Shown here: positions 1 to 64,000 of the stretch, piece by piece
Position numbering within the stretch: position 1 is the stretch's first letter
Layout: every line of letters starts with the position of its first letter
From: an uncultured Acidobacteriota bacterium
Lineage (GTDB): Bacteria > Acidobacteriota > Thermoanaerobaculia > Gp7-AA8
DNA length: 64,000 nt
Direction: 5' to 3'
NCBI GenBank assembly: GCA_963822445.1
Contig: CAWGHO010000002.1
Location: forward strand, 256,001-320,000
Translations under genes and position numbers: made by a program
Notes under the pieces: model-generated
Database searches by the model: none
What the model was told of the DNA's origin: nothing
The model's input: the letters and a program-made list of their open reading frames with translations, nothing else

Positions 1-2
1 TA

Positions 3-437
3 CTCGACGGCTGGCGGCACTATCCGCCGGATATCTTTCCGCCGGTGTGGCAGCGGTTCGACGAATTGATCACCTCCGGTACCGCCCGAGCAAGCGACGA
101 AGTATTGAGGGAGTTGAAAAAGAAAGAAGGCGACGAGACGTACGCGTGGTGCGCCGCTCGACCTGCATTGTTTCTGCCGCTCGACGGGAAGATCCAAAAA
201 GCGGTGGCCGAGATCCTTGCGGCACATCCCAAACTGGTTGAGTCAGGCGGGAAGCGGAGCGCCGCCGACCCATTCGTCATCGCGGTCGCCCGGGTGCACA
301 AGTGCGCTGTCGTGACTGGCGAAAGTGCATCGGGCAAGATCAACAAACCTCGCATTCCAGACGTATGTGAGGCGCTCGGCATCGAAGTTCTGTCACTCCT
401 CGGCGTCTTCCGGCGCGAAGGTTGGACGTTCGCGTAA
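3..437 (+). CDS. PIN-like DUF4411 family protein (5' end outside window)
   Basis: Frame is open from the window start (LDGWRHYPPDIFPPVWQRFDELI). It contains SDEVLREL, ADPFVIAVA, VVTGE and KPRIPDVC motifs typical of DUF4411/PIN-like proteins. Confidence 0.75.
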   Translation, partial: LDGWRHYPPDIFPPVWQRFDELITSGTARASDEVLRELKKKEGDETYAWCAARPALFLPLDGKIQKAVAEILAAHPKLVESGGKRSAADPFVIAVARVHKCAVVTGESASGKINKPRIPDVCEALGIEVLSLLGVFRREGWTFA

Positions 438-481
438 AAGTCGAGGAGGAGTAGACGACCCGACCGCGCGCTTACTGGTTT

Positions 482-526
482 CTTCACACGGTGGGGTCAA
501 CGGTTCGAGTCCGTTAGCGGCTACCA
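482..526 (+). mobile_element. 3' half of tRNA-Val(CAC), probable attR of an integrated element
   Basis: c-TTCACAC-GGTGG-GGTC-AACGG-TTCGAGT-CCGTT-AGCGGCT-ACCA gives the anticodon loop, T-arm and acceptor 3' strand with CCA. There is no D-arm or 5' acceptor strand upstream. Confidence 0.75.
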
Positions 527-541
527 AAACGAACATCCCTG

Positions 542-573
542 AACGCCGCCCGCGAGGGCGGCGTTTGTGTTTT
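542..573 (+). terminator. Intrinsic terminator after the tRNA fragment, probably bidirectional
   Basis: AACGCCGCCC-GCGA-GGGCGGCGTT hairpin followed by TGTGTTTT. Confidence 0.75.
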
Positions 574-577
574 CGAT

Positions 578-3573
<2,996 letters not shown>

Positions 3574-3577
<4 letters not shown>

Positions 3578-4149
3578 GCGCTGCCGCCCAGTCTGTGGAG
3601 GAGCCAGGCCCGCGCGAAGGCCCAGTCACGCTTCGCTGTCCGCGGCGAGCAGCCGAGGAGCGCGGCGACTTCGTCGATGTTCAGGCCGCCGAAGAAACGG
3701 AGCTCGATGACGCGCGAAAGCCGCGGCTCCTCGACGGCGAGCAGGTCCAGCGCGCGGTCGAGATCGATGAGCTCCGCGGAATCCATCGTCGACGTTGCTC
3801 CCTCATGCAGCACATCGACGATCTGCAGCCTGGGCGAGCCGGCACCGCGCTTCTGCGCGAGGTTCGCCCGGGCGTGATCGACGAGGATGCGACGCATGAT
3901 CCTTGACGCAATAGCGAAAAAATGGGCCCGATCGTGCCATGGCACGTCGCCGAGGCCGCGCAGGCGGAGGTAAACCTCGTTGGCGAGCGCGGTCGGCTGC
4001 AGGGTGTGGCCGGGCGGCTCGGACCGGAGATGCTTCGCCGCGATCGCGCGAAGCTCGGTGTAGACCATCGGCAGGAGCCGTTCGAGCGCACCGTCGTCGC
4101 CCTGCTCCCAGGCGCGGAGAACCTCGGTGATGGGAAGCTCCGGAACCAT
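3574..4149 (-). CDS. ECF sigma factor, kinase-associated TIGR02999/ECF43-like
   Basis: HTLQPTALANEVYLRL, DRAHFFAIASRIMRRILVDHAR and ELRFFGGL...KRDWAFARAWL motifs. Confidence 0.9.
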
Positions 4150-4201
4150 CCGGACCTATTTGACGCGATTCCGGATCTAATGCCAATCGGCTTGTTCGGT
4201 G

Positions 4202-4800
4202 CTACTCCGTCGTCGGAATCCCCATCTCGAACTTGAAGTAGTTCCCGCGGTCGTATTTCTTCTTGGTCGTCACCAGTTCGCTGTATTTGTCGCGGTAGTA
4301 CTCAGCGATGGGGATGTCCCGATCGGGAAAGTTGATGAACCCGCCTTCGGTGTAGCGGGCGTTGCGCATCCGATCGCGGAAGGCCGCAACGAACTGCATG
4401 CATGCCGCGCTCACCGTCTCATCCTGAGGCCTGATCCACCACGCCTGGTACTGCAGCAGGAACGGCTTGTCGCGCCACGCGAAGGAGCTCAGCGCATTGC
4501 GGTTCGCCTCGATCTGACCGCCCATGCAACGCGCACATCGCCGCAGCCTCCGTCGCCGAACAACTGCCGCGGCTTCGCGTTCCACAACTCGCTGTAGACC
4601 TTCGAGTTTTTCGCACCCGCGCCGACCCTCGCGATCCGGGTCGCCGCATCGACCTTCACGTGATCGATGTTCGACAGATCGATGACGCATACGCCCGTAC
4701 CGGAGCACATCCCCTCGTGATGATGCCCGCCCGACCGGAGTTCCTTTAGGTTGACGTTTCCCTATGTCGGGCATTCCGCGAGGGTGGCGGGCACCGCGAC
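4202..4800 (-). pseudogene. Degraded FAD-binding berberine-bridge-enzyme-type oxidoreductase
   Basis: One frame gives LRSGGHHHEGMCS...VIDLSNIDHVKVD...ARVGAG (FAD-binding domain) with an in-frame TAG just upstream. Another frame gives the BBE C-terminus GFINFPD...YYRDKYSELVTTKKKYDRGNYF. Most of the middle is deleted. Confidence 0.75.
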
Positions 4801-4837
4801 GGGACGACCGCCGCCCACGACTCGTCCGATGGGACGG

Positions 4838-5392
4838 CTAGCCCCGCAACTTGACCGCCGACACTGCCACCAGCGCCGCGGCGAGCAGGGAGAGCATCCA
4901 CACCGACAACGTCGGAACCGCCGGGGCACTGGCCGGAGGCCCGATCACCGTGAGCGTGGCGGAAGCCGGACCACCGTTGGGAGTTCCGGTCGCCGTGACT
5001 TGCGAGGTGGTGTTGAGATGCACGCCGAGCGCGATGCCCTGAACGAGCACGATGATGGTGCAGGACTGCCCCGCTGCCAGAACACTCGACGTGCTCGAGA
5101 ACGTCTCGGTGCCGGGGCTGATGGTGAACATCCCGCCGCCGGTGGCCGGCGTGCTGCACGTCCCGCCGATCTGCGTAATCAGATTGACGCCCGCCGGCAT
5201 CGTGTCGCTGAACTGAACGTTGGTAATCGGAAAGGCGTTCGGATTCGTGACGGTGATGGTCGCATCCGAATTGTCGTTGAGCATGACGATCGCCGGATCA
5301 AAGCTCTTGGTGATCGTCGGAGCGAGCGCCTGCGCGGATGCGTTCAGGGCCAACAACATCGTGAAGAGCGTCGCAACCAGCAATCGTTTCAT
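4838..5392 (-). CDS. Secreted DUF11-like Ig-fold protein with IPTL-CTERM sorting signal
   Basis: Signal peptide, TITKSF...ITVTNPN...FSDTMPAG motif, and C-terminal VPTLSVWMLSLLAAALVAVSAVKLRG. Confidence 0.8.
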   Translation of the reverse strand: MKRLLVATLFTMLLALNASAQALAPTITKSFDPAIVMLNDNSDATITVTNPNAFPITNVQFSDTMPAGVNLITQIGGTCSTPATGGGMFTISPGTETFSSTSSVLAAGQSCTIIVLVQGIALGVHLNTTSQVTATGTPNGGPASATLTVIGPPASAPAVPTLSVWMLSLLAAALVAVSAVKLRG

Positions 5393-5400
5393 GTGGAGGC

Positions 5401-5430
5401 ACGATATTGATCAAGCCGCCTCCATGTCAA
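5401..5430 (-). promoter_or_regulatory. Sigma70 promoter giving a (near-)leaderless IPTL-CTERM gene
   Basis: Minus strand TTGACA-N18-TATCGT, 8 nt before the ATG, with no Shine-Dalgarno. Confidence 0.7.
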
Positions 5431-5514
5431 AGTCGCTCCCGTATTCAGTGGGTCAGCTTTCTGGTCGCTGCGCCGGCCGCGGCGCCGGGAATGTCTCCAA
5501 ACGCCCCTGAGTTC

Positions 5515-5544
5515 TTGCAACGCGCTGAGGGCCTGGGCTATCTT
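5515..5544 (+). promoter_or_regulatory. Sigma70 promoter of tRNA-Val
   Basis: TTGCAA-N18-TATCTT followed by a GC-rich discriminator upstream of the tRNA. Confidence 0.6.
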
Positions 5545-5562
5545 CCGCCTCCAGCAGCACGC

Positions 5563-5639
<77 letters not shown>

Positions 5640-5652
5640 AATGCCCACAACC

Positions 5653-5681
5653 AACGCCGCCTTCGGGCGGCGTTTTTGTTT
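5653..5681 (+). terminator. Intrinsic terminator after tRNA-Val
   Basis: AACGCCGCC-TTCG-GGCGGCGTT followed by TTTGTTT. Confidence 0.8.
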
Positions 5682-5727
5682 GGCGTTTCTGGTCATGGAG
5701 TTGCAATTCATGAGTCAGGAGGTACTC

Positions 5728-6072
5728 ATGGCTGCAAGCAAAAAAAAGAAGAGTGCGACGACGTTGCGGAACGTCGTCGGTGGAGCGGTGGGCAGTGACG
5801 CGTTGCTCGATCTCGTGGAAAAGCTGGGCCTCGTCGACATCGTCGTCGGTCGCCTGAAATCGCGTCTCGAGGAAACGGATGTCGATGAGCTGTTCGACGA
5901 CCTCACCGACTACATGAAGCGCAATCCGGAAGTGCTCGTGGTGTCACTCGGCGCGCTCACCGTCGCGACCGGCCTCGTCGTTTTCCTGAACAGCCGCCGC
6001 GAGTGGGACGGCGCCGTGGAGCGCCGGGGAACGGGCAAGCGAGCTCCCGCGCGCGTCAAGCGCATCGCGTAA
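5728..6072 (+). CDS. Small hypothetical protein with C-terminal TM helix (ElaB/DUF883-like tail)
   Basis: AGGAGG RBS before ATG 5728. The tail YMKRNPEVLVVSLGALTVATGLVVFL is hydrophobic. Confidence 0.65.
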   Translation: MAASKKKKSATTLRNVVGGAVGSDALLDLVEKLGLVDIVVGRLKSRLEETDVDELFDDLTDYMKRNPEVLVVSLGALTVATGLVVFLNSRREWDGAVERRGTGKRAPARVKRIA

Positions 6073-6075
6073 TCC

Positions 6076-7203
6076 TCAAACGAACTGCGGGACTTCGGCC
6101 GCCGCCGCCGGCGGCTCGAAGTGTTCCTTCGATTCCCGCACGCGCAGCCGCGGGCCTCGCTCGATCACGGCCTGCGACACATCGATCCCCACCGATTTCC
6201 AGCCCGCCAGGACGGCTTCCTGCGGCGCGCTTCCGGCGCCGAAAAGCTCTCCGGCCGCGCGCCAGGTCGCGTCGGCGCAATGCTGGAATCGCGATCGCGG
6301 ACCGAGCTCGCGCGTCAGCGCCCGATACCAGATCCGTCCCGCGGTCTCCCAGGCCTTTCCGCCGAGGAGCGTGGCCACGCGATAGAAAGCATGGTTGGGG
6401 ATTCCGGAGTTGATGTGCACACCACGATCGTCCGCTGATGTCTTCACGTAGTTGCGCATGTGCGCGGGCTGCGGATCGTCGCCGAGAATCGGATCGTCGA
6501 AGGCGGTGCCCGGCGCGCTGAAGGAGCGGATGCCTTCGCCGTTCACGCGATCGGTGAGCAGCTCGCGGCCGACGATCCACTCCGTCGACGTCCCTTCCGC
6601 GTACTGCTTCACCATCAACCCGAACACGTCCGAGTAATGCTCGGCGAGCGCGCCTCCCTGTCCGCTGAAGGCGAAACCGGCCGCGAACTGCGTGACGCCA
6701 TGAGTAAGCTCGTGCGCGATGACGTCGAGCGCCGAGGTGAAGCGGCGAAAGTACTTGCCGTCGCCGTCGCCGTAAATCATCTGCCGGCCGTTCCAGTGCG
6801 CGTTGTTGAAGCCTTCGCCAAAGTGAACGGTCGAGTCGAGGCGCATGCCGCGGTCGTCGATCGAGCTGCGGGCATGCACGCGGCGGAAGTAGTCGTAGGT
6901 GCGCCCCGCTCCTTCGTAAGCCTCATTCACCGCAGCATCCCGCAAAGCCCGCCCACCCTCGGACCGCACGTTCAGGCCCGGCAGATCACGGGTCATGCGC
7001 GCGTCGAACACCGTGCGCTGCTTGCGGCGTGGCGGAAGGATCAACTCACCGGCGACGAGCGCGACCGCGTGGCGTTCCGCGCGGGGCGGCGCGGACATGG
7101 CCATGGTCGCCATCGCCCGAAGGCGATCCTCCCCGTCGCCGCGCGCGGCGATGTTGCGCAGGATGTGAGGCGGCACGATGCTGCAGAGCGCGCGTCGTCG
7201 CAT
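6076..7203 (-). CDS. M4 family (protealysin-like) zinc metallopeptidase
   Basis: CSIVPPHIL propeptide motif, NNAHWNG, DVIAHELTHGV zinc motif, EHYSDVFG and GVHINSGIPN. Confidence 0.92.
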   Translation of the reverse strand: MRRRALCSIVPPHILRNIAARGDGEDRLRAMATMAMSAPPRAERHAVALVAGELILPPRRKQRTVFDARMTRDLPGLNVRSEGGRALRDAAVNEAYEGAGRTYDYFRRVHARSSIDDRGMRLDSTVHFGEGFNNAHWNGRQMIYGDGDGKYFRRFTSALDVIAHELTHGVTQFAAGFAFSGQGGALAEHYSDVFGLMVKQYAEGTSTEWIVGRELLTDRVNGEGIRSFSAPGTAFDDPILGDDPQPAHMRNYVKTSADDRGVHINSGIPNHAFYRVATLLGGKAWETAGRIWYRALTRELGPRSRFQHCADATWRAAGELFGAGSAPQEAVLAGWKSVGIDVSQAVIERGPRLRVRESKEHFEPPAAAAEVPQFV

Positions 7204-7205
7204 TA

Positions 7206-7245
7206 CGGACCTACCTTGTCGCGGGATGGCGACAAGGTAGGTCCG
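7206..7245. repeat. Perfect 17-bp inverted repeat (REP-like hairpin) abutting the M4 start codon
   Basis: CGGACCTACCTTGTCGC-GGGATG-GCGACAAGGTAGGTCCG. Confidence 0.75.
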
Positions 7246-7271
7246 ATGAGCGCTGATTTCAACGGTTAGTT

Positions 7272-10200
7272 TTACGGCTCGATCGACACGGTGCCTGTGG
7301 CCTGCATCGTCTGCGTGCCGCAGGACGTGGCCGCGTACGCGGTGATCGTCGCCGACGTCGCTCCTTCGGCCGGGGCCGTGTAGCGCAGGGTGTACGTGAA
7401 CCAGTCCGAGCTGACGTAGGAGATCTCACCGGCCGTCGCTTCCCAGTAAAGCGTCGAGTAGTTGGCGCTGTACGGATACTCGAGCGTGAAGTCGAAGCTC
7501 CCGCCCGGGGCGACGGTCGTCACGGGCAGCGTCATAACCGGCGCCGCGATCTGTCCTTCGATGCCGATGAAGAAGCCGGAGCCGTAGCCCTCGCAGCCTT
7601 CGGCGAGGCGAATCCGCGACTCCAGCACGAGCGAGCCCGGCTCCAGACCTTCGATCGTGACCGTGGTCGCGTCGGAAGCAACGATCCGGCCGGCCGTGCC
7701 GACGAGCGACCAGATCACCTGCGCCCCCGCGGGAACGTTGTACGCGGTGTATGTCTGCGTCGTGCCGGTGCAGAACGACGAGCTGCCGCCCACCTGCGTG
7801 TACGGAACGCTGTTCGTAGCCTCGACGTAGATGCTGCTGCTGATGCCCGGCGTGCCGGTCGCGTCATGGAAACTGGAGAGATAAATCCAGCCGCCCGTCG
7901 TGACGTTGTGCGTCACGCTGGCCTCGCTGGTGGTGAACGTCTCGCCGGTATCGCTCCACGTTCCCGTGAAAGGCGCGGTCCCGGTGAAGGTGGCGGTCAC
8001 TACCTGCCCGCACGCGCTCGGGCTCGCGGTGAACGTCGCGGTCGGGGGCGCCGGAAGGACCTGCATCGTGCGCGTCGCTTCGAACGCCACTCCGCAATTC
8101 GTGGTGCCGAAGATGCGCACCAGCGAGTCGCCAGTGCCGTGCGTGCTCGTGTAACTGATGACGTAGTAGCCCGGCCAGGGATTGCTCTCGATGGCCATGG
8201 CGTCGCCGAATGAGTTCTCGAACTGGAGCGTGGCCGTGTTCGGATCGACCCAGACGCCGAAGGTCGTGCTCTGTCCCTGATAGACGCCGTACAGATCGAA
8301 CCACGGCTGCTGCACGTATCCGCCGACATTGAGGGACTGCCACGCCGCCTTCGCGCTGCATGCGCCGGGGCCGACGAGCTGCACGCTCGCTGCGACGTAG
8401 AACTCTCCGGCCTGGATGACGATCGAGCTCGTTCCCTGACCCGAGACGATCGTGCCGCCCTGGACTTCCCAGTTCGCGGTCGCACCTTCCGGCAGGGGCG
8501 TGGTGAGGGTCGCGGTGACCGTGCTGTTCGGGCAGGCCGACGTCGTGTTGTACGCAAAGTCAGGCGCCGGCAGGGCAACGTAGTCGAAGGTCGCGGAGCC
8601 GGTCACGACGCCTGGGCCGTTCGCATCGCTGAACTGCGTGATCGTGTACGTGCCGGGGCCGTCCGGATAGAGGCTGATCCATGGATATTCGGCGTAGAAG
8701 GTCTGGCCGTTGCTCCAGGTGCCGGTGAACGGCGCGGTGCCGGTGAGGTTGGCGTAAACGTAAAAGTTTGTGCAGTCGGTGCCGTACTTGTCGACCGTCG
8801 CCGTCGCCTGCACCGGCGCACCCGCGTTGATGGTCAACGTCGTCGACGCGGTGTTCGTCAGGAAGCATTCGTTCTGCATGTTGACGCTGATCGTCGCGAC
8901 GCCGGCGCCATTCGTGGAGCGGTATTCGTACGCGTAGGTGTACTCGTCGACTTCACCGATCGGGAAGATGTTGTCGCCGAGGGAACTGGTGACGCTCCAG
9001 CCGGTGGCGTAATCGTTCAGTCGGGTGACCTTCACGACGGCCGTCCCGCCCGCATCGATCGTCGATGGCTCCACCGTCACCGAAGCCTCGGGCGTCCCCA
9101 GGGTCACGAAAAACGGGAAGGTGTACTGCGACGTGCAGCCAGCGGCGTTGGTGAAGGTTGAGGTGACGGTCGTGTTTCCGGGCTCATTGCCGTAGAACTC
9201 GAGAACCGGCGTGCCCTGACCGGAAACGATGGTGCCGTTCACGATCGACCAGGTGACCGTGACTCCATCCGGAACCGGAACGAGCAGGCGGGCGACACGA
9301 ACGAGCCCGGGGCACGTGCGCGTGCCGTAGTACCAGCCGTTCACGATGTCGTCGTACGCGTATGTCGGCTCAGGCAGACCGAGGGACGTGATCACGGCGC
9401 TGCCGGTGACCTCGCCGGGGCAGGAGTTGCTGTCGGTGAAGCTGGAGATGGTGTACGTGCCTGGCGTGTTGGCGACGCGCACGAGCTGGCTGTCCATCGT
9501 GTAGAACGGCTCGCCGTCGCTCCAGTAACCGAAGAACGGCGCGGTGCCGGTGAAGTCGGCTGTGATGGTGCCCGCATCGCACGAGCTGCCGCCGCTGACC
9601 ACTGCCTTGGGCGCGCAGTCCTGGACCAGGTAAGTCCAGGTCACGGTGCGCGTGCAGGTGCCGGTCGAGACATGCACCAGGACGCGGAAGAATCCGGTCG
9701 CAGGCGTCTTCACGCGCAGCCAGTCAGATCCGGTCGCGAGGATCTCCGCGTTTTCCGCCGTGAAGGTCGCGCTCTCGTGCGGCGCAAGACCCACGAGCGT
9801 GAGCAGCAGATCGAAGCCCGGCGGGAAGTACGGCGTGGCCGGATTGGTGAGGAGGTAGAGGGCGGAGATCTGGCACTGCTGAATGGCGACAGTCGCCGTC
9901 GACCGAACCTCGCACACCGCCGAGTTGCTGTCGCCGCGCGTGATGAATGCGCTGAGTCGCACGGAGCCCGACGCGCCGGCGGTGACCTGCACGGTCTCGC
10001 CTTCGGTCGACGACAGCGTTCCACCGAGAACCGACCAGCGGACCGTGTGGCCGGGGCGCAGATCGACGGAGGCGGTGAAGGTCTCGTTCGCGTTGACCGC
10101 AGGCTTGCTGACCGTGATCGGCGCCGGCTGCACGTTGCAGAGGTCGACGTCGTACGTCAGGTCGCGGCTGAACATGCCGCACTCGGTGGCGACGGTCAGG

Positions 10201-10466
10201 GTCATGTGCTTCCGCCCCGGCAGCTCGGGAACGTAGGTGAACGACCGCTGAGCGGGAGACAGCGTCACCGGCTGATCGAAGTCGTGGCCGGTGATCGTCT
10301 GCGACAGCACGGGTTCATCGAGGAACCAGCTGACCCGGAAGGGCGCGCCGGTGCGGCCATCCTGGAAGCCGATCCCGGAAATGGGATTGACGCAATCGGC
10401 TCCGAAGGCGGAAAGAGAACACAGCATCAGTACAGCAGCCGCTAAAACGGACAGGTGTCGGCGCAA
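7272..10466 (-). CDS. Large secreted Ig/PKD-like repeat protein
   Basis: AGAGGAG RBS, TTG start and signal peptide. Three TGTAPFxGxWS(D/N) modules, repeated WxxxGGT(I/L)xSxxG modules and paired Cys. Confidence 0.8.
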   Translation of the reverse strand: MRRHLSVLAAAVLMLCSLSAFGADCVNPISGIGFQDGRTGAPFRVSWFLDEPVLSQTITGHDFDQPVTLSPAQRSFTYVPELPGRKHMTLTVATECGMFSRDLTYDVDLCNVQPAPITVSKPAVNANETFTASVDLRPGHTVRWSVLGGTLSSTEGETVQVTAGASGSVRLSAFITRGDSNSAVCEVRSTATVAIQQCQISALYLLTNPATPYFPPGFDLLLTLVGLAPHESATFTAENAEILATGSDWLRVKTPATGFFRVLVHVSTGTCTRTVTWTYLVQDCAPKAVVSGGSSCDAGTITADFTGTAPFFGYWSDGEPFYTMDSQLVRVANTPGTYTISSFTDSNSCPGEVTGSAVITSLGLPEPTYAYDDIVNGWYYGTRTCPGLVRVARLLVPVPDGVTVTWSIVNGTIVSGQGTPVLEFYGNEPGNTTVTSTFTNAAGCTSQYTFPFFVTLGTPEASVTVEPSTIDAGGTAVVKVTRLNDYATGWSVTSSLGDNIFPIGEVDEYTYAYEYRSTNGAGVATISVNMQNECFLTNTASTTLTINAGAPVQATATVDKYGTDCTNFYVYANLTGTAPFTGTWSNGQTFYAEYPWISLYPDGPGTYTITQFSDANGPGVVTGSATFDYVALPAPDFAYNTTSACPNSTVTATLTTPLPEGATANWEVQGGTIVSGQGTSSIVIQAGEFYVAASVQLVGPGACSAKAAWQSLNVGGYVQQPWFDLYGVYQGQSTTFGVWVDPNTATLQFENSFGDAMAIESNPWPGYYVISYTSTHGTGDSLVRIFGTTNCGVAFEATRTMQVLPAPPTATFTASPSACGQVVTATFTGTAPFTGTWSDTGETFTTSEASVTHNVTTGGWIYLSSFHDATGTPGISSSIYVEATNSVPYTQVGGSSSFCTGTTQTYTAYNVPAGAQVIWSLVGTAGRIVASDATTVTIEGLEPGSLVLESRIRLAEGCEGYGSGFFIGIEGQIAAPVMTLPVTTVAPGGSFDFTLEYPYSANYSTLYWEATAGEISYVSSDWFTYTLRYTAPAEGATSATITAYAATSCGTQTMQATGTVSIEP

Positions 10467-10575
10467 GAAAAGCTCCTCTAAGCAGGATGGATGGACTTCT
10501 GGACGGCGCGCATGGTCGCACGCCCCTGGGGCTGAAGGGAAGAGTTATTTGAGACTACGACCGCCCCATACGCCG

Positions 10576-10584
10576 TGTTACAAT
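10576..10584 (+). promoter_or_regulatory. Extended -10 promoter for the thrS leader
   Basis: TG-T-TACAAT, 9 nt upstream of the leader ATG. Confidence 0.65.
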
Positions 10585-10593
10585 CCGCGCCCC

Positions 10594-10659
10594 ATGTCCC
10601 GGACGGCCACAACGACTACGCGAACGACGAGCAGCACCACGCTCGCGCCCTGTCGTTGA
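10594..10659 (+). CDS. Thr-rich leader peptide (MSRTATTTTRTTSSTTLAPCR)
   Basis: 9 of 21 codons are Thr, using all four Thr codons, directly upstream of thrS and overlapping the antiterminator arm. Confidence 0.88.
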   Translation: MSRTATTTTRTTSSTTLAPCR

Positions 10660-10719
10660 TCGTTGTTTCCCCTAATTCGAAATGATCAAGACAGGGCTCC
10701 GGCCCTGTCTTTTGTTTTT
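10647..10719 (+). terminator. Attenuator: mutually exclusive antiterminator and terminator
   Basis: The terminator is AAGACAGGGC-TCCG-GCCCTGTCTT+TTGTTTTT (10688-10719). The antiterminator is GCCCTGTC-G-TTGATCGTT (10647-10664) pairing with AATGATCAA-GACAGGGC (10681-10697). Confidence 0.88.
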
Positions 10720-10732
10720 CCGTGAGGTTTCC

Positions 10733-12649
10733 ATGAACGTACAACTACCAGACGGATCGCTGAAGGAAGTTCCAGAGAACGCCACCGTGGCCGACGTCGC
10801 CGCGGCGATCGGCAAGCGCCTGGCCAAAGACGCCGTGGCCGGAAAAATCGACGGCAAGGTCGTCGACGTCTACGCCCCTGTTCACGACGGCGCGAAGATC
10901 GAGATCATTACCGCGAAATCCGAGCAGGGCATCGACACCATCCGCCACTCGACCGCCCACCTGATGGCCATGGCCGTCCAGGAGCTCTTCCCCGGCACGC
11001 AGGTCACCATCGGGCCGGTCATCGAGAACGGCTTCTATTACGACTTCGGAACCGATCGCCCGTTCAGCGAGGAGGACCTCCGCCGCATCGAAGAAAAGAT
11101 GCAGGAGATCGTGAAACGCGACCTGCCGGTCCGCCGCGAGGAATGGAACCGCGACGAGGCCATCGCCACCTTCGAGAAGATGGGCGAGCACTACAAGGTC
11201 GAGATCATCAAAGGCATCCCCGGCGACGAGCCGCTGTCGGTCTATCGCCAGGGGGAATGGTTCGATCTCTGCCGCGGACCGCACGTCCCCTCCACCGGCC
11301 GCCTCGGCGCCTTCAAACTGACCTCGGTGGCCGGCGCGTACTGGCGCGGCGATCAGCGCAACGCCATGCTCCAGCGCATTTACGGCACGGCCTGGGGCGA
11401 CAAGGAACAGCTCGAGGCGCACCTCAAGCAGGTCGAGGAAGCGAAGGCTCGCGATCACCGGAAGCTCGGCAAGGAGCTGGACCTCTTCCACTTCCATCAC
11501 TTCGCGCCCGGCGCCGCGTTCTGGACCCCGAAAGGCACGACCGTCTACCAGCTGCTCTCGCAGTGGATGCGGGACCTGACCCTTTCCAGCGGCTACGTCG
11601 AGGTGAAGACCCCGCTGCTTTACAACAAGGGCCTCTGGGAGATCAGCGGCCACTGGGACAAGTACAAAGAAAACATGTTCCTGGTGGAGAACAGCGAGAC
11701 CAAGGAACACGACTTCTCGCTCAAGCCGATGAACTGCCCTTCGCATCATCTCTATTACGGGATGAAGCGTCACAGCTACCGCGAGCTGCCCCTGCGCCTG
11801 CACTCCCAGGACGTGCTCCATCGCAACGAGGCCTCGGGCACCCTCAGCGGTCTGACCCGGGTCCGGCAGTTCGCCCAGGACGACGGCCACATTTACTGCG
11901 CCGAAGAGGACGTGCCTGAGGAAGTACGCCGCTTCGTGGCCTTGCTCGACCACGTCTACAGCGCAGTCGGTCTCGAGTACACGGCGAAGTTCGCGACCCG
12001 GCCGCCGGTCCGCATCGGTGACGATGCGCTCTGGGACCGCGCCGAGTCTCTCCTCCGCAGCGCCCTGGACAGCCTCGGCCGTCCGTACGAGATCAAGGAA
12101 GGGGACGGCGCGTTCTACGGCCCGAAAATCGACTTCGACGTCTCCGACAGCATCGGCCGCAAATGGCAGCTGGGAACGATCCAGCTCGACTACAACGCGC
12201 CGGCCCGCTTCGAGATGCACTTCGTCGGCGAGGACAACGCCATGCACCGGCCGGTCGTGCTGCACCGGGCGATTTACGGCTCGTTCGAGCGCTTCATCGC
12301 CATCCTCATCGAGCACTTCGGCGGCGCTTTCCCGTTCTGGCTTGCACCGGTGCAGGTCGCCGTTCTGCCGCTTTCGGAGAAGTTCGTCGACTACGCGGAC
12401 ACCGTCGAGAAGCAGCTCCTCGATGCCGGTCTCCGCGTCGAGACCGATCGCTCGAGCGACAAGCTGGGAGCCAAGATCAGGAACGCCCAGCTCCAGAAGG
12501 TCCCCTTCATGCTGGTCCTGGGAGAGAAGGAAGCCTCGACCGGCACCGTCAACCTGCGCAAGCGGACGGGGGAACAGGCCTCGATGACGATGGAAGAATT
12601 GCTGAGCACCGCCCGCGGTTTGGTGTCCGAACGTGCGTTGACTTTATGA
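10733..12649 (+). CDS. thrS: Threonine--tRNA ligase
   Basis: TGS domain, IRHSTAHL, DLCRGPH editing motifs, RDHRKLG, LKPMNCP and GAFYGPKID. GAGG RBS before ATG 10733. Confidence 0.98.
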   Translation: MNVQLPDGSLKEVPENATVADVAAAIGKRLAKDAVAGKIDGKVVDVYAPVHDGAKIEIITAKSEQGIDTIRHSTAHLMAMAVQELFPGTQVTIGPVIENGFYYDFGTDRPFSEEDLRRIEEKMQEIVKRDLPVRREEWNRDEAIATFEKMGEHYKVEIIKGIPGDEPLSVYRQGEWFDLCRGPHVPSTGRLGAFKLTSVAGAYWRGDQRNAMLQRIYGTAWGDKEQLEAHLKQVEEAKARDHRKLGKELDLFHFHHFAPGAAFWTPKGTTVYQLLSQWMRDLTLSSGYVEVKTPLLYNKGLWEISGHWDKYKENMFLVENSETKEHDFSLKPMNCPSHHLYYGMKRHSYRELPLRLHSQDVLHRNEASGTLSGLTRVRQFAQDDGHIYCAEEDVPEEVRRFVALLDHVYSAVGLEYTAKFATRPPVRIGDDALWDRAESLLRSALDSLGRPYEIKEGDGAFYGPKIDFDVSDSIGRKWQLGTIQLDYNAPARFEMHFVGEDNAMHRPVVLHRAIYGSFERFIAILIEHFGGAFPFWLAPVQVAVLPLSEKFVDYADTVEKQLLDAGLRVETDRSSDKLGAKIRNAQLQKVPFMLVLGEKEASTGTVNLRKRTGEQASMTMEELLSTARGLVSERALTL

Positions 12650-12667
12650 CGCCTTTATCCGTAGATT
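12638..12667 (+). promoter_or_regulatory. Internal sigma70 promoter for infC-rpmI-rplT
   Basis: TTGACT-N18-TAGATT overlapping the thrS stop codon. Confidence 0.65.
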
Positions 12668-12700
12668 TGCCCACTTCACACAACTCAGGAGGACATTCGT

Positions 12701-13255
12701 ATTTTTCCACCACGCGGTAAACCCAGATTCGCCCCCCGTCCCGCCGAGCCCGAAAACCGTATCAACGACATGATCCGTGTCGCCGAGGTTCGCCTCATCG
12801 ACTCGGAGGGGAAGCAGGTCGGCGTCGTGCCGATCCAGCAGGCCCAGGAGATGGCTCGGGAAAAGGACTTGGATCTCGTCGAGATCTCGCCGACCGCGAA
12901 CCCGCCGGTCTGCAAGATCATGGACTACGGAAAGTTCATGTTCCAGCAGAAGAAGAAGCAGAGCGAAGCGAAGAAGAAGCAGAAGATCATCGTCGTGAAA
13001 GAGGTGCAGTTCCGCCCTCGGATCGACGAGCACGACTTCGACTTCAAGAAAAACCACGTCATCCGATTCCTCGAGCATGGGGACAAGGTGAAATGCATCG
13101 TCCGGTTCCGCGGACGCGAGATGACCCACATGGAGCTCGGCAAGGCCGTCCTGGACCGCCTGCTGATCGAAGTGAAGGAGCACGGGTCGTCGGAAAGCCC
13201 GAACCCGGACCTGCAGGGCAACCGGATGTCCGTGGTCATTGCCCCGAATAAGTAG
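12701..13255 (+). CDS. infC: Translation initiation factor IF-3 (ATT start)
   Basis: RINDMIRVAEVRLID, PPVCKIMDYGK and KEVQFRP motifs. AGGAGG at 12687-12692 lies 8 nt before the in-frame ATT at 12701, the canonical autoregulatory start. Confidence 0.95.
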   Translation: MFPPRGKPRFAPRPAEPENRINDMIRVAEVRLIDSEGKQVGVVPIQQAQEMAREKDLDLVEISPTANPPVCKIMDYGKFMFQQKKKQSEAKKKQKIIVVKEVQFRPRIDEHDFDFKKNHVIRFLEHGDKVKCIVRFRGREMTHMELGKAVLDRLLIEVKEHGSSESPNPDLQGNRMSVVIAPNK

Positions 13256-13360
13256 GCGGTAGGCAGTAGGCGGTAGGCGGGGGAACGGGCCAACAACAGA
13301 ATCGCCGGTTCCCCTGCCTACCGCCTACCGCGAGGGCGCAACGCGCCCGTACCGCCTACT
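13252..13360. repeat. Inverted heptamer tandem array (GTAGGCG)4 / (CGCCTAC)4 with an 18-nt hairpin insert
   Basis: Four GTAGGC(G/A) units, a spacer hairpin, then four (T/C)GCCTAC units, the third interrupted by GAGGGCGCAACGCGCCCG. Confidence 0.85.
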
Positions 13361-13412
13361 GGAATCAAATGAAGCCGCAACCCGTTACCGCCCAAGCTTT
13401 AAGGGGAAATCT

Positions 13413-13610
13413 ATGCCGAAAATGAAGACCCATCGTGGTGCCGCGAAACGGTTCAAGAAGACCGGGACCGGCAAATTGCAGCGCAACCACGCCTTCCACT
13501 CGCACATCCTGACCAAGAAGTCGCCCGGCCGTAAAGCCAAGCTGGCCGGCGAGGTCGAGGTCAGCCCCGCGAATGCGAAGACCGTGAAGCGGATGCTGCC
13601 CTACAAGTAG
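13413..13610 (+). CDS. rpmI: 50S ribosomal protein L35
   Basis: [21 protein letters not shown]...HILTKKS. Confidence 0.98.
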
Positions 13611-13693
13611 CCTGATCAGGCTACGCAACGGAGCGAGTCCGGGTAATCACCACTCCTGACCCGGCCGCTCGAAAGAAAGGAAACTGGGAGACC

Positions 13694-14068
13694 ATGCCGA
13701 GAGTCAAACGAGGTCCAAAAAGAAAGAACCGCCGCGCAAAGATCCTGAAGCTCGCCTCGGGCTTCTACGGGATGAAGTCGCGCGGACACCGCATCGCGAA
13801 GCAGGCCGTCGACAAGGCCCTGAACTCCGCGTTTGCCGGCCGCAAAGATCGCAAGGGTGATTTCCGCACGCTCTGGATCGCCCGCATCAACGCCGCCGCC
13901 CGCCTGAACGGAATGTCCTACTCCCAGTTCATGGCCGGGATGAAAGCCGCCGGAAACACGATGGACCGCAAGATCCTCGCGGACATCGCCGTGCGCGACG
14001 CTGCCGCCTTCACCGCGCTCGTCGAGAGCGCCAAGGCCGGCCTGGCCAAGTCGCAGAAGTCCGCGTAA
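13694..14068 (+). CDS. rplT: 50S ribosomal protein L20
   Basis: MPRVKRG...[14 protein letters not shown]...DRKILADIA. Confidence 0.98.
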
Positions 14069-14071
14069 CCA

Positions 14072-14142
14072 CGTGTAGTGTGGGCCTCCGGCCTACCTTT
14101 TGGTCCCCCGCCCGAAGGTAGGCCAGAGGCCCACACTACACG
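14072..14142. repeat. REP-like inverted pair (family A), likely bidirectional terminator
   Basis: 28-bp arms CGTGTAGTGTGGGCCTC(C/T)GGCCTACCTT with 1 mismatch, between convergent genes. It supplies the stop codon of the minus-strand gene. Confidence 0.85.
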
Positions 14143-15950
14143 GGCGGACGTTCGACTCGCCCCGTTCGCGGATCCCACCAGACGATTTTCCCCTCGCGAT
14201 CGATCCCCGCCAGCCGCGGTGCGTCGTAGCGGATCAGGCGCGGGTCGGTTCCCCATCCCCAGTCGGCGCTCTTCACGAAGGGAACGGTCTGCACGATCTC
14301 GCCGCGATCGGCGTCGACGATGAACTGGATGCGATCGGCGCCGGTGTGGCTCCAGCCCATCTGCTTCGTGCCGCGCACGAGGATCCGTCCGTCCGGCAGC
14401 TCGCCGGCGATCGACGCGATTTCCACCGGCAGGACGACCTCGCGTCCGCCGTAAATGCGTAATCGCGACCGCTTCCCTTCGCGCACCGTCTCCACCACCC
14501 GCCCGTCGCTGAGCACGGCAGTGTTGATCGTCTCGCGCTTCGGGAAACCGATCGGTGAGGTCGCCGTGCGGCCGTCGATGAGACGGCGCTCGCGTCGCAG
14601 GAAGATGCGCGATCCGTCATTCGACGCGGTCAACAGCGCACTCACGGGAAGCATCGTCTCGCCGGTCTTCACGACCTTCTTCAGCGCCACGTCGATCTCG
14701 AAGATCCGCAGCGGTCCGCCCTCGTTCCGGTAGGTCAGCTCGATCACCCGGAGAACGTCCTTCGAGGTGAAGAACATCAGGTGCCGGAGCCTGCGATCGA
14801 ATCCGCCGGCCGAGGCCAGGATCTTTCTCGTGGAGACGTCGTAAACCGTGACGAGCGGGCCCTGACCGATGGCCACTCGCGATCCATCATCGGCCAGGCA
14901 CATCGCCGAAAACGCACTGACGCGGATGCCGGTCGCGCCGCGATTGGTGTGCAGCTCGGACTCCTTCATCCAGATCCCGACCGGCTCGAACCACGCCGCT
15001 GCCCGCCCGTCGCGGGAGAACTGCATCTCCGACCAGGGCACCATCCCGATGCGCTTCCAGCCGCCTTTCCCGTCGATCAGGAACGACGCGCGGTAGTCGC
15101 CCCGCGCTTTCGTGCTGCCGCTGGCGAGGAGCCACTCCGCACCGGGTGACTGCCGCAGCTGCGCGATCTTCGACAGATCGGCCGGCGTCGGGTGGACGAC
15201 CCAGATCACATATCCAGCGACAACCGCGACGACCGCGAAAATCGACGGCCAGAGGAATCGAGACAGCGCGGCGTGGCTGCGGCGGATGTCGGTGCGGCCG
15301 TTCGCGAGCTGCCAGATCGGCGCGACGGCAAGGATGAGCAGAATCGCGACGCCGATGCCGGCGCCGAGAAACACCGTCAGCTCCAGCGCCGCCCCCGTCA
15401 GCAGCGGACGCGCGAGCGCCACGAGCGACGCGACGAGAATCGTGGCCATCACGAAATCGACGGCGATCAAAACCGATCGCGAGCGGATGATGCTGGCCAG
15501 GATGTGGACGAGGAAGAACAACACGATCACCGCCCCCGCGGTCATCGCCACGATCTCCCGCGCCGTCAGAAGCCACAGCGCCGGCCAGGCCTTGCCGATG
15601 GCTAATGCCGAGGGAATGGCGATGATCGCGAAGCAGGCGAAGCTGGAGAGGATCGAGGCCGTGGCCTTGCCGATCCACAGCGACGCCGGCGAGATGGGAC
15701 GGGAGAAGTAGAACGACAGGCGTCGCTCGGCCATGTCCCGCATGACCGTCGATCCGCCGAATGCCGCCGCCGATCCGAGGGCCATGGCCATCGCCAGGAA
15801 GCCGCTCACCGCACCGATGACGTCCGTGCGATCGTTCCGCGCGCCGGGCAGCAGCGTCGCCAGGAAGGGCAGCACTGCCAGCGCCGCGCAGACAGCGAAG
15901 AGACGCGACCGCTCGCGCAACTCACGCAAGGCGATGGTCACCGCGGTCAT
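14136..15950 (-). CDS. ABC-2-type permease-like membrane protein with C-terminal beta-propeller-like domain
   Basis: Multiple TM helices and the RRLSFYFSRPIS...WIGK permease motif. Coupled to the ABC ATPase. Confidence 0.7.
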   Translation of the reverse strand: MTAVTIALRELRERSRLFAVCAALAVLPFLATLLPGARNDRTDVIGAVSGFLAMAMALGSAAAFGGSTVMRDMAERRLSFYFSRPISPASLWIGKATASILSSFACFAIIAIPSALAIGKAWPALWLLTAREIVAMTAGAVIVLFFLVHILASIIRSRSVLIAVDFVMATILVASLVALARPLLTGAALELTVFLGAGIGVAILLILAVAPIWQLANGRTDIRRSHAALSRFLWPSIFAVVAVVAGYVIWVVHPTPADLSKIAQLRQSPGAEWLLASGSTKARGDYRASFLIDGKGGWKRIGMVPWSEMQFSRDGRAAAWFEPVGIWMKESELHTNRGATGIRVSAFSAMCLADDGSRVAIGQGPLVTVYDVSTRKILASAGGFDRRLRHLMFFTSKDVLRVIELTYRNEGGPLRIFEIDVALKKVVKTGETMLPVSALLTASNDGSRIFLRRERRLIDGRTATSPIGFPKRETINTAVLSDGRVVETVREGKRSRLRIYGGREVVLPVEIASIAGELPDGRILVRGTKQMGWSHTGADRIQFIVDADRGEIVQTVPFVKSADWGWGTDPRLIRYDAPRLAGIDREGKIVWWDPRTGRVERPPV

Positions 15951-16798
15951 CGTCCTTCTCCAGTCAGCGCGATGAAGATCTCCTCGAGCGACATCGCCGA
16001 AACCTGGGCATCAACCGGCGTCCGCCCGTCCTCGTAATTCGTGATCACCGCCTCGGTCCCGCTCCCCCACTGCCGCACACCCGTCGTTTCCAGGCCGGCC
16101 AGTGCTTCGGGCTTGCCGGCGAAGCGGATGCGGCGGAACCGCGCCTTCACGGCTTCCATGTCTTCGTCGAGGACGAGCTTCCCGCCGCGCAGCACGCCGA
16201 TGCGATCGGCGATCGATTCGACGGCGTCGAGATCGTGGGTCGTGATCAGCACAGTGATGCCGTGGTCGGCCATGTCCGCGATGACTTCCTCGAACAGCGA
16301 CTTGCGGGCGACGACGTCGAGGCCGAGGGTCGGGTCGTCGAGGATCAGCAGCTTCGGTGAGCCGGCCAGGGCCAGGGCCAGCATCACCTGCTTGCGCTGC
16401 CCTTTCGAAAGCTCGCCGAAGCGGCTTTTCGGGTCGATGGCGAACCGCTCCAGCCGCGCGTCGAATGACGGCTGCCGCCATTGCGAATAGAGTCGCGCTG
16501 AGAACGATGCGAGATCGCGGACACGCATCTCCGGCGGCGCATCCGGCTCTTCGCCGACGATGCCAACGCGATCCATCAGCTTCGCCCGTCGCGTCCAGAC
16601 GTCCTCGCCGAAGAGCTCCACGCGGCCACGGTTTGGGCGGAGATGGCCGAGGAGACAGCGCACCAGCGAGGACTTGCCGGCGCCGTTGCGGCCGAGGAGC
16701 GCGTAGACCGACCCGGTGGGAACGGCGAGCGTCACGTCATCGACCGCGGTCTTCTTTCCGAAGCGGACGGTGATGCCGTTCGCCTGAATGACGGTCAT
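15947..16798 (-). CDS. ABC transporter ATP-binding protein (YtrB-like)
   Basis: GRNGAGKS, LSKGQ, LLILDDP and TTHD motifs. Confidence 0.95.
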   Translation of the reverse strand: MTVIQANGITVRFGKKTAVDDVTLAVPTGSVYALLGRNGAGKSSLVRCLLGHLRPNRGRVELFGEDVWTRRAKLMDRVGIVGEEPDAPPEMRVRDLASFSARLYSQWRQPSFDARLERFAIDPKSRFGELSKGQRKQVMLALALAGSPKLLILDDPTLGLDVVARKSLFEEVIADMADHGITVLITTHDLDAVESIADRIGVLRGGKLVLDEDMEAVKARFRRIRFAGKPEALAGLETTGVRQWGSGTEAVITNYEDGRTPVDAQVSAMSLEEIFIALTGEGR

Positions 16799-17190
16799 GC
16801 CTTCCTCCGCGTCTCGCGAAGAAGGCGCTGGAAGCTGTGCTCCAGCTCCGTGGAGGCTTCTCCGAGCTCCGCGCCGACCGAGAGTGCCGTGCCGGCGTAG
16901 CGCGTGGCCGCATCGCGCAAGGTCTCGTTGCGCTCCGATTTCTTGAGCTGCGCCGGCTCTGCCGCGACGAACGTGCCCTCCCCTCGCCGCACCGCGAAAA
17001 CACCGGCGTCGGTCAGCCGCTGGTAGGCGCGGGCCACTGTGTTCGGATTGACGCGCAGGTCGCGCGCGAGGTCGCGCACGGAGGGGACGGAGTCGCCCGG
17101 CGAGAGCGTGCCGAGGGAGATCATCCGGCGCATCCCTTCCTCGATCTGCCGCCAGATCGGGGCCGCGTCGGACGGGTTGATGTCGAACAC
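16795..17190 (-). CDS. GntR family regulator, YtrA subfamily
   Basis: PIWRQI...PSVRDLA...VNPNTVARAY...RRGEGTFV with a short C-terminal domain, upstream of an ABC operon. Confidence 0.93.
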   Translation of the reverse strand: MFDINPSDAAPIWRQIEEGMRRMISLGTLSPGDSVPSVRDLARDLRVNPNTVARAYQRLTDAGVFAVRRGEGTFVAAEPAQLKKSERNETLRDAATRYAGTALSVGAELGEASTELEHSFQRLLRETRRKA

Positions 17191-17197
17191 GGAGCGC

Positions 17198-17220
17198 AGT
17201 GTACTACAGGCTTAGTACAC
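17198..17220 (-). promoter_or_regulatory. YtrA-type operator palindrome overlapping the -10 of a leaderless gntR
   Basis: GTGTACTA-N6-TAGTACAC is a perfect inverted repeat. Minus-strand TACACT lies 7 nt before the GTG start. Confidence 0.8.
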
Positions 17221-17233
17221 CGGCCCGGTGAAC

Positions 17234-18496
17234 TTACTTGCAACCGACCGTCTTGATCGCGTCGGAGCCGTTGACTGCCTGATCGCTCGTGGTCTCGCCG
17301 GTCAGCGAAACGCTGGTCGCGCCGCAGAGGATCGCGGCGGTGGGCGCGTCGAAGTGCAGGAGCAGATCGTCGTCGCCGTCGCTGTCGACGTCGCTGACAT
17401 GGCCTGTGCCGTGACTTTCGGAGGCATTGCCCGGCCCGAAGCGAACCGTCGCCACATCGACCGTCGTCGCGTCGAATGACGGCGTGGTGTAGATGACCAC
17501 CGGGATGACGCCGCGCGCGCGAGGGTTGATCGAGGGCGGGATGACGTTGATCGAAACGGTGATCACCGCCGGCGGAGCCGCGGACGGCTCGAAGGCCAGG
17601 CCCTGGAAGAACTGGAAGGCGCTGCCGGAGATCGTCGGGGAGCTCACGAGCGCGCCGGTCGCGGTATCGACGGTGTAGATGCGCGAGTCCGGATCGCCCG
17701 AAGGCGTGGCCACGAAGTAGAAGCGGTTGCCGGCGCCGTCGAGCGCGGTCACGCCGCTGGCGATGCCGAGCGAAGGGCCGATGCTCGGGCTGATCACGGT
17801 CGCGGTGCCGGTCGCCGGATCGAGCGCGACGACCTGCTTCCCGCCGTCGGCGAGCGGCGTCCGCAATGCGTACAGGATGTTGTCCGCTTCGTCGTATTCG
17901 AGGCCGGTGATCGACGCGGAAGGGTCGACGACCGGCGAGGAAAGGATCGCGCCGGTGACTGTGCTCAGGGTGTAAAGCCGCTGATCGGTCTCGGAGCTGG
18001 CGGTTCCGGCGAAGAAGAAGCGATTGCCCGCGGAGTCGAGTGTCGTGACGCCGGAAGGCATACCGATGGCGACGGACGTCGGGCCGATCGCGGTGGCCGT
18101 CCCCGTAGCGATGTTGTACTGCACGACCTGTTTGCCCGCCGATGCCGCCGGCGTGCGAAGGCCGTACAGCACGTCTTCGCTCTCGTCGTATTCGAGACCC
18201 TGCACGCTCGTCGAGGCTTCGATGACCGGCTGGCTGAGCACGGCGCCGCTGTTCGTGTCGACGGTGTACAGCCGGGGGGTCGTCTCCGCGCCGGGCGTGC
18301 CAGCGAAGAAGAAGCGGTTGCCGTCGCGATCGAGGGCGACGACGCCCGACGGCGTTCCATTCGGCGGATCGATCGAGGCGCTGATCGTGGAGATGGCCGC
18401 GGTGGAAGGATCGATGGTGACGAGCTGCCGGCCGCCATCACCGGGGTTGCGCAGGCCGAACAGGGTGGAAAAGAGCAGCATGCAGGCGAGTCGCAT
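17234..18496 (-). CDS. Secreted protein with three ~98-aa tandem repeats (beta-propeller-like) and an acidic C-terminal domain
   Basis: Three repeats of LRxP...G(R/K)QxV...SGVxxLDxxGNRF(F/Y)F...R(L/I)YT, and C-terminal DVDSDGDDDLLLHF. TACAAT-N6-ATG at 18496. Confidence 0.75.
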   Translation of the reverse strand: MRLACMLLFSTLFGLRNPGDGGRQLVTIDPSTAAISTISASIDPPNGTPSGVVALDRDGNRFFFAGTPGAETTPRLYTVDTNSGAVLSQPVIEASTSVQGLEYDESEDVLYGLRTPAASAGKQVVQYNIATGTATAIGPTSVAIGMPSGVTTLDSAGNRFFFAGTASSETDQRLYTLSTVTGAILSSPVVDPSASITGLEYDEADNILYALRTPLADGGKQVVALDPATGTATVISPSIGPSLGIASGVTALDGAGNRFYFVATPSGDPDSRIYTVDTATGALVSSPTISGSAFQFFQGLAFEPSAAPPAVITVSINVIPPSINPRARGVIPVVIYTTPSFDATTVDVATVRFGPGNASESHGTGHVSDVDSDGDDDLLLHFDAPTAAILCGATSVSLTGETTSDQAVNGSDAIKTVGCK

Positions 18497-18517
18497 GCTG
18501 CGATTGTAGGCTGTGTC

Positions 18518-18579
18518 GTGTGGTGCAGGCCTCAGGCCTGCCTTTGAGACGCAAGGCAGGCCTGAGGCCTGCACCACAC
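18518..18579. repeat. REP-like inverted pair (family A)
   Basis: Perfect 27-bp arms GTGTGGTGCAGGCCTCAGGCCTGCCTT, homologous to the 14072-14142 element. Confidence 0.85.
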
Positions 18580-18584
18580 CGGAA

Positions 18585-21500
18585 CTACGTCGTTACCGCG
18601 TCAGCGATCTCCGCTTCCTCTTCCACCCGCGCCGGCCGCCGCCGCTTGAACCACTCCTGCACGTCGTCGAAGATCGAGTAGAGCACCGGCGTCGCCAGAA
18701 GGGTCAGCAGCAGCACGAGCGTCTGCCCGCCGATGATCGTCGAGCCGATGGCGCGGTTCGTCGCCGCACCGGTTCCGCTCGAGACGACCAGCGGAACCAT
18801 GCCCGCGACGAAGGCGATGGTGGTCATCAGGATGGGCCGCAGACGATCGCGGTTCGCCTCGCGGATCGCCTCCGCCCGCTCCATGCCCCGCTCGCGGAGC
18901 TGGTTGGTGTGGTCGACCTGCAGAATGGAGTTCTTCTTGACGATGCCGAAGAGCACGACGATGCCCAGCGCCGAGAAGATGTTGATCGATTCATTGAGGA
19001 TGACCATCGAGAACAGCGCGAACGGCACGGTCATCGGCAGCGACAGCAGAATCGTGATCGGGTGAACCCAGCTCTCGAACTGCGCCGCCAGGATCAGGTA
19101 CATGAAGATGATCGACAGGGCGAAGGCGAGCATGAAGTTCATACCCATCTCCTGCTGCTCCTTCGCGCGGCCGGTGAAGCCGTACGAGAAACCCTTGGGC
19201 ATGTTCAGCTTCGCGGCGTTCTCCTCCAGCAGTTTCATGACCGTGGCGCGATGAGTGGCCGGGCTGCATGTTGGCGAGGACCATGACCATGCGCCGCCGG
19301 TTGTAGCGGTTGATGACCGACGGTCCGGTGCCTTCTTCCATCTTCACGAGGTCGGCGAGCTTCACGTTCGCGCCCGTCGCCGCCGGAACCTCGATCTGGG
19401 AGATGCCGGCGACGTTGCGCCGCGCCACTTCGTCGGCGCGCACGTGCACTTCGTACTCTTCGCCGCCCTCGTAGTAGCTGGTGGCCTGCTGTCCGCCGAC
19501 GAGCACGTTCAGCGTCGCGGCGAGGTCCTGCACGCGAACGCCCAGGTCGGTGGCCTTGTCGCGGTCGATGCGCACGGCCAGCTCCGGCTTGCCGACGATG
19601 AAGTTCGTGTCGACGTCGGTCGTGCCCAGCTTCGGGTCCTTGATCGCCGTGGTGAGCTCCTTCGCGTACTTGTCGAGCTGCCACGAGGTCGGGCCCGCCG
19701 ATCCAGAACATCACCTCGGCATCAGTACCGCCGCCGAACTCGTTCACTGGCGCGACCTGCGTGCGCAGGTTCAGGCGCTGGTACTGCGGAAGCACTTCCT
19801 TGCGCACGCGATCCATGAGCACGTACTGATCTTCACGCTGGGCCGCGGGGCCGAGCTTCACGAAGACGGTGCCGAGGTTGAGGGTCTGCTGCGGATCGTC
19901 GCCGATGGTCACGACCGTGTTGGTGATGCCGGGGATCTTGCGAGTCGCGGCTGGCGATCGACTCGAGGATGGTCATGGTCGTGTCCACGCTCGAGCCTTC
20001 CGGCGCGCGGACGGTGATGGCGAACTGCCCTTCGTCGTCGTACGGCAGGAAGGTCTTGTCGACGATTCCGAACAACCCCGAACGGGAAGACGATCGAAAT
20101 GAAGACGAGGAACATGAGCGTGATGATCACCCAGCGATGGGCCATCGACCAGTCGAGCAGCTTCATGTACGTCCGCTCGATGACCGCGTACAAACCCTTC
20201 TCGCGTGTGCCTTCGTGATGCAGGTCTTCGCGGCGCAGGTAGCGCGCCGCCATCATCGGCGTCAGCGTGAACGACACCAGCAGCGAGACGGCGATGGCGA
20301 AGGCCATGGTCACGCCGAACGAGTACATGAACCGTCCCACGATGCCGGCCATGAACGCGACCGGCAGGAAGACGACGATCAGCGACATCGATGTGGCCAT
20401 GACCGCGAGCCCGACTTCCTTCGTGCCCGCGACCGCCGCTTCGGCCGGCGACATGTGCTTCTCTTCCATGTGCCGGAAGATGTTCTCGAGCACGACCACG
20501 GCGTCGTCGATGACGATACCGACCGCCAGCGTCAGCGCGAGCAGCGTGATGATGTTGAGGGTGAAGCCCATGTACGACATCGCCGCGAACGTGGCGACGA
20601 GCGAGCTGGGGATCGCCACCGCGGCGATGAGCGTAGGTCGCGATTTCTTCGCGAAGTACAGGAACATCCCGATGCCGATCACGAAGGCGAGCGGAATCCC
20701 GATCGCTTTCGGCACCGGAATGGTGTGACCCCAGACCAGGGTGTAGAGGAGCAGCGTCGCGCCGACCATCAGCAGCACGGTCCAGAAGCGCGGCGAGGAG
20801 AGGAAGAGCCAGACGATGAGCGCGGCGAAGATCGAGCCGAGGATCAGATGCTCTTTGACGGCGCCGACCGCGGCCAGGACGAACTCGGACTGGTCGCGGA
20901 TGATGTCGAGCTTGTAGCCGGCCGGAATCTGCGGCGTGATCTCTTCGACGCGCTCTTTGATGCCCTCGACGACCTCGATGGCGTTCGTGCCGGACTGCTT
21001 GCGGATCTGCACGACGACCGCCGACTTGCCGCCGACCGTCGCCGCCGACTCGACCTCGGACATGCTGTCGTCGATGCGCGCCACGTCGCGGATGCGAACG
21101 GCGTACCGCCGACGTTGGCGACCGGGATGTTGCCGAACTCCTCCGGCGAGGACACGCGGCCGTAAGTGCGCAGCGTGAGATCGCGCTGCCCCTGCTCGAC
21201 TTTGCCGCCGGGGATCTGGATGTTCTGCGCCTGCAGCGCGGCCATGACCTGCGCCGCGGTGAGACCCTGCGCGGTCAGCTTGGCGTTGTCGACGATGACG
21301 TTGATCTGCCGCGGCCGCGCGCCGATGACCAGCACCTGGCCGACGCCGCTGACGGTCTCCAGACGGCGGCGGAGGTCCTTGTCGACGTATTCGGAGATGT
21401 CGCGCTGCGAGCCGGGACCGGAGACGGCGATGGTCACGACCGGAATCGCGCCGGGATCGAAGTTCTGCACGATCGGCGGCTCGGCGTCGGTCGGCAGATC

Positions 21501-21856
21501 GCCGCCGGATCGTCGAGATCTTGTCGCGCACTTCCTGTGTCGCGACGTCGCGATCCTTATCGAGATCGAACGAGATCATGACCACTGAGACGTTCTCGGA
21601 CGAGAACGAGGTCAGCTCGTTGATGCCGCTGATGGTGTTGACCGCTTCCTCGATCTTGTCGGTGAGCTCGGTCTCGATCTCCTCCGGCGCGGCGCCGGGA
21701 AGGACCGTCGTCACGATGACGAACGGGAACTCGACGTTCGGGAAAGCGATCGACGCCGAGCTTGAGGTACGAGAACGCGCCGATGACGACCAGCGACAGG
21801 ATGATGACGGTCGCGAAGACGGGACGGCGAACGCAGATTTCAGCGAGTTTTTGCAT
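18585..21856 (-). CDS. AcrB/MdtC-like RND efflux permease, broken by about 7 frameshifts (sequence error or pseudogene)
   Basis: [15 protein letters not shown] start, [26 protein letters not shown] and RLRPILMTT motifs spread over several frames. Shifts occur near 21745, 21505, 21110, 20075, 19945, 19680 and 19245. Confidence 0.88.
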
Positions 21857-21861
21857 GGGAA

Positions 21862-22761
21862 TCAGTCCAATCGCGCTTCAACACGCGCAAACAATCCCGG
21901 CCGCAACCTTCCATCACGATTCGCAAACTCCGCCTCGGCGAACATGGTCCGCGTCTTCGGATCGATCACGCCGCCCACGGTCTTGATGGTGCCGGTGAAT
22001 GCTTCATTCGGATACGGATCGACCTTCGCGCTGACGTTGTCGCCGGCTTTGATCTGGCCGAGGTAGCGCTCGGGGACCTGGAAGCGGAGGCGGATCGGCG
22101 AGAGCTGCACGACCACGAAGGCCACGCCGCCGTCGCCGAGGCGCGCGCCGATCTCGGTCCGTTTCTCGGCCACGATGCCCGTGACGGGCGAGCGCAGCGT
22201 CGAGTCGGCGATCTGCTGGCGGAGCAGGTCGGCCTGCGCGGACGCGGCCGAGTAGCCGGCCCGGGCCTGGTCGTACACGGCCTGCGAGCGATCGTACGTC
22301 GCCTGCGGAATCGAGTCCTTGCCGGCCAGTTCCTTCTTGCGCGCGAGATCGCGGGTGGCCTCATCGAGGGCCGCCTTCGCGCGCGCGATCTCCGCCTGCG
22401 CCGAGCGGAGATTGAGATTGAGGTAGTCCGATTCGAGCTGGAGCACCGGCTGCCCGCGCGTCACGCGGGAGCCTTCGTCGACGTACATGCGCGCGACGCG
22501 GCCGGGCAGCTTCGCCGACAGCTCGGAACGCACCGGCGAGACGAACTCGCCCGTCGCCGTCAGCAGATTCGGATCGGCCGCGGTCGTCGTTTCGGACGTC
22601 GTGGTCGACGCGGTTGCGACGGACTGCACATCGGCAGGAAGCGGCGGCGCTTCCGCTGACGTGGTGGCGGTCGTCGTGGTCGTATCGGCTTTCGATTCCT
22701 CGCTCGAGCAACGCACGAGGACGAAAAGGGTCAGGATCAGGATGAGAGAGCGTTTAGTCAT
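21862..22761 (-). CDS. RND efflux periplasmic adaptor (MFP), probable lipoprotein
   Basis: LVRC lipobox-like motif, [21 protein letters not shown] and LRPGLFARV. Confidence 0.92.
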
Positions 22762-24058
22762 CGAGTCACTCCAACTGCTTCTTTGATGGATCCCGCCGCG
22801 TACCAGACGCGGAGCTCGGCGAGATCGCGATTCAACGTTTCTTCAGCAACAGCGCGGCGGGCGTCGGCCAGCGAAGTCTCCGACGTGGCGACGTCGAGCG
22901 AGGTCGCCTCCTGCGCGCGATACAGCTCGAAGGCCTGTTCGTACTCCGCTTCCGCGGCGGCAACCTGTTCTTTCGCGAGCTGCAGGCCGACTTCGGCGGC
23001 GCGCAGATCGGCGATGGCGCGATTCACATCCTCGCGCGCGCCGAGCTTCGCTTCCTCGAGCGCGATTTCGGCCTGCTTCTCCCGCGATCTTGCACCGGCC
23101 ACGCGCGCGATCACCTCGCCCGACTGGAAGATCGGGGCGTTGAAGCGCAGCGCGCCGTACGAATAGCGATCGGCGGGGAAGGGCGTCTTCTGGTTGATCC
23201 AGCCGCCGTCGAAGGTGACGGTCGGGTACCAGAAGCCGCGCTGTTTCTTGACCTCCAACTGAGCGATGCGCACGTTGTTCTCGGCGATGTCGACGTCCGG
23301 ACGCGCCGTCGTGGCGCGCGCGATCAACGACTCCGTCGCCGGCAGCGCCGGCAATGCGTCCACCGGCGGCGTGACTTCGATCGGACCGTCGAGATCGAGA
23401 TCGATGCGCAACTGCGCCGCGGCATGCTCGCGCTGCTGCGAGGCGACCGCGGCCACGCGCTGCGCGGCCTTGATGGCCGTCTCGGCGCGGAAGACGTCCA
23501 CTTTCGTGACTTCACCGGCCTCGAAGAATGCCTGCGACTGGGCGAGGCGTTTTTCGGCGAGCTCAATGTTGCGCTTCTCCACTTCGACACGCCGATCGGC
23601 ATTGACGACCGCGAGGTAGCTCGAAGCCACCCGCAGCAGCACGCCATCCTCGGTCAACTGCGCGCCTTCGATCGCGTTCTCGATGCCGATCTTGGCCTGC
23701 GAATACGCGCGCAACTCGCGCCGTCCGGCGAAGATCGGCTGGGAGAGCACGAGCTGATACGCCCAGTCGTTGCGCGGGAGGATCGTGAATTCGTCTTCCC
23801 CTTCTCCGCCGCCGAAGGTCTGGGTCGATGCTGTTGCGGGTCAGGTTTCCCTGCAGGGTGATCCGAGGCATGACCGCGGAGAGGTAGCCCGCTCTTGTAG
23901 GCCTCGGCGTAATCGATGTCGTGACGGGCGCGCTCCACGACGTTGTTGACTTCGAGCGCGCGCTTGAGCGCTTCGTCGAACGTCAGGCGCGTCTGCGCTT
24001 CACTCGCCGCCGCGGCTAGCGCGACGATCAGAAATGCTGCAATTCGTTTCAACTTCAA
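22758..24058 (-). CDS. TolC family outer-membrane efflux protein, frameshifted near 23820-23890
   Basis: Signal peptide plus LTFDEALKRALEVN in one frame, and LSQPIFAG...YPTVTFDG...PIFQSG in another. Coupled to tetR and the MFP gene. Confidence 0.85.
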
Positions 24059-24678
24059 CTCCGTTTCCGAATGCCGTCGAGGATGAAGCCGGCGATGAGA
24101 TCGGCGTCCGTTGACTCATCGCCCGCCGAGTCCTCTGTCAAACGATCGAGGATGATTGCGGTGCTCCCTTCGATGATGAAGAGAGCGAGTTTGTAAGGGT
24201 CTGCGCGGCGGACCTCGCCGCGGTCCATTGCTTTGGTGAGAACGTCGGCCAGCTTCTCGGCGCGGCCGCGATACTGCGGCTGGCAATGCTGCTTCTGCCG
24301 CCGCTGCCGCCCCGCCGGCCCCTCGGGCATCCGCAGCGAGAGGTAGAGGCGGAAGAACTCGCGATTCGCGTTAAAGAAGGAGAACTTCGCGGCCATCACC
24401 GCGCGGATCTTCTGCTCGAAGGGGATGTCGAGATCGAGCGCTTCGTCGATGCGCGCCGTCAGCGTGTGCATCGCCGTTTCGAAGGTCTTCTCGACCAGCT
24501 CGTCGCGATCGCGGAAGTAGAGGTAGATCGTCCCCTTGGCCACGCCGGCCTCTTCGGCGATCTCCTGCATCGTCGCCGCGGCCATGCCTTTGCGGGCGAT
24601 GACGCGCATCGTGGCGTCCTGGATCGACTGGATCCGGAACTCCTGGACGACTTCTTCTTTCGATTTGGATTGCTGCAT
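24055..24678 (-). CDS. TetR/AcrR family regulator
   Basis: ATMQEIAEEAGVAKGTIYLYFRDRDEL HTH motif. Confidence 0.95.
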   Translation of the reverse strand: MQQSKSKEEVVQEFRIQSIQDATMRVIARKGMAAATMQEIAEEAGVAKGTIYLYFRDRDELVEKTFETAMHTLTARIDEALDLDIPFEQKIRAVMAAKFSFFNANREFFRLYLSLRMPEGPAGRQRRQKQHCQPQYRGRAEKLADVLTKAMDRGEVRRADPYKLALFIIEGSTAIILDRLTEDSAGDESTDADLIAGFILDGIRKRS

Positions 24679-24701
24679 GCTTGCGAACCGATGGGTTCAG
24701 G

Positions 24702-24743
24702 TCACTGAACGGACGGTCAGTCAATCAGAATTCACGGTCAGTG
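24702..24743. promoter_or_regulatory. Probable TetR operator
   Basis: ACTGAAC-GGAC-GGTCAGT imperfect palindrome plus a second ACGGTCAGT half-site upstream of tetR. Confidence 0.55.
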
Positions 24744-24767
24744 GCAAGTAAACAAGCGGTGAATTGG

Positions 24768-24853
24768 AGTGATTAGTGGTTAGTCGTTAGTCGTTAGTAG
24801 ATCCGTGGGGGCAGGGCGCCTACTAACGACTAATCACTAACGACTAACGACTA
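24768..24853. repeat. Inverted heptamer tandem array (TAGTCGT)n / (ACGACTA)n
   Basis: agtgatt-agtggtt-agtcgtt-agtcgtt-agtag ... ctact-aacgact-aatcact-aacgact-aacgact. Confidence 0.85.
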
Positions 24854-24867
24854 GAATCGCCTCTCGC

Positions 24868-27858
24868 ATGATCCAACCCGGCTCCCGACTCGGTCGTTAC
24901 GAGATCCGCGCGCTGCTCGGCGCCGGGGGGATGGGCGAGGTTTATCTCGCGCACGACGAGCAGTTGCAGCGTCCCGTCGCGCTGAAGGTTCTCGCCCGCG
25001 CGACGAAACAGGACGTCGAGCTGCGCAAGCGCCTAGAGCAGGAAGCGCGCGCGGCATCGGCGCTCAATCATCCGAACATCCTCACGGTGTACGACGTCGG
25101 CTTCGCCGGCGACGAGCAGTTCATCGCCACGGAGTTCATCGACGGCATCACCCTGCGCCAGCGCATGATCCGCGCGGAGCCGACGGTCAGCGAGGTGCTC
25201 GACGTGGCCATTCAGATCGTCTCCGCGCTCGCGGCCGCGGAAGCGGCGGGACTCGTCCATCGCGACATCAAGCCGGACAACGTGATGCTGCGCAGCGACG
25301 GCTACATCAAGCTCCTCGACTTCGGCCTGGCCCGCCCCGCGATCACCACCGAACACAACGAGAGCGATCCCTCGGTAGTGAAGGGCACCGTGTTCTACAT
25401 GTCGCCGGAGCAGCTTCGCGGACTGCTGCTCGACACGCGCAGCGACCTCTGGAGCACGGGCGTGGTGATGTACGAATTGATCAGCGGACGTCTGCCGTTC
25501 GAAGGGGTCAGCTCCGCGGTGGTGGCCAGCAACATCCTTCGCGCGGAGCCGCCGCCGCTCACGCGCCGCTTCGACGAAGCCGTGCCGCCGCGTCTCGCCT
25601 CGATCGTCTCGCGCGCACTGGTGAAGGATCGAGCGAAGCGCTATCAGTCCGCGCGGGAGATGCTCGACGATCTCCATCAGCTCCGCTCCGATCTCGTTCG
25701 CGACGCGTCCGCCATTCAGGGAACGTCGGAAGCGCGGTTGGCCACCACCGAAGATGTGACCGTCGACGCGACCGTTCCGACGAATCTTCCGGTCGCGCTC
25801 ACACCGCTCATCGGCCGCGATGTGGAGCGCGACGACGTCGTGGCCTTGCTGCGCCGCGAAGACGTCCGCCTGCTGACCCTCACCGGTCCGGGCGGTACCG
25901 GCAAAACGCGACTCAGCCTCGCCGCCGGCGCGCAACTGCTCCGCGAATACGACGACGGCGTCTGGTGGATCTCCCTCGGCGCGATCCTCGATCCGCAGCT
26001 CGTCGTTTCGGAGATTGCCAGCGTTCTCTCGGTGGCCGAAGGCGGTCTGCGTCTCCTCGATGGCGTGAAGACCGCGCTCCGCGGAAAGACCGCGCTGCTC
26101 ATCTTCGACAACTTCGAGCAGGTGCTCGACGCGGCGCCGCTCCTCGCCGAGATCCTGACCGCCTCACCGCGCGTGAAAGCGCTGGTCACGAGCCGCTCGC
26201 CGCTGCGCGTGCGCGGCGAGCGCGAATACGCCGTGCCGCCGCTCATGACGCCGCCGCTCGATCTTCCGCTCGACAGTGACGCGCTGGCTGATTTCCCATC
26301 CGTAGCGTTGTTCGTGCAGCGAGCGACCTCGGTCAACAGCGACTTCGCGATGACGCCGGAAAACATGCGTGCCATTGCCGAGATTTGCGTGCGCCTGGAC
26401 GGCCTGCCGCTGGCCATCGAGCTCGCCGCGGCGCGGAGCAAGCTCCTGCCGCCGCAGGCCATGCTCTCGCGTGTCGAGAATCGGCTGAAGTTTCTGTCCG
26501 GCGGCAGCCGCGATCTTCCGAAACGCCAGCAGACGATGCGCGCGGCGATCTCGTGGGGCTATCAGCTGCTCGACGATGAGGAGAAGGATCTCTTCGCGAC
26601 ACTGTCCGTGTTCCGCGGCGGTTTTTCCATCGAAGAGGCGGAGAGGCTGGCGGGGGACGACGTCCTCGACGGAATCTCATCGCTGGTCGACAAGGCTTTC
26701 CTCCGCCGCGACGGTGCTTCGTCCGAGGAGGCGCCGCGGTTCGCGATGCTGGAGACGATTCGCGAATACGGCATCGAATGCCTCATCGAGACCGGCCGCG
26801 AAAAAGAAGCGCGCAACGCGCACGCGCAGCTGATGGCCGGCATCGTCGAGGAGTCGGAGCTCGACGTCGAGCGGATCGCCATCGATGACGACAACTTCCG
26901 CTCCGCGATCGATTGGGCCATCTCCTCGAACGACGCGGAGCTCGGACTGCGCCTCGGCGCGGCGCTCTGGTGGTCGTGGTACGTGCGCGGCCATTACGGC
27001 GAGGGGCGGCGCTGGCTGGAGTCGATTCTCGCGCTGAAGGACGGCGAGGACGTTCCCATTCGCGCGAAGGCGTTGACCGGCGCGGGCGCACTCGCGTTCC
27101 TGCAATGCGATTACGACCGAGCCATCGACCTGCTCGATCAGAGTATCGATCTCGCCCGGCGCCATGGCGATCCGATGAGCCTCGCCCGCTCGCTGCAGTT
27201 CCGCGGCTCGATCGCGCGCGAGCGCGGCGAGTACGAGCACGCCATCGACCTGCATCTGCTGTCGCGCACGATCTGGAACGAGCTCGAGGACCGCGCCAAC
27301 GTCGGCCGCTCGGTGAACTACGTGGCCTTCGCCTCCTGGTTGAACGGCGATTTCGCGCGGACGTTCGAGCTGTGCGACGGAACGCTGCAACTGTTCCGCG
27401 ATCGGAGGGACGTCGAGGGCGTGGTGTGGTCGCTGCTGAACCTCGCCGCGGCTTCGTTGTACTCGGGCAGCACGGAGCGCGCGGAGCAGCGGTTGGAAGA
27501 GTGTCTGTCGTGGTCGCGCACCGGCGGATTCAAGGAGGGCATCGCCTGGTCGCTGAACCTCCTCGGCTACGTGCTCCGCGCGCAAGGCCATCACGACCGC
27601 GCCCTGGCCATCCTCACCGACAGCCTGGCCCTGCACTGGGAGCTCGGCGATCGCTGGCGCACGGCGAGCGTGCTCGAAGCCATCGGCGGTCTTCGCCGCG
27701 AGCCCCGCCTCCTCGGCGCCGCCGCGACGTTGCGCGAAACGCTCGGCGCACCGATTCCGCCCGCGGAACGGCATCAGGTCGACCTCGACATCGCGAACGT
27801 GGGTGTGGAGAAGTGGGAAGGGCCGATCGACGACGCGGTGACGTCAGCGTTGCGGTGA
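24868..27858 (+). CDS. Ser/Thr kinase fused to NB-ARC (STAND) ATPase and TPR repeats
   Basis: Kinase motifs GAGGMG, HRDIKPDN and DFG. Walker A GPGGTGKT, Walker B LLIFDNFE and the GLPLAIELAA motif. TPR-like C-terminus, no TM segment. Confidence 0.92.
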   Translation: MIQPGSRLGRYEIRALLGAGGMGEVYLAHDEQLQRPVALKVLARATKQDVELRKRLEQEARAASALNHPNILTVYDVGFAGDEQFIATEFIDGITLRQRMIRAEPTVSEVLDVAIQIVSALAAAEAAGLVHRDIKPDNVMLRSDGYIKLLDFGLARPAITTEHNESDPSVVKGTVFYMSPEQLRGLLLDTRSDLWSTGVVMYELISGRLPFEGVSSAVVASNILRAEPPPLTRRFDEAVPPRLASIVSRALVKDRAKRYQSAREMLDDLHQLRSDLVRDASAIQGTSEARLATTEDVTVDATVPTNLPVALTPLIGRDVERDDVVALLRREDVRLLTLTGPGGTGKTRLSLAAGAQLLREYDDGVWWISLGAILDPQLVVSEIASVLSVAEGGLRLLDGVKTALRGKTALLIFDNFEQVLDAAPLLAEILTASPRVKALVTSRSPLRVRGEREYAVPPLMTPPLDLPLDSDALADFPSVALFVQRATSVNSDFAMTPENMRAIAEICVRLDGLPLAIELAAARSKLLPPQAMLSRVENRLKFLSGGSRDLPKRQQTMRAAISWGYQLLDDEEKDLFATLSVFRGGFSIEEAERLAGDDVLDGISSLVDKAFLRRDGASSEEAPRFAMLETIREYGIECLIETGREKEARNAHAQLMAGIVEESELDVERIAIDDDNFRSAIDWAISSNDAELGLRLGAALWWSWYVRGHYGEGRRWLESILALKDGEDVPIRAKALTGAGALAFLQCDYDRAIDLLDQSIDLARRHGDPMSLARSLQFRGSIARERGEYEHAIDLHLLSRTIWNELEDRANVGRSVNYVAFASWLNGDFARTFELCDGTLQLFRDRRDVEGVVWSLLNLAAASLYSGSTERAEQRLEECLSWSRTGGFKEGIAWSLNLLGYVLRAQGHHDRALAILTDSLALHWELGDRWRTASVLEAIGGLRREPRLLGAAATLRETLGAPIPPAERHQVDLDIANVGVEKWEGPIDDAVTSALR

Positions 27859-30072
27859 GCCCGGTACGACACCTTTTTTCAGCATCTCCAGCGATTCCCG
27901 ATGCCGGAGCAGCCGGTTCATCTTCTCCACCGGGAACTCGTTCGGATACAGCCGCACCAGCGCCGCGGCGACCGCGAATCCGAGATGCACCGAGCGGAGC
28001 GCGCGGCGATCGGTGATGGTGAAGCGCACGCCGCCGCATTCCTCTCCCTTGTGAATGCTCGCCGGAGGCATGAAGCGGATCGGCGTCATCGCCACGCCGG
28101 GAATGACGCCGATCTCGGCGATAAGACGCGGTCCATCGATGTACGGCGCGCCGATGATCTCGAAGGGCGTATCGGTGCCGCGGCCGACCGAGACCTCGTA
28201 TTCAATCAGGCCGAGCCCCGGATACAGACCCGCCCCCGCCAGCGAGCGCATGTTCGGCGAGGTGTTGATCCACGGCAGACCCGCTTCGTCCTGCCATTCC
28301 TCGCGCTTCCAGTTCTTCACGTCGATCACCGTGAGATCCACGTTGATGGACCTCTCGTCGCGAAACTTCTTCGCCAGCTCGCCGACGGTCATGCCGTGGC
28401 GAATCGGGATGGGATGCCATCCGACGAAATTCGTTTCGCCTTCGAGCACCGGTCCTTCGACGATCACGCCGCCGATAGGATTCACCCGGTCCAGCACGAT
28501 GAACCTGATCTTCGCCTCGGCCGCGGCTTCCATCGCCAGGCCCATCGTCGAGATGTACGTGTAGAACCGCGTGCCGATGTCCTGGATGTCGAAGACCAGC
28601 GCGTCCAACCCCGCGAGTTGCTCCGGCGACGGCTTGCGACGCTCGCCGTAAAGGCTGTGCACCGGCAAACCGCTCACGCGATCGTCGCTGACGTCCTCGC
28701 GATCTTCCGTTCCGCGAATCCCGTGCTCGGGACTGAACAGCGCGACCAGCTCGACACCGGGCGCGCTTCGCAGCAGATCCAGCGTGAGATTGCCGGTACG
28801 ATCGATGCCGGTCTGATTGGTGATCAGACCGATCTTCAGGCCGCGCAAAGCTTCGTAGCGAGTCGCGTGCAGAACGTCGATGCCGTTCTGCGCGTCGCCA
28901 CCACCGATCGGGAAACGGATCCGCGGCGTTTGCTTCGGCCAATCCGATTGCAGCGATTCAGCGACGAATGTGCCGAGGCGTCTCTGCAGAGCGACGACGC
29001 TGCCGCTGCCGTCGGGATGCACGCGATTGGAGAGGAAGATGTAGAACGCCTTCGCGCTCGGGACGATCCAGAGGAACCCGCCCGTCCAGCCGGTGTGGCC
29101 GAACGACGTGCCGATCGGGAAGTGCTCGCCGCGCGGCCGCGAGTAATGCGAGTCGATGTCGAACCCGCCCGCGCGTCTGATGGAAACGTCCGGCGGCGAC
29201 ACGACTTCCGTCATCTGCTTCGGAAACACGCCGCCGCGCAGAATCGCCCGCGCGAATTTCGCGAGGTCTTCGGCGGTGCTGAACAGGCCTGCCTGTCCCG
29301 CGACGCCGCCCATGCGCCGGCTGGTCGGATCGTGCACGACGCCGCGCAGGCCGTTTTCCGTCGGGGCGATGCGCTGCGTACGGCGGGCGTCCCGCCCGCC
29401 CCGATCGAGCGTCTCGCTCGATCGTGAGAGCCCGGGCCGGGACGGCCCGGGCGACGCGGGCGGGACGCCCGCCGCACGGAATCCCGTGTCCTTCATCCCC
29501 AGCGGCTCGAAGATGTTCTTTCGTGCGAACACATCCAGCGGCTCGCCGGACACGCGGCTGACGATCTCGCCGAGGAGTGTGTAGTTGATGTCGGAGTAGC
29601 GGAAGACGGCGCCGGGACGATTCCGCGGAACCTCGGCAAGAGCGCGGCCGAGACCTTCCTCGTAACCGCTCCATTCATCGCGCAGGTCGACGTTCGGGCG
29701 AAGGCCGGACGTGTGGGTGAGGAGATGGCGGATGGTGATCGCGCCGTCCCGCAGTTCCGGCAGATACGTTTTCGCGGGTGCGTCGAGCGCGATTTTTTCG
29801 CGATCGATCAGGAGCCAGATCGAAGGCGCGGTGGCGACGACCTTCGTCAGCGAGGCCACGTCGAAGATCGTGTCCGCGGTCATCGTCTCGACGGCCGGCA
29901 CGAGGGCGCGATCGCCGTACGCGCGCGAGTAGACGCGGCCGTCCTGCTCGATCCAGAGCACGCCGCCGGGGATCTTCTTTTCCGCGACGGCCTGATCGAT
30001 CGTCGCGTCGATCTGCGGACGGCTGGTGGTCGTTGCGCAGGCGGCGAGGAGAAGAAAGAGGAGGTAGCGCAT
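27844..30072 (-). CDS. Lipoprotein fusing a beta-lactamase-fold serine hydrolase to a NamZ/DUF1343 exo-beta-N-acetylmuramidase
   Basis: LAAC lipobox. SLTK, YSD and GHTGWTG motifs, then GLITNQTG, LFSPEHG, FDIQDIGTRFYTY and TSPNM motifs. Confidence 0.9.
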   Translation of the reverse strand: MRYLLFLLLAACATTTSRPQIDATIDQAVAEKKIPGGVLWIEQDGRVYSRAYGDRALVPAVETMTADTIFDVASLTKVVATAPSIWLLIDREKIALDAPAKTYLPELRDGAITIRHLLTHTSGLRPNVDLRDEWSGYEEGLGRALAEVPRNRPGAVFRYSDINYTLLGEIVSRVSGEPLDVFARKNIFEPLGMKDTGFRAAGVPPASPGPSRPGLSRSSETLDRGGRDARRTQRIAPTENGLRGVVHDPTSRRMGGVAGQAGLFSTAEDLAKFARAILRGGVFPKQMTEVVSPPDVSIRRAGGFDIDSHYSRPRGEHFPIGTSFGHTGWTGGFLWIVPSAKAFYIFLSNRVHPDGSGSVVALQRRLGTFVAESLQSDWPKQTPRIRFPIGGGDAQNGIDVLHATRYEALRGLKIGLITNQTGIDRTGNLTLDLLRSAPGVELVALFSPEHGIRGTEDREDVSDDRVSGLPVHSLYGERRKPSPEQLAGLDALVFDIQDIGTRFYTYISTMGLAMEAAAEAKIRFIVLDRVNPIGGVIVEGPVLEGETNFVGWHPIPIRHGMTVGELAKKFRDERSINVDLTVIDVKNWKREEWQDEAGLPWINTSPNMRSLAGAGLYPGLGLIEYEVSVGRGTDTPFEIIGAPYIDGPRLIAEIGVIPGVAMTPIRFMPPASIHKGEECGGVRFTITDRRALRSVHLGFAVAAALVRLYPNEFPVEKMNRLLRHRESLEMLKKGVVPGSPQR
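29377..29478. repeat. Intragenic REP-like cruciform element, 102 bp, in-frame
   Basis: 23-bp terminal IR CGT(A/G)CGGCGGGCGTCCCGCCCGC enclosing two perfect 10-bp hairpins. Confidence 0.85.
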
Positions 30073-31574
30073 CAGATGGTCACCGGCAGCTTACCCGTCA
30101 TCGCGATCTCCCCGCGCAACGCGCGCATGGCTGCGCGCTGCAGCACCGGCTGAATCCCGTACGCGCAGATGTACGTGCTGACTTCAGGAATCTCACGCAG
30201 GAGGTAGGGGCTGCCGAAGGAGATGGCGATCGTCTTCTTTGCATGTTTTTCCGCGAGACGTCGGGCGGCGGGCGGGATGGTGATGCGGCCGAGGCCGGAT
30301 TTGGCGCGGACCGCGAGGCAGAGCAGGAGGACGTCGGCGTTGATGTCGGTGTGCTGCGTCTCGGAGGTGATGATGTGGTCGGGTGTGATCTCGGTCAGAG
30401 GGTTGCCTTCCACGAGGTCGGTGACGACGACGGTCGTGAATTTCGTCGCGGGTAACAGACCGGCCTCGTCACGCACGAGCGTGATCGCGCGCTCCGCGAT
30501 GTGTTTAGGAGTGCGGTGGCGCGAGCCACCGCTTTGGGACGTACCAAAGCGGCGGCTTTGCCGCCGCACTCCTAGACGTGCCGTTTGAATCCGCTCGACT
30601 GCTTCGTCGATGCGCGACTCGCGAATCCGCCCACTCCGAACCGCGTCAAGCACCGCCGCAATCGCCGCATCAGTGTCTGTCGAAAAAAGAATCTGATCCT
30701 CCCCTGCCTCGATCGCACGCACCGCCGCTTCGCCGGCATCGAAATGCGCGGCCAGCCCGCCCATGTCGAACGAGTCGGTGATCACCAGGCCGTCGAATCC
30801 GAGATCGCGGCGAAGCAGCTCGATCATCCGCGCGGAAACGGTCGCCGGGAGCGTTCCGCCGCGCGTCACTTCGCCGTGGGTGGTGCCGTACGCGTTCTCG
30901 AACTCGGCGCGCACCGGCGCGATGGTGTCATCGAGCGCAGGCACGGCCAGGTGTCCCATCATCACCGAGCTCACCCCGGCCTCGATGGCTGCACGAAACG
31001 GGACCAGTTCCACGGACTCGAGCCGCTCGCGGGTCACATCGAGCACGGGCAACGCGCGGTGCGAATCGACGTGCGTGTCTCCATGTCCCGGAAAATGCTT
31101 CGCCGTCGACAGACATCCGCCGCTTCGGATGCCCCGCACGTACGCGGCCACGTACCGCGAGACCTCCTCGGCGTTCTCGCCGAAGCTGCGCGTGTTGATC
31201 ACCGGATTCTTCGGGTCGACGTTCACATCCGCGACGGGCGCAAGGACGTGATTGATGCCGATCGCCCGCGCGTCGAGCGCTGTGATTCGCGCCTGTTCTT
31301 CCGCGAGCGCAATGTCGCCCGTTGCGGCAAGGGCCATGGCCGGCGGCCACCAGGTCGCATCCGTGCAGCGCATGCCCAGTCCCGACTCCAGATCGGCACT
31401 AACGAGCAGCGGCGTCTCGGAGGCGGCCTGCAGTTCAGCGGTGACGCGCGCGACTTCGGCCGTCGTCGACTCGAACCAGATCACCCCGCCGACATGGTTG
31501 ACGCGGACGTGATGCATCACGTCGCCGCGAACGGGGACGACGAAGAGCTGGCCGATTTTTTTGACTAGGTCCAA
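30072..31574 (-). CDS. nagZ: GH3 beta-N-acetylglucosaminidase
   Basis: SADLESG, APVADVN, INTRSFG, KHFPGHGDTHVDSH (NagZ signature) and ITDSFDM. Confidence 0.88.
   Translation of the reverse strand: MDLVKKIGQLFVVPVRGDVMHHVRVNHVGGVIWFESTTAEVARVTAELQAASETPLLVSADLESGLGMRCTDATWWPPAMALAATGDIALAEEQARITALDARAIGINHVLAPVADVNVDPKNPVINTRSFGENAEEVSRYVAAYVRGIRSGGCLSTAKHFPGHGDTHVDSHRALPVLDVTRERLESVELVPFRAAIEAGVSSVMMGHLAVPALDDTIAPVRAEFENAYGTTHGEVTRGGTLPATVSARMIELLRRDLGFDGLVITDSFDMGGLAAHFDAGEAAVRAIEAGEDQILFSTDTDAAIAAVLDAVRSGRIRESRIDEAVERIQTARLGVRRQSRRFGTSQSGGSRHRTPKHIAERAITLVRDEAGLLPATKFTTVVVTDLVEGNPLTEITPDHIITSETQHTDINADVLLLCLAVRAKSGLGRITIPPAARRLAEKHAKKTIAISFGSPYLLREIPEVSTYICAYGIQPVLQRAAMRALRGEIAMTGKLPVTI
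30506..30574. repeat. Intragenic REP-like inverted pair, in-frame
   Basis: TAGGAGTGCGGTGGCGCGAGCCACCGCTTTGG ... CCAAAGCGGCGGCTTTGCCGCCGCACTCCTA. Each arm is itself a hairpin. Confidence 0.85.
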
Positions 31575-31582
31575 TCGTCCAG

Positions 31583-31696
31583 GAGTTTATCCCGCGCGAA
31601 GACGCGGGATCATCGGCGCAACCGCGCGATCGTTGCACACGACGTCACGTCTGCCGGTTGCTCCGTTGATCCCGCGTCTGCGCGCGGGATGAACTC
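31583..31696. repeat. REP-like inverted pair overlapping the SSS 3' end
   Basis: 30-bp arms GAGTT(T/C)ATCCCGCGCG(A/C)AGACGCGGGATCA with 2 mismatches. Confidence 0.85.
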
Positions 31697-33054
31697 AATA
31701 AACCGACTGCGAACGTCACCGAAGACCCGACAACCGCATACCAAGGCCAGGCTACCTTCGTGCCGAAGGCCACGAACAGCACCACCAGCAGCCCCGCCGT
31801 CATCCCGGTGAGCGCCGCCGCGGTTCCGCCGCGCTTCGTTGCGCCGAGGAAGAAGACGCCGAGGATCGGGCCGTTGATGAGCGAGGCCACGGAGAGAACG
31901 CTGCTCAGCGCGGAGCGTTCGCTCGTGATCAGAATCAGGCCGACCGCGATCTGCGCGATGCCGGCGATGACAACGATCGAACGCGACCAGCGCATCGCGC
32001 TGCGTTCGTCGCGCGGCTTCATCAGATCAGACACGATCGTCGCCGCGATCGCGCTGAGGGACGACGACAGCGCCGCGGCAAGGATCGCTGCGACCACCAA
32101 TCCCCGCAGTGCCGGCGGCAGATCGTTGGCGATGAAGTACGGGAAGATCTGGTCCGAGGCCGTGACCGGCGCGGTTTTGTAGAACGCGAAGAGCAGCACG
32201 CCTATGAACAGGAAGCCGGCGAACTGCACGAAGACGATCGCGCCCGAGGCGAGCAAGGCCTTGGCTGCGTTGCGCGGGCGGTCGGTGCACAGATAGCGCT
32301 GCACCAGGTATTGATCCGTGCCGTGCGTGGACATGGTCAGGAACGTCCCGCCGATGACGCCCGACCAGAACGTGAAGGTCTTGGTCAGATCGAAGGAGAA
32401 ATCGAAGACGGTGAACTTGTTCGCGGCCTGCCCGATGGCGATCGCCTCATCAAGTCCGACGTTGCCGATCAGCACCACCGCTGCGGCAATCGCGCCGCCG
32501 ATGTAGATAACCAGTTGCACGACCTCGATCCAGACGATCGCTTCGATGCCGCCGATGAGCGTGAAGATGATCATCACCACGCCGAGAAAGATGATCGAGC
32601 TGGCGATGCCGGCGCTCTTCATCAGCGCGGCCAGCACGAATGCGGTCAGCAGCAGGCGCACGCCGTCGGCGATCGTGCGCATGATTACGAACAGCGTCGC
32701 CGCGAGGGCTTTCACCGGCTTGCCAAAGCGCGTCTGCAGCACCTCGTAGACCGTCACCAGCTCGCCGCGGAAATACCAGGGCATGAAGACGGCGGAGATG
32801 ACGATGCGCGCGAGCATGTAGCCGAAGACGAGCTGCAGGAACCGGAAGTCGCCGCCCATGGCCCAGGCGATGCCGGGCACGGAGATGAACGTGACGGTGG
32901 AGGTTTCCGTGGCCACGATCGACGCGGCGATGGCCCACCAGGGAACGCGATGGCCGGCCACGAAGTACTGGCGGGTGGTCTTCTGCCGGCGCGAGAAATA
33001 CACCGACGCGCCGAGAACGGCGACCAGGTAGGCAAGGATGATGAGAAGATCGAT
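31645..33054 (-). CDS. Sodium:solute symporter, probable amino-sugar uptake
   Basis: YFVAG...PWWAIAASIVATETS, GGIEAIVW and GTDQYLVQRYL motifs. The conserved first TM (IDLLIILAYL) extends upstream of the annotated GTG to ATC 33054; the start is uncertain. Confidence 0.9.
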   Translation of the reverse strand: MDLLIILAYLVAVLGASVYFSRRQKTTRQYFVAGHRVPWWAIAASIVATETSTVTFISVPGIAWAMGGDFRFLQLVFGYMLARIVISAVFMPWYFRGELVTVYEVLQTRFGKPVKALAATLFVIMRTIADGVRLLLTAFVLAALMKSAGIASSIIFLGVVMIIFTLIGGIEAIVWIEVVQLVIYIGGAIAAAVVLIGNVGLDEAIAIGQAANKFTVFDFSFDLTKTFTFWSGVIGGTFLTMSTHGTDQYLVQRYLCTDRPRNAAKALLASGAIVFVQFAGFLFIGVLLFAFYKTAPVTASDQIFPYFIANDLPPALRGLVVAAILAAALSSSLSAIAATIVSDLMKPRDERSAMRWSRSIVVIAGIAQIAVGLILITSERSALSSVLSVASLINGPILGVFFLGATKRGGTAAALTGMTAGLLVVLFVAFGTKVAWPWYAVVGSSVTFAVGLLSSSRAQTRDQRSNRQT

Positions 33055-33070
33055 CGCGCGAGTCTAAATC

Positions 33071-33793
33071 ATGAAGACCATCGTCTGGATTCACGGCTTC
33101 CCGCTCTCGTCCGCCATCTTCGAAAAGCAGCGCGCGATTCAAGGCGTCCAGCACCTCATGCCCGACCTGCCCGGATTCGGCGCAACGCCGGCTCCGCAGC
33201 GCGGCGAGATCACCATGGACAAATACGCGGAACGGATGATCAGCGAGCTGACCACGAGGGGCATCGCCAGAGCGACGTTCGCCGGCTTTTCGATGGGCGG
33301 CTACATCGCCCTGGCCATCGCCCGGATCGCGCCGCATCGCATGGACGGCCTGATCCTGATCGACACGCGCGAAACGGCTGATACGCCCGAGGCGCGGCAG
33401 GGCCGCTACGACACGATCGAGAAGGTGCGCGCGGAAGGCATTTCTTCGGTCGTCGATTCGATGCTGCCGAAGATGCTCACCGCAAACGCGCCGCAGGAGA
33501 TGCGCGACCGCGTCCGCGAGATTATGAATTCGTCCTCGCCGGAAGGGGTGATGGCCGCGCTGAAGGTCATGGCCGAACGCCGCGACTCGACAGCTGTGCT
33601 GCCGACCATCGAAGTCCCGACGCTGATCGTGGTCGGTGCCGAGGATCCCATCACCCCGCCCGCCGACGCCGAGCGCATGGCCGCCGCGATTCCCAATGCG
33701 AAGCTGGTGAAGATTGCAGGGGCCGCGCATCTGGCGAACCTGGAGAAGGCGGACGAGTTCAATGAGGCGGTGCGTGGGTTTCTGGGTTCCTAG
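33071..33793 (+). CDS. Alpha/beta hydrolase (PcaD-like)
   Basis: HGFP, PDLPGFG, GFSMGG nucleophile elbow, GAED and AAHL. Confidence 0.9.
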   Translation: MKTIVWIHGFPLSSAIFEKQRAIQGVQHLMPDLPGFGATPAPQRGEITMDKYAERMISELTTRGIARATFAGFSMGGYIALAIARIAPHRMDGLILIDTRETADTPEARQGRYDTIEKVRAEGISSVVDSMLPKMLTANAPQEMRDRVREIMNSSSPEGVMAALKVMAERRDSTAVLPTIEVPTLIVVGAEDPITPPADAERMAAAIPNAKLVKIAGAAHLANLEKADEFNEAVRGFLGS

Positions 33794-33861
33794 GTTGCTG
33801 GGCGCTGGGGATTTGCCTGTCGCCTAACCTACGCTAGGTGCACGCCGCGTTCCGAACGCGT

Positions 33862-34112
33862 CTACGCCACAGCCTGTCGAAAAATGATCTGGTCGAAATT
33901 CAAGTAAGTGACACTGCGGGCGAGTAGTGCACCGAAGCATCCCGGATAAACTTCGATTCCGACCTTCTCGATGGAATAGAACTCCCAGCCCTGACTGACG
34001 TAGTGGTCGATGACCGACTGAAGGTTGATTACTGACTGTCTGCGCGTTCGTCGGCCGTATCCGCTTTGATACGGCCGACGAACGGCACAACATGGTATCG
34101 GTAGCTAACCAC
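33862..34112 (-). pseudogene. Frameshifted DUF4177-like small protein
   Basis: GGAGA RBS then GTG. It reads VSYRYHVVPFVGRIK / NAQTVSNQ / LQSVIDHYVSQGWEFYSIEKVGIEVYPGCFGALL...FDQIIFRQ* across frames. Confidence 0.65.
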
Positions 34113-34636
34113 AGACTGTCTCCAATTTCGTCTGTCAACCGGCGACAGCGGCTGCAGATGCTTGGCCTCACCTTGCCCAGCTTGTCGGCTAACGCGGTCG
34201 TCGAGAGTGGTTCCTCGGAGGCGCTGCGACGATCTCGTTCGGCTCTTTCCGATTACGTTTGCGGGACTTCTTCTTGCCTGCCTTCGCTGACACTCGCGGA
34301 AGCCTCGTGCGCCGGCCCATCAACATCAACAGCCGCAAGGCCTGCGGTGCGTGTTGTCGAATGAAGGACAGGGTGCGTCGGAGTTTGTGGCGTGGGGCAG
34401 CTCTGGCCGCGGTCCGGCGTGGACCTACACTTGTCGCCTGACTGCGACGGCCGCGGGTGTTCGCGCGGATCCGGTGCGAGGCATGTCGGCCCGCGTGGCG
34501 CTCCGGTGAATCAAGGCTCCGCGACGCGCTTCAGAGCCGGGCCGGGCGACCAAGTGCCAGATCTCGCGCTGGTTAGCTGCCCGCCCCCTCTGGCCCCTTT
34601 AAGGACGCCCAGATATACTGCTGGAACGGGTCCGAC

Positions 34637-35197
34637 TTGAACATCCGACATCTTGCAGCGCGCGTGGCGCGGCCGGTGATTGCCCTGTTCGCTCATTGCG
34701 GACTCGTCTTTCTTTTCCTCGGTGAGATCGGCCTCGTGCACATGACGTTAGTGCGTTGTCGCGGCGATAAGTCCGTATTCTTCAAAGACTTTCCCAGCGA
34801 GTGGTTGCTTGGCGGAATCCTGCGCAACCTGCCGGCCGAGTGGCCATTTCACCTACTCGATGGAATGGTCCTCGTCGGAGTGGCAGTGCTCGGAGTGGGT
34901 GCCGCCGTCCGTGCCTACCTAAAGCACCACACGGAGAGTTGGCGAGATTTTTTCACCAAGTTGGGAGGTACGTGCGGGCCGGCCGCTCTAGAATGGACCG
35001 GACATTCGGCAGGTATGGCGGCGGCGATATTCATCGTTTACGTTCTCGGTGTCGGACTCGAGGAATTCAAGTTGACCTTTAGTCTTTTTGGAAAGGTTCA
35101 GGTGAATTGGTTCTTAGACGCAACTGAACTAGGATTCGTCGTCGGACTTGGTGGGCTCGGTGGGTTCGAAACTGTGAAGGCATACTATGGCCATTGA
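34637..35197 (+). CDS. Hypothetical membrane protein, lower GC
   Basis: 186-aa ORF with about 4 hydrophobic segments. TATACT lies upstream; TTG start is uncertain. Confidence 0.55.
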   Translation: MNIRHLAARVARPVIALFAHCGLVFLFLGEIGLVHMTLVRCRGDKSVFFKDFPSEWLLGGILRNLPAEWPFHLLDGMVLVGVAVLGVGAAVRAYLKHHTESWRDFFTKLGGTCGPAALEWTGHSAGMAAAIFIVYVLGVGLEEFKLTFSLFGKVQVNWFLDATELGFVVGLGGLGGFETVKAYYGH

Positions 35198-35729
35198 TCT
35201 TGCAACATTTCGCGTGACGTCAGCGTTGCCGGCCCACGGACGTAGCGCAGAACTGGCCCGCCGTGCAGCGCGGATCGTCGGAGCCTACTTGCTTGTCGGG
35301 CTCTCCTTCGGTCTGCTGGTACTCTCCCTTCAATTCCCTCGGCTTTGGAGTGCCGTTGGAATTCTCGCCGGTTTGATTTTGGGTCGTGGACTGATCGTCG
35401 CGTTGATCGACTTTGCTGTGTCAAGCGAGGTCTTGACTCGTATCTTTCAGCCCAGGCCATCACAGAGTCACCGACTCCACTTCGATACGATCTATCGCGC
35501 CGTCCTCATCATGTATGTACTCGCTGGTTCGGTTTTGCTTGAATCACAGGCAAAAACCGGAACGGTTCTGGGCGTCGCGCTCGGGGTCCTGCCGGCAGTC
35601 CTATTTGCAAGTGCGGCCGTGCGTAGCGCCGGAGTAATGTCAGATGTGTTTGTTACGCTCTTGAATGAGATAGCGCGGCTCATGCGTGTGCTTCCTCGAA
35701 TCGGCGAACGAACTCGCAGGCGCGCCTAA
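35187..35729 (+). CDS. Hypothetical membrane protein, lower GC
   Basis: 180-aa ORF with about 4 TM segments, overlapping the previous gene. Its stop codon lies inside GCCTAAC. Confidence 0.55.
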   Translation: MAIDLATFRVTSALPAHGRSAELARRAARIVGAYLLVGLSFGLLVLSLQFPRLWSAVGILAGLILGRGLIVALIDFAVSSEVLTRIFQPRPSQSHRLHFDTIYRAVLIMYVLAGSVLLESQAKTGTVLGVALGVLPAVLFASAAVRSAGVMSDVFVTLLNEIARLMRVLPRIGERTRRRA

Positions 35730-35759
35730 CGTAGAGACGCAGCAACCCAGCAACGGAAA

Positions 35760-35852
35760 TTACTCCAACCCAATCCCCCCACATCGTCGGCTGCCGCATA
35801 TACCCCGCCCCGAGCGGTCATGCTCGCCGGACACGAGCTGCCGGGCATCCGG
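35760..35852 (-). pseudogene. Degenerate copy of the 3' end of the WD40 kinase gene
   Basis: Aligns with 36214-36306 (TACTCCAACCCAATCCCCC...CGGTCATGCTCnCCGGACACGAG) with substitutions and indels. Confidence 0.75.
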
Positions 35853-35862
35853 GCGGAGGAGT

Positions 35863-36165
35863 TCAACGCGGCGGTGACTGAGTCTTTTGTTCGGCGAGAA
35901 ACGTCCGGATGATCGCCCGACTCTTCTCGTCCTTGATCCGCGTGAACAGCCTCTCGCCGAGCGTCACGATCGTCGACGGCTGATCGAAGGGAAGCTTCGC
36001 GTACATCGTTCCGCCCGGGAAGTGGCACGGCTGACACTTGCCTTGCAGAATCGGCTTCACCTGCTTCCCGAAGTCGACCCGCTCCGGATCGGCAGGCCGC
36101 GGGTTTTCAGCGGGCGGCGCGCCGCCCGCGACGAGGAGGATCAGCAACAGGATCGCGACGCGCAT
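35863..36165 (-). CDS. Small secreted mono-heme cytochrome c-like protein
   Basis: Signal peptide and VDFGKQVKPILQGKCQPCH (CxxCH). TAGTTT-N6-ATG leaderless start. Confidence 0.75.
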   Translation of the reverse strand: MRVAILLLILLVAGGAPPAENPRPADPERVDFGKQVKPILQGKCQPCHFPGGTMYAKLPFDQPSTIVTLGERLFTRIKDEKSRAIIRTFLAEQKTQSPPR

Positions 36166-36213
36166 GGCTGCAAACTAAGCCCCGACCGATGCCGTGTCAT
36201 GTCAAATCGGTAA

Positions 36214-39055
<2,842 letters not shown>

Positions 39056-39084
<29 letters not shown>

Positions 39085-39670
39085 CGGCTTTACTCCGTTC
39101 ATCCGCCGCCGTCAGCGCGCGCGAGAGCCAGAGCTTCGCCGTGCGCCATTCCCGTTTCACGATATCGGTCGAAACGTCGAGAACCGCCGCCGTTTCTTCG
39201 ATGGTGAGGCCGCCGAAGAAACGCATCTCGACCACCTGCGCTTTGCGCGGCGAGACCATTGCCAGACCGTTCAAGGCCTCATCGAGCGCGAGCACGTCGA
39301 CCGACGGCTCGGCCACCGCGACGAGTACATCGTCGAGCGCCACGCGCGTCATCCCGCCGCCCCGTTTGTTGACGGCGCGTTTGCGGGCTTCGTCGACGAG
39401 CACCCGCCGCATCAGCTGCGCGGTCAGGGCGAAGAAATGGGCGCGATCGCGCCACTGCACACGGTTCGATTGCACCAGGCGCAGATAGGCCTCGTGCACC
39501 AGCCCCGTGGTCTGCATGGTGTGGTTCCTGCGCTCGCCCTGCAGGCAGCGCCGGGCCATCTTCCGAAGGTCGGCGTAGACCAGAGGGAGCAGGCGGTCCA
39601 GCGCGGACTGATCCCCTCCACGCCATTCCATCAGGAGCTCGGTCACGTTTTCCGAAACCGCGGCCGCCAT
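39056..39670 (-). CDS. ECF sigma factor, TIGR02999/ECF43-like
   Basis: HTMQTTGLVHEAYLRL, DRAHFF and EMRFFGGL...KREWRTAKLWL motifs. Overlaps the kinase start. Confidence 0.92.
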
Positions 39671-39750
39671 GTTTCTTTCGACGAGTATCCACCAAAGCGC
39701 CGCGAATTCGCGCCTATAGCTCGTGAAGGGTCTACCTCCCGGGAGGATTC

Positions 39751-42700
39751 ATGACACTGCGCGGAATTCGGACCGTCGGATTTCTGGTGGCTACGCTGCT
39801 TCTCTGTCCAACGGAGACATCGGCGGCCACGTTCACCGTCAACTCCATCAGCGATGCCTCCGACGCGACGCCCGGCGACGGCCTTTGCGACATCGGCGGC
39901 AGCATCTGCACGCTTCGCGCAGCCATCGAGGAAGCGAACGCGAATGCCGGCGCAGACACGATCCACTTCAGCATCGGCACCGGAGCACAGACCCTCGCCC
40001 CGGCCACCGGCTATCCGGCGATCATCGAGGCCGTCACCATCGACGGGACCACGCAGCCCGGATACAGCGGCACCGCACTGATCGAGATCGACGGCTTCGG
40101 CGCCGGCCTGGTCCACGGCATCCACCTCGGCAACGGTTCTGCCGGCTCGACGATCAGAGGACTACTGGTCAACCGCTTCGGCAACGTCGGCATCGTCGTC
40201 AGCAACAACAGCATCGTCGAAGACTGCATCGTCGGAACGGACGCGACGAAGACGCAGAACCGCGGCAACGGCGACGACGGCATCAGCATCCACGGCGTTG
40301 ACGGCGCGACCATCCGCAACAACGTGGTCGCCTTCAACGGCAGCAACGGCGTGGCCGTGTACGACCTGGAGAACAGCGCCTATCCGGACTTCACCGCGCT
40401 TACTCCCGACCAGACCGCGATCTTTCCCTCGATCGATTTCACCGACAGCTGCGGCAGCTTTCAGCACGCCGCCGGATCGATCATCGTCGACACCGCCGGC
40501 CGCTCGTTCAACGACCTCTTCGGGATGAGCCTCACGGCGACGATGAACATTCCCACGAGCGGAACCTACAACTTCGATTTCCCTCAGCTCGACGACAACG
40601 CCCGTCTGCTCATCGATGCCGTTGAACAGCTGAACGTCACCGGGCCCGCCGGCGGCGACGTGAACGTGATCCTCTCGGCCGGGCCTCATTCCATCGACGT
40701 CGACTTCCGCGAAGGCGGTGGCGCGGCGAATCTGGTGCTCGAGATCAGCGGCCCCGGGACGCCGACCTTCACCTTCGGCGCCTCTCCCGGTTTTCAGGGC
40801 GAGCTGTTCCAGCTGTCGATCAACTCGACGAACAACACCATCACCGAGAACTCGATCTTCGACAACGCCGGCCTCGGCATCGCCCTCGCCTGCTGCTGTT
40901 CCGACAGCAACGACGCCGGCGACATCGACATCGGCCCGAACGGACTCCTCAACTTTCCGGTGATCACCAACCACTTCTCGAACCTCAACGGCACGATCAC
41001 CATCCAGGGTACGGCGCCGGTCGGCAGCGTCGTAGAAGTGTTCGGCAGTACGAACGACGGGAGCGGCCGCGGCGAGGGCAAGCTTTATCTCGCGACCAGC
41101 GCCATCGTGCCGGGCGACGGTTCGTTCATCGCCACCTTCACTCTTCCCCAGCCGTACTACTCCGTCACGACCACGGCCACCGATGCCGCGGGGAACACTT
41201 CCGAGTTTTCGCTGAACACGCCCGTGCGTCCGCGGCTGATCACGGTGACGAGCAGCGCCGACAGCGGACTGGGCTCGCTCCGCGCCGCGATCGGCGACGC
41301 GAACAGCGACGGCACGGACTCGCTGATCACCTTCGACAACTCCCTGATCGGCGTGGTCATCCAACTGGTCAGCGGTCTGCCGGCGCTGACGGAGAACGAG
41401 ACCACGATCAACGGAGACCTGAACAGCGACTGCCGCCCGGACATCGAGATCAACGGCGGCGGTGCGGCGTCGGTGCTCACCATCAACTCCCAGCTCAACG
41501 TGATTCGCGGCCTGGCCATCCACGGCGCCGGTACGCAGGCCATCCTCATCAACAGCGCAAGCGCCCAGAACAACACCCTCACTTGCAACTACCTCGGCAC
41601 GAACCGCGCGGGCACGTTCGCGCCGGGAGGCGGATCGTTCGGCGCGGCCATCCAGGGCGGAGCGACCAACAACGTGATCGAGAGCAATCTGATCACCGGC
41701 TTCGACGCGGAAGCGGTGCGCATCGACGGCGCAACGCTCAACATCGTCCGCGCGAACACGATCGGTCTCGATGCGAACGGAAACGTCCTCGATCCGCCCA
41801 CCCGCGGCATTCAGCTCATCAACGCCAATCAGAACATCATCGGCGAGCCTGGCCTGGGCAATCGCGTGGTCGCGATCACGGGGTGCATCGACGTAGCCGG
41901 CGGCACGAACAACACCTTCCGCGCGAACACCATCGGCTGGCCGGAAAGCACGGTCACGCCGACCGGCTACGGCATCAGCCTGCACAGCAGTGCGAACGGC
42001 TGCACGGTCGGCGGGACCTCCCCCGGAGAGGGAAACCACATCGAAAACAACGGCGGCACCGGCGTTCTCCTCGGCTGGGCCGACGGCGACAACATTTCCA
42101 TTCGCGGAAACTTCATCGCCAACAACGGCGGCCTGGGCATCGATCTCGACGGCAACGGCGTGACGCCCAACGACGGCGCGGCGGATGCCGATACGGGCGC
42201 GAACGAAAATCTCAACTTCGCCGTTCTCACTCGCGCGACGACGGACGGCTCCACCACAGTCGTAGAAGGGCTGCTCGATACGTCCGCGGGAGGTCTGCAG
42301 ATCGATTTCTACGCGAGCGACGACCGCGACCCATCGGGCTATGGCGAAGGGGCGACGTTCCTCCAGTCGCAAGGCCTCGCCGCGGGATCGTTCAGCTTCA
42401 CCCTGCCGCCTCTCCCCGTCGGAACGTGGATCACCGCGACCACAAACTCCGGCGGAAACACTTCGGAGTTTTCGCTGGCCATCGCCGTGAGCGGTCCCCC
42501 ACTCGGACCGACGGAGCTCGTTGCGTATCCGGTGCACCCGAATGCCATCGCCCTGCGTTGGCGCGATCCGCAATCGAGCGAGACGGCGTTCCGCATCGAG
42601 CGTTCGACGAACGGCGTGAACTTCTCGCAGGTCACCAACGTCGGCCCGGACACGACGACCTACACCGACACGACCGTCGGACCGCAGCAGACGTTCATCT

Positions 42701-45700
42701 ATCGCGTCATCGCCACTTCGCTTTCCGGCGATTCACCGCCGTCGAATCTCGCCACGGCCACGTCGTACAGCACGGCGCCGCTGAGCGTGTGCCGCGTCAG
42801 CATCAGCGGCCAGCAGCAGTTCGCGGGGCAGGCCAGCGCGGTGCACAATGGGTCGGAGTGGGCGGTGGCCTGGTCGGATAAGAAAAACGGGCGCGACGGT
42901 GACATCTACTTCCAGCGCCTTGCCAACGCCGATGGCGCGCCGATCGGCTCTCCGATCCAGATCTCGAATGACGATTTGCCGTCGATCGTTCCGACGCTGG
43001 CCTGGAACGGTTCGCAGTACGGAGTGCTTTGGTTCGATCATCTCCGCCAGCCGGATGGGCAACAGCGATCGGCGTTCTCGTTCGCGGTGCTGGACGGCAT
43101 CGGAACCAAAGTCCGCGGCGACATCCGGATCCGCAGCGCGAACCCCGGAACGCTGAATCCCGACGGACAGATGCCGCTGATCTGGGACGGCGGCGGATGG
43201 GGCATTTTCCTGCTCGAGACCATGGCCAGCAGCCAGCAGGTCGTCTACTACCGCCTCGGAGCGAACGGCGACGTCCTCGTCAACGGCGTGACCCCGCTGA
43301 ACACGCCGGCCTCGAAGTCGCTCGTTTCCGCGGCCTGGAACGGGACGGAGTACGCGTCGGTCTACGTCGTCGCCGGCAACGGCCTGCGCCTGGTGCGCAT
43401 GCAGCCGAACGGAACGGCGATCGGCTCGTTCGTCACCGTCGGTTCGGTCGCGGGCGCAATCACCACGAGCACGAACGTCATCTGGGACGGCACGGCCTGG
43501 GCGGTGGTCTGGAGCGATCGTCTCCAGTCCGGCGATCGCGTCATCTCCATGCGCCGCGTCAGCGCAACCGGCACGCCGCTCGGCGCCGGACCGGTCCGGA
43601 TCAGCGACAACGGCGCGGTGAGCGATGAATACCCGCGGATTCTCAACAAGTCCGGCGGCGGATTCCTGATCTACACGCACAGCACCGTCAATGGCGTCGC
43701 GGAAGTTGGATTGCTGCAGGCCGATGCGAATGGCGACCGTGTGGGCAGCAGAGTGATCGTCAGTCCCAACGACGGCTTCGCGTCGAGCTTCCCGCGTGTG
43801 GCGTCGAATGGAACGAATGCGCTCGCGGCGTGGGAGGAATCCAGCGTCAATCCGTCCGAGGTCTCCGCGGCGGTCGTGGATAACGCCGGAGCTCCCGGTC
43901 CGATTCAGAACCTCACGCCGAGCCGCACGCCACCTTCGTCCTCGACCTTCCCGGTCGTCGTCCCCATCACGCCGAACGGCTTCGTGACCGTCTGGAACGA
44001 GCAGTTCGCGCCGGGCAACTCGCTGCACGCGCGCGTCAACCGCGGCAACGGCACATTCGTCGATCGCAAGCCGCTGACGCCCGGCAAGCCCGCGGCGCGT
44101 CCGGCGGTGGTCAGCCGGGGCTCGAGCTTCGCCGTCGCCTGGACGAATGCGGACACGAACGCGCTGCGCTTCCAGAATTTCGATGCCGAGGGAATCGGCA
44201 TCGCACCGGCGTACGACGTGGCGAATTCGATCGACGTCACGCGCGGCGTGGGACTGGCCACGGACGGCACGATCTGGGGCGCGGCGTGGATCGCGGGCGG
44301 TCAGCTGCAGTTCCAGCGCGTTGGCCAGAACGCCACCATCGGCGCGCCGGTGACCATCTCCGGCATGCCCGGTCCCTCCGATCCGCGCATCCAGTGGGTC
44401 GGCTCAGGATGGGCGGTGCTTTGGAGCGCGAGCGGAAACCTCTGGTACGCGCAACTCGATCCGGCCGGCGCGCTGATCGTGCCGCCGACGCGCGTCACCG
44501 ATTCGTTCAACAACCCCAGCGAGCTCGACCTCCTCTGGACCGGCCAGCACCTCGGCATCGCCTACGCCGAAACCACGAGCCTCTTCTTCACCACCATCGG
44601 TCTGAACGGCATCAAGAACTTCACGCCGGTGAATGTCGCGATCGCTGAAGGATTCGGCGCGCTTTACTTCGATGGCGACGACTTCCATGTCGTGTATCCC
44701 TCGACCGGCGGCGGCATTCGCGACGCCGCGATCTCGACGGCAGGCGTGCTCGATCCGGTGACGACGTTCCATGGCAATCATGGCGAAGGGCGGATTCACG
44801 CCGCGTACAACGGCGCGACCGTGGCGATGGCCTGGGAACATCAGCGCGCGTTGCTCCTGCAGACCACGGCCTGCCAGAACGACGTCACCCGGCCCAACTG
44901 CATCACGCTCAACGGCACGTTCAGCGGCGGCGCGGTGCAACTCAACTGGCCCGCGGCCAGCGATCCGCAGAGCGGCCTCCTCGCTTATCACCTCTACCGC
45001 GACGGCTCGCTGCTCGCGGAGCTGCTGCCGTCGACCCTCATCTACACCGACGGCGGATTCACGCCCGGTTTCGCGCACGCGTACGAGCTGCGCCCGTTCA
45101 ACGGCGCGTATCTCGAGTCGAACGCGTGCACGGTCAAGACAGTCATCGCCGGGATCAGCGTGAATCCGGCGACGCTCCCGAATACGAACGTCGGATCGAA
45201 CTACAACCAGACCTTCACCGCCACCCAGGGAACCGCTCCGTACACCTTCGCGGTCACGGGCGGCGCGCTTCCGGCCGGCCTCAATCTCAACGGCACGAGC
45301 GGCGCGCTGACCGGCTCCCCGACGACCGGCGGCATGTACAACTTCACCATCACCGCCACGGACTCCGTCGCGCAGATCGGCTCGCGCGCGTATTCGTTGC
45401 GCGTCTGTTCGGGTCTCACGATTTTCCCGACGGTGCTCATCGACGGGTATCTCGATCGCGAATACAGCCAGACCATCACCACCACCGGTGCGAGCGGCGC
45501 GGTGACGCTGTCGATCACGACCGGAACGCTTCCCGGCGGATTGACCATGGATGCCGCGGGCTGGATCCACGGCACGCCCACGACGACGGGCACGTTCGCC
45601 TTCACGATCACCGCGACCGACACCCTCGGCTGCACCGCCACGCGCAACTACAGCATCGTCATTCAGACCGGGCAGGCCGCGCGCAGCCTCTCCGCGTTCG

Positions 45701-48700
45701 CGCTCGGCACGTCGAGCATTCGCCTCCGCTGGATCGACCCGCAACGCAACGAGACCGGGTTCCGCCTCGAACGCTCGCCCGACTTCGGCGCGACCTGGGC
45801 GCCCATCGGCATCGTCGGTCCGAACACCGTGACGTCCACCGATTCCTCGCTCAGCGCCGGGACGACGTACTCCTATCGCGTCGTCGCGATTACGCCTTCG
45901 GGCGACACGTCGCCGTCGAACATCGCCACGGCCAGCACGTTCCCCGCGACCGCCGCGAAAACCTGTCTGCAACCGGTCTCGCCGTATCACGCAACGGCGC
46001 GGAATCCATCGGTCGCATGGACCGGCACGCAATGGGCGATGGTCTGGGGCGAGCGCACCGGCGGACGCGAGGACGACCTCTTCTTCACCTTCCTCGACGC
46101 ATCCGGCGCGATGACCGGAACGCCGGTACAGATCACCAGCGCGGAGATGGGCTCCTCCCGCCCGGCGCTGCGCTGGAACGGCTCGAAATTCGGCGTGACG
46201 TGGATCGAGCTTCATCGCGGTCCGGCCGGCGAAGCGGTCAACGAATATCGATTCGCCCTGCTCAGCGCGACCGGCACCGTCATGCGCACCGACGTCATGA
46301 TTCCGCGCCCCGCACCGGTCGAATTCTCATCGCAAAGCATCGACCCACAGCTCTTCTGGGATGGAACGGCCTGGTCGTTCTTCGAGTCGCATTTCACCAG
46401 CGACGGCCTGCTGGACCTCTTCTTCTACCGCTTCGATGAGGACGGCGACCTGCTCCTCGGGCCGACCCGCCTGACGACGCACGCTCATTTCGACACGGCC
46501 GTTTCCGTCGCCTGGAACGGCACCGAGTACGCGATGGTCTGGACGCGGTTTATCGACAACGTCGGCTCGATCGAGCTCCAGCGCGTCAGCACCACCGGCG
46601 CGCTCGTCGGATCGCAGGTGACCCTCGTCTCGCCCAGCACAGACGCCATCAGCAATCCAGACATCACCGCAACGACAGGTGGCTGGGCAGTGGTGTGGCG
46701 CCTGACCGACAACACCGGAACCGCGATCCTGCTGCAGCGTCTTGCCGGAAACGGATCGCTCATCGGATCGCCGTCGCGCGTCAACGACGACTTCGATCTG
46801 AACGGTTTCACGCTCGCTGATCAGCGCCCGTCCAACGACCAGTTTCCGGATCTGTACTCGCTCGCCGACGGCTCCTTCGTCGTCCTCACCACCGCGCAGT
46901 TGAACGCGACCGGCCGGCAGGAAGTGGCCATGCTCCGCGCCGATTCGAGCGGCGCGCGCGTCGGATCGCGGATCATCCTCAGCACGCAGGACAACTTCAA
47001 CTCGAACGTGGCCCGCGCGGCGACGAACGGCACGAACTTCCTCCTCGCCTTCAACGAAAGCCGCCTCGGCACATCGGAAATCGCCACGCTGATCACCACG
47101 CCCACCGGTACGCTCGTCGCGGGACCGACCGATCTCACCGCGGGTCACAGCGCGGGATTCGTCGTGAACACATCCGTCGCGCCGGTTGGCAACGGCTTCG
47201 CGGCGCTCTTCGTCGAGCCGCTGAACCCGAACACGAACCAGGTCTTCGCGCGCATCTTCGATGGAACCGGCGCGCTGAGCGCGAGCAAGTCACCGCTCTC
47301 GACCCGTCCGACGCGCGGCCGCGCGGCGATCGTGGGAGTCGGCTCGACGTTCGCCACGGCCTGGAAGGACAACACCAACGCCGTCGTCTTCGGACGCTGG
47401 GATTCGGCAGGCAACGCGCTGATCACAGAAGTGAATGTCGTCACGAATGCGGGCGGCCCGGCGAACGTGAACGTCGGCTTCGATGGCGAGAATTACGGCG
47501 TGCTCTGGAATCAGAACGGCCGCCTCAATTTCCAGCGCGTATCCCCAACCGGCGCACTGCTGGGCACGCGATCGACTCTTGCGCCTCTGCTCGATGGCGC
47601 ACCGCAACAGATGGTCTGGACAGCGCTTGGGTGGGCCATCGCCTTCATCAGCAGCGACGACATCTACTACACGCTGCTCGACGCGACCGGCGCGACGATC
47701 GTCGCGCCGATGCGCATCAGCTTCACACCCACGTTCGACAAGATCGGCCTGGCCCTGGCCTGGAACGGAGACGTCCTGGGCATCGCCTGGACGAACTACC
47801 CGATCGTCGATCCGCCCGCCTGGTCGTGCAGTTCACGGTGCTCGATCTCGCGGGGATCAAGCAGTTCAACGAAACGGTCGTTGCGGCCGAGGGGCGGTTC
47901 GACAACAACCTGCAGGGTATTTATTGGGATGCCGATCGCTTCAAAGTGCTCTTCAGCCCCGGCGAGGGCGGCACGCTGCGCTCCGTCGATGTGAGCACCA
48001 TCGGCGCGGTCATGGGACCGAGCCGCATGCTCTCAAACCGCGGCTTCGGCGCGTCCGTCGCCTTCAACGGAACGACAGCGGGCATGATCTGGCTGCAGAC
48101 CGGCGATCAGTACTTCCAGACCACGGCCTGTCTCGATGACGTCACGCCGCCGAGCTGCCCCACGTTTACGGCTGTTCGCAATCCCAACGACATCACGCTG
48201 ACTTGGACGCCCGCAGCCGATGCGCAATCAGGCATCTACCGCTACGTGATCTACCGCGACGGCCTGATCCTCGGCGAAGCCCCGAGCACCTTCACCAGCT
48301 ACACCGACGCCTCGGCGCGGACGAACGACTCGTTCACGTACAGCGTCGTCGCGCAGAACGCCGCGTTCCTGCTGTCGAACAGCTGCACGACGCAGACACT
48401 CATCGGCACGCCGATCAATCTCGTGGCCACGGCGACATCGAGCACGCAGGTGCAGGTGACCTGGTCCGCGGTCGGCGGCGCGAGCAGCTACACCATCGAG
48501 CGGAGCTCCGACGGTACGACGTTCGCGCCGGTCGGAACTTCGGGCACGACTTCGTACAGCGACACGGTCATCGCGGGGAACAGCTATCTGTACCGCGCGC
48601 GGGCCATCGTCGGCCTCGCGACCTCAGACCCCAGCAATCGCGATCTGGCCACAGCCATCGTCTTCACCGACGACCCGCTCGTCGCCGGCGTGACGGTCGT

Positions 48701-48947
48701 CAAAGCCGTTCATCTGACGCAGATGCGCACCGCGGTGAATGCCGTCCGAGCCCTGGCCGGCCTGACGCCCGCCACATGGACCAGCGGCAACGTCATCGTC
48801 GCCATTCACATGAATGAGCTGCGCACTGCGCTTTCGAGCGCATTGACAACGCTCGGCTTCGCCGCGCCCACGTTCACCGACACGATCGCGCCCGGAGTGA
48901 CCGTGCGCGCGATTCACATGCAGGAGGTTCGGAATGGAGTGAAGTGA
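39751..48947 (+). CDS. Giant (~3,060 aa) secreted protein: CSLREA, beta-helix with PA14-like insert, FN3, Ig (He_PIG) and duplicated propeller-like modules. One frameshift near 47818
   Basis: GGAGG RBS and signal peptide. [18 protein letters not shown], LRWxDPQxxETxFRxERS and GxLPxGLxL motifs, plus many WNGxxYxxxW repeats. The frame continues as LVVQFTV in the 47631..48947 ORF. Confidence 0.85.
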
Positions 48948-48954
48948 GGCGCGC

Positions 48955-49512
48955 CTACCAGCGAAAGTGCCCCGTCAACTCATACGCGAACAGCACATCC
49001 TCGATCTGCGCACCGCCGCCGATGTTGTGCACCACCAGATGACGATCGCCGCGCCGCACGTCGGAGACCAGTCCGATGTGCGGCACGCCCGAGGCCAGTC
49101 GCCAGGTCACGATGTCCCCCGGTTTGTAATCCGCGGCGCGCCGCGTCACCGGCAGCGCGCGGCCCTTTCGTTTGAAAAAGGTCGCCAGGTTCGGAACGCG
49201 GCGGTGATCGATGTTCGTATCGGGCCGCCGCAGCCCCCACGTCTTCGGATACACCGCGAAGTTTCGTTTCATGTCCTCGTGCACGAGCACCTGCAGGTCG
49301 ATCCCCGCGTGGCGGAACGAGCGGATGATCACGTCGGTGCACACGCCCGTGTGCAGGGGCACGTCGCCGTTCGGGTATCCGATGCGGCGGTAGGCCGGGT
49401 CGTAGCCGCGCGTGACGCCCACCTGGCGCTTCGCCCCCTCGATCATCTTCGCGATCGAGGGTTGCGCTTCAACGCTCAGCGCGACTAGAAGAACGACGGC
49501 GATTCTCTTCAC
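48955..49512 (-). CDS. DUF1287 (YijF-like) protein
   Basis: YDPAY...YPNGDVP...GVCTDV...DTNIDHRRVPNL...HIG...HNIG motifs. Confidence 0.9.
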   Translation of the reverse strand: MKRIAVVLLVALSVEAQPSIAKMIEGAKRQVGVTRGYDPAYRRIGYPNGDVPLHTGVCTDVIIRSFRHAGIDLQVLVHEDMKRNFAVYPKTWGLRRPDTNIDHRRVPNLATFFKRKGRALPVTRRAADYKPGDIVTWRLASGVPHIGLVSDVRRGDRHLVVHNIGGGAQIEDVLFAYELTGHFRW

Positions 49513-49527
49513 GACTACACTCTAACC
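49513..49527. promoter_or_regulatory. 15-bp bidirectional promoter with overlapping -10 boxes
   Basis: Plus strand TACACT-N6-ATG; minus strand TAGAGT-N6-GTG. Confidence 0.7.
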
Positions 49528-49950
49528 ATGACCGCGCCTGTGATCATCCGCTCCCGCGCGCCCTTCCGCTCCGAGGTGGAGGCCGGGCCGCACCGCTGGG
49601 TCCTCGACGAGCCGCAGGAAGCCGGCGGCACGAACGAAGGACCCACTCCATACGACATGCTCGCCGCAGCGCTGGGCGGCTGCACGGTCATGACCCTGCA
49701 CTTCTACGCGCGCCGCGAAAAGATCCCGCTCGAGGAAGTCGTCGCCCGCGTTTCCCACGATCGCCAGCACGTCAAGGACTGCGCGGATTGCTCGTCGACC
49801 TCTGGCTTCATTCATCGCTTCAAGGTGGAGCTCGAGCTCTCCGGACCGCTCGATGAAGCCCAGCGCCAGCAGCTCCTGAAAATCGCCGGGCGCTGCCCCG
49901 TCGCCAAGACGCTGCAGGCCGAGATCAAAATCGAAGAGGTACTCGTTTGA
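49528..49950 (+). CDS. OsmC family protein
   Basis: DEPQEAGG...GPTPYDMLAAALGGC...RCPVAKTL. Confidence 0.92.
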   Translation: MTAPVIIRSRAPFRSEVEAGPHRWVLDEPQEAGGTNEGPTPYDMLAAALGGCTVMTLHFYARREKIPLEEVVARVSHDRQHVKDCADCSSTSGFIHRFKVELELSGPLDEAQRQQLLKIAGRCPVAKTLQAEIKIEEVLV

Positions 49951-50558
49951 GCGCACTCGATCACCTGTTCGCGAAGAACCGGGCCTGGTCCGAAGAGATC
50001 ACCCGGCAGGATCCTGAGTTCTTCACGCGGCTCGCGACGCAACAGAATCCCGGCTACCTCTGGATCGGCTGTTCGGACAGCCGCGTGCCGGCGAATCAGA
50101 TCGTCGGCCTCGCACCTGGCGAGATGTTCGTCCATCGCAACGTGGCGAACGTCGTCGTACACACGGATTTGAATTGTCTTTCGGCGATTCAATTCGCCGT
50201 CGATGTTCTCCGCGTCGGCCACATCATCGTCTGCGGCCACTACGGCTGCGGCGGCGTGCTCGCCGCGTTACGCGACGACAAGCTGGGGCTGGTCGACAAC
50301 TGGCTGCGCCACGTTCAGGACGTGCGCCGCGCCGACCAGGCCCAGATCGACGCGCTGCCGTCCGAGGCGGAACAGCATCGGCGGTTGTGCGAGCTGAACG
50401 TCATGCAACAGGTGATCAACGTCAGCCAGACCACGGTCGTCCGCGATGCCTGGTCGCGCGGCCAGAGCCTGACCGTTCACGGCTGGGTGTATGACATTCG
50501 CGACGGACTGCTGCGGGATCTCAGCATTTCCACGCACATGCCCGGTGTGTCGGGATAG
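49947..50558 (+). CDS. can: Beta-class carbonic anhydrase
   Basis: WIGCSDSRVP, FVHRNVAN and CGHYGCGG motifs. Confidence 0.95.
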   Translation: MSALDHLFAKNRAWSEEITRQDPEFFTRLATQQNPGYLWIGCSDSRVPANQIVGLAPGEMFVHRNVANVVVHTDLNCLSAIQFAVDVLRVGHIIVCGHYGCGGVLAALRDDKLGLVDNWLRHVQDVRRADQAQIDALPSEAEQHRRLCELNVMQQVINVSQTTVVRDAWSRGQSLTVHGWVYDIRDGLLRDLSISTHMPGVSG

Positions 50559-51518
50559 CTACTTCCCGATCACTTCCCGGAAAAACGCGGTGACGTCCTC
50601 GTTGATCTTCGTGTTCGTGCCATGGCCGATGTCCACATAGGTCGCGAACCTCGCATTCGCGCCGGACCGGCCGTAGATCATCTGCCCCTTCGTCCAGCGG
50701 TCGGGCTGCATCGTTTCGCCGAGGACTTTGAAGATGAGCTGCCGTTCGGACTCCTCGTAGCCGTCGTCGAATTTCACCGCGTCGTTGTCGTCTTTCGCGC
50801 CCATGTAGTAGAGCTGCGGCACCTGTCGCCAGGCCTTCTCGTTGAAGCCGCGTCCCGTGAGCTGGCGCAGGTCCGCGGTGCCGACGGGATACGGCAGCGT
50901 CTCGCCGTCGAGGCTGGCCAGCGGCAGCATCACCAGCGCGTTCAGACCGCCGCCGGCGACGGCCTTCACGCTTTCGGGATGGAGCATGGTGAAGCGATTC
51001 GAAAACGAGCCCGACGCGGAGAAGCCGCTCATAAGGAACTTCTCGTGCGTCGGGATGCCGTTCGCGCGCAGACGCGCACGCGCGTGGCGAACCATGGCCA
51101 GTAACTGCAGATCGACGCGGCGCAGAGGACCGTCCTCGATCAGCATCGTGTCGCGGTCGAACAGATGCGTGTAGATCTTCCAGTCCGTTTCCGGCCGCGG
51201 AAACACAGGCATCAGCAGCGGCACGTCGAGTCTCTTGGCGACGTACGCGCCGACGCCCGTCCCGGAGAGTTTCTTCGCCCCTTCGAGATGCACGTTGAGG
51301 TCGTCGGAAATTCTGCCGGTGTTGTTCGGCTCGACGAGGAGATAGGTTCTGTCCTTCACCGGTGCAGCCGGCATGCGAAGGACGTACGGAAAGTTGAAGC
51401 CGTCGGCCGGCGACGCGGCCACGACGTCGATCGCGCCGGGTGTGAGCGTAACGGGAACGGCAGGCGTGTGAGTGCACGCTGCAGCCAGAAGAAGGAAAGC
51501 AATGGTCAGGTTTTTCAT
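50559..51518 (-). CDS. Lipoprotein, alpha/beta-hydrolase-like esterase
   Basis: LAAAC lipobox, GFSASG nucleophile elbow and C-terminal GH. Confidence 0.7.
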   Translation of the reverse strand: MKNLTIAFLLLAAACTHTPAVPVTLTPGAIDVVAASPADGFNFPYVLRMPAAPVKDRTYLLVEPNNTGRISDDLNVHLEGAKKLSGTGVGAYVAKRLDVPLLMPVFPRPETDWKIYTHLFDRDTMLIEDGPLRRVDLQLLAMVRHARARLRANGIPTHEKFLMSGFSASGSFSNRFTMLHPESVKAVAGGGLNALVMLPLASLDGETLPYPVGTADLRQLTGRGFNEKAWRQVPQLYYMGAKDDNDAVKFDDGYEESERQLIFKVLGETMQPDRWTKGQMIYGRSGANARFATYVDIGHGTNTKINEDVTAFFREVIGK

Positions 51519-52447
51519 GAGTGATAAAGATCGGTGCTGAGATAGCGAAGTCCGGAGTCGACGGCGATCGTTACGACGGTTGCGTCTTGGCCGAGGTTCC
51601 GGGCGATGCGTAACGCGGCGACGACGTTCGCGCCCGTCGACGTGCCGGCGAAGATCCCTTCCTCACGCGCGAGCCGCCGCGCCATCGCCTTCGCTTCGTC
51701 GGTCGAAACGGTCTCGATCTCGTTCACGAGCTCCGGCTGCCACAGCGGAGGGATGAAGCCAATGCCGATGCCTTCGATCCGGTGCGATCCCGAGGCCTTC
51801 CCCGACAGCACCGCGGACTCGGCGGGTTCGACGGCGACGATCTGCACGTCGCGATTGCGCGCCCACAGCGCCTTCGTCACGCCGTGAATCGAATGCGCGG
51901 TGCTGACCGCGTGCACGAACGCGCTGACGCGGCCGCCGGTCTGTTCCCAGATCTCCTCGCCCAGCGGCAGGTAGCCGCCGATGGCGTCGTGGTTGCGCAG
52001 CTGATCGCAGGACCAGTGACCCGGGCGCTCGCTGACCGCCGCGGCGGTGCGAATCATTTCCTTGATCAGGGCCTCGTTGATCTTCCTGTCGTCGCTCTTC
52101 ACGTCGGTGATGTGCGCACCGAAGGCCTGCATGGTCCGCCGTTTCTCATCGCTGAACGCGTCGGAGTAGACGATCTCGATGCCGTACCCCTTCGCCGCGC
52201 AGACGAAGGCCAGCGAGATGCCGGTCGTGCCGGCGGTGTACTCGACGACCGTGCCGCCGGGCTTCAGCCGCCCGTCTGCTTCCGCCGCTTCGATCGCCGC
52301 GCGGGCCATGCGGTCTTTCATGCTGCCGGTGGGATTCGCCCACTCCAGCTTCATGAAGACGCGCGCCGCCCCGGCGGGCACGATGCGGCGGAGCTCGATC
52401 AGCGGCGTGTTGCCGATTCCGGAGAGAACACTGTCTGTTTCAGTCAC
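51515..52447 (-). CDS. Cysteine synthase family PLP enzyme
   Basis: IGNTPL, KLEWANPTGSMKDR, GTSTGAN and DSGLRYLS motifs. GTG start coupled to the upstream gene. Confidence 0.9.
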   Translation of the reverse strand: MTETDSVLSGIGNTPLIELRRIVPAGAARVFMKLEWANPTGSMKDRMARAAIEAAEADGRLKPGGTVVEYTAGTTGISLAFVCAAKGYGIEIVYSDAFSDEKRRTMQAFGAHITDVKSDDRKINEALIKEMIRTAAAVSERPGHWSCDQLRNHDAIGGYLPLGEEIWEQTGGRVSAFVHAVSTAHSIHGVTKALWARNRDVQIVAVEPAESAVLSGKASGSHRIEGIGIGFIPPLWQPELVNEIETVSTDEAKAMARRLAREEGIFAGTSTGANVVAALRIARNLGQDATVVTIAVDSGLRYLSTDLYHS

Positions 52448-52823
52448 ACCACTTGTCCCCCAGGTAACAGATGGCGATTCCAACGCCGTAGGCAATGATA
52501 TCCAGCGGATCGAACCGCCCCGCGAAGAACCCGCGCGGCCACAGGATCTGACTGATTTCCGTGGCCGTGCTGGCTGCGAACAGCGTGATGGCCGCGCGTT
52601 CCGCATTGGCGCCGATGAATCGCGTCACTGGATTCAACGGCCCGACACCGGCGAGCCCGCGCACGATGACGTAGAGCCAGGCCGGAACGGTAAGATCGGC
52701 GAGATAGCTCGTGAGAAAACCACCGCGGATGTGCAGCAGATTGAGCGCCGCCGTCCCGACAAATGCCGCCGTCAGCAGCCAGTAAGTGATGGTCCACGCG
52801 CGCCGGCATGAGCGTTCGACCAT
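52440..52823 (-). CDS. Small hypothetical membrane protein
   Basis: TM helices, EISQ...GRFDPLDIIAY motif, and TATCCT-N6-ATG. Confidence 0.7.
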   Translation of the reverse strand: MVERSCRRAWTITYWLLTAAFVGTAALNLLHIRGGFLTSYLADLTVPAWLYVIVRGLAGVGPLNPVTRFIGANAERAAITLFAASTATEISQILWPRGFFAGRFDPLDIIAYGVGIAICYLGDKWCD

Positions 52824-52841
52824 GCCCGAAGGATAACCGCC

Positions 52842-53186
52842 TCAGCTCCAGAAAACGCCGAGCGGATCCTTCACCACGACGTCGAGGAGCACGCGGATGT
52901 CCTTGGCGGCTTCGACGTTCGACACGCGGTTCCAGCGCTCGCTCGATTCCGACCAGTACAGCGACCAGTTGTTCCGCGCCTCGGAGTACCGGAACTTCGC
53001 GATCGGCTTGGACGTCCAGGCGTCGGCATTCACGAAGGCCGCTCGCTGCTCGATCAACACGACGGCGTTGGTCTCGAAGCGGTAGATGTACTGCTGGCGG
53101 TCGCCGCCCACCGTCGACGAATGCTCCGCACAGAATTGCGTGAGCGCGGCCTCGGCATCCGCAGCAGCTTCGGGGGGAATCGCCAT
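52842..53186 (-). CDS. DUF3024 family protein
   Basis: PIAKFRY...WSLYW...W...DPLGVFWS. Confidence 0.85.
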   Translation of the reverse strand: MAIPPEAAADAEAALTQFCAEHSSTVGGDRQQYIYRFETNAVVLIEQRAAFVNADAWTSKPIAKFRYSEARNNWSLYWSESSERWNRVSNVEAAKDIRVLLDVVVKDPLGVFWS

Positions 53187-53202
53187 GACGCCGCAGTTTA
53201 GC

Positions 53203-54387
53203 TCAGCGCCACGGAGTGAAGCGTCGCGATCGCATCAGCACGATGGCAACGGCTCCCAGGGCGATGGCGATCGATGCGGGCCGGAGGCGGTCGTACATCC
53301 GCTGGCGACGGCCGGCCGCTGTGTGCTCTCCCGTTTCCCAGTAAACCCAGTCGTGTCCGAGCTGATTCACCGCTCCTTTTCCACCCGAGACCACGAGGAC
53401 CATCCCGTTCCCGGTCGCGGGATTCACCCGCACCATCGCGCCCCAGGCCGGCAGAGTCCCGCCGTCATGTCCGACCACGTAGCCGCCCTTCCTGTTTGGC
53501 GCGAACAAGGTATGACCGAGGCCCCACGCTCCCGTAGCGGGCTGCGGCTTGAGCATCTGATCCAGTGTTTTCCTGTCGAGCGCAGGATTGTCTTTGACGA
53601 ATGCCCGCGCGAACCGCGCGAGGTCCGCCGGCGTCGCGTACAGCGCGACCGGCGCTTTCGCCGCATAACGACGGCGCGGAGCGGACCGGAGCTCCGCGTC
53701 GTAACTCGTAGCAAGATCCTTGGGCGGAAGCGTGTTGACGTCGAAGCTGGAGCCGGTCATGCCGAGGGGCAGCAGCACTGCTTCCTTCATGTAATCGGCG
53801 AACGTTCGATTGGTGACCTCCTCGATCAGGAGTTCGAGAACGGCGTAACCGCTGCCTGAATAGACGAAGGTTTCACCCGGTTCTCGCGCGATCGCGTCTC
53901 TGAGTGCCGCCTCGAGTCGCGGAACGGGTTGGCCGGGCAGGAATCCGTAGCCCAATCCATCGTCGAGGCCGGAGGTATGGGTCAGGAGATGCCGGACCGT
54001 GACTTTGTTGCGCCGCGCATCGCTTCCGGGAAATTTCCATCGCCTCAGGTGGGCGATCACCGGCTCATCGAGTTTCAGCTTCCCCTCTTGAACGAGTCTC
54101 ATGACGCCCCAGGCCGTCACTGCTTTGCTCACCGAGGCGACCTGATAGCGGGTGCGATCCACGCTTGTTCCGCCGAATCCGTGGGCCGCGGCAATCTCAC
54201 CGTTCTTCAAGAGAACTACAGCCGCGCTGCCGAGCCTGCGGCGGTCCGCGGCTTTGCTGAGTTTCTGTACGAGGTGTTGTTCGATCGTGGCGAGATTGCC
54301 GTCGGATCGAACGGGCGCTCTCAAGTACGCATCGGCCACGGTCGCAACGAGAACGGCGATCGTCCAGATCAGGAGTCGAAGAAACAT
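53203..54387 (-). CDS. Beta-lactamase-family serine hydrolase with C-terminal TM anchor
   Basis: SVSK, LLTHTSG, YSG and GHDG motifs. Confidence 0.9.
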   Translation of the reverse strand: MFLRLLIWTIAVLVATVADAYLRAPVRSDGNLATIEQHLVQKLSKAADRRRLGSAAVVLLKNGEIAAAHGFGGTSVDRTRYQVASVSKAVTAWGVMRLVQEGKLKLDEPVIAHLRRWKFPGSDARRNKVTVRHLLTHTSGLDDGLGYGFLPGQPVPRLEAALRDAIAREPGETFVYSGSGYAVLELLIEEVTNRTFADYMKEAVLLPLGMTGSSFDVNTLPPKDLATSYDAELRSAPRRRYAAKAPVALYATPADLARFARAFVKDNPALDRKTLDQMLKPQPATGAWGLGHTLFAPNRKGGYVVGHDGGTLPAWGAMVRVNPATGNGMVLVVSGGKGAVNQLGHDWVYWETGEHTAAGRRQRMYDRLRPASIAIALGAVAIVLMRSRRFTPWR

Positions 54388-54418
54388 GGTTCGGGTCCGC
54401 GGCGAGTATGCTGCGGAA

Positions 54419-55093
54419 GTGGCTGTTCGTGATGTTAACGACTGGGAGAAACTCGCGCGCCGCGAGCCTTACTTTCCTGTCCTCACCAATGAGGGCGCCG
54501 CCGCAGCGTTTTTCGAGAGCGGCGAGGAAGACATCGCCTCGCTCCTCACTGCGATCCATTCCGTTCTGGGCCGGGAGATCGCGCTCACGTCATCGCTCGA
54601 CTTCGGCTGCGGCGCCGGCCGTCTCACACTTCCCCTGGCACGACGGGCGACCAGCGTCGTGGCCTGTGATACAGCGCCGACGATCCTCGCTCATGCTCGC
54701 AAGAACGCCACAGACGCCGGACTGCAAAACGTGACGTTCCTGACGCCCGACGAACTGCCCGCCCTGCCTCCCGCTTCCTTCGATTTCGTTTGCTCCCTGC
54801 TCGTTTTCGAACACATTGCTCCGGCCGCCGGCTACGACTTCATTCGCACACTCGTCACTCTCGTCGCTCCAAGTGGCGTCGCCGCATTGCACATCCCCTT
54901 CGGCCGCCCGGGAGGACGCCTTCGCCGTCTCGCGCGCTGGACACTTGGCGCTCAACCTCGCAGCGCAACAGCAGGCGAATACGACGCGCAACTCGTACAA
55001 CGCTATGTCGAGGTTGCGGGCGGGCGGGTGGTGGGGCGGCTTGGGACGGGAGGGGGCGGTAATTCGGGGGTTGCGGTAATTGAGAAAGCCTAG
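54419..55093 (+). CDS. Class I SAM-dependent methyltransferase
   Basis: LDFGCGAGR and FDFVCSLLVFEH motifs. TATGCT-N6-GTG start at 54419. Confidence 0.85.
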   Translation: MAVRDVNDWEKLARREPYFPVLTNEGAAAAFFESGEEDIASLLTAIHSVLGREIALTSSLDFGCGAGRLTLPLARRATSVVACDTAPTILAHARKNATDAGLQNVTFLTPDELPALPPASFDFVCSLLVFEHIAPAAGYDFIRTLVTLVAPSGVAALHIPFGRPGGRLRRLARWTLGAQPRSATAGEYDAQLVQRYVEVAGGRVVGRLGTGGGGNSGVAVIEKA

Positions 55094-55306
55094 TTGGGCC
55101 TATGTCGCGAGCGCCGACATAAGGTCCTGCTTGCTTCGCCGGCCTGTCGCGCCGGCTAATCGCGCTACATCAAGCGGCAAAGCCCTCGTGTCAGTGCCCG
55201 GGTTCGCCAAGACTGAGTCAGCCTCACGTGGGTCCTCCTTATCCCAGACGCGAGGCCGGATGACCAGCTCACCGTCGTACGCGCCCCGGCGATAGTATTT
55301 ACATGG

Positions 55307-55843
55307 ATGATCTACGAATCTGGATATTGGAAAGTTGACCTACTCAAACGTGCCGACAAGCTGGATAGACAGACACAGCAGCGGCGTTGGAGCGAGACAT
55401 CTCTTGCTCGATTCGAGCAGGAAGTTATGTTGGGATTCTATGCTGTCCGCAAGCTGCAGGAAGCGCGAAAGATCTCTGATCGACTTCGGAGTCGGCCGGT
55501 TCCTCTTATCCAGTACCGCTCCAGCGGCAAACCGGTCCGGCATCTCAACTGGGATCGGATTGATGCGCTGTACGAACTAGATAATCCGGAGCGTGTCCAG
55601 CGGCATCTGTCATTCGTAACCAACCAGATTATTCACAGTTATGTGTTCGTCCCGTGGTTTGACGAAACGAATCACCTTGTAAATCTCTTCTTCGCTTCCG
55701 ATCACGAAAAGGACCGCCAGTTATGGGCGGTTACGGTTCATGAGATAGCGGAAATCTTTGCCGAGGTGGGTAACAACGATCCGACCAGCGCGCGAATGAG
55801 CTGGGATCCCGTGACGGGGCGCGAAGTCATAGAAGTGGATTAG
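55307..55843 (+). CDS. Hypothetical protein, lower GC, cassette-like
   Basis: 178-aa ORF MIYESGYWK...NQIIHS; family not recognised. Confidence 0.7.
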   Translation: MIYESGYWKVDLLKRADKLDRQTQQRRWSETSLARFEQEVMLGFYAVRKLQEARKISDRLRSRPVPLIQYRSSGKPVRHLNWDRIDALYELDNPERVQRHLSFVTNQIIHSYVFVPWFDETNHLVNLFFASDHEKDRQLWAVTVHEIAEIFAEVGNNDPTSARMSWDPVTGREVIEVD

Positions 55844-55908
55844 CGCAGTCTGAGGCGCGACCGAAGCTAGGCCAGGAATCGCAGGTGTCGGTTACGATCC
55901 GTGATGCC

Positions 55909-56382
55909 ATGAGCTCGCAAAAGCGCTTACGCCTGCTCCTTCCGATCGAGCCACACGTCGGCGTCGGACCTATCAAGCTCGGGATGACGCGAGAAGCCGC
56001 TCGGGGCGTGCTGCGAGAAAAGGGGTTCATGCGGAGCGCGTTCGACGAAACCATGGACTACTTCTGTGACAACGCGCTTCAGATCGAGTACGACTCCGGC
56101 ACAGTCTCGTTTGTCGGTGTTGCGCGCCACGAACGCTTGGTTTGCACATATCAGGGCGTGAACGTCTTTGAGGTTTCGGCGCAGACACTCTTCGAAACGA
56201 TCTCAACTGCCGAAACCAGGCAACACTCATACACGCCGGTCGAGTACGTGTTTCACGACCAAATAGTGACGTTATGGGCTCCGCATGATGGCTACGAACA
56301 TCAGGGGTATCCGCATGTCTACGCGCAGGTCGGCTTGGGCGACACGCGTTACCTGATGGCGGTCAACGACATACCGGCATAG
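55909..56382 (+). CDS. Hypothetical protein, lower GC
   Basis: IEPHVGVGPIKLGMTRE N-terminal motif; function unknown. Confidence 0.65.
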   Translation: MSSQKRLRLLLPIEPHVGVGPIKLGMTREAARGVLREKGFMRSAFDETMDYFCDNALQIEYDSGTVSFVGVARHERLVCTYQGVNVFEVSAQTLFETISTAETRQHSYTPVEYVFHDQIVTLWAPHDGYEHQGYPHVYAQVGLGDTRYLMAVNDIPA

Positions 56383-56643
56383 AACGCACGTCGCAGGAGG
56401 CGATCTATCCGCGGGGAAGTGACTGCGGCGTGACGTCTATCGCCTGAGCTGCGGCGAGGCCCCACGTGGAGCGGACGCGCTGCCTTCTAATGGCCAATAC
56501 GATCCGGCGAATGAGTCGAGACATTGAACGTGGCCGCAGGACGAGTAGTTGCGCGATCGCGACACCAGAGCGTGCGCACTTGCACTGATGAATCGTGACT
56601 GTCGGTGTGGTCCGGAAGAAGTGACGAATGGTACGATGATGTG

Positions 56644-56877
56644 ATGACGAAACCCGCTGACAGGCTCCTCGAGGAGGCGCTCAAGCTCACACCGAACGAA
56701 CGAGCCAAGATCGCGGCGGAGCTACTTTCGAGTCTCGACGATCAAGATGAGGATGTGAAGGCAGCATGGGCCTTGGAGATAGCTCGCCGCGCGGCTGACG
56801 CTGAGGCCGACCCCGACGACGAAGAAGACTGGCGCACCGCACTGGATGAGATTCGTCGGGAAGTGCTATCCCGTTGA
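56644..56877 (+). CDS. Addiction-module antitoxin (TIGR02574-like)
   Basis: LLEEALKLTPNERAKIAAELLSSLD...AWALEIARR. TGnTACGAT-N6-ATG start; coupled to the toxin. Confidence 0.85.
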   Translation: MTKPADRLLEEALKLTPNERAKIAAELLSSLDDQDEDVKAAWALEIARRAADAEADPDDEEDWRTALDEIRREVLSR

Positions 56878-57173
56878 AACGAGTTCACCTTCGACGCATT
56901 GCTAAACGAGATATACGCGAGGCGCTAACGTGGTACCGCCAGCGCGATCCAGAATTAGCAAACCGCTTCTTGGATGAAGTGTACAAAGTGCTCCGACTGC
57001 TGGAGCAGTTTCCGAACATCGGCGGACCCGTCTTCGGCTTCAGCGACCAAGCAACACGTCAGATGCCAGTAGACACATTCCCATACCACGTGGTGTTTAA
57101 GCGGTTCACAGATCGGACATCGGTTCTAGCGATCGCTCACGACCGGAAACGTCCTGGGTATTGGAACGAGTAG
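56874..57173 (+). CDS. RelE/ParE family toxin
   Basis: AKRDIREALTWY...FPYHVVF...VLAIAHDRKRPGYW, with TTGA overlap. Confidence 0.88.
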   Translation: MKRVHLRRIAKRDIREALTWYRQRDPELANRFLDEVYKVLRLLEQFPNIGGPVFGFSDQATRQMPVDTFPYHVVFKRFTDRTSVLAIAHDRKRPGYWNE

Positions 57174-57444
57174 CGGCGGCCCAGCTCCCGTCACAGTCTG
57201 GCTAACCAGCTGCCAGGAGCTGTCGGCGGTCCGTTCGCCGGGCCGACCCTGAAGCGCATCTTGAAGCGTCTAGTTTGGCCATGGCATTGCTCCCGCGTCA
57301 GCCGTCATCGCTTTGTTCGTTCCAGATCAGTGGGGATTCGCGTTGATTTCCATGGCATGTACTGCAGGCGTGGCCTGCACGGCGTTCTACGTCCGCCCGG
57401 CTCAGTAGTCTACACTCTGAATTTCGGATCGCAGACCCACCAAC

Positions 57445-57990
57445 ATGACCAACTGGATAAGCGAACGCGCAACCGAAATGCGCCAGAGCATCGCCGCGAT
57501 CGAAGCACTCGACGCGGAGCTCACCTACGCCCAGCTCTCCTGGCGGCCGCAGGAAACCCAATGGAGCATTGCGCAGATCATCGAGCATCTGCTCCTCACA
57601 GACGCTCCCTGCGTCGAGCCGATCTCCAGATTGCTCGCCAATGCGCCGCGGGGCGAGTCACGCTGGAAGCCCACGATCATGGGCAGGCTCATCACCAAGG
57701 CGGTCGAGCCACAGACCAAACGGAAAACGAGATCGGGAAAGCAACATCTGCCCGCGCCGCAGCCGGCGGCACGGGTGATGGCGGACTACGTCGAGGTCCG
57801 GAAGCGGCTGCTCGAACTGCTCGAGCAATCGGCAGGCGTCGACCTGAACCGCGTGAAAACCAACTTCCCCATCAAGACACCCCTCCGCTACAACCTCGGC
57901 GACGCCTTCATGATCCTGACCCGCCACACCCAGCGGCATCTCCAGCAGATCGACCGGATCCGGCAGCATCCCGGATTCCCCGGGACCTGA
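57445..57990 (+). CDS. DinB family protein
   Basis: WSIAQIIEHL...HTQRHLQQI. Confidence 0.88.
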   Translation: MTNWISERATEMRQSIAAIEALDAELTYAQLSWRPQETQWSIAQIIEHLLLTDAPCVEPISRLLANAPRGESRWKPTIMGRLITKAVEPQTKRKTRSGKQHLPAPQPAARVMADYVEVRKRLLELLEQSAGVDLNRVKTNFPIKTPLRYNLGDAFMILTRHTQRHLQQIDRIRQHPGFPGT

Positions 57991-58020
57991 TCACCGCCCG
58001 TATCATCAGCGCGGAGGTGC

Positions 58021-58608
58021 GTGATGAACAAAACCCGACTGGAAGCGTTCAGCGACGGAGTCATCGCCATCCTGATCACGATCATGGTCCTGGAGCTGAA
58101 GGTCCCCCACGGCACGAGCTGGGAAGCGATCCGGCCGACCGTGTTCACGCTCCTGATGTATCTCCTCAGCTTCGTCTACCTCGGCATTTACTGGTCGAAC
58201 CATCACCACATGTTTCACGCGACGCAGCGCGTCAACGGCAGCATCCTCTGGGCGAATCTGCACCTGTTGTTCTGGCTGTCGCTCATCCCCTTCGCGACGA
58301 ACTGGATGGGCGAGAATCACTTCAGCGCCTTTCCGACCGCGATCTACGGCGTCGTTCTTCTGGCGTCGGCGATCGCGTACACGATCCTGCAGAACCGGAT
58401 CATCGCCCAGCATGGACACGAATCGGTGCTGGCCATGGCGGTGGGGAACGACTTCAAGGGAAAGCTCTCGATGGCGCTCTATTCGCTGGGGATCGTCCTT
58501 GCGTTCGTCCATCCGCTCATCGCGAATGCGCTCTACACCACCGTCGCGCTGATGTGGCTCGTGCCGGACAAGCGGATCGAAACGCGCCTGGCCATCGAGC
58601 ACGATTGA
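58021..58608 (+). CDS. TMEM175 family K+ channel
   Basis: RLEAFSDGVIAILITIMVLEL and YWSNHH signature motifs. Confidence 0.93.
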   Translation: MMNKTRLEAFSDGVIAILITIMVLELKVPHGTSWEAIRPTVFTLLMYLLSFVYLGIYWSNHHHMFHATQRVNGSILWANLHLLFWLSLIPFATNWMGENHFSAFPTAIYGVVLLASAIAYTILQNRIIAQHGHESVLAMAVGNDFKGKLSMALYSLGIVLAFVHPLIANALYTTVALMWLVPDKRIETRLAIEHD

Positions 58609-58636
58609 GGCGTGAGACAATCCGCGCGCTTCCAAC

Positions 58637-61264
58637 ATGACGATCGTCGCGGGCAAACGGCTTGGGCCTTATGAAGTGATCGCTCCGCTCGGTGCGGGAG
58701 GCATGGGCGAAGTCTGGCGGGCCAGGGACACCCGGCTCGATCGCAGCGTGGCCATCAAGATCCTGCCCGAAGGGTTCGCGCAGAACGAGCAGTTCCGGGC
58801 GCGATTCGAGCGCGAAGCGAAGACGATCTCGTCGCTCAACCATCCCCACATCTGCACGCTCTTCGACGTCGGACATGAGAACGGCGCGGACTTTCTGGTC
58901 ATGGAGCTGCTCGAAGGAGAGTCGCTCGCGGAACGGATCGCGAAAGGTCCGCTGCCGATCGACCAGGTCCTGAAATTCGGCGCGCAGATCGCGGACGCGC
59001 TCGATCGCGCGCACAAGCAGGGTATCGTCCACCGCGACCTCAAGCCCGCCAACGTGATGATCACGAAGAGCGCCGCGAAGCTGCTCGACTTCGGACTGGC
59101 GCGGTCGTCCGCGGAAACCTCGCCCGTGCGCGGTCTCACCGAGATGCCGACCCAGGCCAAGCCGCTCACCCAGGAAGGAACGATCCTCGGCACGTTCCAG
59201 TACATGGCGCCGGAACAGCTCGAAGGCCTCGAGGCCGACGCGCGAACGGACATCTTCTCCTTCGGCGCACTCCTCTACGAGATGGCCACGGGCCGGCGCG
59301 CGTTCGACGCAACGTCGCGGACGAGTCTCATCGCGGCGATCGTGTCGTCGCAACCCGCGCCGATCTCCACGGTCGCGCCGATGACACCGCCCGCGCTCGA
59401 TCACGTCGTGCGCAAATGTCTGGAGAAGGATCCCGAGGATCGATGGCAGTCGGCGCACGACGTGGCCAGCGAGCTGCGGTGGATCAGCGAGGGCACGTCG
59501 CAGTCAGGGCTCACCGCGACCGGCGGCATGAAGCATCGAACGCGCGAACGCATCGCGTGGGCGCTGGCGGCGCTGGCCGCCCTCGCCGCGATCGTCGTCA
59601 CGGGTTTGCTACTGACGCGGCGCGAACCGGCGCGCAAACCGATCGAATCGGCGATCGTGTTGCCGCCGGGCTCGCGGATCGCGCTGACCGACGGCGTGGA
59701 AATGTCGCCCGATGGCGAGAACGCCGCGTTCGTCCTTTCCGATCTGCGTGGTGGGCGCAACACGATCTGGCTTCGTCCACTCGCATCGGGGACATTCCAG
59801 CGGCTCAGCGGCACCGAGGGGGCGGTGCGGCCATCCTGGTCACCCGATTCGCGCAAGATCGCGTTCTTCGCCGATGGAAAGCTCAAGATGTACGACATGC
59901 GCGGAGGCGGTGTGAGCGTGGTGTGCGACGCGAGACCTGGCGGCGGCTCGTCGTGGGGAGCCGGCGGCACGATCGTCATCGGACGCGCGGCGCACGGAGG
60001 CCTTGCCAGCGTGAAAGCGAGCGGGGGTCCCCCGGTGTCGCTGACGAAGTTGCGGGACGGCGAGACCAGCCATCATTCACCCTACTTTCTGTCGGACGGG
60101 AAGACCTTCCTCTTCCTCGCGGTCAACAAGTCGGCCGACAAATCGGCGATCTGTCAGTCCTCTCTCGACCAGCCCGATGAGATCAAAACCGTCATTCCGG
60201 CGTTCTCGACGGTGAGCTGGGTCGAGCCTGGCATCGTGCTCTACTCACGCGAAACGCGCCTCGTTGCGCAACGTTACGATGCCGCGAAAGCGAAGACGGT
60301 CGGAGACGCGGTCACCGTCGCCGAGCAGTTCAACAGCTACTCCGCCTCGAACGACGGGAAGCTGCTCCTGCAGCGCAACCCGAACCTGGTGTTGTCGCAA
60401 CTCGTGTGGGTCGATCGCGCCGGGAAAGACCAAGGCGTCGCCGGTCCGCCGGGCCTGTATTTCAGCCCGTCGATCTCGCGCGATCAGCGCCGTTTCGCAG
60501 TCGATGTCTCCGCCGCACAAACAGGCAATGGCGACATCTGGATTTACGACATCGCGCGCAATGCAGCGACGCGGGTGACTTATGACGAGCCGAACGAGTC
60601 GGCGCCGCGCTGGTCCGCGGACGACCGGCGGATCATCTATTACTCGTCCGTCGAGGACCGCGGCGACATCTACGAGGTTGCCGCGGGCGGAACCGGACAG
60701 GCGCGATCGCTTGCGTCCGATGCGCGCGAAAAACGCCCCACCCACGTATCCCGCGACGGCCAATGGATCCTCTTCAACACCCTCGGCGCCGGCAACATGG
60801 ACATCGGCGTCTGGTCGGCCGCGGAGAAACGTCACCGAACGTGGCTGGCGACGCCGTTCCACGAACAATGCGCCCAGCTTTCGCCGGACGGCAAATGGAT
60901 CGCCTATCAGTCCAACGAATCGGGACGCTGGGAGATCTACGTTCGCGCGTTCCCGGAGTCGGATCGGAAGTGGCTGATCTCGAACGAGGGCGGCACCATG
61001 CCCGTGTGGCGCGCCGACGGTCGCGAGCTGTTCTACGTTTCGCTCGACGGCAAGATGACGGCCGTTGCGGTCACCGCCGGCGCCGATTTCGAGGCCGCTG
61101 CGCCGGTGGCGTTGTTCGACGCGCCGCTGCGCCAGCACGCGACGACGCAGTACGACGTCACGAACGACGGCCGGTTCCTGCTCAACCGGCGCGTCGAGAA
61201 CGCGAACGCCGATCCGATCTCGCTGCTGCAGAACTGGGATGTGCAGTTGCAGGGGAAGGATTGA
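58637..61264 (+). CDS. Ser/Thr kinase with TM segment and TolB/PD40 beta-propeller
   Basis: GAGGMG, HRDLKPAN, DFG and YMAPE motifs, then SPDG/PSWSPD repeats. Confidence 0.93.
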   Translation: MTIVAGKRLGPYEVIAPLGAGGMGEVWRARDTRLDRSVAIKILPEGFAQNEQFRARFEREAKTISSLNHPHICTLFDVGHENGADFLVMELLEGESLAERIAKGPLPIDQVLKFGAQIADALDRAHKQGIVHRDLKPANVMITKSAAKLLDFGLARSSAETSPVRGLTEMPTQAKPLTQEGTILGTFQYMAPEQLEGLEADARTDIFSFGALLYEMATGRRAFDATSRTSLIAAIVSSQPAPISTVAPMTPPALDHVVRKCLEKDPEDRWQSAHDVASELRWISEGTSQSGLTATGGMKHRTRERIAWALAALAALAAIVVTGLLLTRREPARKPIESAIVLPPGSRIALTDGVEMSPDGENAAFVLSDLRGGRNTIWLRPLASGTFQRLSGTEGAVRPSWSPDSRKIAFFADGKLKMYDMRGGGVSVVCDARPGGGSSWGAGGTIVIGRAAHGGLASVKASGGPPVSLTKLRDGETSHHSPYFLSDGKTFLFLAVNKSADKSAICQSSLDQPDEIKTVIPAFSTVSWVEPGIVLYSRETRLVAQRYDAAKAKTVGDAVTVAEQFNSYSASNDGKLLLQRNPNLVLSQLVWVDRAGKDQGVAGPPGLYFSPSISRDQRRFAVDVSAAQTGNGDIWIYDIARNAATRVTYDEPNESAPRWSADDRRIIYYSSVEDRGDIYEVAAGGTGQARSLASDAREKRPTHVSRDGQWILFNTLGAGNMDIGVWSAAEKRHRTWLATPFHEQCAQLSPDGKWIAYQSNESGRWEIYVRAFPESDRKWLISNEGGTMPVWRADGRELFYVSLDGKMTAVAVTAGADFEAAAPVALFDAPLRQHATTQYDVTNDGRFLLNRRVENANADPISLLQNWDVQLQGKD

Positions 61265-61268
61265 GTGC

Positions 61269-61814
61269 GTGAAAGCAGCGCTGACGATTCTCCCGTCGCT
61301 GATCCTTCTCGGGTGTTACCCGGGCTCTGACGCGGAGACGTTTCACCGGCAACGCGAGAAAGAGAGACAGCGGGCAATCGCGGCGATGCGTCAGGCCACG
61401 AAAACCACCGCTGCCGGCCGGCGCATCGAAGGCTCCGAGCTCGAACGCTTCCTGAGCGGCCGGACTCACGTCTTCGAATACGAGACGACTCCCGACGGCC
61501 GTCGCGGCAGGTACGTCGAGTGGAGCTACTTTCGCGCGGACGGCCGACTCGTGTATCTGAATACTCTCTGGGCGCGCGACCCGAACGGCTCAGAGAAGAA
61601 CCGGTGGCACGTCGATGGCCAGCGCTTGTGCATCCTGAACACGCACATGAGCCAGGAAGAGCAGTGCTACACGATCGCGGTGACTGCCGACGAACGAGTG
61701 CAGTACTTCATCGATCGACGTGATGATCCGGCGGATGGGCTGCTCACGAAGGTCACGACCGACGCGCACGAAGGTGCGCCGCGCGAAAATGCTGCTCACA
61801 GCCAGTCGAAGTAG
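61269..61814 (+). CDS. Hypothetical lipoprotein
   Basis: GTG start just after the kinase stop, and LILLGC lipobox. Confidence 0.6.
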   Translation: MKAALTILPSLILLGCYPGSDAETFHRQREKERQRAIAAMRQATKTTAAGRRIEGSELERFLSGRTHVFEYETTPDGRRGRYVEWSYFRADGRLVYLNTLWARDPNGSEKNRWHVDGQRLCILNTHMSQEEQCYTIAVTADERVQYFIDRRDDPADGLLTKVTTDAHEGAPRENAAHSQSK

Positions 61815-62215
61815 CGGATCCACCACGTTTCGATGCCGGTGACGCCTGGGTGCGCCCCGAGATAGTCCGTCTCGAGGACCTCAGTGGGGATCAGAACATA
61901 TCCGCGTTCCGCCGCGAGCCGCGTCACTTGCTCGAGCGTTTCATCCGGCAATTCGATGTCGGGTGTGAAAGCGATCATCCGGCCGAAGGCGCTGAAGCGT
62001 AGTGCGCCCGTTCCAAGAAACAGCTGGCTGTGAAAGCTCGCGTCCTGGATATGCACTCCTGTCTCGAACGTCAGAGTCTCTCCGAGCCGGGATGAGAGCT
62101 CCTCGACGAACGCAACAAACGATCTCTGAGCCTCCGCGCGATTGAACACCGCCGGTTCCTCGCCATGCCAGGGGTCGTCATGGCTCTCGAGAACATCGAT
62201 GTAGTCCGAAATCAC
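61796..62215 (-). CDS. Hypothetical protein
   Basis: GTGA coupling with the upstream gene. IQDASFHSQ...WWIRYFDWL. Start is uncertain. Confidence 0.6.
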   Translation of the reverse strand: MISDYIDVLESHDDPWHGEEPAVFNRAEAQRSFVAFVEELSSRLGETLTFETGVHIQDASFHSQLFLGTGALRFSAFGRMIAFTPDIELPDETLEQVTRLAAERGYVLIPTEVLETDYLGAHPGVTGIETWWIRYFDWL

Positions 62216-62514
62216 GGCTTTGTGCGGCAATCGTGGCATTCGACGGCTCGAGCGTCGATATGACCTTTTGCCTCCTCGTAGTACCACTTCTGATCGGCGG
62301 CACGCCAGATCTCCCGCTTGCCACATCGGCGGCAGGTGAACGGCTGGTCGACGTAGTACTCCGGAAGTTGGCCGTACGTGTTGATGTGACTGAGCCGGGT
62401 ATGGTCCGCGGGAACGGCGGTTGGATTCTGGGAGGGCAGATACTTCGCCAGGCGATCGGCCTCCGCTAGCTCACGCGGAGTCGGATCACGGCCCGTATCT
62501 TTCGCTTTAGCCAT
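62212..62514 (-). CDS. Zinc-ribbon domain protein
   Basis: YYVDQPFTCRRCG...QKWYYE...CHDCR. Confidence 0.8.
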   Translation of the reverse strand: MAKAKDTGRDPTPRELAEADRLAKYLPSQNPTAVPADHTRLSHINTYGQLPEYYVDQPFTCRRCGKREIWRAADQKWYYEEAKGHIDARAVECHDCRTKP

Positions 62515-62532
62515 TGAAACCCGCCGCGCCGG

Positions 62533-64000
62533 CTAATGCGCCGGCGCTTCGTCCACGATCTCTTCTTCCACTTCCCCGCGCGAGAACAGTGACGACAGCT
62601 TCGTCTTCAGTTGATCCGCGACCACAAAGAACGCCGGTACGACCAACAGTGACAGCGCGGTCGAGATCACCAGCCCGCCGATGATCGCCACGGCCATGGG
62701 TCCGCGCGTTTCCGCGCCGGGGCCGAGGGCCAGGGCGGGGGGAATCGCGGCGCACATCGTCGCCATGGTGGTCATCAGAATCGGGCGGAGCCGGACCGGA
62801 CCGGCCTTCAGCATCGCGTCATGCGCGGACAGGCCGCGCTCGCGCTGACCCTGCACCGCGTAATCGACGAGGATGATCGAGTTCTTCTTGGCGATGCCCA
62901 AAAGAAGCAGCAGACCGATCATCGAGAAGATGTTCAGAGTCTTGCCGGTGACGAGCAGCGCGAACGCGGCACCGGCGATCGACAGCGGCAGGATCGACAG
63001 AACGGTCACCGGATGCATGAACGAATTGAACTGCGACGCCAGAACCATGTACGCGACGATGATGCCGAGGATCAGCGCGAAGACGAGCTGCCCCATCGAC
63101 TCGCGGAAGGCCACTGACGATCCGCCGAGAACCGCGCGGTAACCGGTCGGCAGGTCCTTGCCGATCTGTTCGACGTACGCCAGCGCATCGCCCTGGGCCT
63201 TGCCTGGCGCAACGTTGCCGTAGATCGAGATCGCCCGCTCGCGATCGCGGCGCGTGACCGACTGCAGCGCCGGCCGTTCGTCTTCTTTGACCAGCGAAGA
63301 CAGCGGAACGAGCTCGCCGCTCTCCGTGCGCACGCGCAAACGAGCCAGATCTTCCGGACGCGTGCGCTGCGACGCGAGGAGGCGCGTGCGGATGTCGATG
63401 CGGCGGCCGCCGCTCGAATACTTGCCGGAGCGAACGCCGCCGACCAGCGCGTTCACGGTCGTGGCCACTTCATTGACGGAGACGCCGAGGTCCGCGGCGC
63501 GGTCGCGATCGGGGACGATGCGCAGCTCGGGCATGCCCACCTGATAGTCCGTGTCGACGTCCGTCGCGAAACCGCTCGAGGCGAGCTTCTCGCGCATGTC
63601 CGTGGCCAGCTCGATGAGCTTCTCCCACTCCGGGCCGCGCACCGAAAACTCGATCGGGAATCCGCGCTGCGCGGTGAAGCCCTGCTGCGAGAGGTCCTGA
63701 ACGACCGCGCGCGCGCCGGGATATGAGTTCAGCTCTTTGCGGATGCGCGCCGCGATGTCCTGTTGCGATTGCTCGCGCTCGTCCGGCGGAACCATGGTCA
63801 CGAACAGGATGCCGCTGTTCACGCCGCCGCCACCGAAACCGCCGACGTTCCCGAACACCCGGAGGATCTCGGGCTGCTTCATCAGATAAGCCTCGGCCCG
63901 CTGAAACACACGATCGGTCTCGAAGAGGTTCGCGCCGACCGCGGTCTGCAGGCGGATCATCAGACGGCTCTGATCCTGCGACGGAACGAACTCGCTCGGC
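62533..64000 (-). CDS. RND efflux permease (AcrB family), 5' part outside window
   Basis: YMVLASQFNS, GIAKKNSIILVD and RLRPILMTT motifs. Intact frame. Confidence 0.93.
   Translation of the reverse strand, partial: PSEFVPSQDQSRLMIRLQTAVGANLFETDRVFQRAEAYLMKQPEILRVFGNVGGFGGGGVNSGILFVTMVPPDEREQSQQDIAARIRKELNSYPGARAVVQDLSQQGFTAQRGFPIEFSVRGPEWEKLIELATDMREKLASSGFATDVDTDYQVGMPELRIVPDRDRAADLGVSVNEVATTVNALVGGVRSGKYSSGGRRIDIRTRLLASQRTRPEDLARLRVRTESGELVPLSSLVKEDERPALQSVTRRDRERAISIYGNVAPGKAQGDALAYVEQIGKDLPTGYRAVLGGSSVAFRESMGQLVFALILGIIVAYMVLASQFNSFMHPVTVLSILPLSIAGAAFALLVTGKTLNIFSMIGLLLLLGIAKKNSIILVDYAVQGQRERGLSAHDAMLKAGPVRLRPILMTTMATMCAAIPPALALGPGAETRGPMAVAIIGGLVISTALSLLVVPAFFVVADQLKTKLSSLFSRGEVEEEIVDEAPAH

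Follow-up and report, generated by a model that had tools for sequence, protein, structure and literature searches.

The leader of the threonine–tRNA ligase gene thrS in the 64,000-nucleotide stretch of Acidobacteriota (Thermoanaerobaculia) DNA analyzed here (the window) is, with good confidence, a threonine-sensing, ribosome-mediated transcription attenuator. This interpretation had been proposed in an earlier reading of the letters made without database searches (the sequence-only reading), and every in silico test that we ran supported it. Such an attenuator would couple the transcription of thrS to the supply of charged tRNA-Thr. All of the elements described below lie on the forward (+) strand.

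The regulated gene, thrS (10733..12649), is identified by TIGR00418 (697 bits, against a cutoff of 384) and has infC downstream of it. Its ATG (10733-10735) is preceded by a GAGG Shine-Dalgarno (SD) sequence at 10724..10727, and this start is consistent with those of the relatives discussed below. Because another in-frame ATG, at 10682, opens a reading frame that passes through the leader terminator, both the true start at 10733 and the upstream open reading frame (uORF) of the leader are easily missed in annotation. Upstream of that uORF, an extended -10 promoter element (TGnTACAAT) is predicted at 10576..10584, where the letters read TGTTACAAT. A TAnAnT hexamer occupies the aligned -10 position in all three of the sequences compared with MAFFT (the window and its close relatives L001 and L002), the -10 and the Thr region being the only parts for which MAFFT alignment of the full leaders was useful. 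A promoter scan of the leader, which demands a -35 element, returned no sigma-70 site; this counts against the promoter, whose assignment therefore leans on the extended -10. We predict that transcription starts at about 10591-10594, that is, 0 to 3 nt 5' of the uORF ATG. Judged purely by the 9 nt that separate the -10 from this ATG, the mRNA of the uORF would be near-leaderless.

The uORF itself (10594..10659) runs from an ATG at 10594 to a TGA at 10657-10659 and encodes, in 21 codons, the product MSRTATTTTRTTSSTTLAPCR. Nine of the 21 codons specify Thr (ACG six times, and ACA, ACT, and ACC once each), which is the amino acid of the gene to be regulated, and reading of the 15 nt 5' of the ATG revealed no purine-rich SD sequence. 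The Thr codons, at positions 4, 6-9, 11-12, and 15-16, make up a putative sensing stretch at 10603..10641. Chance does not produce a comparable run elsewhere in the window: at least 8 Thr codons were found in just 4 of 103,052 stop-free 13-codon segments taken in six frames, all 4 of which overlap the uORF, and of the 461 ATG ORFs of 10 to 40 codons the uORF heads the ranking for Thr. Several of its codons are locally rare. Among the Thr codons of thrS, ACA occurs 0 times in 30 and ACT once in 30, the corresponding counts in a neighboring 1064-aa ORF being 5 and 3 of 156, and the sensing stretch also contains a CGA Arg codon (10621-10623) that is used for none of the 43 Arg residues of thrS. 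The extended -10, the 21-codon uORF with nine Thr codons and no SD sequence, and the rarity of ACA and ACT had all been pointed out in the sequence-only reading, and each was found as described.

Between the uORF and thrS, with no intervening promoter, lies a predicted intrinsic terminator (10688..10719) identified by terminator scan and folding. Ten base pairs, six being G-C, form its stem (10688-10711; -18.6 kcal/mol) around a loop of 4 nt, and the stem is followed by a T-run (10712-10719) that ends 13 nt before the thrS ATG. Counting both strands, the whole 64 kb matches a strict terminator pattern at just 4 sites, of which this terminator is one. Because 13 nt leave no room for a separate promoter, the transcription of thrS must traverse the terminator. 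The same spacing bears on the idea that the short transcript ending at the terminator is a small RNA or a small-protein gene, arising by chance or serving an unrelated function, that exerts no cis control on thrS. Released attenuator RNAs can indeed act in trans, as described for rnTrpL of S. meliloti in the accessible part of PMC6614838, but a thrS expressed independently of that transcript would need a promoter within those 13 nt. The match between the Thr codons and thrS, together with the recurrence of that match in other phyla, also argues for cis control, and we grant a purely trans or unrelated function scarcely any likelihood.

The terminator has a competitor within the leader. The 3' part of the uORF and the nucleotides just past it (segment 2, 10647..10664), which hold the uORF stop codon (10657-59), fold with segment 3 (10681..10697) into a 17-bp antiterminator of 8 + 9 bp with one bulged G and one G-U pair (-24.2 kcal/mol). 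Segment 3 overlaps all 10 nt of the terminator 5' arm. The two helices are mutually exclusive, and the antiterminator is both transcribed first and the more stable. In a duplex control, none of 9,141 sampled 18-nt windows paired with 10681-10697 as well as 10647-64 did (-25.1, versus -18.2 for the next unrelated best), and the whole leader folds with a z of -3.2 versus shuffles. Segment 1 (10609..10616) would serve as an anti-antiterminator, and possibly as part of a pause hairpin, by pairing with segment 2 at 10652-58 or 10660-66. In the minimum free energy (MFE) structure of the free RNA, 10610-16 is paired with segment 2, which would lead to termination in an untranslated leader. The strong terminator, ending 13 nt short of the thrS ATG, and the 17-bp antiterminator with its bulge and G-U pair had both been proposed in the sequence-only reading, and scan and folding bore them out. 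Its segment 1:2 helix, ACAACGA (10609-10615) with TCGTTGT (10660-10666), can form as proposed; a fold of the isolated 10609-10666 region prefers 10610-16 with 10652-58 (-20.0 kcal/mol for the whole element).

These helices also need to be set against the possibility that the uORF acts chiefly by coupling to translation in ways unrelated to hairpin choice, such as Rho-dependent polarity, re-initiation, or stand-by ribosome delivery, the hairpin being a constitutive partial terminator or a stabilizer. In the available portion of PMC4833913, leader genes near structural genes, including those of Acidobacteria, are proposed to raise translation by re-initiation. The distance proposed there is 10-15 nt, however, against the 73 nt that separate the uORF stop from the thrS ATG. 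Coupling of this kind would, moreover, leave unexplained a 17-bp helix that is stabler than the terminator, unequaled in the duplex control, and present in both relatives, and we attach very little likelihood to it.

The attenuator reading requires that the position of the ribosome decide between the two helices, and the sequence-only reading had suggested folding both conformers as a check. With a modeled ribosome, the expected switch between terminator and antiterminator was obtained. In an equilibrium model in which the ribosome masks an assumed footprint of the A-site codon plus 10 nt, the probability of the terminator was 0.97 when no ribosome was bound and 0.98 when one sat at the stop codon; it fell to 0.26, 0.10, 0.01, and 0.01 when the A site was placed on Thr 8, 9, 11, and 12, respectively. 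The terminator persisted in this model (0.89-0.91) for stalls at Thr 4, 6, 15, and 16, so not all nine Thr codons of the window's uORF would signal. In a nascent-transcript model, the antiterminator appeared whichever Thr codon the ribosome occupied and sequestered 10 of 10 nt of the terminator arm, and a ribosome at the stop codon allowed nothing beyond structures of -3.8 kcal/mol or weaker. Given the assumed footprint, a ribosome at the stop codon would thus mask the antiterminator, whereas one stalled on Thr would leave it free to form.

On the attenuator reading, transcription would start at or a few nucleotides before the uORF ATG, with a ribosome then translating the leader of 21 codons. 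Under ample Thr-tRNA, this ribosome would reach the TGA and cover segment 2, segment 3 would pair with segment 4 to form the terminator stem ahead of the U-run, and RNA polymerase would halt 13-20 nt short of thrS. Under a shortage of Thr-tRNA, whether from low Thr or from weak ThrRS activity, it would stall at the Thr codons, to best effect at codons 7-12, covering segment 1 and freeing segment 2; the stabler 2:3 antiterminator would then form first, and polymerase would continue into thrS-infC. Without translation, segment 1 would pair with segment 2 and the terminator would form.

The sequence-only reading had also proposed aligning the thrS upstream regions of relatives in search of a conserved Thr-rich uORF and covarying stems. 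The thrS loci that we compared were the best 80 of 599 confirmed stretches (genome contigs), and 2 close relatives were among them, both Thermoanaerobaculia MAGs, with ThrRS proteins 79% (L001) and 66% (L002) identical to that of the window. Both have a Thr-codon uORF, an ACAGGG overlapping the terminator 5' arm, and a T-run, all in the same place, and the uORFs of all three loci end in CCC-TGT, 0-1 codon, and a stop. The divergent upstream genes of the three loci are mutually unrelated, so the conserved element belongs to thrS. The uORF of L002 has 18 codons with 8 consecutive Thr, and in the mask model the probability of its terminator is 0.99 both in the free RNA and with the ribosome at the stop codon, and 0.15-0.24 with it at Thr 5-11. 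Segment 1:2 in the window and in L002 is built from differing Thr-codon sequences with matching partners. L001 is the weak case: its uORF of 17-20 codons has 4 Thr (...TRTTS...PPC, ending as in the window), its terminator is favored at equilibrium (0.89-0.94) for every ribosome placement, and its antiterminator appears in the nascent-transcript model only, where it covers 5 of 8 arm nt. In that model a 2:3-type alternative helix is nevertheless kept in both relatives. The Thr uORF, the layout, and the alternative helices are thus conserved in 2 of 2 close relatives, weakly in L001. As for covarying stems, RNAalifold recovered the terminator and one short helix from the three leaders and did not recover the full antiterminator; in the MAFFT alignment that it used, the window was shifted relative to L001 and L002, and its per-pair counts are therefore uninformative for covariation.

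A real attenuator could, in principle, have a sensor other than the ribosome. Aminoacyl-tRNA synthetase genes are frequently autoregulated or tRNA-sensed, and the choice between the helices might fall to ThrRS, by autoregulation like that of E. coli ThrRS on its mRNA, to uncharged tRNA-Thr, or to some other protein, the Thr codons being incidental or secondary; in favor of this, the uORF has no SD sequence and is only putatively translated. Against this, a search of 10400-10800 with Rfam models (E ≤ 10) found no T-box or other family, the sole match being a viral pseudoknot at a chance-level E of 1.6. The hairpin adjoining the thrS SD sequence is the terminator, with its loop TCCG and then the T-run, in which inspection by eye found no anticodon-like loop. 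Nor would a sensor of this kind need a Thr run that is unique in the window, stays in frame in both relatives, and has its stop within segment 2. We give it little likelihood and retain the translating ribosome as the probable sensor. For lack of a covariance-model match, a T-box leader (in 10400-10800) and membership of a curated Rfam amino-acid leader family were both rejected as classifications of the element; those families are the Thr (where Rfam includes it), His, Leu, Trp, and Phe leaders. An Rfam scan of the whole window at gathering scores gave one tRNA (tRNA-Val) and nothing else, and in 13 of the best 80 loci, L001 and L002 included, Rfam found no leader family but only tRNAs, a 16S end, and Acido-Lenti-1.

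Thr-rich uORFs precede thrS in other bacteria as well. Stretches with at least 4 Thr in 8 codons were present ahead of thrS in 18 of 81 sense-strand regions, versus 3 of 81 on the reverse complement, a contrast in favor of Thr specificity. Betaproteobacteria account for 13 loci among the best 80 of 599 with a Thr-run uORF before thrS (MTPRTT..., MFKRTTTTR...); these uORFs have 11-20 codons and lie 100-230 nt before thrS, and a strong terminator was present in 6 of the 11 betaproteobacterial leaders scanned. In 12 of the 13, a rare CGA Arg codon stands directly 5' of Thr codons, a feature shared with the window and L001. The betaproteobacterial leaders differ in having SD-like sequences and 3-4 Thr per run, against 9 Thr and no SD sequence in the window uORF. 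The equilibrium mask model kept the terminator in the MFE structure under every mask, with no switch, for L052, L042, and L026 (3 of the 13). When a profile of the three acidobacterial leaders was run with nhmmer against the best 80 of 599 loci, the matches beyond L001 and L002 were marginal (L052, E 0.031, and L067, E 0.19, both thrS leaders), so homology with the betaproteobacterial leaders cannot be claimed.

The recurrence in Betaproteobacteria and the shared rare CGA codon nonetheless suggest a family worth curating. It is possible, if rather doubtful, that Thr-leader attenuators of thrS form a widespread, uncurated class, found at least in Acidobacteriota (Thermoanaerobaculia) and Betaproteobacteria, with a CGA-before-Thr core and with an acidobacterial uORF that lacks an SD sequence and may be leaderless. 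The CGA core of such a class could reflect either common descent with thrS or a functional need, a slowly read codon priming the stall. If true, this would take leaderless leader-peptide attenuation beyond Actinobacteria.

For the window itself, what would be gained is a concrete example of amino-acid-sensing attenuation in Acidobacteriota, a little-studied group. The synthetase genes under leader-peptide control would then include thrS, whose leader is uncommonly tidy in its architecture. In conceptual terms the advance is modest, since the mechanism itself is textbook: this kind of control is already classical, and the thrS leader described here would be a new case of it, from Acidobacteriota. 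Our literature search turned up no paper describing a leader peptide for thrS in Acidobacteria. Lopatovskaya et al. 2010 (Mol Biol 44:128), by title a study of the attenuation of aminoacyl-tRNA operons and cited in the reference list of PMC8269248, may list thrS. Of no relevance here were the available parts of PMC13434334, which deal with trpL leader peptides, and the mentions of thrS in PMC6614838 and PMC10274678, which are made in passing only.

Among known systems, the enterobacterial thrL-thrABC leader resembles that of the window in its Thr-codon-rich leader peptide and its terminator/antiterminator switch; it differs in controlling biosynthesis genes and in carrying Ile codons too. Attenuation of the pheST type, acting on an aminoacyl-tRNA synthetase gene, is established, and its logic is the same as that proposed here. 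Leader-peptide attenuation that senses charged tRNA is described for trpS and leuS of Streptomyces and pheST of gamma-proteobacteria in the available part of PMC1262725. In a comparison by layout, these share with the window a short uORF rich in cognate codons, alternative hairpins, and a terminator before the synthetase gene, and differ in amino acid and gene (here Thr and thrS) and in phylum. The E. coli thrS operator and the Firmicute T-box (regulation cited in the accessible parts of PMC2965389 and PMC1262725) concern the same gene and likewise feed back on ThrRS and tRNA-Thr charging, but through protein-mRNA or tRNA-mRNA recognition and without a uORF. In an RNA-seq reannotation of Streptomyces lividans TK24, a leaderless uORF directly before thrS, thrL, has been interpreted as a Thr-dependent leader peptide; according to the part of PMC8079986 available, it has 2 Thr in 18 residues and one hairpin, and no U-rich tract was found. 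With this precedent and the Thr-run uORFs of the 13 betaproteobacterial loci, the novelty that the sequence-only reading had claimed proved too strong. Compared with thrL-thrS of S. lividans, likewise a putative attenuator, the window leader has 9 Thr codons and a canonical terminator, and its 1:2/2:3/3:4 layout is clear.

The leader upstream of thrS is best explained, with high probability in our view, as a ribosome-mediated transcription attenuator that senses Thr-tRNA and controls thrS(-infC). The elements on which the sequence-only reading had built this proposal were each found in place when 10300-10900 was read: an extended -10 (TGTTACAAT, 10576-10584, + strand), a uORF encoding MSRTATTTTRTTSSTTLAPCR (ATG at 10594, TGA at 10657-10659, +) with no purine-rich Shine-Dalgarno (SD) sequence upstream of its ATG, an intrinsic terminator (10688-10711, +, T-run to 10719), and the thrS ATG at 10733 (+), 13 nt 3' of the T-run. 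The peptide contains nine Thr residues (six ACG codons and one each of ACA, ACT, and ACC). The terminator, with a 10-bp stem, six G-C pairs, and a TCCG loop, is the sole match in a scan of this region, and GAGG lies at 10724-27 (+). The gene is thrS (TIGR00418, 697 bits versus a cut-off of 384), and infC is the next gene. The upstream neighbor (7272-10466) is divergent, on the - strand, so the terminator at 10688-10719 cannot belong to it. We infer where transcription starts, that the uORF is translated, from an mRNA that is SD-less or leaderless, and how the system responds physiologically.

The start of thrS in relatives corresponds to 10733. The thrS frame also has an ATG at 10682, from which an ORF (10682-12649; added stretch 10682-10732) crosses the terminator, and through it gene calling could over-extend thrS by 17 codons.

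The Thr content of the uORF stands far outside what the surrounding DNA offers by chance. At least 8 Thr in 13 codons occurs in 4 of 103,052 stop-free windows (six frames, 64 kb), all four overlapping the uORF, which with 9 Thr in 21 codons has the most Thr of 461 ATG ORFs of 10 to 40 codons; the two runners-up each have 8, in 40 and 32 codons. Codon counts bear out the claimed rarity of ACA and ACT, which account for 0 and 1 of the 30 Thr codons in thrS and for 5 and 3 of 156 in the large neighboring ORF. Counting both strands, only four sites in the window fit a strict terminator pattern (stem of at least 6, at least 6 T in 8); one, a strong intrinsic terminator at 5653-5674, directly follows a tRNA-Val(GAC) gene, and gene and terminator together span 5563-5674 (+). 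The entire leader is more stably folded than shuffled versions of it (z = -3.2; 1 of 200 equally good).

The proposed antiterminator, 10647-64 with 10681-97, also held up: 8 + 9 bp with one bulged G and one G-U pair, at -24.2 kcal/mol, wholly covering the 5' arm of the terminator hairpin (-18.6 kcal/mol alone). When 9,141 18-nt windows sampled along the 64 kb were each paired with 10681-97, none matched this pairing (observed, -25.1; best unrelated window, -18.2; the terminator's own 3' arm, -17.8). A segment within the Thr codons (10610-16) pairs in the fold with 10652-58 (whole element, -20.0 kcal/mol); because TCGTTG is present twice in tandem, it can also pair with 10660-66, the partner proposed in the sequence-only reading.

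Stalling at Thr codons had been expected to favor the antiterminator and arrival at the stop codon the terminator, and this is what modeling predicts. In an equilibrium model that hides the RNA from its 5' end to 10 nt past the A-site codon (an assumed footprint), terminator-stem probability is 0.97 in free RNA, 0.89-0.90 with the ribosome at Thr 4 or 6 (uORF codon numbers), 0.69 at Thr 7, 0.26 at Thr 8, 0.10 at Thr 9, 0.01 at Thr 11 and 12, 0.91 at Thr 15 and 16, and 0.98 at the stop codon. In a nascent model, limited to RNA transcribed before the terminator 3' arm emerges, the antiterminator arises whichever Thr codon the ribosome occupies, sequestering 10/10 nt of the terminator 5' arm at Thr 4-12, 8/10 at Thr 15, and 5/10 at Thr 16; at the stop, a -3.8 kcal/mol structure alone is left. 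The modeled behavior is that expected of a trp-type attenuator.

A scan of genome contigs gave 599 confirmed ThrRS loci, and among the best 80 only two, from Thermoanaerobaculia metagenome-assembled genomes, are close relatives (L001, 79% identity; L002, 66%), in keeping with the Acidobacteriota assignment of the sequence-only reading; the others, mainly from Proteobacteria, have ~46-54% identity. Comparing related thrS upstream regions, a check of the kind that the sequence-only reading had proposed, revealed the Thr-codon uORF and overlapping helices in both close relatives (n = 2), in the same place relative to thrS. L002 has the -10 TATACT and an 18-codon uORF, MKRNTTTTTTTTAERPPC; L001 carries TGGTATACT and the uORF MPIMISLTRTTSPTPAPPCW, or 17 codons if the second ATG is used. 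In both, 3' of the uORF, a CCCTGT.../...ACAGGG helix overlaps a terminator that has the stem GGGCCGA/TCGGCCC and a T-run. Each of the three uORFs ends in CCC-TGT, zero or one codon, and a stop, which ties the reading frame to the antiterminator 5' arm. The pairing with this arm involves differing Thr-codon strings in the window and L002, each with a matching partner, and the divergent upstream genes are unrelated across the three loci. The equilibrium model switches for L002 (terminator 0.99 free, 0.15-0.24 at Thr 5-11, 0.99 at the stop); for L001 it gives no switch (0.89-0.94 at every ribosome position). The nascent model forms an antiterminator in each, covering 5/8 arm nt. Misalignment of the three leaders compromised an RNAalifold run on them.

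Thr-run uORFs also extend beyond this clade. Among 81 regions upstream of thrS (the best 80 of 599 loci plus the window), at least 4 Thr in 8 codons occurs in 18 on the sense strand versus 3 on the reverse complement, and short ATG uORFs with at least 3 Thr in 5 codons in 19 versus 5. Thirteen betaproteobacterial loci among the best 80 have clear Thr leaders, beginning MTPRTT (L017, L026, L027, L034, L043, L052, L059, L060, L067, and L072) or MFKRTTTTR (L015 and L042) or otherwise related to these (L041). These uORFs are short, SD-bearing, and 100-230 nt 5' of thrS, in most loci at about 2770-2900, and a strong terminator precedes thrS in 6 of the 11 scanned for one. The equilibrium model showed no switching in the three modeled, and a profile built from the acidobacterial leader sequences matched the betaproteobacterial ones only marginally. 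A rare CGA Arg codon lies immediately 5' of Thr codons in the window (10621-10623), L001 (about 2884-2886), and 12 of the 13 betaproteobacterial leaders; none of the 43 Arg codons of thrS in the window is CGA, and the other 15 thrS genes have 0-7 each. A slow-codon effect or a structural role could account for its position, as could shared descent.

Several neighboring features deserve mention. In the region 12686-12770, the infC ORF that begins with the ATG at 12770 aligns to the IF-3 model from profile position 11 onward only, and starting instead at an in-frame ATT (12701), which lies 9 nt 3' of AGGAGG, would lengthen it by 23 codons. AUU is an unusual infC start codon known in other bacteria, and the truncated match together with the upstream ATT suggests an AUU start here. 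The 1064-aa ORF at 7272-10466 (-) has no NCBIfam match. It carries a hydrophobic N-terminal segment, and Thr/Gly-rich modules (TGTAPF.G.WS.G) recur in its sequence; the product may be a repetitive protein, secreted or on the cell surface, of unassigned family. The L001 locus has two Acido-Lenti-1 RNA matches downstream of the thrS region, in opposite orientation ~150 nt apart (6658-6703, -; 6810-6855, +), and a 16S rRNA 5' end at its edge (1-125, -).

No Rfam family matches the window leader or the leaders in the 13 of the 80 loci that were scanned, 11 of them betaproteobacterial Thr-run loci. Full-text literature searches turned up no account of thrS leader peptides from either Acidobacteria or Betaproteobacteria, and the most relevant survey, that of Lopatovskaya et al. 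(2010), may already list cases. A study of S. lividans (PMC8079986) describes leaderless leader uORFs before thrS, leuS, trpS, and alaS; its thrS leader has two Thr and lacks a clear terminator, whereas the window leader has nine Thr and a terminator. The attenuator architecture is textbook and the synthetase gene class has precedent; the phylum is new within the literature searched.
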